This document shows, in pieces, positions 1 through 29,892 of a stretch of 29,892 nucleotides of DNA (the first letter of the stretch is position 1; every line of letters begins with the position of its first letter). The DNA lies in contig QMTJ01000001.1 in NCBI GenBank assembly GCA_003651045.1, forward strand, positions 1 to 29,892, read 5' to 3'. The DNA is from Thermoplasmata archaeon (GTDB taxonomy: Archaea > Thermoplasmatota > E2 > DHVEG-1). A program made the position numbers and the translations under genes. Under the pieces are notes generated by a model that did no database searches, was not told the origin of the DNA, and saw only the letters and a list, made by a program, of their open reading frames with translations.

Positions 1-91
1 CGATAAACGATAACATTTTTTAATTAACTATTCATTACATCTAATCAATGAGATAGAAGGGTAAAATATTTTTTCGTCTCATGTCGAAGAG

Positions 92-1351
92 GTGTTAGAC
101 GTGTCAAGAAAAGTATGTATAGTTGGTGGAGCTACTACTCCTTTTGATTATGGACCAACAGGTTTTGAAAGCATTGAAGGTGGAGCAGCTGAATGTGTTA
201 GAGAAACCCAGAGGGATATACCTGATTTTTCTCTCAGGGATCTCGATTTGATGATTTATTCTCATTTCTCTGTACATTTTGGTCATCAGCTTTCTTCTGA
301 GTGGATTATCCATGATCATCTTGGTCTTGTAGGTGTTCCTCATTATAGAGTAGAGAATGGCGGTAACACGGGTGGTTCAGCATTATATGCTGCTGCTCTA
401 GCAGTTATGTCTGGTCATCATGATGTCGTTGGTATAGTTGGTTGGGAGACTATGGATTCTGTATCCCAGTCGCAGGGTAGTGAGTTTATAGCTATGGCAT
501 CTGATATCAGATATGAGCTCATGGTTGGTGGAATCTACCCGATTTATTATGCTGCCATGGCAAATAAATGGATGAAAGACAACAATGTCACTGAAGAAGA
601 TGTTGCAACTATTGGTGCTAAAAATAGGAATAATGCTATGGATAACCCAAAAGCTCAGTGGTACCGAAACGAACATAGATATATAACTGTAGATGATGTG
701 ATGAACTCACGTCTTATTTCTTATCCTATTAAAAAATATGATTGCTGCTTGATGACAAGAGGTGTTGCTTTTCTACTCGTATGCTCAGAGGAATATGCTA
801 AAAAAGTAAACCCAGATGGATATGTAACTATTGATGGAATAGGTCTCTCTAGTTGTACAATCCGTGCTGGTGACAGGTTGAATTTCCCAAGATGGAATGA
901 GTTATATGGACAGGGTTATCCTGAGATGACTGAGTTTGCTGCTTGTCGCAACTCTGCTGAGCAGGCTTATAAGATGGCTGGTATCGAAAACCCGTTGAAA
1001 GAGATTGATTTTGGTGAGATACACGATGCGTTTTCAACATCTGAAGCACAGATTTATAAAGCACTTGGTTTAGCTGATACCAATAATATTGCACAGTTTT
1101 TACGTGATGAGAGTACACATATGCATGGTGAAATACCTATGAACCCAGGCGGTGGACTAATGGGGTATGGTCACCCTGTTGGTGCAACAGGTGTTATGAG
1201 TGCTATTGAGTGTTTCTATCAGTTATCTGGTTTGATCCCAAAGAAACATCTTAGTAGAAAAACTGAGGTACCCGATGCCGAATGTGGGATAGTTAACAGT
1301 CACGCTGGTACAGGTACTAGTATTTCTAATTTTATTTTAAGGAGGCATTGA
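92..1351 (+). CDS. Thiolase-superfamily protein (SCP-x/archaeal type) lacking the nucleophilic Cys
   Basis: Thiolase motifs EIHDAF and GGLMGYGHPVGATG, N-terminal VCIVGG, and YAAMA..WM helix. VENGGNTGG stands where the family has E-x-x-C-A-S-G. The likely start is GTG at 101, after SD GAGGTG at 89-94. Confidence 0.9.
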   Translation: MLDVSRKVCIVGGATTPFDYGPTGFESIEGGAAECVRETQRDIPDFSLRDLDLMIYSHFSVHFGHQLSSEWIIHDHLGLVGVPHYRVENGGNTGGSALYAAALAVMSGHHDVVGIVGWETMDSVSQSQGSEFIAMASDIRYELMVGGIYPIYYAAMANKWMKDNNVTEEDVATIGAKNRNNAMDNPKAQWYRNEHRYITVDDVMNSRLISYPIKKYDCCLMTRGVAFLLVCSEEYAKKVNPDGYVTIDGIGLSSCTIRAGDRLNFPRWNELYGQGYPEMTEFAACRNSAEQAYKMAGIENPLKEIDFGEIHDAFSTSEAQIYKALGLADTNNIAQFLRDESTHMHGEIPMNPGGGLMGYGHPVGATGVMSAIECFYQLSGLIPKKHLSRKTEVPDAECGIVNSHAGTGTSISNFILRRH

Positions 1352-1357
1352 ATAAAT

Positions 1358-2023
1358 ATGAGTAGAATAATTGCTAAGAATAAGAAAAAATATGCTGATG
1401 CACCTGTTTTTACAGAAAAAAAATCTTATAGGCCAGAAGGTGTTAAAGAAACTGGTCTTGCTTTTGTTGGTCATGAGATCTCTGATGATAGAAAGGTGAT
1501 GAACCAGTTTTTACATTATGACCAACTTTATACAATTAGACATGGTTGGAATAGCCCGTTTTTTATAGGGTTATTAGATGGTAAAATCCTTGGTACACGT
1601 TGCCCAAGATGTGGTGATACTTGGGTACCACCTAGGACTCATTGTTGGAATCTAGATTGTAACCTTCAACGTACAGAGTGGGTCGAAATGCCACTTACAG
1701 CGAGGGTTCATACTTGGACTGTCGCTGGTTGGAGTGGACGATCGTCTCTAAAAAGGTTACCTATTGTTTTAGTTTACGCTGTTATAGGTGATAGCAAAGT
1801 CGCTATTGCGAATGAACTCCATGGTATAGATCCATGGGATGTAGAGTTTGATATGCCTCTAAAAATTGTTTTTAAACCAAAAGAAGAACGAATAGGTGCC
1901 GTTACGGATTGGTATTTTGAACCAGCTGACAGCTGGGAACCTTCCCCGATGAATGAGGAGAAAGAACGGATTAAAAAACTTGTTGAACCAGTCTATGAAT
2001 GGGTGAAAACATTAAAAAAATAA
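1358..2023 (+). CDS. DUF35-family Zn-ribbon/OB-fold protein, thiolase partner
   Basis: CPRCG..VPPRTHC Zn ribbon followed by OB-fold strands (ARVHTWT, PIVLVYA). It starts 7 nt after the thiolase, with SD GGAGG at 1341-1345. Confidence 0.9.
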   Translation: MSRIIAKNKKKYADAPVFTEKKSYRPEGVKETGLAFVGHEISDDRKVMNQFLHYDQLYTIRHGWNSPFFIGLLDGKILGTRCPRCGDTWVPPRTHCWNLDCNLQRTEWVEMPLTARVHTWTVAGWSGRSSLKRLPIVLVYAVIGDSKVAIANELHGIDPWDVEFDMPLKIVFKPKEERIGAVTDWYFEPADSWEPSPMNEEKERIKKLVEPVYEWVKTLKK

Positions 2024-2035
2024 AAATAGAGGAGG

Positions 2036-2048
2036 TTAAGGTTTAAAC
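2036..2048 (+). promoter_or_regulatory. Candidate BRE/TATA box for the amidohydrolase-CBS genes (leaderless-type spacing)
   Basis: TAAGG TTTAAA about 28-33 nt upstream of ATG 2075, with no SD next to the start. Confidence 0.4.
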
Positions 2049-2074
2049 ATTCTTTTTTTATTTACTTTATTTCA

Positions 2075-3091
2075 ATGGAATATGTAGCAGGAGCAATACT
2101 TACAATTGATGGTTTTAAAAAAGGTTACCTAGGTTTCGAGAATGGTAGAATAGTTGAAACTGGTACTGATCGGTCACCAGTTAAACCAGTTTGTAAAGGA
2201 CTGATAATACCTGGTTTAGTAAATATTCATACCCATATTGGTGACTCGTTTGTTAGGAAGAAAAACATTGATCTACCAAGGGATGTAGAATCACTTGTTG
2301 GTCCACCAGATGGTTTGAAACATCAACTATTAAGTAATGCTTCTGATGAGGAAATAGTAGAAGGTATGAAAGATTCTATTAACATTATGATAGAATCTGG
2401 CACATTTGTTTTTTGTGATTTTAGAGAAGGCGGTGTTCATGGTGTTACACTGTTGAAACAGGCATTAAATGATTATAAAGTTTCCCCAGTAGTTTTGTCT
2501 AGACCACAGGGTTTATGTTATGATCGCGATGAAATTGATTCTCTACTGAGGTGTTCACATGGTATTGGTGTTAGTAGTATCTCTGACTGGAGTTATACGG
2601 AGTTGGAGAAAATCGCGAAGCATACAAAAAGGAGGAAAAAGTTTTTTGCTCTTCATGCTTGTGAACGGGTGAGAGAAGATATTGATCTTATTCTTGATTT
2701 GAAACCTGATTTCCTAGTTCACATGGTTAAAGCAAATAGGGATGATCTATTACGTGTCAAGGATAATGATATACCTATTGTTTTATGTCCTCGTTCTAAC
2801 ATGTTTTTTGGTTTAAAACCTAATATAAAGGTTATGAAACAGGTTGGTGTTGATATATTACTTGGTACTGATAATGGTATGTTAAACTCACCGGTGATAG
2901 TTGATGAAGTAAAATTTTTAAAAAATCAATACTCTGATGTGTTTTCAACAGATGAACTTTTAAACATGGTTACATATAGGGCTAGGAAAGTTTTAAATTT
3001 AGATTGTGACATTCTCTGTCCCAATTCCAAAGCAGAGTTTGTAGTGTTACATGAGAAATCATTAAAGCCTTTGTACATATCTCTGGTTTAG
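2075..3091 (+). CDS. Amidohydrolase-superfamily metal-dependent hydrolase (deaminase-like)
   Basis: PGLVNIHTH (HxH), HACE (HxxE), LVHM and LGTDN metal-binding motifs. Confidence 0.85.
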   Translation: MEYVAGAILTIDGFKKGYLGFENGRIVETGTDRSPVKPVCKGLIIPGLVNIHTHIGDSFVRKKNIDLPRDVESLVGPPDGLKHQLLSNASDEEIVEGMKDSINIMIESGTFVFCDFREGGVHGVTLLKQALNDYKVSPVVLSRPQGLCYDRDEIDSLLRCSHGIGVSSISDWSYTELEKIAKHTKRRKKFFALHACERVREDIDLILDLKPDFLVHMVKANRDDLLRVKDNDIPIVLCPRSNMFFGLKPNIKVMKQVGVDILLGTDNGMLNSPVIVDEVKFLKNQYSDVFSTDELLNMVTYRARKVLNLDCDILCPNSKAEFVVLHEKSLKPLYISLV

Positions 3092-3139
3092 AAGAAGGAA
3101 AATAAAAGAAGAAGCAGGATAAAATTTGAGGGATGAAAA

Positions 3140-3979
3140 GTGAAAGTAGAGGATGTGATGTCTAAGGATTTAATAGTGGGTTATGTTCCGGGTAGTGTTA
3201 GAGATGCTCTTCGTATCCTTGCGAAACATAATGTTTCAGGTATGCCTATTTTAAAAAAGGATAGTAAAATAGTAGCTGGTGTTGTAACTAGGAGTGACAT
3301 TTTTAAAAACCCTGAGGAGGATCAACTTGCCCTTATTATGACTAAGGATTTTCATTTTGTTGAAGGAGATCAAGATGTTGAAGAGGCTGCTAAATTGTTA
3401 TATGAACATAGGATTCATGGTTTACCTGTTCTTAATAAACGAAAAGAGTTAGTGGGTATTATAAGTCCAACTGACATTTTAAGGAATCTACCTATGGAGA
3501 TCGATGAAAATGTTGAACATTATTTCACTAACATAGTAGTACCAGTTTATCAGGAGACACCTATAAACATTGTAATGGAGATTATCAATGTTACACATGA
3601 GAATGCTTTACCAGTGTTAAACGATGAATGTAAACTCGCTGGTATTGTAACTGATGGTGACTTGTTTAAACTCAGCCATATACGTGAAAGCGTTTCTTCA
3701 ACAGATCTAGGTATGGGTGGTGATGAAGACGCTTGGACATGGGAAGGTATTAGAGACGCAGTGAGGCTACACTATGCTACATCTAAGGTTACCCTACCGC
3801 CTGTCCCGGTACGTGAGGTTATGGTTACTGAGGTTGTTAAAGCTTTTAAAAACACACGTGTCCATGAACTTGCTGAACAGATGGTTAAACATCATATTAG
3901 CCATGTACCAGTTGTTGACTCTGATGACCGATTAGTTGGTATGGTTACAGATATTGATCTTATGGCCTGTATGTTTTAA
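3140..3979 (+). CDS. CBS-domain protein (four CBS motifs, two Bateman modules)
   Basis: Repeated CBS signatures: SGMPIL..GVVTRSDI, HGLPVL..GIISPTDI, ALPVL..GIVTDGDL, SHVPVV..GMVTDIDL. Confidence 0.9.
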   Translation: MKVEDVMSKDLIVGYVPGSVRDALRILAKHNVSGMPILKKDSKIVAGVVTRSDIFKNPEEDQLALIMTKDFHFVEGDQDVEEAAKLLYEHRIHGLPVLNKRKELVGIISPTDILRNLPMEIDENVEHYFTNIVVPVYQETPINIVMEIINVTHENALPVLNDECKLAGIVTDGDLFKLSHIRESVSSTDLGMGGDEDAWTWEGIRDAVRLHYATSKVTLPPVPVREVMVTEVVKAFKNTRVHELAEQMVKHHISHVPVVDSDDRLVGMVTDIDLMACMF

Positions 3980-4041
3980 ATTCTATAATCTTATTTCTTT
4001 TTTTAAAAAAATAAAAAAGAGAAAAGCAACTTTGGAGATTC

Positions 4042-5709
4042 ATGTTTATGCCTCAAGATGTTTATGATAAAATTATGATGCTATGTAAAAGAAGAGGTTT
4101 TATCTATCCATCTTTTGACATTTATGGAGGAGTAGCAGGTTTTTATGACTATGGACCATTGGGTTCACAGGTTAAAAACAATATTGAAAACCTATGGAGA
4201 AGGTTTTATGTTTTAAAAGATGGATGTATTGAGATTAATACTCCAATAATAACACTATATGAGGTGTTGAAAGCATCTGGTCATGTTGATGAATTCACAG
4301 ATTTAACTGTGCATTGTGGAAAATGTAAACAGTTTTACAAAGTTGAGGATATCCTAGAAAAAGGAGTTAGTGTCGAAGAAGCATTGAAGAAAAACCTGTT
4401 AAGATGCCCCCGGTGTGGAATGGTTTTAAAAAATGTTTCCCCTGTTAATTTAATGTTTTCAACAAAAATAGGCATAGGCGAAGGTAGAAAAGCTTTTCTC
4501 AGACCAGAAACCGCACAGGGTATTTTCACAAATTTTCATTTTCTCTACAGATTTGCACGTGAAAAACTCCCCATAGGTGTTGTGCAAATAGGAAAAGGTT
4601 ATAGAAATGAGGTCTCACCACGTCAAGGTATAATCAGGTTGAGAGAGTTTTCTATGGCTGAAGCTGAAATATTTTTTGACCCAACGAATAAAACCCATTC
4701 AGACTTTGAAAAGGTCAAAGACAAAAAATTGTTTTTATTTGATAACGAGAAAGAGATGAAGTTATCTCTAAGGGAAGCCGTTAAAAACAAGGTAGTCGAT
4801 AATCAGGCGCTTGCTTATTATATGTATCTAACGCAGGAGTTTTTATTATCCGCGGGTGTAGATCCCAAAAAATTCCGTTTCCGTAAACATGCAAAGGATG
4901 AACTTGCTCATTATGCAAGAGAATGCTGGGATGCAGAGCTTTTTAGCGAACGTTTCGGCTGGGTGGAATGCGTAGGTATAGCTGATAGATCAGCTTATGA
5001 TCTTAGTTCACATATAAAATCTTCTGGTGTAGACATGTATGCTTTACGTAGATATGATAAAACAAAAACTGTGAAAAAGAAAAAAATAGTACCAAATATG
5101 AGTACTTTAGGTCCCTTGTTTAAAGAGAAAGCAGGGAGGATAAAAACATTATTGGAAAACATAGATGTAACCAGTGAGGTAGATGAAATCTCTGTTAATA
5201 TTGATGGTGAAAAAATAGAAATCCCTAAGGATTGTTATAAAATAGTTGAAACAGAGGAGAAAGTATCAGGTGAAAAATTTATACCACATGTTATAGAACC
5301 CTCTTATGGTATAGATAGGATTTTGTATATGATCCTGGAGCATAACTATATGGAGACTAAGAAAAAAGAAGAAGAATATAGGGTTTTAAGGTTGAAACCA
5401 GGGATTGCACCTGTTAAAACTGGTGTTTTTCCATTGGTTAACGATGATAAACTAGTTGAAATAGCTAAAAAAATAGATAACGATCTTAGAGACGCGGGTG
5501 TTATAACGTATTACGATGATAGTGGTAGTATCGGTAGACGTTATGCTCGTATGGATGAAATAGGTACACCGTTTTGTGTAACAGTTGATCATGATACAAT
5601 AGTGGATAACACTGTTACTATCAGGGATCGTGATACAACAAGACAGGTTAGGAAAAAAATCGAAGACGTAGTGGGTTATATAAAAGAAAAAATAGGGTTT
5701 TTAGTTTAG
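4042..5709 (+). CDS. glyS: Glycine--tRNA ligase, archaeal/eukaryotic alpha2 type
   Basis: KRRGF..GGVAGFYDYGPLG, LRPETAQGIF, QIGKGYRNEVSPRQGIIRLREF, VIEPSYGIDR, and the anticodon domain SGSIGRRYARMDEIGTPF. Confidence 0.98.
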   Translation: MFMPQDVYDKIMMLCKRRGFIYPSFDIYGGVAGFYDYGPLGSQVKNNIENLWRRFYVLKDGCIEINTPIITLYEVLKASGHVDEFTDLTVHCGKCKQFYKVEDILEKGVSVEEALKKNLLRCPRCGMVLKNVSPVNLMFSTKIGIGEGRKAFLRPETAQGIFTNFHFLYRFAREKLPIGVVQIGKGYRNEVSPRQGIIRLREFSMAEAEIFFDPTNKTHSDFEKVKDKKLFLFDNEKEMKLSLREAVKNKVVDNQALAYYMYLTQEFLLSAGVDPKKFRFRKHAKDELAHYARECWDAELFSERFGWVECVGIADRSAYDLSSHIKSSGVDMYALRRYDKTKTVKKKKIVPNMSTLGPLFKEKAGRIKTLLENIDVTSEVDEISVNIDGEKIEIPKDCYKIVETEEKVSGEKFIPHVIEPSYGIDRILYMILEHNYMETKKKEEEYRVLRLKPGIAPVKTGVFPLVNDDKLVEIAKKIDNDLRDAGVITYYDDSGSIGRRYARMDEIGTPFCVTVDHDTIVDNTVTIRDRDTTRQVRKKIEDVVGYIKEKIGFLV

Positions 5710-5725
5710 TTTGTTATAGTCTATG

Positions 5726-5734
5726 TTTTTTTTT
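5726..5734 (+). terminator. Oligo-T terminator candidate downstream of glyS
   Basis: T9 tract 16 nt after the glyS stop. Confidence 0.45.
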
Positions 5735-7130
5735 ATTCTTCAATGACTCTAAACTTGTACATTGGTGAAAATAGGAAGTCAAACCATTTCTCATTGATGT
5801 ATGGGCTGATACCTATTTTGTATATTCCCACTATGTAGTACCCACCAGGTGTGTTTAAATCGTATTTGATTTTTTCACCAGTTCTATGGTTTATATAGCC
5901 AAGTTCTATCTTAGTGAGATCTACTTTTTCTTTTAATGATTCACCAGGTTGCAGTTCAATTGTCTCTGGGGGGCCTTGTATTTCACCAATATAATGTATT
6001 TTTTTATCATCTGGTGTTTTAAGTACAAAATCTAGTGTCCCGTATTCAAGTTTCATAATGTTTACTGTTACTGGATGATCATCATTGTTTGTTAATATAG
6101 CAGTTACATTTATTGATTCACCAGGTTTATATTCCTTTTTTTCTAGTTGTATATCAAAATGTAATGCTACACATTGTTTTTCTAATACGAAGTTAACTGT
6201 TTCTTCTTCATCTGATTCAACTTCCACGTTTTTTACCATCTCGGTTTTATATCTTGGTTTACTTGCTTTTACATCATAAACCCCTGGTTCTACTTCAATT
6301 TTATAGAGTCCTCGTTCATCTGTGTATGTCACATATATGGGTTCTATTTCTCCAGAGGTATAAACTTCTATTTTTGCACCAGGTATTGGTTTAAATAGGA
6401 ATACTGGTAGTATTGGATCTTCTCTAACCACACCTGCTATAACACCTGGTTTCACTGGTTCTTCACCTTTAACATTTACCTCTTTAATCACTGTACCAGT
6501 TGCACCATCATCATCAACCACAGTTAGAGTGACCTTATACAAACCAGCCACATTATACATATGAACAGGATTCTGCTCATCACTAACAAAACCATCACCA
6601 AAATCCCATTTCCAAGCAACAACAGATCCATCTTCATCCTTAGATTTATCCATGAAGTTAACATCCTCACCAACTAAGGGGTTCTCAGGTTCAAAAACAA
6701 AATTGGCCTCTGGCGGATGGTTTTCAGGTTCAACATCATTTATTTTTTCTATATGTATAAGCTCTATAGGTAAAGCATGGAATATAAATATATAACGTAT
6801 ACCTATTAAACTAACAAGTCTTTTATAAACAACTGTTGCTGTAAAATTTACTTTTAAATTATGTTGTTTAAACTCTTCAGGTAGATTCAATGGTAAATAT
6901 TTTTTAAAAAGTTTACCCATGAAATATGTCCCTCTGTCACCATGTATCAGGTATATCCCTTTATCATCCACAATGCAATGGGAAATCTTAAGACGTTTTA
7001 TAGTACCAGTATCTCTTATTATATTATCCTCGTTTAAAACACGAGTTTTTTTAGCTAATGCAACAGCAGATAGAGACGTAGACAGCAATACTATTACTAC
7101 AATCATGCTTAAATATTTTTTATATCTCAT
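5733..7130 (-). CDS. Secreted multidomain protein: signal peptide, small beta domain, PKD domain, carboxypeptidase-regulatory-like domain, C-terminal Ig-like domain
   Basis: Basic N-terminus, hydrophobic core and AVALA site. PKD consensus PPEANF...WKWDFGDG...NPVHMY...YKVTLTVVDDDG. IPGAKIEV..TDERGLYKI..PGVYDVKASK is typical of CarboxypepD_reg-like domains. Confidence 0.85.
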   Translation of the reverse strand: MRYKKYLSMIVVIVLLSTSLSAVALAKKTRVLNEDNIIRDTGTIKRLKISHCIVDDKGIYLIHGDRGTYFMGKLFKKYLPLNLPEEFKQHNLKVNFTATVVYKRLVSLIGIRYIFIFHALPIELIHIEKINDVEPENHPPEANFVFEPENPLVGEDVNFMDKSKDEDGSVVAWKWDFGDGFVSDEQNPVHMYNVAGLYKVTLTVVDDDGATGTVIKEVNVKGEEPVKPGVIAGVVREDPILPVFLFKPIPGAKIEVYTSGEIEPIYVTYTDERGLYKIEVEPGVYDVKASKPRYKTEMVKNVEVESDEEETVNFVLEKQCVALHFDIQLEKKEYKPGESINVTAILTNNDDHPVTVNIMKLEYGTLDFVLKTPDDKKIHYIGEIQGPPETIELQPGESLKEKVDLTKIELGYINHRTGEKIKYDLNTPGGYYIVGIYKIGISPYINEKWFDFLFSPMYKFRVIEE

Positions 7131-7285
7131 TTTTCATTACCTCTTTTTTTTATTTTAATCAAATATTATTTCTTTTCTAAATTTTTTATGTTTTTTTATT
7201 ATATAAATTATTCTATGTATAATTATAGTTTATAAACTTTTCTTTACAAATAATATCATAAAAAATTGTTTTTACCCTGTGAGAC

Positions 7286-8623
7286 CTAAAACGTTTTAAG
7301 CGTCTCGTCTAATATTTCAAGGATTTTATCGATTTCTTGAGATGATATAATAAGAGGTGGTCTGAATCTAAGTGTTTTTTCACCGCATCCTAGTATTACT
7401 AAACCATTAGCATATAATTTGTTTTTTAACTCATCTCTTCTCTTAGGATTAGGGAGATCAAAAGCGCACATAAGACCGCGCCCGCGAACATTAGATATTA
7501 TATTAGGATATTTATCACCTAACCTTGTAAGTTCCTCTAATAAATGTTTACCTTGTACTTCTGCGTTTTTAACAAGTTTTTCTTCCTTGATTACTTCGAG
7601 ATATTTCTGGCATCTAACCATGTCAACAAGGTTTCCACCCCATGTAGAGTTAATACGGCTTGAAACCTTGAAAACATTATCTTTTACTTCATCAACACGT
7701 GAAGTAACCATGATCCCGCATACTTGTGCTTTTTTACCGAAAGCTATTATATCTGGTTTAAAATCAAAATGTTCATAAGCCCACATTTTACCTGTGAGTC
7801 CTACACCTGTTTGTACTTCATCAAGTATAAACATGATCTCATGCTCATCACAGAGTCTACGTAGTTCATGGAAAAACTCTTTACGGAAATGATTATCCCC
7901 GCCTTCACCCTGTATTGGCTCTATTATAAGAGCCGCTATATCATCAGGGTTATCAGATACTGCTTTTTCAATCTCAGATACAGCTTGTTTCTCTAAATTT
8001 TGAACCTTTCTAAGGTTTTTTTCGTTTAATGGAAACGTGATTTTTGGGTTAGTAACCCTTGGCCATTTAAATTTTGGGAAATATTTTGTTTTATCAAGAT
8101 TGAATGTATTAGTCATAGAAAGGGTATACCCTGTCCGTCCATGGAATGCTTCTTTAAAATGTATAACTTGGTTACCTAACTCTTGTTTTTTACCGTTTTC
8201 AAAGTTTTTACGTATTTTCCAGTCAAAAGCTGTTTTCAGACCGTTTTCTACAGCTAATGCACCACCACTTACGAAAAACAGGTGTTTAAAATAACTGGGG
8301 ACAGCATGTTTCACGAAACTATCGACGAATTCTGCCATTTCAACAGTGTATACATCTGAGTTAGTTGGTTTATTCACTGCTACTTCACCGATTTTTTTTA
8401 TAAACTCAGGGTTTGATAGTTTCGGGTGGTTGCATCCTAATGGCGCTGAGGCAAAAAAGGAGAAACAATCGAGTAAATATTTATTATGACGTGAGTCATA
8501 TATTTTACATCCCTTACTTTTTTTTAAATCCAGAACGAGGTCGAAACCATCTACAAGTATGTATCTGGATAATGTTGCATGGACGTTTTTTGGTTGAACT
8601 GTCATGATTTTTTGTTCCTCCAT
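7286..8623 (-). CDS. lat: L-lysine 6-transaminase (class III PLP aminotransferase)
   Basis: ILVDGFDLVLDL, AFHGRTGYTLS, QGEGGD, DEVQTGVG..GKKAQVCG (PLP Lys) and RINSTWGGN, as in actinobacterial Lat. The probable start is ATG at 8605, after SD GGAGG. Confidence 0.92.
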   Translation of the reverse strand: MEEQKIMTVQPKNVHATLSRYILVDGFDLVLDLKKSKGCKIYDSRHNKYLLDCFSFFASAPLGCNHPKLSNPEFIKKIGEVAVNKPTNSDVYTVEMAEFVDSFVKHAVPSYFKHLFFVSGGALAVENGLKTAFDWKIRKNFENGKKQELGNQVIHFKEAFHGRTGYTLSMTNTFNLDKTKYFPKFKWPRVTNPKITFPLNEKNLRKVQNLEKQAVSEIEKAVSDNPDDIAALIIEPIQGEGGDNHFRKEFFHELRRLCDEHEIMFILDEVQTGVGLTGKMWAYEHFDFKPDIIAFGKKAQVCGIMVTSRVDEVKDNVFKVSSRINSTWGGNLVDMVRCQKYLEVIKEEKLVKNAEVQGKHLLEELTRLGDKYPNIISNVRGRGLMCAFDLPNPKRRDELKNKLYANGLVILGCGEKTLRFRPPLIISSQEIDKILEILDETLKTF

Positions 8624-8708
8624 TTTTTTTAGAAAACTAAGAAAATGTATCTTTAGTTAAAGCGGTATCTCTATTTTTTATAAAATGGTATCGGTATAGC
8701 TTCTTTTT

Positions 8709-14977: not shown

Positions 14978-16336
14978 ATGCTTATAGATTCTGTAGTTAT
15001 AACTTTGATAGAGGAGGATGAAGAGTTACATACTAGGTATATTTTAACGGTTTATGGTAAAGGCTTTGCAGTGTATGAGATATGGGGGCGTTCTGGTGGT
15101 AAAAAAAAGTTTGAAATCGATGTAGATGATGAAGAAATCGTTGAGATTCTTCAGGGTTTTAAAGAAACTGGTTTTTTTTCTTTAAAGAATGTTTACCCGG
15201 TTGGTGATGGAAAAGGAGAAGGTATTAGAAAAACTATTTCGATTTCTATTCCAAAAGAAAACGATGAGTCGGTGGTTAAAAGTGTAACTTACTATGAAAG
15301 TAGTAAGGATGTCCCTGAGAGGCTTAGAAGACTATGGGATAAAATCAAAAAAGTAGTTGAAATAGAGATAGGTGAAGAAACTGTTAGGGGAGATGAAGAA
15401 TTAGTTAAGTTAGAAAAAAAAGCGGCGGGGGGAGAAACAGGTTTAGATAAGGAGACAATAGCATCTAGGTTTAAATATGTTAAAAATAAAAACATGAAAG
15501 TTGTAGTTGGAATAGGTGTTTTAGTTGTAATAGGTATAGTGTTGTTAGGTTTATTTTTAGGTGTTATTAATCTACCTTTTGTAACAGAGACAGGTGGTAA
15601 CTCTAATGAGGGATCTACTGTACCTGATGTTGTTTTGTTAACAACTGGTGTTGTTAGTTCTGAAACTGGTGAGTATGAATTAAGCGATAGTTTTCAACAA
15701 GGGGATGTTATTCATGTTTATGTTAGGTATACAAATGTGACAGTGTTTGATAATGGGAGATGTAATGTTGAGGTGAAACTATTGTTTTCAGTTGATGAAA
15801 CGTATCGTGTGTATTCTTTTTATGAGGATACATTGAAGAATTTTTCAATGTTTAATATTTCAACAGATGAAACCTGGGAAACAGGTTTTTATAAATTATT
15901 GTTAACTGTTTTTGATAATGTTTCAAAGAAAAATGGGTCTGCTATGGTTTATTTCAGTTTAAGTAAGGTTCCTTTTGAAATCACTAAGCTGTTACCTGCT
16001 AGTGAGGTATATGGTGAAGGTGACTATGTTGAGAAATATAGTTTTGAACGTGATGGTTTGAAACCAGTTAATATTTATCAGGAGTACAGGGGGTTTACTG
16101 TGGATGAAAACGGGAGTTGTAATCTTTATCTAGAGCTTAAGGTTGAAAAGTTAACAGGAGGTGATAAAAACATAACACTTACTGGATATGAATATGATGG
16201 TAGCAAAACTTGGTATAGTTGGTTGTTTTATGTAGATGATACTTGGCCAACTGGTGTGTATATAGTGAGTGTTTCTATATTAGATAACATGTCAAAAAAA
16301 GTAGTTACTGATACTACTTATTTTACTTTAAAATAA
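14978..16336 (+). CDS. Single-pass membrane protein: cytoplasmic DUF6438-like domain, TM, two tandem extracellular Ig-like repeats
   Basis: No signal peptide; TM VVVGIGVLVVIGIVLLGLFLGVI preceded by lysines. The C-terminal half is a visible duplication with 8 N-x-S/T sequons. The DUF6438 resemblance is from recall only. Confidence 0.75.
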   Translation: MLIDSVVITLIEEDEELHTRYILTVYGKGFAVYEIWGRSGGKKKFEIDVDDEEIVEILQGFKETGFFSLKNVYPVGDGKGEGIRKTISISIPKENDESVVKSVTYYESSKDVPERLRRLWDKIKKVVEIEIGEETVRGDEELVKLEKKAAGGETGLDKETIASRFKYVKNKNMKVVVGIGVLVVIGIVLLGLFLGVINLPFVTETGGNSNEGSTVPDVVLLTTGVVSSETGEYELSDSFQQGDVIHVYVRYTNVTVFDNGRCNVEVKLLFSVDETYRVYSFYEDTLKNFSMFNISTDETWETGFYKLLLTVFDNVSKKNGSAMVYFSLSKVPFEITKLLPASEVYGEGDYVEKYSFERDGLKPVNIYQEYRGFTVDENGSCNLYLELKVEKLTGGDKNITLTGYEYDGSKTWYSWLFYVDDTWPTGVYIVSVSILDNMSKKVVTDTTYFTLK

Positions 16337-16418
16337 TAAAAAAACAATTAGATAGCTGAGTAATGAGAGGTACAAAACTTTTTTTAACAGACCTCTTCTT
16401 CACCATATCTAGATTTTT

Positions 16419-18191
16419 ATGCGTATAGCTGTGGTTATTAAAGATAGATGTAAACCAAAAAATTGTAACATGGAATGTATAAAATACTGCCCTAGAGTAC
16501 GTGCTGGTGATGAAACTATTACAGTAGGTGATGATGGTAAACCAGTTATTTCGGAGGAGTTATGTGTTGGTTGCGGTATATGTGTGCATAAATGCCCGTT
16601 TGATGCAATAAAAATCATTGGTTTAGCTGAAGAATTGGAGACAGAGCTTGTGCATCAGTTCGGTAGAAATGGTTTTAGGCTTTTTAGGCTACCTGTTCCA
16701 AAGAAAGGAATATGCATAGGTATACTTGGTCAGAATGGTATAGGGAAAACCACGTCTGTAAGGATACTATCTGGGCAGATAATACCAAACCTTGGGGATT
16801 ACGAAGAAAAACCAACATGGGATGATGTTATTGAGTATTACGCGGGGACAGAGTTACAAGAGCATTTTAGAGGAGTAGCTAGTGGAGAAATAAGTAGTGT
16901 TGTGAAACCACAGTATGTGGATAAACTCCCAAGGGTTATGAAAGGAAAAATCGGTGAAATACTAAAAAAAATAGATGTTTCTGAGAAATTTGATGTTATC
17001 GTTGAAAAACTAGGTTTAGAAAATGTTCTTGATAAAAACATAGAAAAAGATGTTATCTCTGGTGGGGAACTACAACTTGTAGCAGTAGCTGCGGCGTTAC
17101 TTAAAGATGTAGATCTTTATTTTTTTGATGAACCTTCTTCTTATCTTGATATTTATCAACGTTTAAAAGTCGCAAGGATAATTAAAGAACTATCAGAGGA
17201 AAAAAAAGTATTAGTTGTAGAGCATGATCTAGCGGTACTTGATTTCCTCTGTGACAATGTACATCTCATGTATGGTGATGAGGGAACATATGGTGTAGTT
17301 ACTCATCCTAAAAGCGTACGTCATGCAATTAACACATATCTTTCAGGATACCTCAAAGAAGAAAACATACGTTTCGGTGAAAAAATAGAGTTTTTTGTAC
17401 ATCCACCTAAACAAAGGCAGCAGATGAATATACTTGTCACCTATAACGACCTAAGTAAATCTTTCAATGGTTTTTCTTTAAAAGTTGAGAGAGGTGTTGT
17501 ACGAGAAGGTGAAATCATTGGTGTCGTAGGGCCAAATGCTATCGGTAAAACAACGTTTGTAAAAATGCTCGCTGGTGTTGTTAAACCATCAGAGGGGAAA
17601 GTTGAACACAAAATCAAAGTCAGCTATAAACCACAATATATTACACCAGATTTTAATGGAACAGTTAGGGAATATTTTGAGTTGAAGGCTCAACAGTTAT
17701 TTACATCCTCTTTTTTTAAAGCTGAGATTTTTGAACCGTTTAACCTTAAATATCTTCTTGATAAAAAAGTTGATACATTATCTGGTGGTGAACTACAACG
17801 TGTTGCTACTGCTAACTGTCTTGTTCAGGATGCAGATATTTATCTAATTGATGAACCATCAGCGTATCTAGATAGTGAACAACGTATGGTTACATCACGT
17901 ACAGTGAGACGTGTTATTGAGAAATCTGGTAAATCAGCATTGGTTGTAGATCATGATGTATATTTTATAGATATGATTAGTGATGCATTGATTGTTTTTA
18001 ATGGAGAACCAGGTAAACATGGTATAGCGAGGGGTCCTTTTAGTTTACACGAGGGTATGAACCGGTTTCTAAAGGATGTAGATATCACGTTTCGTCGAGA
18101 TGAAGAAACACACCGGCCAAGGGTTAACAAACCAGGTTCATATATGGATCGTAAACAAAGACAAGAAGGAGAATACTACTATATCCTCTAA
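16419..18191 (+). CDS. rli: Ribosome recycling factor ABCE1/Rli (2x 4Fe-4S, 2 ABC ATPase domains)
   Basis: C-x4-C-x3-C-x3-C and CVGCGICVHKCP. Walker A GQNGIGKTT and GPNAIGKTT, signature SGGELQ twice, Walker B FDEPS and IDEPS. Confidence 0.98.
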   Translation: MRIAVVIKDRCKPKNCNMECIKYCPRVRAGDETITVGDDGKPVISEELCVGCGICVHKCPFDAIKIIGLAEELETELVHQFGRNGFRLFRLPVPKKGICIGILGQNGIGKTTSVRILSGQIIPNLGDYEEKPTWDDVIEYYAGTELQEHFRGVASGEISSVVKPQYVDKLPRVMKGKIGEILKKIDVSEKFDVIVEKLGLENVLDKNIEKDVISGGELQLVAVAAALLKDVDLYFFDEPSSYLDIYQRLKVARIIKELSEEKKVLVVEHDLAVLDFLCDNVHLMYGDEGTYGVVTHPKSVRHAINTYLSGYLKEENIRFGEKIEFFVHPPKQRQQMNILVTYNDLSKSFNGFSLKVERGVVREGEIIGVVGPNAIGKTTFVKMLAGVVKPSEGKVEHKIKVSYKPQYITPDFNGTVREYFELKAQQLFTSSFFKAEIFEPFNLKYLLDKKVDTLSGGELQRVATANCLVQDADIYLIDEPSAYLDSEQRMVTSRTVRRVIEKSGKSALVVDHDVYFIDMISDALIVFNGEPGKHGIARGPFSLHEGMNRFLKDVDITFRRDEETHRPRVNKPGSYMDRKQRQEGEYYYIL

Positions 18192-18314
18192 AAAAAGAAG
18201 GGGGGCTTTTTAAATCATAATTTTTTTAAAAAAAATAGTCATAGAAAGAGGATGTAAAAAAAAATAAACACAACAGTTAAAAGAGACATCCTATATACCT
18301 CTCTGTAAGATAAG

Positions 18315-18890
18315 ATGCCGCGATCGGGGAGGATACGTAACTTTTTACGTGAATATAAAGAATCACCTAAAATAGAGAAACTATCATTCCTAGCTCCTTT
18401 TTTAATACTGTTAATTGAATGTATATTACTCGCCCATGCAATAGATTTAAAAGAAGTATATGTAATATTATTAACAGCAGTTCTTGTAATAATATCTGTA
18501 GCAGAAATAATACTAGTAACACTTGAAATCCATGAAGAATATAAACATAGGAATTTTGGTAAAATACTTGCTATAAAAGTTGATGATTTTGTCATAGATT
18601 CAAAGGTAAAAAATGTGAAAAAAATAGTTGAAGACTTTATAAAAAAATATCCCGAATACAGACTCAAGAGGAACGAAGTATATCACACAGCATGTCAAGT
18701 TCTAGAAACACATAAAGAAGAAGAAATCGAGAAAAAACTAATGGAAGATCTAAACAAGTTCATTAAGAAAAACAAGAAAATGAACGTTAATGAAATAGTA
18801 AAAACATTTATTAAGAAAAATCAAAAGTATAAAAACTATAGAGATAAAATATATGAAAAAACTTGTGAAATAAAAAGAAAAAACAACTAA
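18315..18890 (+). CDS. Hypothetical 2-TM protein with a duplicated basic cytoplasmic domain
   Basis: Two hydrophobic helices, then two copies of NV..IV..FIKK...Y...R..(V/I)Y...C. Its stop codon overlaps the convergent permease stop at 18887-18890. Confidence 0.75.
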   Translation: MPRSGRIRNFLREYKESPKIEKLSFLAPFLILLIECILLAHAIDLKEVYVILLTAVLVIISVAEIILVTLEIHEEYKHRNFGKILAIKVDDFVIDSKVKNVKKIVEDFIKKYPEYRLKRNEVYHTACQVLETHKEEEIEKKLMEDLNKFIKKNKKMNVNEIVKTFIKKNQKYKNYRDKIYEKTCEIKRKNN

Positions 18891-20758
18891 ACATTTTTTC
18901 TATCTTCCCAAGATTCTAAAATTATTTCACGGAGTTTTTCAACATCTTTTGCTTCAACCCATTTTTTATCAAAATCAGAGGTACTCGTAGCTTGTATAAT
19001 CCACATCAAAGTATGGAGATAGAGATTTTTTTTATCAGGAGAAGAAACAATTACAAAAAATGCATGAACAGGATCTACAGTATCTGAAAGAAATAGACCG
19101 ATTTTGCTTCTTACTACCAATATTGCAAATTTTTCTTTACCTTTAATCATGTGAGATATTATTGCAACGCCTGGGTGAACTGCAATATTGGAATCACTAC
19201 TTCGTTTCTTTAAAAGCTTGTAAAGCTTTTCTGTTTTAATACCTATTTTAACAGAAAGCTCTTCTGCAATTTTCATTAAAAATTTATCAGGACGAGCATA
19301 CTTATATACATCAATAATTTCACATTCTTTTATTATTTTTTTAAATCTTTCTTTGGTAATACCGTCTCGTTCAATAAGTATTTCTCTTAATTCTTCATCA
19401 ACTAGATAACCAGTGGATTTAACACCCGTGATTCTTTCAATAATATGTAGAAGAGAATATTCACGCCATATTTTATCCCGTGCATAAAACCAATACCAAG
19501 TAAAACCAAAACAAATAAAACATCCAACGAGAACTAAAGGTATTAAACCCATTTCAAAAATCAAAAAACTATATCCAACTATACCAGCTATTTGAACCCA
19601 TGGATAAAAAGGTGAATGAAAACTTGGGCGATAATGTTTTATATTGCTTTCATGCATCATAATAACAGATAAATTTACAAATATAAACAGTAATAGTACT
19701 AACGTTGAAGCAATTTTAACTAGTCCCTCAAGATCTAAAAACAAAATAATACAAATCATAAAAATAGAAGTAAACAGTAGAGAGACAAATGGTATACCAC
19801 GTTTAGAAATCTTTGAAAAAAAACCTGGCATCAGTTGATCCTTACTCATAGCTAAGGGATAGCGTGAAGAAGAAAGTAAACCCGCATTTGCAGTAGTTAT
19901 AAAAGCAAGAACAGCTGAAACACCTAAAACAACAAGACCTATCTCTCCCATAAACACTTTTGCCCCAAGAGAAATAGGCATTAAAGAATGCATCAACGTC
20001 TCATGTTCTAATAAACCTATGGTAACAAAAACAACCAATACATATAGAGTTGAGATAACACCCCATGCGAGAAACATACCTAGGGGGATGTTTCTTTTTG
20101 GTTTTTTAATCTCTTCTGCAACACTGCAGACCTTGGTAAGACCCATAAAGGAAACAAAAACAAAACCTGCTGTTGCAAAGATAGGAGCCATACCATGCAT
20201 AGTAAATGGTTCAAATCTAGAAGGATGAATGTAGAAAAAACCAAAAATCACATAAACAACAAGGATACTAATTAAACCTATTACTAATATAACTTGTGCT
20301 TTACCGACATGTTTAACACCAAATAAATTAAGGATAGTAAAAATTATACAAAACACTACTGCAACTATTTTCAAATGTAACTCCGTTAAACCAGGGTTAA
20401 ACAACTGAACAAATGCACTTATCCCAATCAATGCAAAAGCTGTTTTAGAAGTCAATGCAAACCATGACGCAAAACCACCAATAGTACCAATAGCTGGACC
20501 CATACTTCTATCTATAAAAAAATAGTCTCCACCCGCTTTCGGCATAGCAGTAGCAAGTTCCGCTTTTGAAAACAACGTAGGAATCATCATAAAACTTGCA
20601 ATTAAATAAGAAACAACAACAGATGACCCTGTTTTTGCATAAGCAATACCTGGTAAAACAAAAAGACCTGAACTAATCATAGCGCCAGCAGCTATACAAA
20701 AAACATCTAAAAGCCCCAGTTCCTTTTTCAGGGTTCTATATTTCTTATCAACTCCCAT
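18887..20758 (-). CDS. APC-superfamily amino acid permease fused to a degenerate PTS EIIA-like domain
   Basis: GAMISSGLFVLPG, ELATAMPKAGGDYFFI, FVSFMGLTKV..AEEIKKPKRNIP and about 12 TM. The C-terminal soluble domain has PGVAI..VHAFFVIVS..LYLHTL, resembling EIIA(Ntr/Fru). Confidence 0.9.
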   Translation of the reverse strand: MGVDKKYRTLKKELGLLDVFCIAAGAMISSGLFVLPGIAYAKTGSSVVVSYLIASFMMIPTLFSKAELATAMPKAGGDYFFIDRSMGPAIGTIGGFASWFALTSKTAFALIGISAFVQLFNPGLTELHLKIVAVVFCIIFTILNLFGVKHVGKAQVILVIGLISILVVYVIFGFFYIHPSRFEPFTMHGMAPIFATAGFVFVSFMGLTKVCSVAEEIKKPKRNIPLGMFLAWGVISTLYVLVVFVTIGLLEHETLMHSLMPISLGAKVFMGEIGLVVLGVSAVLAFITTANAGLLSSSRYPLAMSKDQLMPGFFSKISKRGIPFVSLLFTSIFMICIILFLDLEGLVKIASTLVLLLFIFVNLSVIMMHESNIKHYRPSFHSPFYPWVQIAGIVGYSFLIFEMGLIPLVLVGCFICFGFTWYWFYARDKIWREYSLLHIIERITGVKSTGYLVDEELREILIERDGITKERFKKIIKECEIIDVYKYARPDKFLMKIAEELSVKIGIKTEKLYKLLKKRSSDSNIAVHPGVAIISHMIKGKEKFAILVVRSKIGLFLSDTVDPVHAFFVIVSSPDKKNLYLHTLMWIIQATSTSDFDKKWVEAKDVEKLREIILESWEDRKNV

Positions 20759-20816
20759 CTGTTATTAAGATATCATAAAACAGTATTTGTAAATTTCTCA
20801 AGGAAAAATTACAAAT

Positions 20817-22040
20817 CTATTTCTTAATCAACCGACCTTTTTTAATAACGGTTTCAACTAGATTAACTCCAACATGATATGGGATAAAAAGATGACCATA
20901 GCAATCAAGAACAAGTACATCAGCTTGTTTACCTTTTTCAAGACTACCAATCTTATCATTTAAACCTATAGCACAAGCAGCGTTAAAAGTAGAAGCAGTA
21001 ATTGCCTCAGCAGATGTCATCTTCATATTATAACATGCAAGTTGAATGATAAACTGCATATTTTCAATCCAACAATTTGGATTGAGATCACTAGCAAGAG
21101 CAATAGGAAGACCCATATCGATCATTTTACGGGCGTTAGCATATTCATGCATCATAAGAGTGAAAGGTGTACCGGGGAGTAAAACACCAATGACACCTTG
21201 TTTAATCATTTGTTTAATACCTTGTTCATTAGATCGTAGTAGATGATCAGCGCTAATAGCACCAACCTCTGCTGCAAGAGCTGCTCCATCAGTATCAACG
21301 ATTTCGTCAGCATGGATCTTAGGAGTGAGACCATATTGTTTACCGGTTTCAAGTATCTTTTTTGATTGTTCAACAGTGAAAACATCTTTTTCGCAGAAAA
21401 CATCGCAAAAACATGCTAAATCCTTAATCTTTGGAATCATCTGGTCAATCACAATATCAACATATTCATCAGCTGAATATTTCTTCGGAACTGCATGGGC
21501 ACCTAGAAAAGTAGAGACAATATCAACAGGATGTATTTCATCAAGTTTTTTGTTGATTTTTAGAATTTTACTTTCTGTTTCTAAATCTAGCCCGTAGCCA
21601 CTTTTTGCTTCACAAGTAGTAGTACCATGTTTTAACATGTTATCCAGGCGTTTTATACTTTGACTAATCAAATTCTCTTCTGATGCTTTTCTAGTTTCAT
21701 TAACAGTATAAAAAATCCCACCGCCTTTCTTTAAAATATCCATGTAACTAAAACCTTTGAGTTTCATATCGAGTTCAAACTCACGTGAACCAGCGAAAAC
21801 TAGATGGGTATGTGGATCAACAAAACCTGGTGTAACAGTTTTACCAGTTGCATCAATAGTTGTTTCAGCGTTATATTTTAGATTCCTGCCGATGTCAAAG
21901 ATTTTACCGTCTTTGATTGCAATAGAACCCTTATGGATTATTGAGAGATTGTTCATCTCTCTTTTAACTCTGGGTCTATTTGGTCCTTTTAATGTAAGGA
22001 GTTCATCTGCGTTTTTGATGAGAATATCTACTGTTTCCAT
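20817..22040 (-). CDS. hutI: Imidazolonepropionase
   Basis: PGFVDPHTHLVFAGSR..E, TTCEAKSGYGL, FCDVFCE, KIHADE, SADHL, LPGT, ALASDLNPN. Confidence 0.96.
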   Translation of the reverse strand: METVDILIKNADELLTLKGPNRPRVKREMNNLSIIHKGSIAIKDGKIFDIGRNLKYNAETTIDATGKTVTPGFVDPHTHLVFAGSREFELDMKLKGFSYMDILKKGGGIFYTVNETRKASEENLISQSIKRLDNMLKHGTTTCEAKSGYGLDLETESKILKINKKLDEIHPVDIVSTFLGAHAVPKKYSADEYVDIVIDQMIPKIKDLACFCDVFCEKDVFTVEQSKKILETGKQYGLTPKIHADEIVDTDGAALAAEVGAISADHLLRSNEQGIKQMIKQGVIGVLLPGTPFTLMMHEYANARKMIDMGLPIALASDLNPNCWIENMQFIIQLACYNMKMTSAEAITASTFNAACAIGLNDKIGSLEKGKQADVLVLDCYGHLFIPYHVGVNLVETVIKKGRLIKK

Positions 22041-22102
22041 AATGTTTTTCCCAAAGAGTTAAAAGAAAAACCAGGATTAAGGGTTTACGGTGGGTCGTAT
22101 TT
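22041..22102. promoter_or_regulatory. Compact divergent promoter region between hutI and ftcD
   Basis: 62-bp gap between divergent starts, with TTAA-containing boxes on each strand about 20-27 nt from the starts. Confidence 0.45.
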
Positions 22103-23764
22103 ATGGAAAAAATCGTTGAATGTGTACCAAATTTTAGCGAAGGTAGAGATAAAGCGGTGATAAATGCGATAGCTGCAGCGATAGAATCTGTTGATGGAGT
22201 AAAACTACTTAATGTTGATCCAGGTGCTGACTTTAATAGAACCGTTTATACGTTTGTAGGGGAACCAGAACCTGTACTTGAAGCGGCTTTTCAATCAGCG
22301 AAAATTGGTACTGCTTTGATTGATATGACCAAGCATAAAGGGGAACATGCACGTATGGGTGCACTTGATGTTATGCCTTTTATTCCCATTAAAGGGGTTA
22401 CAATGAAAGAGTGTGTAAAACTGTCTAAAAGATTCGGGGAGAGAATGGCAAAAGAGCTGGGTATTCCTGTTTTCCTTTATGCAGAGTCAGCTACAAAACC
22501 TGACAGGATACGGTTACCTGATATAAGAAAAGGAGAATATGAGGCTCTTGAAGAAAAACTTAAGGATCCTTCTTTTAAACCAGATTATGGTGAACCTGTT
22601 TTTGTTCCAAAGAGTGGAGCGACAGTAACCGGTGCTAGAGAGATACTTATAGCGTATAATATTAATCTTAATACTAACGATAAATCAATTGCGTCATTGA
22701 TAGCTGGTAAAATTAGAACAAGTGGTGTTATAAAAAAGGATAAAGATGGTAATAAAATCATTGGATCTGATGGTAAACCTGTGCGTATCCCTGGTCGTTT
22801 CAAACATGTACAAGCAGGTGGTATGATGTATAATGAGGATATTGCTCAGGTTTCTATGAATCTTTTGAATTTCCGCGAGGTGAATCTTCATCATGTTTTT
22901 GAAGCAGTAAAAGAAGAAGCTGAGAAACTTGGTGTAAAAGTAACAGGTAGTGAAATAGTTGGTCTTGTACCTGAGGAGGCGCTTGTGATGGCTGGAAGAT
23001 TCTATGTAGAGAAAAACGGGAGGAAGATATCGGATAGGGAAGAACTTGTTTCTATAGCTATCGAAAAACTAGGTCTCTCTGATCTTTATCCTTTTAAACC
23101 AGAGGAGAAAATAATTGAGTACATGGTTGAAGAATCAGGTGTTCTTGTTTCTATGCCAGTTAATAGTTTTCTTTCTGAACTTGCATCTAGTAGTCCTGCA
23201 CCTGGTGGTGGCAGTGTTGCTGCTCTTGCTGGTGCTCTTGGTGCTGCTTTGTCGTCTATGGTTTGTAATTTAACAATTGGTAAAGAAAGATATGCTGATG
23301 TAGAGGATGAGATGAAGGATGTACTGAGAATGAGTGAAAAACTTAGGAGGAAACTTTTGAAATTAGTTGACAAGGATACTGAGGCGTTTAATGATGTTAT
23401 CAAGGCTTTTAAGATGCCGAAGGATACCGAAGAGGAAAAAAAGGTTAGAAGTAAGGCTATACAGGCGGGTTATAAAAAAGCTGCTATGGTACCGTTTGAG
23501 ACAGCTGAAGTTTGTGGAAAAATTTTAGATCTTGCAGAGGTTATCGCTGAGAAGGGTAATAGGAGTTCTGTTACTGATGCTGCTGTATCAGCGCTCATGG
23601 CAGATGCTGGTGTGGAGTCAGCTATTTTGAATGTTAAGATTAATCTTGGGTCGATTAAGGATGAAGTGTTTGTGAAAGATATGGTTTCTAAGCTTGATAA
23701 ACTTGAGAAGGATTCTAGGTTTAAGAAGGATCAGATTGCTGATGTTGTGAGGAAGTGTTTGTAA
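22103..23764 (+). CDS. ftcD: Bifunctional glutamate formimidoyltransferase / formimidoyl-THF cyclodeaminase (FTCD)
   Basis: VECVPNFSEGR, DFNRTVYT, HKGEHARMGALDVMPF, QVSMNL, and the cyclodeaminase motif LASSSPAPGGGSVAAL. Confidence 0.96.
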   Translation: MEKIVECVPNFSEGRDKAVINAIAAAIESVDGVKLLNVDPGADFNRTVYTFVGEPEPVLEAAFQSAKIGTALIDMTKHKGEHARMGALDVMPFIPIKGVTMKECVKLSKRFGERMAKELGIPVFLYAESATKPDRIRLPDIRKGEYEALEEKLKDPSFKPDYGEPVFVPKSGATVTGAREILIAYNINLNTNDKSIASLIAGKIRTSGVIKKDKDGNKIIGSDGKPVRIPGRFKHVQAGGMMYNEDIAQVSMNLLNFREVNLHHVFEAVKEEAEKLGVKVTGSEIVGLVPEEALVMAGRFYVEKNGRKISDREELVSIAIEKLGLSDLYPFKPEEKIIEYMVEESGVLVSMPVNSFLSELASSSPAPGGGSVAALAGALGAALSSMVCNLTIGKERYADVEDEMKDVLRMSEKLRRKLLKLVDKDTEAFNDVIKAFKMPKDTEEEKKVRSKAIQAGYKKAAMVPFETAEVCGKILDLAEVIAEKGNRSSVTDAAVSALMADAGVESAILNVKINLGSIKDEVFVKDMVSKLDKLEKDSRFKKDQIADVVRKCL

Positions 23765-23807
23765 AGGGTTTATTTTTAGAAAATTTATAAGTAGTTCTTT
23801 CTTTCTA

Positions 23808-25475
23808 TTGTTTTTCTGTATGGTTATGAAATCTGATATTGAAATAGCTAGGTCTGCTAAGTTGATAGATATTTATGGTGTTGCTAAGAAGATTGGTATT
23901 AATAGTGATGAGTTGATTCCTTGTGGTAATTATAAGGCTAAGGTTTCTTTTAGGGTTTTAGATAGAGTTAAGAATAACAGGGATGGGAAGCTTGTTCTTG
24001 TTACTACTATTAATCCTACTCCTAGTGGTGAGGGTAAGACTACTATGAGTATTGGTCTTACTCAGGCTCTTGTTAGGCTGGGTAAAAAGGCTATGCTTTG
24101 TATTCGTGAGCCGTCTCTTGGTCCTACGATGGGTGTGAAGGGTGGTGCTGCTGGTGGTGGTTATTCTCAGGTTTTACCAATGGAGGATATCAATTTGCAT
24201 TTTACTGGTGATATGCATGCTGTTACTAGTGCTCATAACTTGTTAGCTAGTTTATTGGATAATCATATTCATCATGGTGATGCGTATCATATTGATCCAC
24301 GTTATATTGTTTGGCCTCGTGTGTTGGATATTAGTGATCGTTCTTTGCGTAAGGTTGTTGTAGGTCTTGGTGGCCCTAATAATGGTGTTCCTCATGAGGT
24401 TGAGTTTGCTATTACCCCTGCTTCTGAGGTTATGGCTATTTTGTGTCTTGCTAAGGATTTAAAGGATTTAAAGGAGCGTCTTAGTAGGGTAATTGTGGCT
24501 TATACGTATGATAATAAACCTGTTACTGCTAGTGATTTGAAAGCTGTTGGTGCTATGGCTGTTCTTCTTAGGGATGCATTGAATCCTAATCTTGTTCAAA
24601 CAGTCGAAGGTGCACCTGCTTTTATTCATGGAGGACCTTTCGCAAACATAGCACATGGTACTAGTAGTCTTATTGCTACTAAGATTGCTTTGAAGTTAGC
24701 TGATTATGTAATAACAGAGGCAGGTTTTGGTTCTGAACTTGGTGCTGAAAAGTTTTTTGATATTGTCTGCCGTGTCGGTGGTTTAAAACCTGATGCTGTG
24801 GTTATGGTTGTGAGTATAAGAGCGTTGAAGAGGCATGGCAATGGGACAGGTGCTGATGCAGTAGAGAAAGGTCTTTCTAACCTTGAGAAACATCTTGAGA
24901 ACATATCCTATTTCGGTGTCCCAGTGATCGTTGCTTTGAATCGTTTCATTGATGACACTGATGAAGAAATAGATGTTGTTGAAAACTATTGTAAAGAGAG
25001 AGAGGTTCCATTTGCGGTTGCAGATGTCTGGAGTAAAGGTGGAGAGGGGGGTATTGAGCTCGCGGGTAAACTTGTGAGTCTTATACATAACAGTTCTTCT
25101 AAATTCAAGTATTTATATGATCTAAACCTGCCTGTTAAGGATAAAATTGAGATTATTGCTAAGAAAATGTATGGTGCAGATCGTGTTGTTTATACTGTTA
25201 CTGCTGAACAAGATATTAGACTCTGTGAAGAGTTAAAACTTGATAAACTTCCTATCTGTATAGCTAAAACTCAATATTCGCTCTCTGATGATTCAAAGCT
25301 TCTTGGTAGACCTACTGGTTTTAAGATTACTGTACGTGAGATTAAATTTTCAGCTGGTGCAGGTTTCCTTGTGCCGATGACTGGTAAGATTACTACTATG
25401 CCTGGTCTCCCTGCTAGACCAAGTTCTGAAAATATTGATATAGATAAGGATGGTAACATAACTGGTCTTTATTAA
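23808..25475 (+). CDS. fhs: Formate--tetrahydrofolate ligase
   Basis: TPSGEGKTT, REPSLGPTMGVKGGAAGGGYSQV, LHFTGDMHA, HGGPFANIAHG, TEAGFG..GAEKF, TMPGLP. The start is more likely ATG at 23820 or 23826. Confidence 0.98.
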   Translation: MFFCMVMKSDIEIARSAKLIDIYGVAKKIGINSDELIPCGNYKAKVSFRVLDRVKNNRDGKLVLVTTINPTPSGEGKTTMSIGLTQALVRLGKKAMLCIREPSLGPTMGVKGGAAGGGYSQVLPMEDINLHFTGDMHAVTSAHNLLASLLDNHIHHGDAYHIDPRYIVWPRVLDISDRSLRKVVVGLGGPNNGVPHEVEFAITPASEVMAILCLAKDLKDLKERLSRVIVAYTYDNKPVTASDLKAVGAMAVLLRDALNPNLVQTVEGAPAFIHGGPFANIAHGTSSLIATKIALKLADYVITEAGFGSELGAEKFFDIVCRVGGLKPDAVVMVVSIRALKRHGNGTGADAVEKGLSNLEKHLENISYFGVPVIVALNRFIDDTDEEIDVVENYCKEREVPFAVADVWSKGGEGGIELAGKLVSLIHNSSSKFKYLYDLNLPVKDKIEIIAKKMYGADRVVYTVTAEQDIRLCEELKLDKLPICIAKTQYSLSDDSKLLGRPTGFKITVREIKFSAGAGFLVPMTGKITTMPGLPARPSSENIDIDKDGNITGLY

Positions 25476-25519
25476 AATATTATAGTTGGTATATGCGGTA
25501 GGAAAAATTTAAGGATACA

Positions 25520-26863
25520 TTGATATATCAAAAAATCTATCTCGTTTTTGGGAGGTTATCCTTTATGACAGATGATGACTTTGAGTCTCATGTAGATGAT
25601 ATTCTAAATGCTGTTAATGATGTCTCGGAGAAAAAAATTTCTAGAGCAGAAATCGAGAAACAACTCACTAGGTTTATAGAGTATGGTGTACCTCTTGGGC
25701 AGGCTAAGGAGACGCTTGTTAAAAAATATGGTGGTGCTGTTTTTAAGAGTCCCTCGTCTTTAGAACGGGTTTTAATATCTGATCTTAAACCTAATCAACG
25801 TAATGTGAAAATACTTGCTCATGTTGTTGCGGTGAATCCCAAAGAAGTAACTGTTAAAGGTGAAACACGTAAGATATATTATGGGATCCTTGAGGATGAA
25901 AGTGGTACTGTTCCTTTTACTGCATGGAACGATATTGATTTAAAAAAAGGTGATATAGTAGAGATAACAAATGCTTATACTAGGGAATGGCAGGGTTTAG
26001 TTCAGCTTAACCTTGGGGATCGCGTTAGAGTTGAAAAAACTGAGAAAGATAAGCTACCGAAGAGTGCTTTTGAACCTAAGCAGGTGAAAGTGAAGGATTT
26101 ACGTTCTGGCATGGGACGGGTTGATGTTACAGCTAGGGTTCTTGATGTTAATGAAAGAGATGTTGAAGTTAATGGTGAGACGAGGAAGGTTTTTTCAGGT
26201 GTTATCTCTGATGAAACAGGTAAGGCACAGTTTACATGTTGGCATGATTTCAAACTTAAAAAAGGAGAGGTTTATCGTATCACGGGTGGATATGTAAAAT
26301 CCTGGAAGGGTATCCCTCAGCTTACTTTTGATTCTAATGCTTCTGTTAAGAAACTTGATAAAAGTAAGATATTAAAAGGTGAACTTCAGCTGGTTAAAAT
26401 GCCTTTACATGAGTTGATAGAGAAACGTGGTGCACTTGATGTAGAGGTTGAAGGTACAGTTATTGATATTAGATCTGGTTCTGGTTTTGTTATGAGGTGC
26501 CCAGAGTGTAACCGTGTTTTGCAAAACAATAGATGTAGTATTCATGGTGAAGTGGAGGGTAAACCTGATTTAAGGGTTAAACTTGTTTTAGATGATGGAA
26601 CTGGTGCTGTTGATAGTGTATTAAACAAGGAGTTATCTGAGAAATTACTTGGTAAAACACTTGATGAATGTAAAAAAATGGGAGAGGATGAATTGATTAA
26701 TGAGATTAACAATAAGTTTTTTGCGCATAGGGTTACTCTCAGAGGTAACGCACTTAGTGACGAGTTTGGGACAACGGTTATAGCGAAAGAAGCTGATTTT
26801 GTTGAAGTAAATGTGAGAGAGGATGCTGAAAAATTATCTGAAGAGTTAGGGGGTTTGTTATGA
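25520..26863 (+). CDS. rpa: Replication protein A large subunit (three OB folds, Zn finger)
   Basis: Two similar OB folds (GILEDESGTVPFTAW; GVISDETGKAQFTCW) and a third with CPEC..CSIH. The likely start is ATG at 25565, after SD GGAGGT at 25551-25556. Confidence 0.92.
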   Translation: MIYQKIYLVFGRLSFMTDDDFESHVDDILNAVNDVSEKKISRAEIEKQLTRFIEYGVPLGQAKETLVKKYGGAVFKSPSSLERVLISDLKPNQRNVKILAHVVAVNPKEVTVKGETRKIYYGILEDESGTVPFTAWNDIDLKKGDIVEITNAYTREWQGLVQLNLGDRVRVEKTEKDKLPKSAFEPKQVKVKDLRSGMGRVDVTARVLDVNERDVEVNGETRKVFSGVISDETGKAQFTCWHDFKLKKGEVYRITGGYVKSWKGIPQLTFDSNASVKKLDKSKILKGELQLVKMPLHELIEKRGALDVEVEGTVIDIRSGSGFVMRCPECNRVLQNNRCSIHGEVEGKPDLRVKLVLDDGTGAVDSVLNKELSEKLLGKTLDECKKMGEDELINEINNKFFAHRVTLRGNALSDEFGTTVIAKEADFVEVNVREDAEKLSEELGGLL

Positions 26864-27861
26864 AACGTGAAACTGCTTGGAGGGTTTTTGCAGGTGAGTA
26901 TAATGATTCTACTGTTGAGATAAAAGGAGATGGTGAAAAAAAACCTTCGTATATTGTTACTCCACTAGGTGCTAAGGTTAACCGTGTTTTTATCATTGGT
27001 GTTCTCACTGATGTAGAGAATATCTCTGAAGGTGGTGATATGGTTAGAGCTCATGTTTCTGATCCTACTGGTGTTTTTACATTGTATTCTGGGCAGTATC
27101 AAAAGGATGTGACTGATATTCTTTCTAGTATTGAGGTTCCGGCTTTTGTTGCGGTTATTGGTAAGGTGCGTACGTATTCGCCAGAGGAAGGAGTATTGTA
27201 TGTTTCTATAAGACCTGAACGGGTTGCAGAGGTTAACGCGGATATCAGGGATAAATGGATTCTGGAGACGTGTAAAAGTACGAAAGAACGTATTGAAGCA
27301 ATTTTTGAAGCTATGAAAATGGATAAGCCAGATGTTTATGCACTTAAGAAACTAGGGTATAGCAAAGAGTTATCTGAGGGTGTAATAGCTGCATTAAAAA
27401 ACTATGGACGGAGTATTGATCTTAACAAGTATGTAACGCTTCTGCAGGAGTCGTTGGAGTATCTTGTACCAGGTGGAGAAACAAAAACATTACCTATTCC
27501 GAAAACTGATGAAAAACAAGAAAAAGTAGAGGAAAAACATGAAAAAGAACCGTTACTGGAATCTATAGAATCTGAAACAATAGAGGAAGAAACAAGAGAA
27601 GAACCTAGGCTGGAAGCTGCTGAGGAAGTAAAAAAAGAAGAAGAGGAGGATGAAGGAGACTCTATCGAGGTTGAAAACAGTGTTTTGGAAACTATAAAAG
27701 ATTTAGAAGGTAAAGATGAAACCGGTGCGCAGTGGGATACTATCGTGGAGGAATGCAAGAAAAAAGGTTTTGATAAGGATACCGTGGAGGAAGCAATTGC
27801 GTCACTTATGAATAAAGGGTTTATTTATGAGCCTACTCTTGGGGTTATCAAGACAACTTAA
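26860..27861 (+). CDS. RPA small subunit / RPA-associated protein (RPA32-like OB fold, acidic linker, C-terminal winged helix)
   Basis: RETAWRVFAGE, GAKVNRVFIIGVL, SDPTG and C-terminal VEEAIASLMNKGFIYEP. ATGA overlap with rpa. Confidence 0.88.
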   Translation: MKRETAWRVFAGEYNDSTVEIKGDGEKKPSYIVTPLGAKVNRVFIIGVLTDVENISEGGDMVRAHVSDPTGVFTLYSGQYQKDVTDILSSIEVPAFVAVIGKVRTYSPEEGVLYVSIRPERVAEVNADIRDKWILETCKSTKERIEAIFEAMKMDKPDVYALKKLGYSKELSEGVIAALKNYGRSIDLNKYVTLLQESLEYLVPGGETKTLPIPKTDEKQEKVEEKHEKEPLLESIESETIEEETREEPRLEAAEEVKKEEEEDEGDSIEVENSVLETIKDLEGKDETGAQWDTIVEECKKKGFDKDTVEEAIASLMNKGFIYEPTLGVIKTT

Positions 27862-27891
27862 AAAAAAATTTTTATATCTTCCAGTTTTTTT
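27860..27891. terminator. Bidirectional oligo-T terminator candidate at a convergent junction
   Basis: A9 at 27860-27868 and T7 at 27885-27891 between the RPA operon and the NosD-like gene. Confidence 0.5.
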
Positions 27892-27892
27892 A

Positions 27893-28894
27893 TTATTTTA
27901 GTTTTTTTCTGTTTTTATAGTACCATATTACTCCTATTAATAATATGAAGAGTATCGCTGCTATCATGCTTACTAATAACATGAAATATAGGGTGTCTAG
28001 GTTTACTTCGAATTTTATTTCTTTATATGATGATATTAACGGATAGTTGTCCTGGTTACCCGTTCCTGGTATAGTATATGGTGTATCGCCGATGCCGTTT
28101 CTGTTTTCATCAGTGCCGTTGTAGTCGCTCCAGTAGTTACACACGTATAGTTTTGTACTGTACCATGTGTTTTTTCCATAGTCGTTTGCATTGTAATATG
28201 TGTTGTTGATGAAGTTGTTGTAATAGAGGATGTTGTTGTTGGATGTGCTATCTATTAGGATGCCGTTTCTGTTGTTTAAAATGTTGTTTTTTATGATGAT
28301 ATTGTTTGAACTGTTTCTTAGTATAATTGATATCCATGTGTTGTTTATGATGTTGTTGTTTTTTATTGTGTTATGGTTGCTATTGTTTAGTTTTATTGCG
28401 TATCCTTCATTGTTTATGATATTGCAGTTGGTTATTAGGTTGTTGTTTGATTGTATTTCTATTCCTATTCCGTAGTAGTAGAAATCTGCTGGAGGAGTAT
28501 TGGTGAAGTTTTTCTTAAAAGATGGTATTGTTCCGTTTTTTATTGTGAGGTCTTTGATGGTTACATCGTCTGCTGAGATACCAAGTACGCATGTTGAATA
28601 GGGGTTTAACCTAATGCCTTCTATGGTTGTGTTTTCTTTGTTTTTTCCTATTAGTTTGATTGATTTGTTGATCCATATTCCGCCGGGGTAGGTGCCGTTG
28701 TAGATGTAGATTGTATCACCGTTAGATGCGTTTTTTATAGCTTCTTCTATAGAAGTGTATTCTTGGTTTCCATTGTCATCTACGTATAAAATTTTAGTAT
28801 GCGGCTGTTCACTTCTCACGTTTAGAATAGGTATAATGTTGATAGTTAGTAGTAGAACGCATATTATTGTTATTGTTTTTATAGGTGTTTTCAT
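27893..28894 (-). CDS. Cell-surface parallel beta-helix protein (NosD/CASH-like) with signal peptide and C-terminal TM anchor
   Basis: YTSIEEAI..A..GDTIYI..GTY, Asn-rich SNNNxIxNNxI repeats, NYWSDY.G.D..GIGDTPY.I..D.YPL, then a TM helix and a KNRKKLK tail. Confidence 0.9.
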   Translation of the reverse strand: MKTPIKTITIICVLLLTINIIPILNVRSEQPHTKILYVDDNGNQEYTSIEEAIKNASNGDTIYIYNGTYPGGIWINKSIKLIGKNKENTTIEGIRLNPYSTCVLGISADDVTIKDLTIKNGTIPSFKKNFTNTPPADFYYYGIGIEIQSNNNLITNCNIINNEGYAIKLNNSNHNTIKNNNIINNTWISIILRNSSNNIIIKNNILNNRNGILIDSTSNNNILYYNNFINNTYYNANDYGKNTWYSTKLYVCNYWSDYNGTDENRNGIGDTPYTIPGTGNQDNYPLISSYKEIKFEVNLDTLYFMLLVSMIAAILFILLIGVIWYYKNRKKLK

Positions 28895-29033
28895 AATGGT
28901 TCAACAAGGTTCTTAATGATTAATTATAGCTTTATATTTTTGCTATATTTCCATTTTGTCTTTTTTTCAACATAGCGTTTTTAACAGGATAATTTTAAAT
29001 ATTGTGAATGATAGACATTAGCATATTAATTTA

Positions 29034-29342
29034 ATGGTACAGGTGGATGAGTATATGAAGAAATATGGAGAGAAGGAAAAGTACCCGCCGTTATATGATG
29101 TTTTTGAGTTAGGTGATAGGGTAAAAAGATGTTATAAGGATAAAAACGGTAAGAATAAAGAGTATAGGGGTATTGTGTTAGCAATTGATGATCACTGTAT
29201 GGAGATTTATTGGGATACGGAGAATGGTAAATATCGACCTAAGGATATGGATATCGCGTTTACTAATTGTAGTGTAAAGGAAGTTTTTGGTGGGAATAAA
29301 AAATATACACCTATTGAAAAGGAAAAATCCAGATATATTTAG
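29034..29342 (+). CDS. Hypothetical protein, possible SH3-like beta barrel
   Basis: 102-aa ORF with a FELGDRV...YRGIVLAI...EIYWD pattern. Confidence 0.65.
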   Translation: MVQVDEYMKKYGEKEKYPPLYDVFELGDRVKRCYKDKNGKNKEYRGIVLAIDDHCMEIYWDTENGKYRPKDMDIAFTNCSVKEVFGGNKKYTPIEKEKSRYI

Positions 29343-29456
29343 GGATATATTTTGAGATATATAATTATATATTCCCACTTGGTTCTGAAGTCTATACCAT
29401 AATTTTAATACCATCCTCCTCATTGATGTATTTATGTGTGAGGAGAAACAAAAAAA

Positions 29457-29654
29457 ATGGTAAATAAAGAATCACTACCTCTAATAATAGCATTATTAAT
29501 CCCCGTGATCTTAGTATTAATTATTGTTTTATATTATTATGGATATGATATAACACTTTTTTTAAGAAAAATCCCGGTTGTTTATTATATTATTATCTTA
29601 CCTATCGCTCTTGGTTTCACAGTTGCTATGGTTAAATGGATACACCCTGAGTAA
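29457..29654 (+). CDS. Small membrane protein (2 TM, 65 aa)
   Basis: SD GAGGAG about 11 nt upstream and two hydrophobic helices. Confidence 0.7.
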   Translation: MVNKESLPLIIALLIPVILVLIIVLYYYGYDITLFLRKIPVVYYIIILPIALGFTVAMVKWIHPE

Positions 29655-29833
29655 AAACCATTTAATATATACAAAAAATGTACTAAAAAGATATATTTTT
29701 ATATATTACTATTTAGTATAACCAACAAAACCTTCAACTTTTATTTTAACAACCCTTCACAATAAAATATTTTTAGATAACACCTGTACAACAATTATTA
29801 TATATTTACAAATATAAAACTCTTTTGAAAACT

Positions 29834-29892
29834 ATGCTGATCATTGGATTATTATCCACAAAACAAGAAGCAGAAGAAATAAAATACATAGC
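29834..29892 (+). CDS. Possible 5' end of a gene running off the window (MLIIGLLSTKQEAEEIKYI...)
   Basis: ATG with an open frame to the window edge and a TATA-like TTATATATTTA about 30 nt upstream. Too short to identify. Confidence 0.3.
   Translation, partial: MLIIGLLSTKQEAEEIKYI

Follow-up and report, generated by a model that had tools for sequence, protein, structure and literature searches.

The window, by which we mean the whole 29,892-nucleotide stretch analysed here, from a Thermoplasmata archaeon, begins with a short intergenic region (positions 1-91, + strand) followed by two genes on the same strand. The intergenic region has a TATA-like, A/T-rich stretch together with the repeat CGATAA(A)CGATAAC, which an orthologous locus shares. 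The first gene occupies positions 92-1351 as an open reading frame of 419 codons, although comparison with orthologues indicates that the true start is probably the GTG at 101, preceded by GAGGTG at 89-94, which would give a protein of 416 residues. Its product matches Pfam Thiolase_C_1 (88.8 bits) and Thiolase_N (33.2 bits), and its AF2 model (pLDDT 92) found 6esq_A as the top PDB match in Foldseek (TM 0.87/0.93); the modelled protein adopts the five-layer thiolase fold of the archaeal/SCP2 type, with a thiolase domain at either end. The best curated family match, aligned over the full length, was NCBIfam NF004982 (PRK06365, 'thiolase domain-containing protein'), itself a family without assigned function, and the score of 345.4-346.5 bits against a curated cut-off of 695 places the window protein outside it.

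The catalytic positions of this fold are altered. An earlier reading made from the sequence alone had placed a glycine at the position of the nucleophilic cysteine in the loop VENGGNTGGS (350-379, + strand; residues 87-96 of the frame starting at 92). HMMER alignments to the solved archaeal thiolases 6esq (RVEAACASG) and 7yvy (IEAACASG) confirmed this, setting Gly91 (codon GGT, 362-364, + strand) opposite the acyl-enzyme Cys, and it is likewise opposite the Cys of zebrafish SCP2-thiolase in an alignment. The HDAF (1022-1033, + strand) and GHPVGATG (1169-1192, + strand) motifs were also found as described, but a second loss had been overlooked: HDAF aligns with HDCF, the Cys of which is the acid/base of SCP2-type thiolases (PMC12329534), and the second catalytic Cys is thus Ala313. 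All close relatives (100%) share Ala313, whereas canonical thiolases carry Cys there in 89%. Both thiolase histidines are retained in the alignment, namely His311 of HDAF and His361 of GHP; His361 is invariant over the whole clade of proteins with the Gly-Gly loop (GG clade), and one GG subgroup lacks the HDxF His, with FNPY as its motif.

Two further loops distinguish the protein. The NSHAGTG active-site loop (1295-1315, + strand) is present as first read, but the absence of a C-terminal CxG, also pointed out in that reading, is unremarkable since Cys-bearing archaeal thiolases have N[IV]GGTG there. In this loop Ser403 lies opposite the Asn of archaeal-type thiolases, a column that we take to be the classical thiolase base position, and His404 is a clade-specific gain found in 36 of 41 aligned GG-clade rows; by position, its aligned counterpart may face away from the active site. 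After strand N-beta-2, a His-rich loop (HFSVHFGH, 263-286, + strand; His58 to His65) is specific to the clade, where canonical thiolases have MSxGR, and may contribute to the substrate pocket.

The Gly-Gly loop was retained in every full-length relative down to approximately 36% identity (all 64 close and 27 distant ones), and hundreds of database relatives carry the same loop. In a quick maximum-likelihood tree, the GG relatives formed one monophyletic clade (SH-aLRT 99) apart from Cys-bearing archaeal thiolases, with His404 acquired within it. The ENGGNTGGS, GHPVGATG and NSHAGTG motifs are nearly invariant at 60-92% overall identity. With dN of 0.05-0.07 and saturated dS, omega was approximately 0.03 for the thiolase-like gene and 0.04-0.07 for its partner, and both genes are under strong purifying selection. 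The universality of the loop in these relatives, together with the low omega, indicates that the loss of Cys is due neither to chance nor to decay. That the locus represents a thiolase pseudogene in decay or an artefact of assembly, as the lost key catalytic residue might suggest, can be practically discounted given the intact reading frames, the selection on them, the spread of the loop and the occurrence of the pair in 58 of 108 genomes of the family. No characterised relative was found through control genomes or NCBIfam families, and a full-text literature search found no paper on a Cys-less GG thiolase/DUF35 family.

We considered whether another cysteine, such as those in KYDCC or AACR, could serve as nucleophile and rejected this candidate, as the 41 aligned rows contained no Cys column conserved over the whole GG clade. 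C218 occurs in 28 and C219 in 30 of these rows, and C255 and C285 are restricted to the close subfamily; moreover, the counterpart of C218 in Cys-bearing thiolases lies in their HCSPVSDG loop and is therefore not the nucleophile of those enzymes. With both catalytic cysteines gone, no clade-conserved Cys column, and the loss ancient and under selection, the conclusion that the window protein is not a Claisen thiolase is well supported.

The second gene (1358-2023, + strand) encodes a protein of 221 residues that had been assigned to DUF35, a family defined by the PF12172 zinc ribbon and the PF01796 OB fold. Pfam scored it close to the threshold (25.6 bits for a cut-off of 27.1, and 23.0 for one of 23.2), and a genome search placed it above the cut-off with 28.0 bits. 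The assignment held: the protein carries a four-Cys rubredoxin-like ribbon followed by an OB fold, and all of its top 21 fold matches (E <= 0.001) were DUF35 chains or a DUF35-like protein (Trf). The layout comprises an N-terminal four-strand extension, a helix, the zinc ribbon (CPRC...CWNLDC, 1601-1660, + strand), the OB fold and a C-terminal helix of 20 residues. The ribbon cysteines C82, C85, C96 and C101 are all invariant in 23 aligned partners, and the large conserved extensions are free for further contacts.

Several observations tie the two genes together. Only 6 nt separate the stop of the thiolase-like gene from the start of its partner, and an AGGAGG (1340-1345, + strand) lies within the last codons of the former, 12 nt before the partner ATG, indicating translational coupling. 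A DUF35 gene follows the thiolase-like gene at every one of 34 close loci, and likewise in each of the 32 twenty-kilobase neighbourhoods (11 of them distant) from which the thiolase-like gene was recovered, and a natural fusion of the two parts exists (752 aa), sitting on a eukaryote-like contig. Co-folding of the pair scored 0.89 while the best control scored 0.00, at a mark that 58 of 80 solved complexes reached, as against 2 of 110 mismatched pairs; three runs had at least 92% of contacts in common, with partner pLDDT of at least 86, and an 11-residue insertion of the thiolase-like protein (266-276) contacts the partner in the model. The co-fold with its controls supports binding of the two proteins, although, because thiolase/DUF35 complexes have already been solved, the pass may mirror likeness to these rather than binding of this copy.

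The best sequence and fold matches of the window protein are the archaeal acetoacetyl-CoA thiolases of Methanothermococcus thermolithotrophicus (6esq, from a thiolase/HMGCS/DUF35 complex) and Pyrococcus furiosus (7yvy). The HDxF and GHP histidines, an N-x-G-G-T-G-type C-terminal loop and a separate DUF35 subunit are shared with them. By contrast, the window protein has Gly for the nucleophile Cys, Ala for the HDCF Cys, a gained loop His and the insertion 266-276, its gene has no adjacent HMGCS, and its partner is approximately 80 residues longer.

The sequence-only reading had drawn an analogy with the steroid side-chain retro-aldolase Ltp2, and the architecture bears this out: both Ltp2-ChsH2 (6ok1) and Sal-Shy (9myr) combine a Cys-less thiolase fold with DUF35, for which we also list as a likeness that DUF35 recruits the preceding pathway enzyme. 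Sal moreover has Gly at the nucleophile position, and the best fold matches of the window partner, by a small margin, are the Sal and Ltp2 DUF35 domains (9myr_B and 6ok1_B). These features would be expected if the pair were an orthologue or member of the Ltp2 or Sal aldolases with the same mechanism. However, the residues that define these aldolases are absent. Catalysis depends in Ltp2 on the Tyr of YDHF, which is equivalent to HDCF, and on Tyr344 (TcLtp2 numbering), and in Sal on Tyr302 and Cys304 of YDCY (PMC12329534); the window protein has His311 and Ala313 where Sal has Tyr302 and Cys304, and it also lacks the YDHF Tyr, so that it falls outside both families. The GHP His may correspond to Ltp2 Tyr344, judging by spacing. 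The pair further differs from Ltp2 and Sal in keeping the thiolase histidines, in a DUF35 protein that is free-standing rather than hydratase-fused, and in its archaeal, non-steroid context, with no hydratase or steroid genes nearby. On PDB and NCBIfam scores, on which these relative distances rest, it reached 56 bits to Ltp2 (6ok1) versus 156 bits to an archaeal thiolase, and Foldseek ranked Ltp2 34th and Sal 36th. We therefore regard membership as very improbable and, given the closeness in sequence and fold to archaeal acetoacetyl-CoA thiolases, the loss of Cys as independent of that in Ltp2 and Sal. A distant match (E = 2e-4), Trypanosoma brucei TbSLP (5ab4-5ab7), likewise has an SCP2-type fold without thiolase activity, and weak malonyl-CoA decarboxylase activity is reported for it, as cited in PMC12329534; it differs in its YDCF motif and in having no DUF35 partner.

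Looking upstream of the window, as had been suggested, revealed an ACS-family acyl-CoA ligase. Window positions 1-123 are identical to the reverse-complemented start of contig C19 of the same assembly, on which the ligase gene (161-2095, minus strand; 645 aa) stops 34 nt short of window base 1, and the ligase thus ends 125 nt upstream of the pair. From its sequence, the ligase is an AMP-forming ACS-family enzyme with a predicted enlargement of the acyl pocket, the Trp of the acetate pocket being replaced by Gly (DTWWQTETGG of acetyl-CoA synthetase reads NISGGTEIVG here). In sister genera, a glutaconate-type CoA-transferase takes the ligase slot; the own assembly, at 84% completeness, yielded no orthologue of it. 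In 19 of 20 relatives' neighbourhoods (19 from the own family and one from the same order), either the ligase or a fused GctAB-like CoA-transferase lies upstream on the same strand, directly or one gene off. The ligase orthologue occurs in 28 genomes of the family; in at least 17 its immediate neighbour on the contig is the GG gene, and a further 4 contain both genes. P0092, a distant and independent GG-clade member, has two ACAS_N/AMP-binding ligases as flanking genes, and acyl-CoA dehydrogenases neighbour the pair in three lineages. Counting against the ligase link, the gap of 125 nt has a likely promoter; outside the own family the upstream gene varies, and no ligase adjoins the pair at Asgard loci.

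Downstream, a T-rich stretch (2050-2074, + strand) between the partner stop and the ATG of an amidohydrolase gene at 2075 probably marks the end of a two-gene unit. A wider pathway operon beyond the ligase or transferase was rejected, as the genes past this stretch look like housekeeping genes; the amidohydrolase, a CBS protein and GlyRS are syntenic in 10 of 21 family neighbourhoods, the window included. Saccharopine-type genes (7286-11416) adjoin the pair in one relative (L006) and lie within 10 kb of it in 8 of 21 neighbourhoods, which we took as synteny and not as evidence of function.

No HMG-CoA synthase gene lies within the window, in agreement with the first reading; it is located on contig C49, with its own thiolase and a short DUF35 protein. 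The thiolase of this HMGCS operon has Asp at the nucleophile position, and the premise that archaeal mevalonate thiolases keep the Cys consequently fails in this genome. Across 90 family genomes, the mevalonate thiolase has Cys in nearly all, regardless of the pair, with two Asp and one Ser; one of the two Asp-bearing genomes has the GG pair and the other does not. The idea that the state of the mevalonate thiolase (Asp or Cys) goes with the presence of the GG pair was accordingly rejected, no such association being seen among the 90 genomes read. Since neither thiolase-fold gene here has a nucleophile Cys, how acetoacetyl-CoA for isoprenoid lipids arises is a question.

These results bear on whether the pair performs Claisen-type chemistry without a cysteinyl acyl-enzyme, either by direct CoA or enolate attack in a ternary complex or with a nucleophile such as Cys218/Cys219 or His404. 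It is most closely related to true acetoacetyl-CoA thiolases, it keeps both histidines of their oxyanion/activation machinery, ACS/AACS-family ligases and family-I CoA-transferases are classical thiolase partners in keto-acid use, and the other thiolase of this genome is likewise without Cys. We nevertheless consider this route distinctly unlikely, as the clade shares no Cys column and the acid/base Cys is lost too; we know of no thiolase-superfamily enzyme that performs Claisen chemistry without a covalent intermediate.

In three genomes, the ligase is followed by a different Cys-less module in place of the pair. This '2+2' (Ltp3/Ltp4-like) module, which in G388 and G402 follows the same ligase in exactly the position of the pair and in G427 adjoins that ligase, also combines the thiolase fold with DUF35, but comprises four genes rather than two (two Cys-less thiolase paralogues and two DUF35 genes), with 30-36% identity to the window protein. 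It lacks both histidines, with GN for GHP and VDDRF and PYDPF for HDAF, which would weaken a His-based mechanism for the pair if the two are isofunctional. That this replacement lacks every thiolase catalytic residue suggests architecture, not an active site, as the shared property. It is thus possible, though we think it fairly unlikely, that the pair is a non-catalytic, CoA-ester-binding module with a scaffolding, channelling or regulatory role towards the adjacent ligase or CoA-transferase, or towards some other enzyme. The earlier reading had offered such a subunit beside non-thiolytic C-C cleavage; its rejection of Claisen thiolysis stood, and this non-catalytic alternative stays. Both catalytic cysteines are lost, the partner's large extensions could serve other contacts, and DUF35 proteins are documented scaffolds (PMC12329534; bioRxiv 10.1101/2024.07.05.601840; PMC12960953), a role that DUF35 plays in the thiolase/HMGCS complex and PhlA in the PhlABC acyltransferase complex. 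On the other hand, conservation within the protein is highest in the loops of the former active site, as expected of a working site, with His361 clade-invariant and His404 a conserved gain, and the pair also occurs without an adjoining ligase or transferase in Asgard and other lineages.

The reading we favour, with slightly less than even confidence, is that the pair constitutes a Cys-independent heteromeric enzyme acting on the CoA ester of the upstream ligase. In this model, the thiolase-fold subunit and the long DUF35 zinc-ribbon/OB subunit would form one enzyme that works on a CoA thioester supplied by the upstream gene product, the ligase here and the CoA-transferase in sister genera. His311 and His361 may still stabilise the thioester enolate, and the lack of a nucleophile would leave non-covalent acid-base chemistry that breaks or forms a C-C bond at the alpha-carbon, for which His404 and Ser403 are candidates for the missing proton donor/acceptor. 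Two points on residues tell against this reading: the YDHF/YDCY Tyr and Sal Cys304 of Ltp2 and Sal, which are the only proven Cys-less lyases of the thiolase fold, are missing, and the FNPY subgroup does without the HDxF His. The DUF35 extensions would hold the loop domain in a clamp and may also provide a docking site for the ligase. Our first, tentative guess at the reaction is retro-aldol-type cleavage of a 3-hydroxyacyl-CoA; the chief alternative within this reading, decarboxylation of a beta- or vinylogous-carboxy CoA ester, appears unlikely. As a weak guess, the substrate might be a short polar acid of approximately C4-C6.

Database names for GG proteins include 'acetyl-CoA C-acetyltransferase' and 'thiolase domain-containing protein', and such names lead reconstructions of Thermoplasmatota, Asgard, Bathyarchaeia and alkane-oxidising archaea to enter them as the thiolases of beta-oxidation, fatty-acid synthesis or the mevalonate pathway, a function that they cannot have. 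The CoA-activating neighbour and the in-place swap with another Cys-less module make the substrate of the pair experimentally approachable. It is conceivable, although we consider it improbable, that the GG/DUF35 pair, the '2+2' modules and perhaps the Asp-for-Cys mevalonate thiolases represent one widespread, unrecognised Cys-independent system, coupled to ACS-family ligases, for making or breaking C-C bonds of short acyl-CoAs in Asgard and other anaerobic archaea. If such a wider system exists, the name 'acetyl-CoA acetyltransferase' would conceal a new reaction, for example that of a lyase or decarboxylase coupled to the ligase, or a Claisen condensation of a non-covalent kind. If catalytic, the pair itself would add a third solution to those of Ltp2 and Sal on the Cys-less thiolase fold and may offer a new C-C lyase for biocatalysis.

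The thiolase-like gene is a 419-aa ORF on the plus strand at 92-1351, beginning 91 nt inside the window. Because its orthologues start three codons later, behind an identical GAGGTG, the true start is probably the GTG at 101; residues are counted here from the ORF start at 92. The protein matches Pfam Thiolase_C_1 and Thiolase_N, its top NCBIfam family is PRK06365, whose cut-off of 695 bits it misses with a score of 345, and among solved structures it comes closest to the archaeal thiolases 7yvy (E = 1e-44) and 6esq. Its AlphaFold model (53 relatives as input, pLDDT 92) matched 6esq_A with a TM of 0.87/0.93, whereas the Cys-less retro-aldolases Ltp2 (6ok1) and Sal (9myr) ranked 34th and 36th among the fold matches. 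The protein is a descendant of the archaeal thiolase branch.

HMMER alignment of VENGGNTGGS with [IV]EAACASG[GS] of 7yvy and 6esq placed Gly91 at the nucleophile Cys position, bearing out the sequence-only reading. A search for an alternative Cys found none conserved throughout the clade of relatives carrying this Gly-Gly (GG). Of the two motifs described as kept, GHPVGATG is indeed retained, but HDAF aligned with HDCF of thiolases, whose Cys is the acid/base in SCP2-type enzymes (PMC12329534); a second catalytic Cys has thus been lost too. The C-terminal loop is NSHAGTG without CxG, as had been noted, but this absence is normal in archaeal-type thiolases, which have N[IV]GGTG there. The DGAA loop is altered to RGVA. 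The proposal of a repurposed, aldolase-like enzyme is partly supported: the protein cannot follow the ping-pong thiolase mechanism, but membership of the Ltp2 or Sal aldolases was rejected because the residues defining both are missing.

A database search with the protein (E <= 1e-20) returned 424 proteins. The motifs [ED]NGGNT[GA]G, HDAF, GHPVGATG and NSHAGTG were found in 64/64 full-length relatives at 60-92% identity, and GG occurred in 27 further relatives at 36-46%. In a quick ML tree, all GG sequences formed one clade (SH-aLRT 99) separate from the Cys-bearing thiolases; His361 is invariant in it, and His404 arises within it following the first split. Comparison with orthologues gave a dN of 0.05-0.07, with dS saturated. 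To gauge family size, 1.84 billion cluster representatives were searched with a profile; the exact GG/H/A/H/H signature was carried by 9 of the 141 nearest full-length representatives and Gly at the nucleophile position by 35, that position also being Ser, Asp, Ala, Pro, Glu or Asn. Named members came from Thermoplasmata, several Asgard groups, Bathyarchaeia, Methanolliviera, Syntropharchaeales, Geothermarchaeota, Nitrospinota and Chloroflexota, and every one was annotated as thiolase or acetyl-CoA acetyltransferase.

The nucleophile position is highly variable among archaeal/SCP2-type thiolase relatives. Proteins P0113-P0120, labelled Anaerolineales, read ENGPASGG, with Pro at this position, and branch as a group of their own within the Cys clade; the 50%-identity representatives included variants with Ser, Ala, Asn or Glu (P0241-P0388) and additional ADASG clusters. 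On contig C49 of the same genome, a mevalonate operon (L002:242-2895) encodes HMGCS (242-1291), a thiolase (1297-2472) and a DUF35 protein (2476-2895); this thiolase reads RVESADASGG, so that Asp (codon GAT) takes the place of the nucleophile Cys, and has HDSY instead of HDCF. Asp was present in 29/120 of its closest database relatives, for which a FastTree phylogeny required at least three Cys/Asp changes and grouped 26 Asp sequences in a single diversified clade. The two thiolase-fold genes found in this genome (84% complete) both have a residue other than Cys at the nucleophile position.

The DUF35 partner, a 221-aa ORF at 1358-2023 on the plus strand, follows after a 6-nt gap, with an AGGAGG in the final codons of the thiolase-like gene. 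Its Pfam scores lie at the thresholds, exceeding the cut-off in the genome search; its four ribbon Cys are invariant, and its model (pLDDT 87.5) has exclusively DUF35 chains as top fold matches, namely Sal-Shy, ChsH2, 6esq, SSO2064, BbsA and PhlB. Some 85 residues lie beyond the DUF35 core, in two conserved extensions: an N-terminal four-strand sheet, with a conserved NQFLHYDQLYTIRHGWNS segment running into a helix, and a C-terminal 20-residue helix. A DUF35 gene followed the thiolase-like gene in 34/34 close loci, and one followed it in all 32 twenty-kb neighbourhoods where that gene was recovered (11 with distant homologues). A natural fusion, P0253 (752 aa), consists of a thiolase-like portion with GG (35% identity) and a long-partner homologue (27%, E = 7e-11). 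It lies on a 24-kb ENA metagenome contig with eukaryote-type neighbours (histone H2A, Not3/NOT2_3_5, RRM, TRAM/LAG1 and TADA2A-like).

Co-folding of the two proteins scored 0.89 (best control 0.00), a mark attained by 58/80 solved complexes and 2/110 mismatched pairs; three runs had at least 92% of contacts in common and a partner pLDDT of at least 86. Since thiolase/DUF35 complexes have already been solved, this predicted assembly shows likeness to them rather than binding. On the thiolase-like protein, the interface is predicted to run over residues 125-168 and 207-215 and over a segment specific to the clade, 258-267; the partner would contribute its ribbon, its two extensions and the conserved strand AGWSGRSSL.

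Inspection of genes upstream of the window, as the sequence-only reading had advised, revealed an ACS-family ligase. The reverse complement of contig C19 of the same genome ends in an exact copy of window 1-123 (L165:1-123, minus strand), by which the contigs can be joined; synteny in relatives backs this join. The ligase, a 645-aa AMP-forming enzyme on the plus strand in window orientation, stops 34 nt short of window base 1. With 684 bits it passed the cut-off of an NCBIfam acetate--CoA ligase subfamily model, but it missed that of the equivalog model. NISGGTEIVG stands at the place of acetyl-CoA synthetase DTWWQTETGG, in which the second Trp restricts the pocket to acetate, and Trp-to-Gly replacement admits longer acids; this makes acetate specificity unlikely for the ligase. 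A possible regulator site, the direct repeat CGATAAACGATAAC, lies in window 1-30, just ahead of an A/T-rich TATA-like stretch; orthologous locus L127 has a similar CGATAAATCGATAAC at the corresponding place.

Relatives supplied 20 twenty-kb neighbourhoods, of which 19 belong to the same GTDB family and one to the same order. In 19 of the 20, the same-strand upstream gene, adjacent or one gene off, was this ligase or a fused CoA-transferase; the latter has 606 aa, and its best solved relatives are both glutaconate CoA-transferase subunits (1poi). A ligase orthologue occurs in 28 of the family's genomes: at least 17 have the GG gene immediately next to it on one contig, both genes are present in 4 more, three carry a different module behind the ligase (described below), and the other four are 63-66% complete. 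Two ACAS_N/AMP-binding ligases flank the distant GG member P0092, and acyl-CoA dehydrogenases are found as neighbours in three lineages; Asgard and some other loci examined lacked a ligase, transferase or dehydrogenase neighbour.

Downstream lies an amidohydrolase gene (2075-3091) whose product is related to NCBIfam PRK07213 'chlorohydrolase', with 246 bits where the cut-off is 294. It comes after the pair, and before genes for a four-CBS protein and glycyl-tRNA synthetase, in 10/21 neighbourhoods of the family, but probably has no connection with the pair. Saccharopine-dehydrogenase-like and AlaDH/PNT-like genes lie 5 kb from the pair (7286-10034) and, in one relative, divergently adjoin it (L006:5141-7811), which may be mere synteny.

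The pair is present in 58/108 genomes of the family (23/42 high-quality genomes), patchily by genus, with distant homologues (35-46% identity) in other families of the phylum. In the close subfamily, Thermoplasmata- and Asgard-labelled sequences intermix at 70-84% identity, the former nested in Asgard-labelled diversity in a midpoint-rooted tree. P0008, P0022, P0026 and P0048, with labels including Hodarchaeales, Odinarchaeota, Lokiarchaeota and [Eubacterium] cellulosolvens, share 71-84% identity with window 92-1351. Such identity, far above expectation between phyla, may reflect gene transfer or mis-binned contigs.

Collectively, strongly conserved loops at the former active site, an invariant His361, the gain of His404 and the recurrent linkage to CoA-activating enzymes favour a working enzyme whose non-covalent chemistry would act on a CoA ester. 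For this, retro-aldol cleavage would be the reaction with precedent on the thiolase fold; decarboxylation would require the fewest catalytic groups, with TbSLP as a weak precedent (PMC12329534). However, three genomes carry a '2+2' module, in which two DUF35 genes and two thiolase-like paralogues that lack both Cys and His come after the ligase. In G388 (L174:6898-10335) and G402 (L175:6490-9975) it occupies the pair's slot, behind the same ligase and ahead of the same amidohydrolase-CBS-GlyRS genes; in G427 it lies on contig C17, and G325 carries both modules. This interchangeable module without both histidines, together with one GG subgroup lacking the HDxF His, counts against a His-based mechanism, and a scaffold or CoA-ester-binding module therefore stays a serious rival to the favoured working enzyme. 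Weak hints at short polar acids as substrate come from the Gct-type transferase, from dehydrogenases in the neighbourhood and from a polar, His-rich loop at residues 58-65. The pair thus represents a further variant of the Cys-less thiolase fold with DUF35, for which an experiment on function can now be specified.
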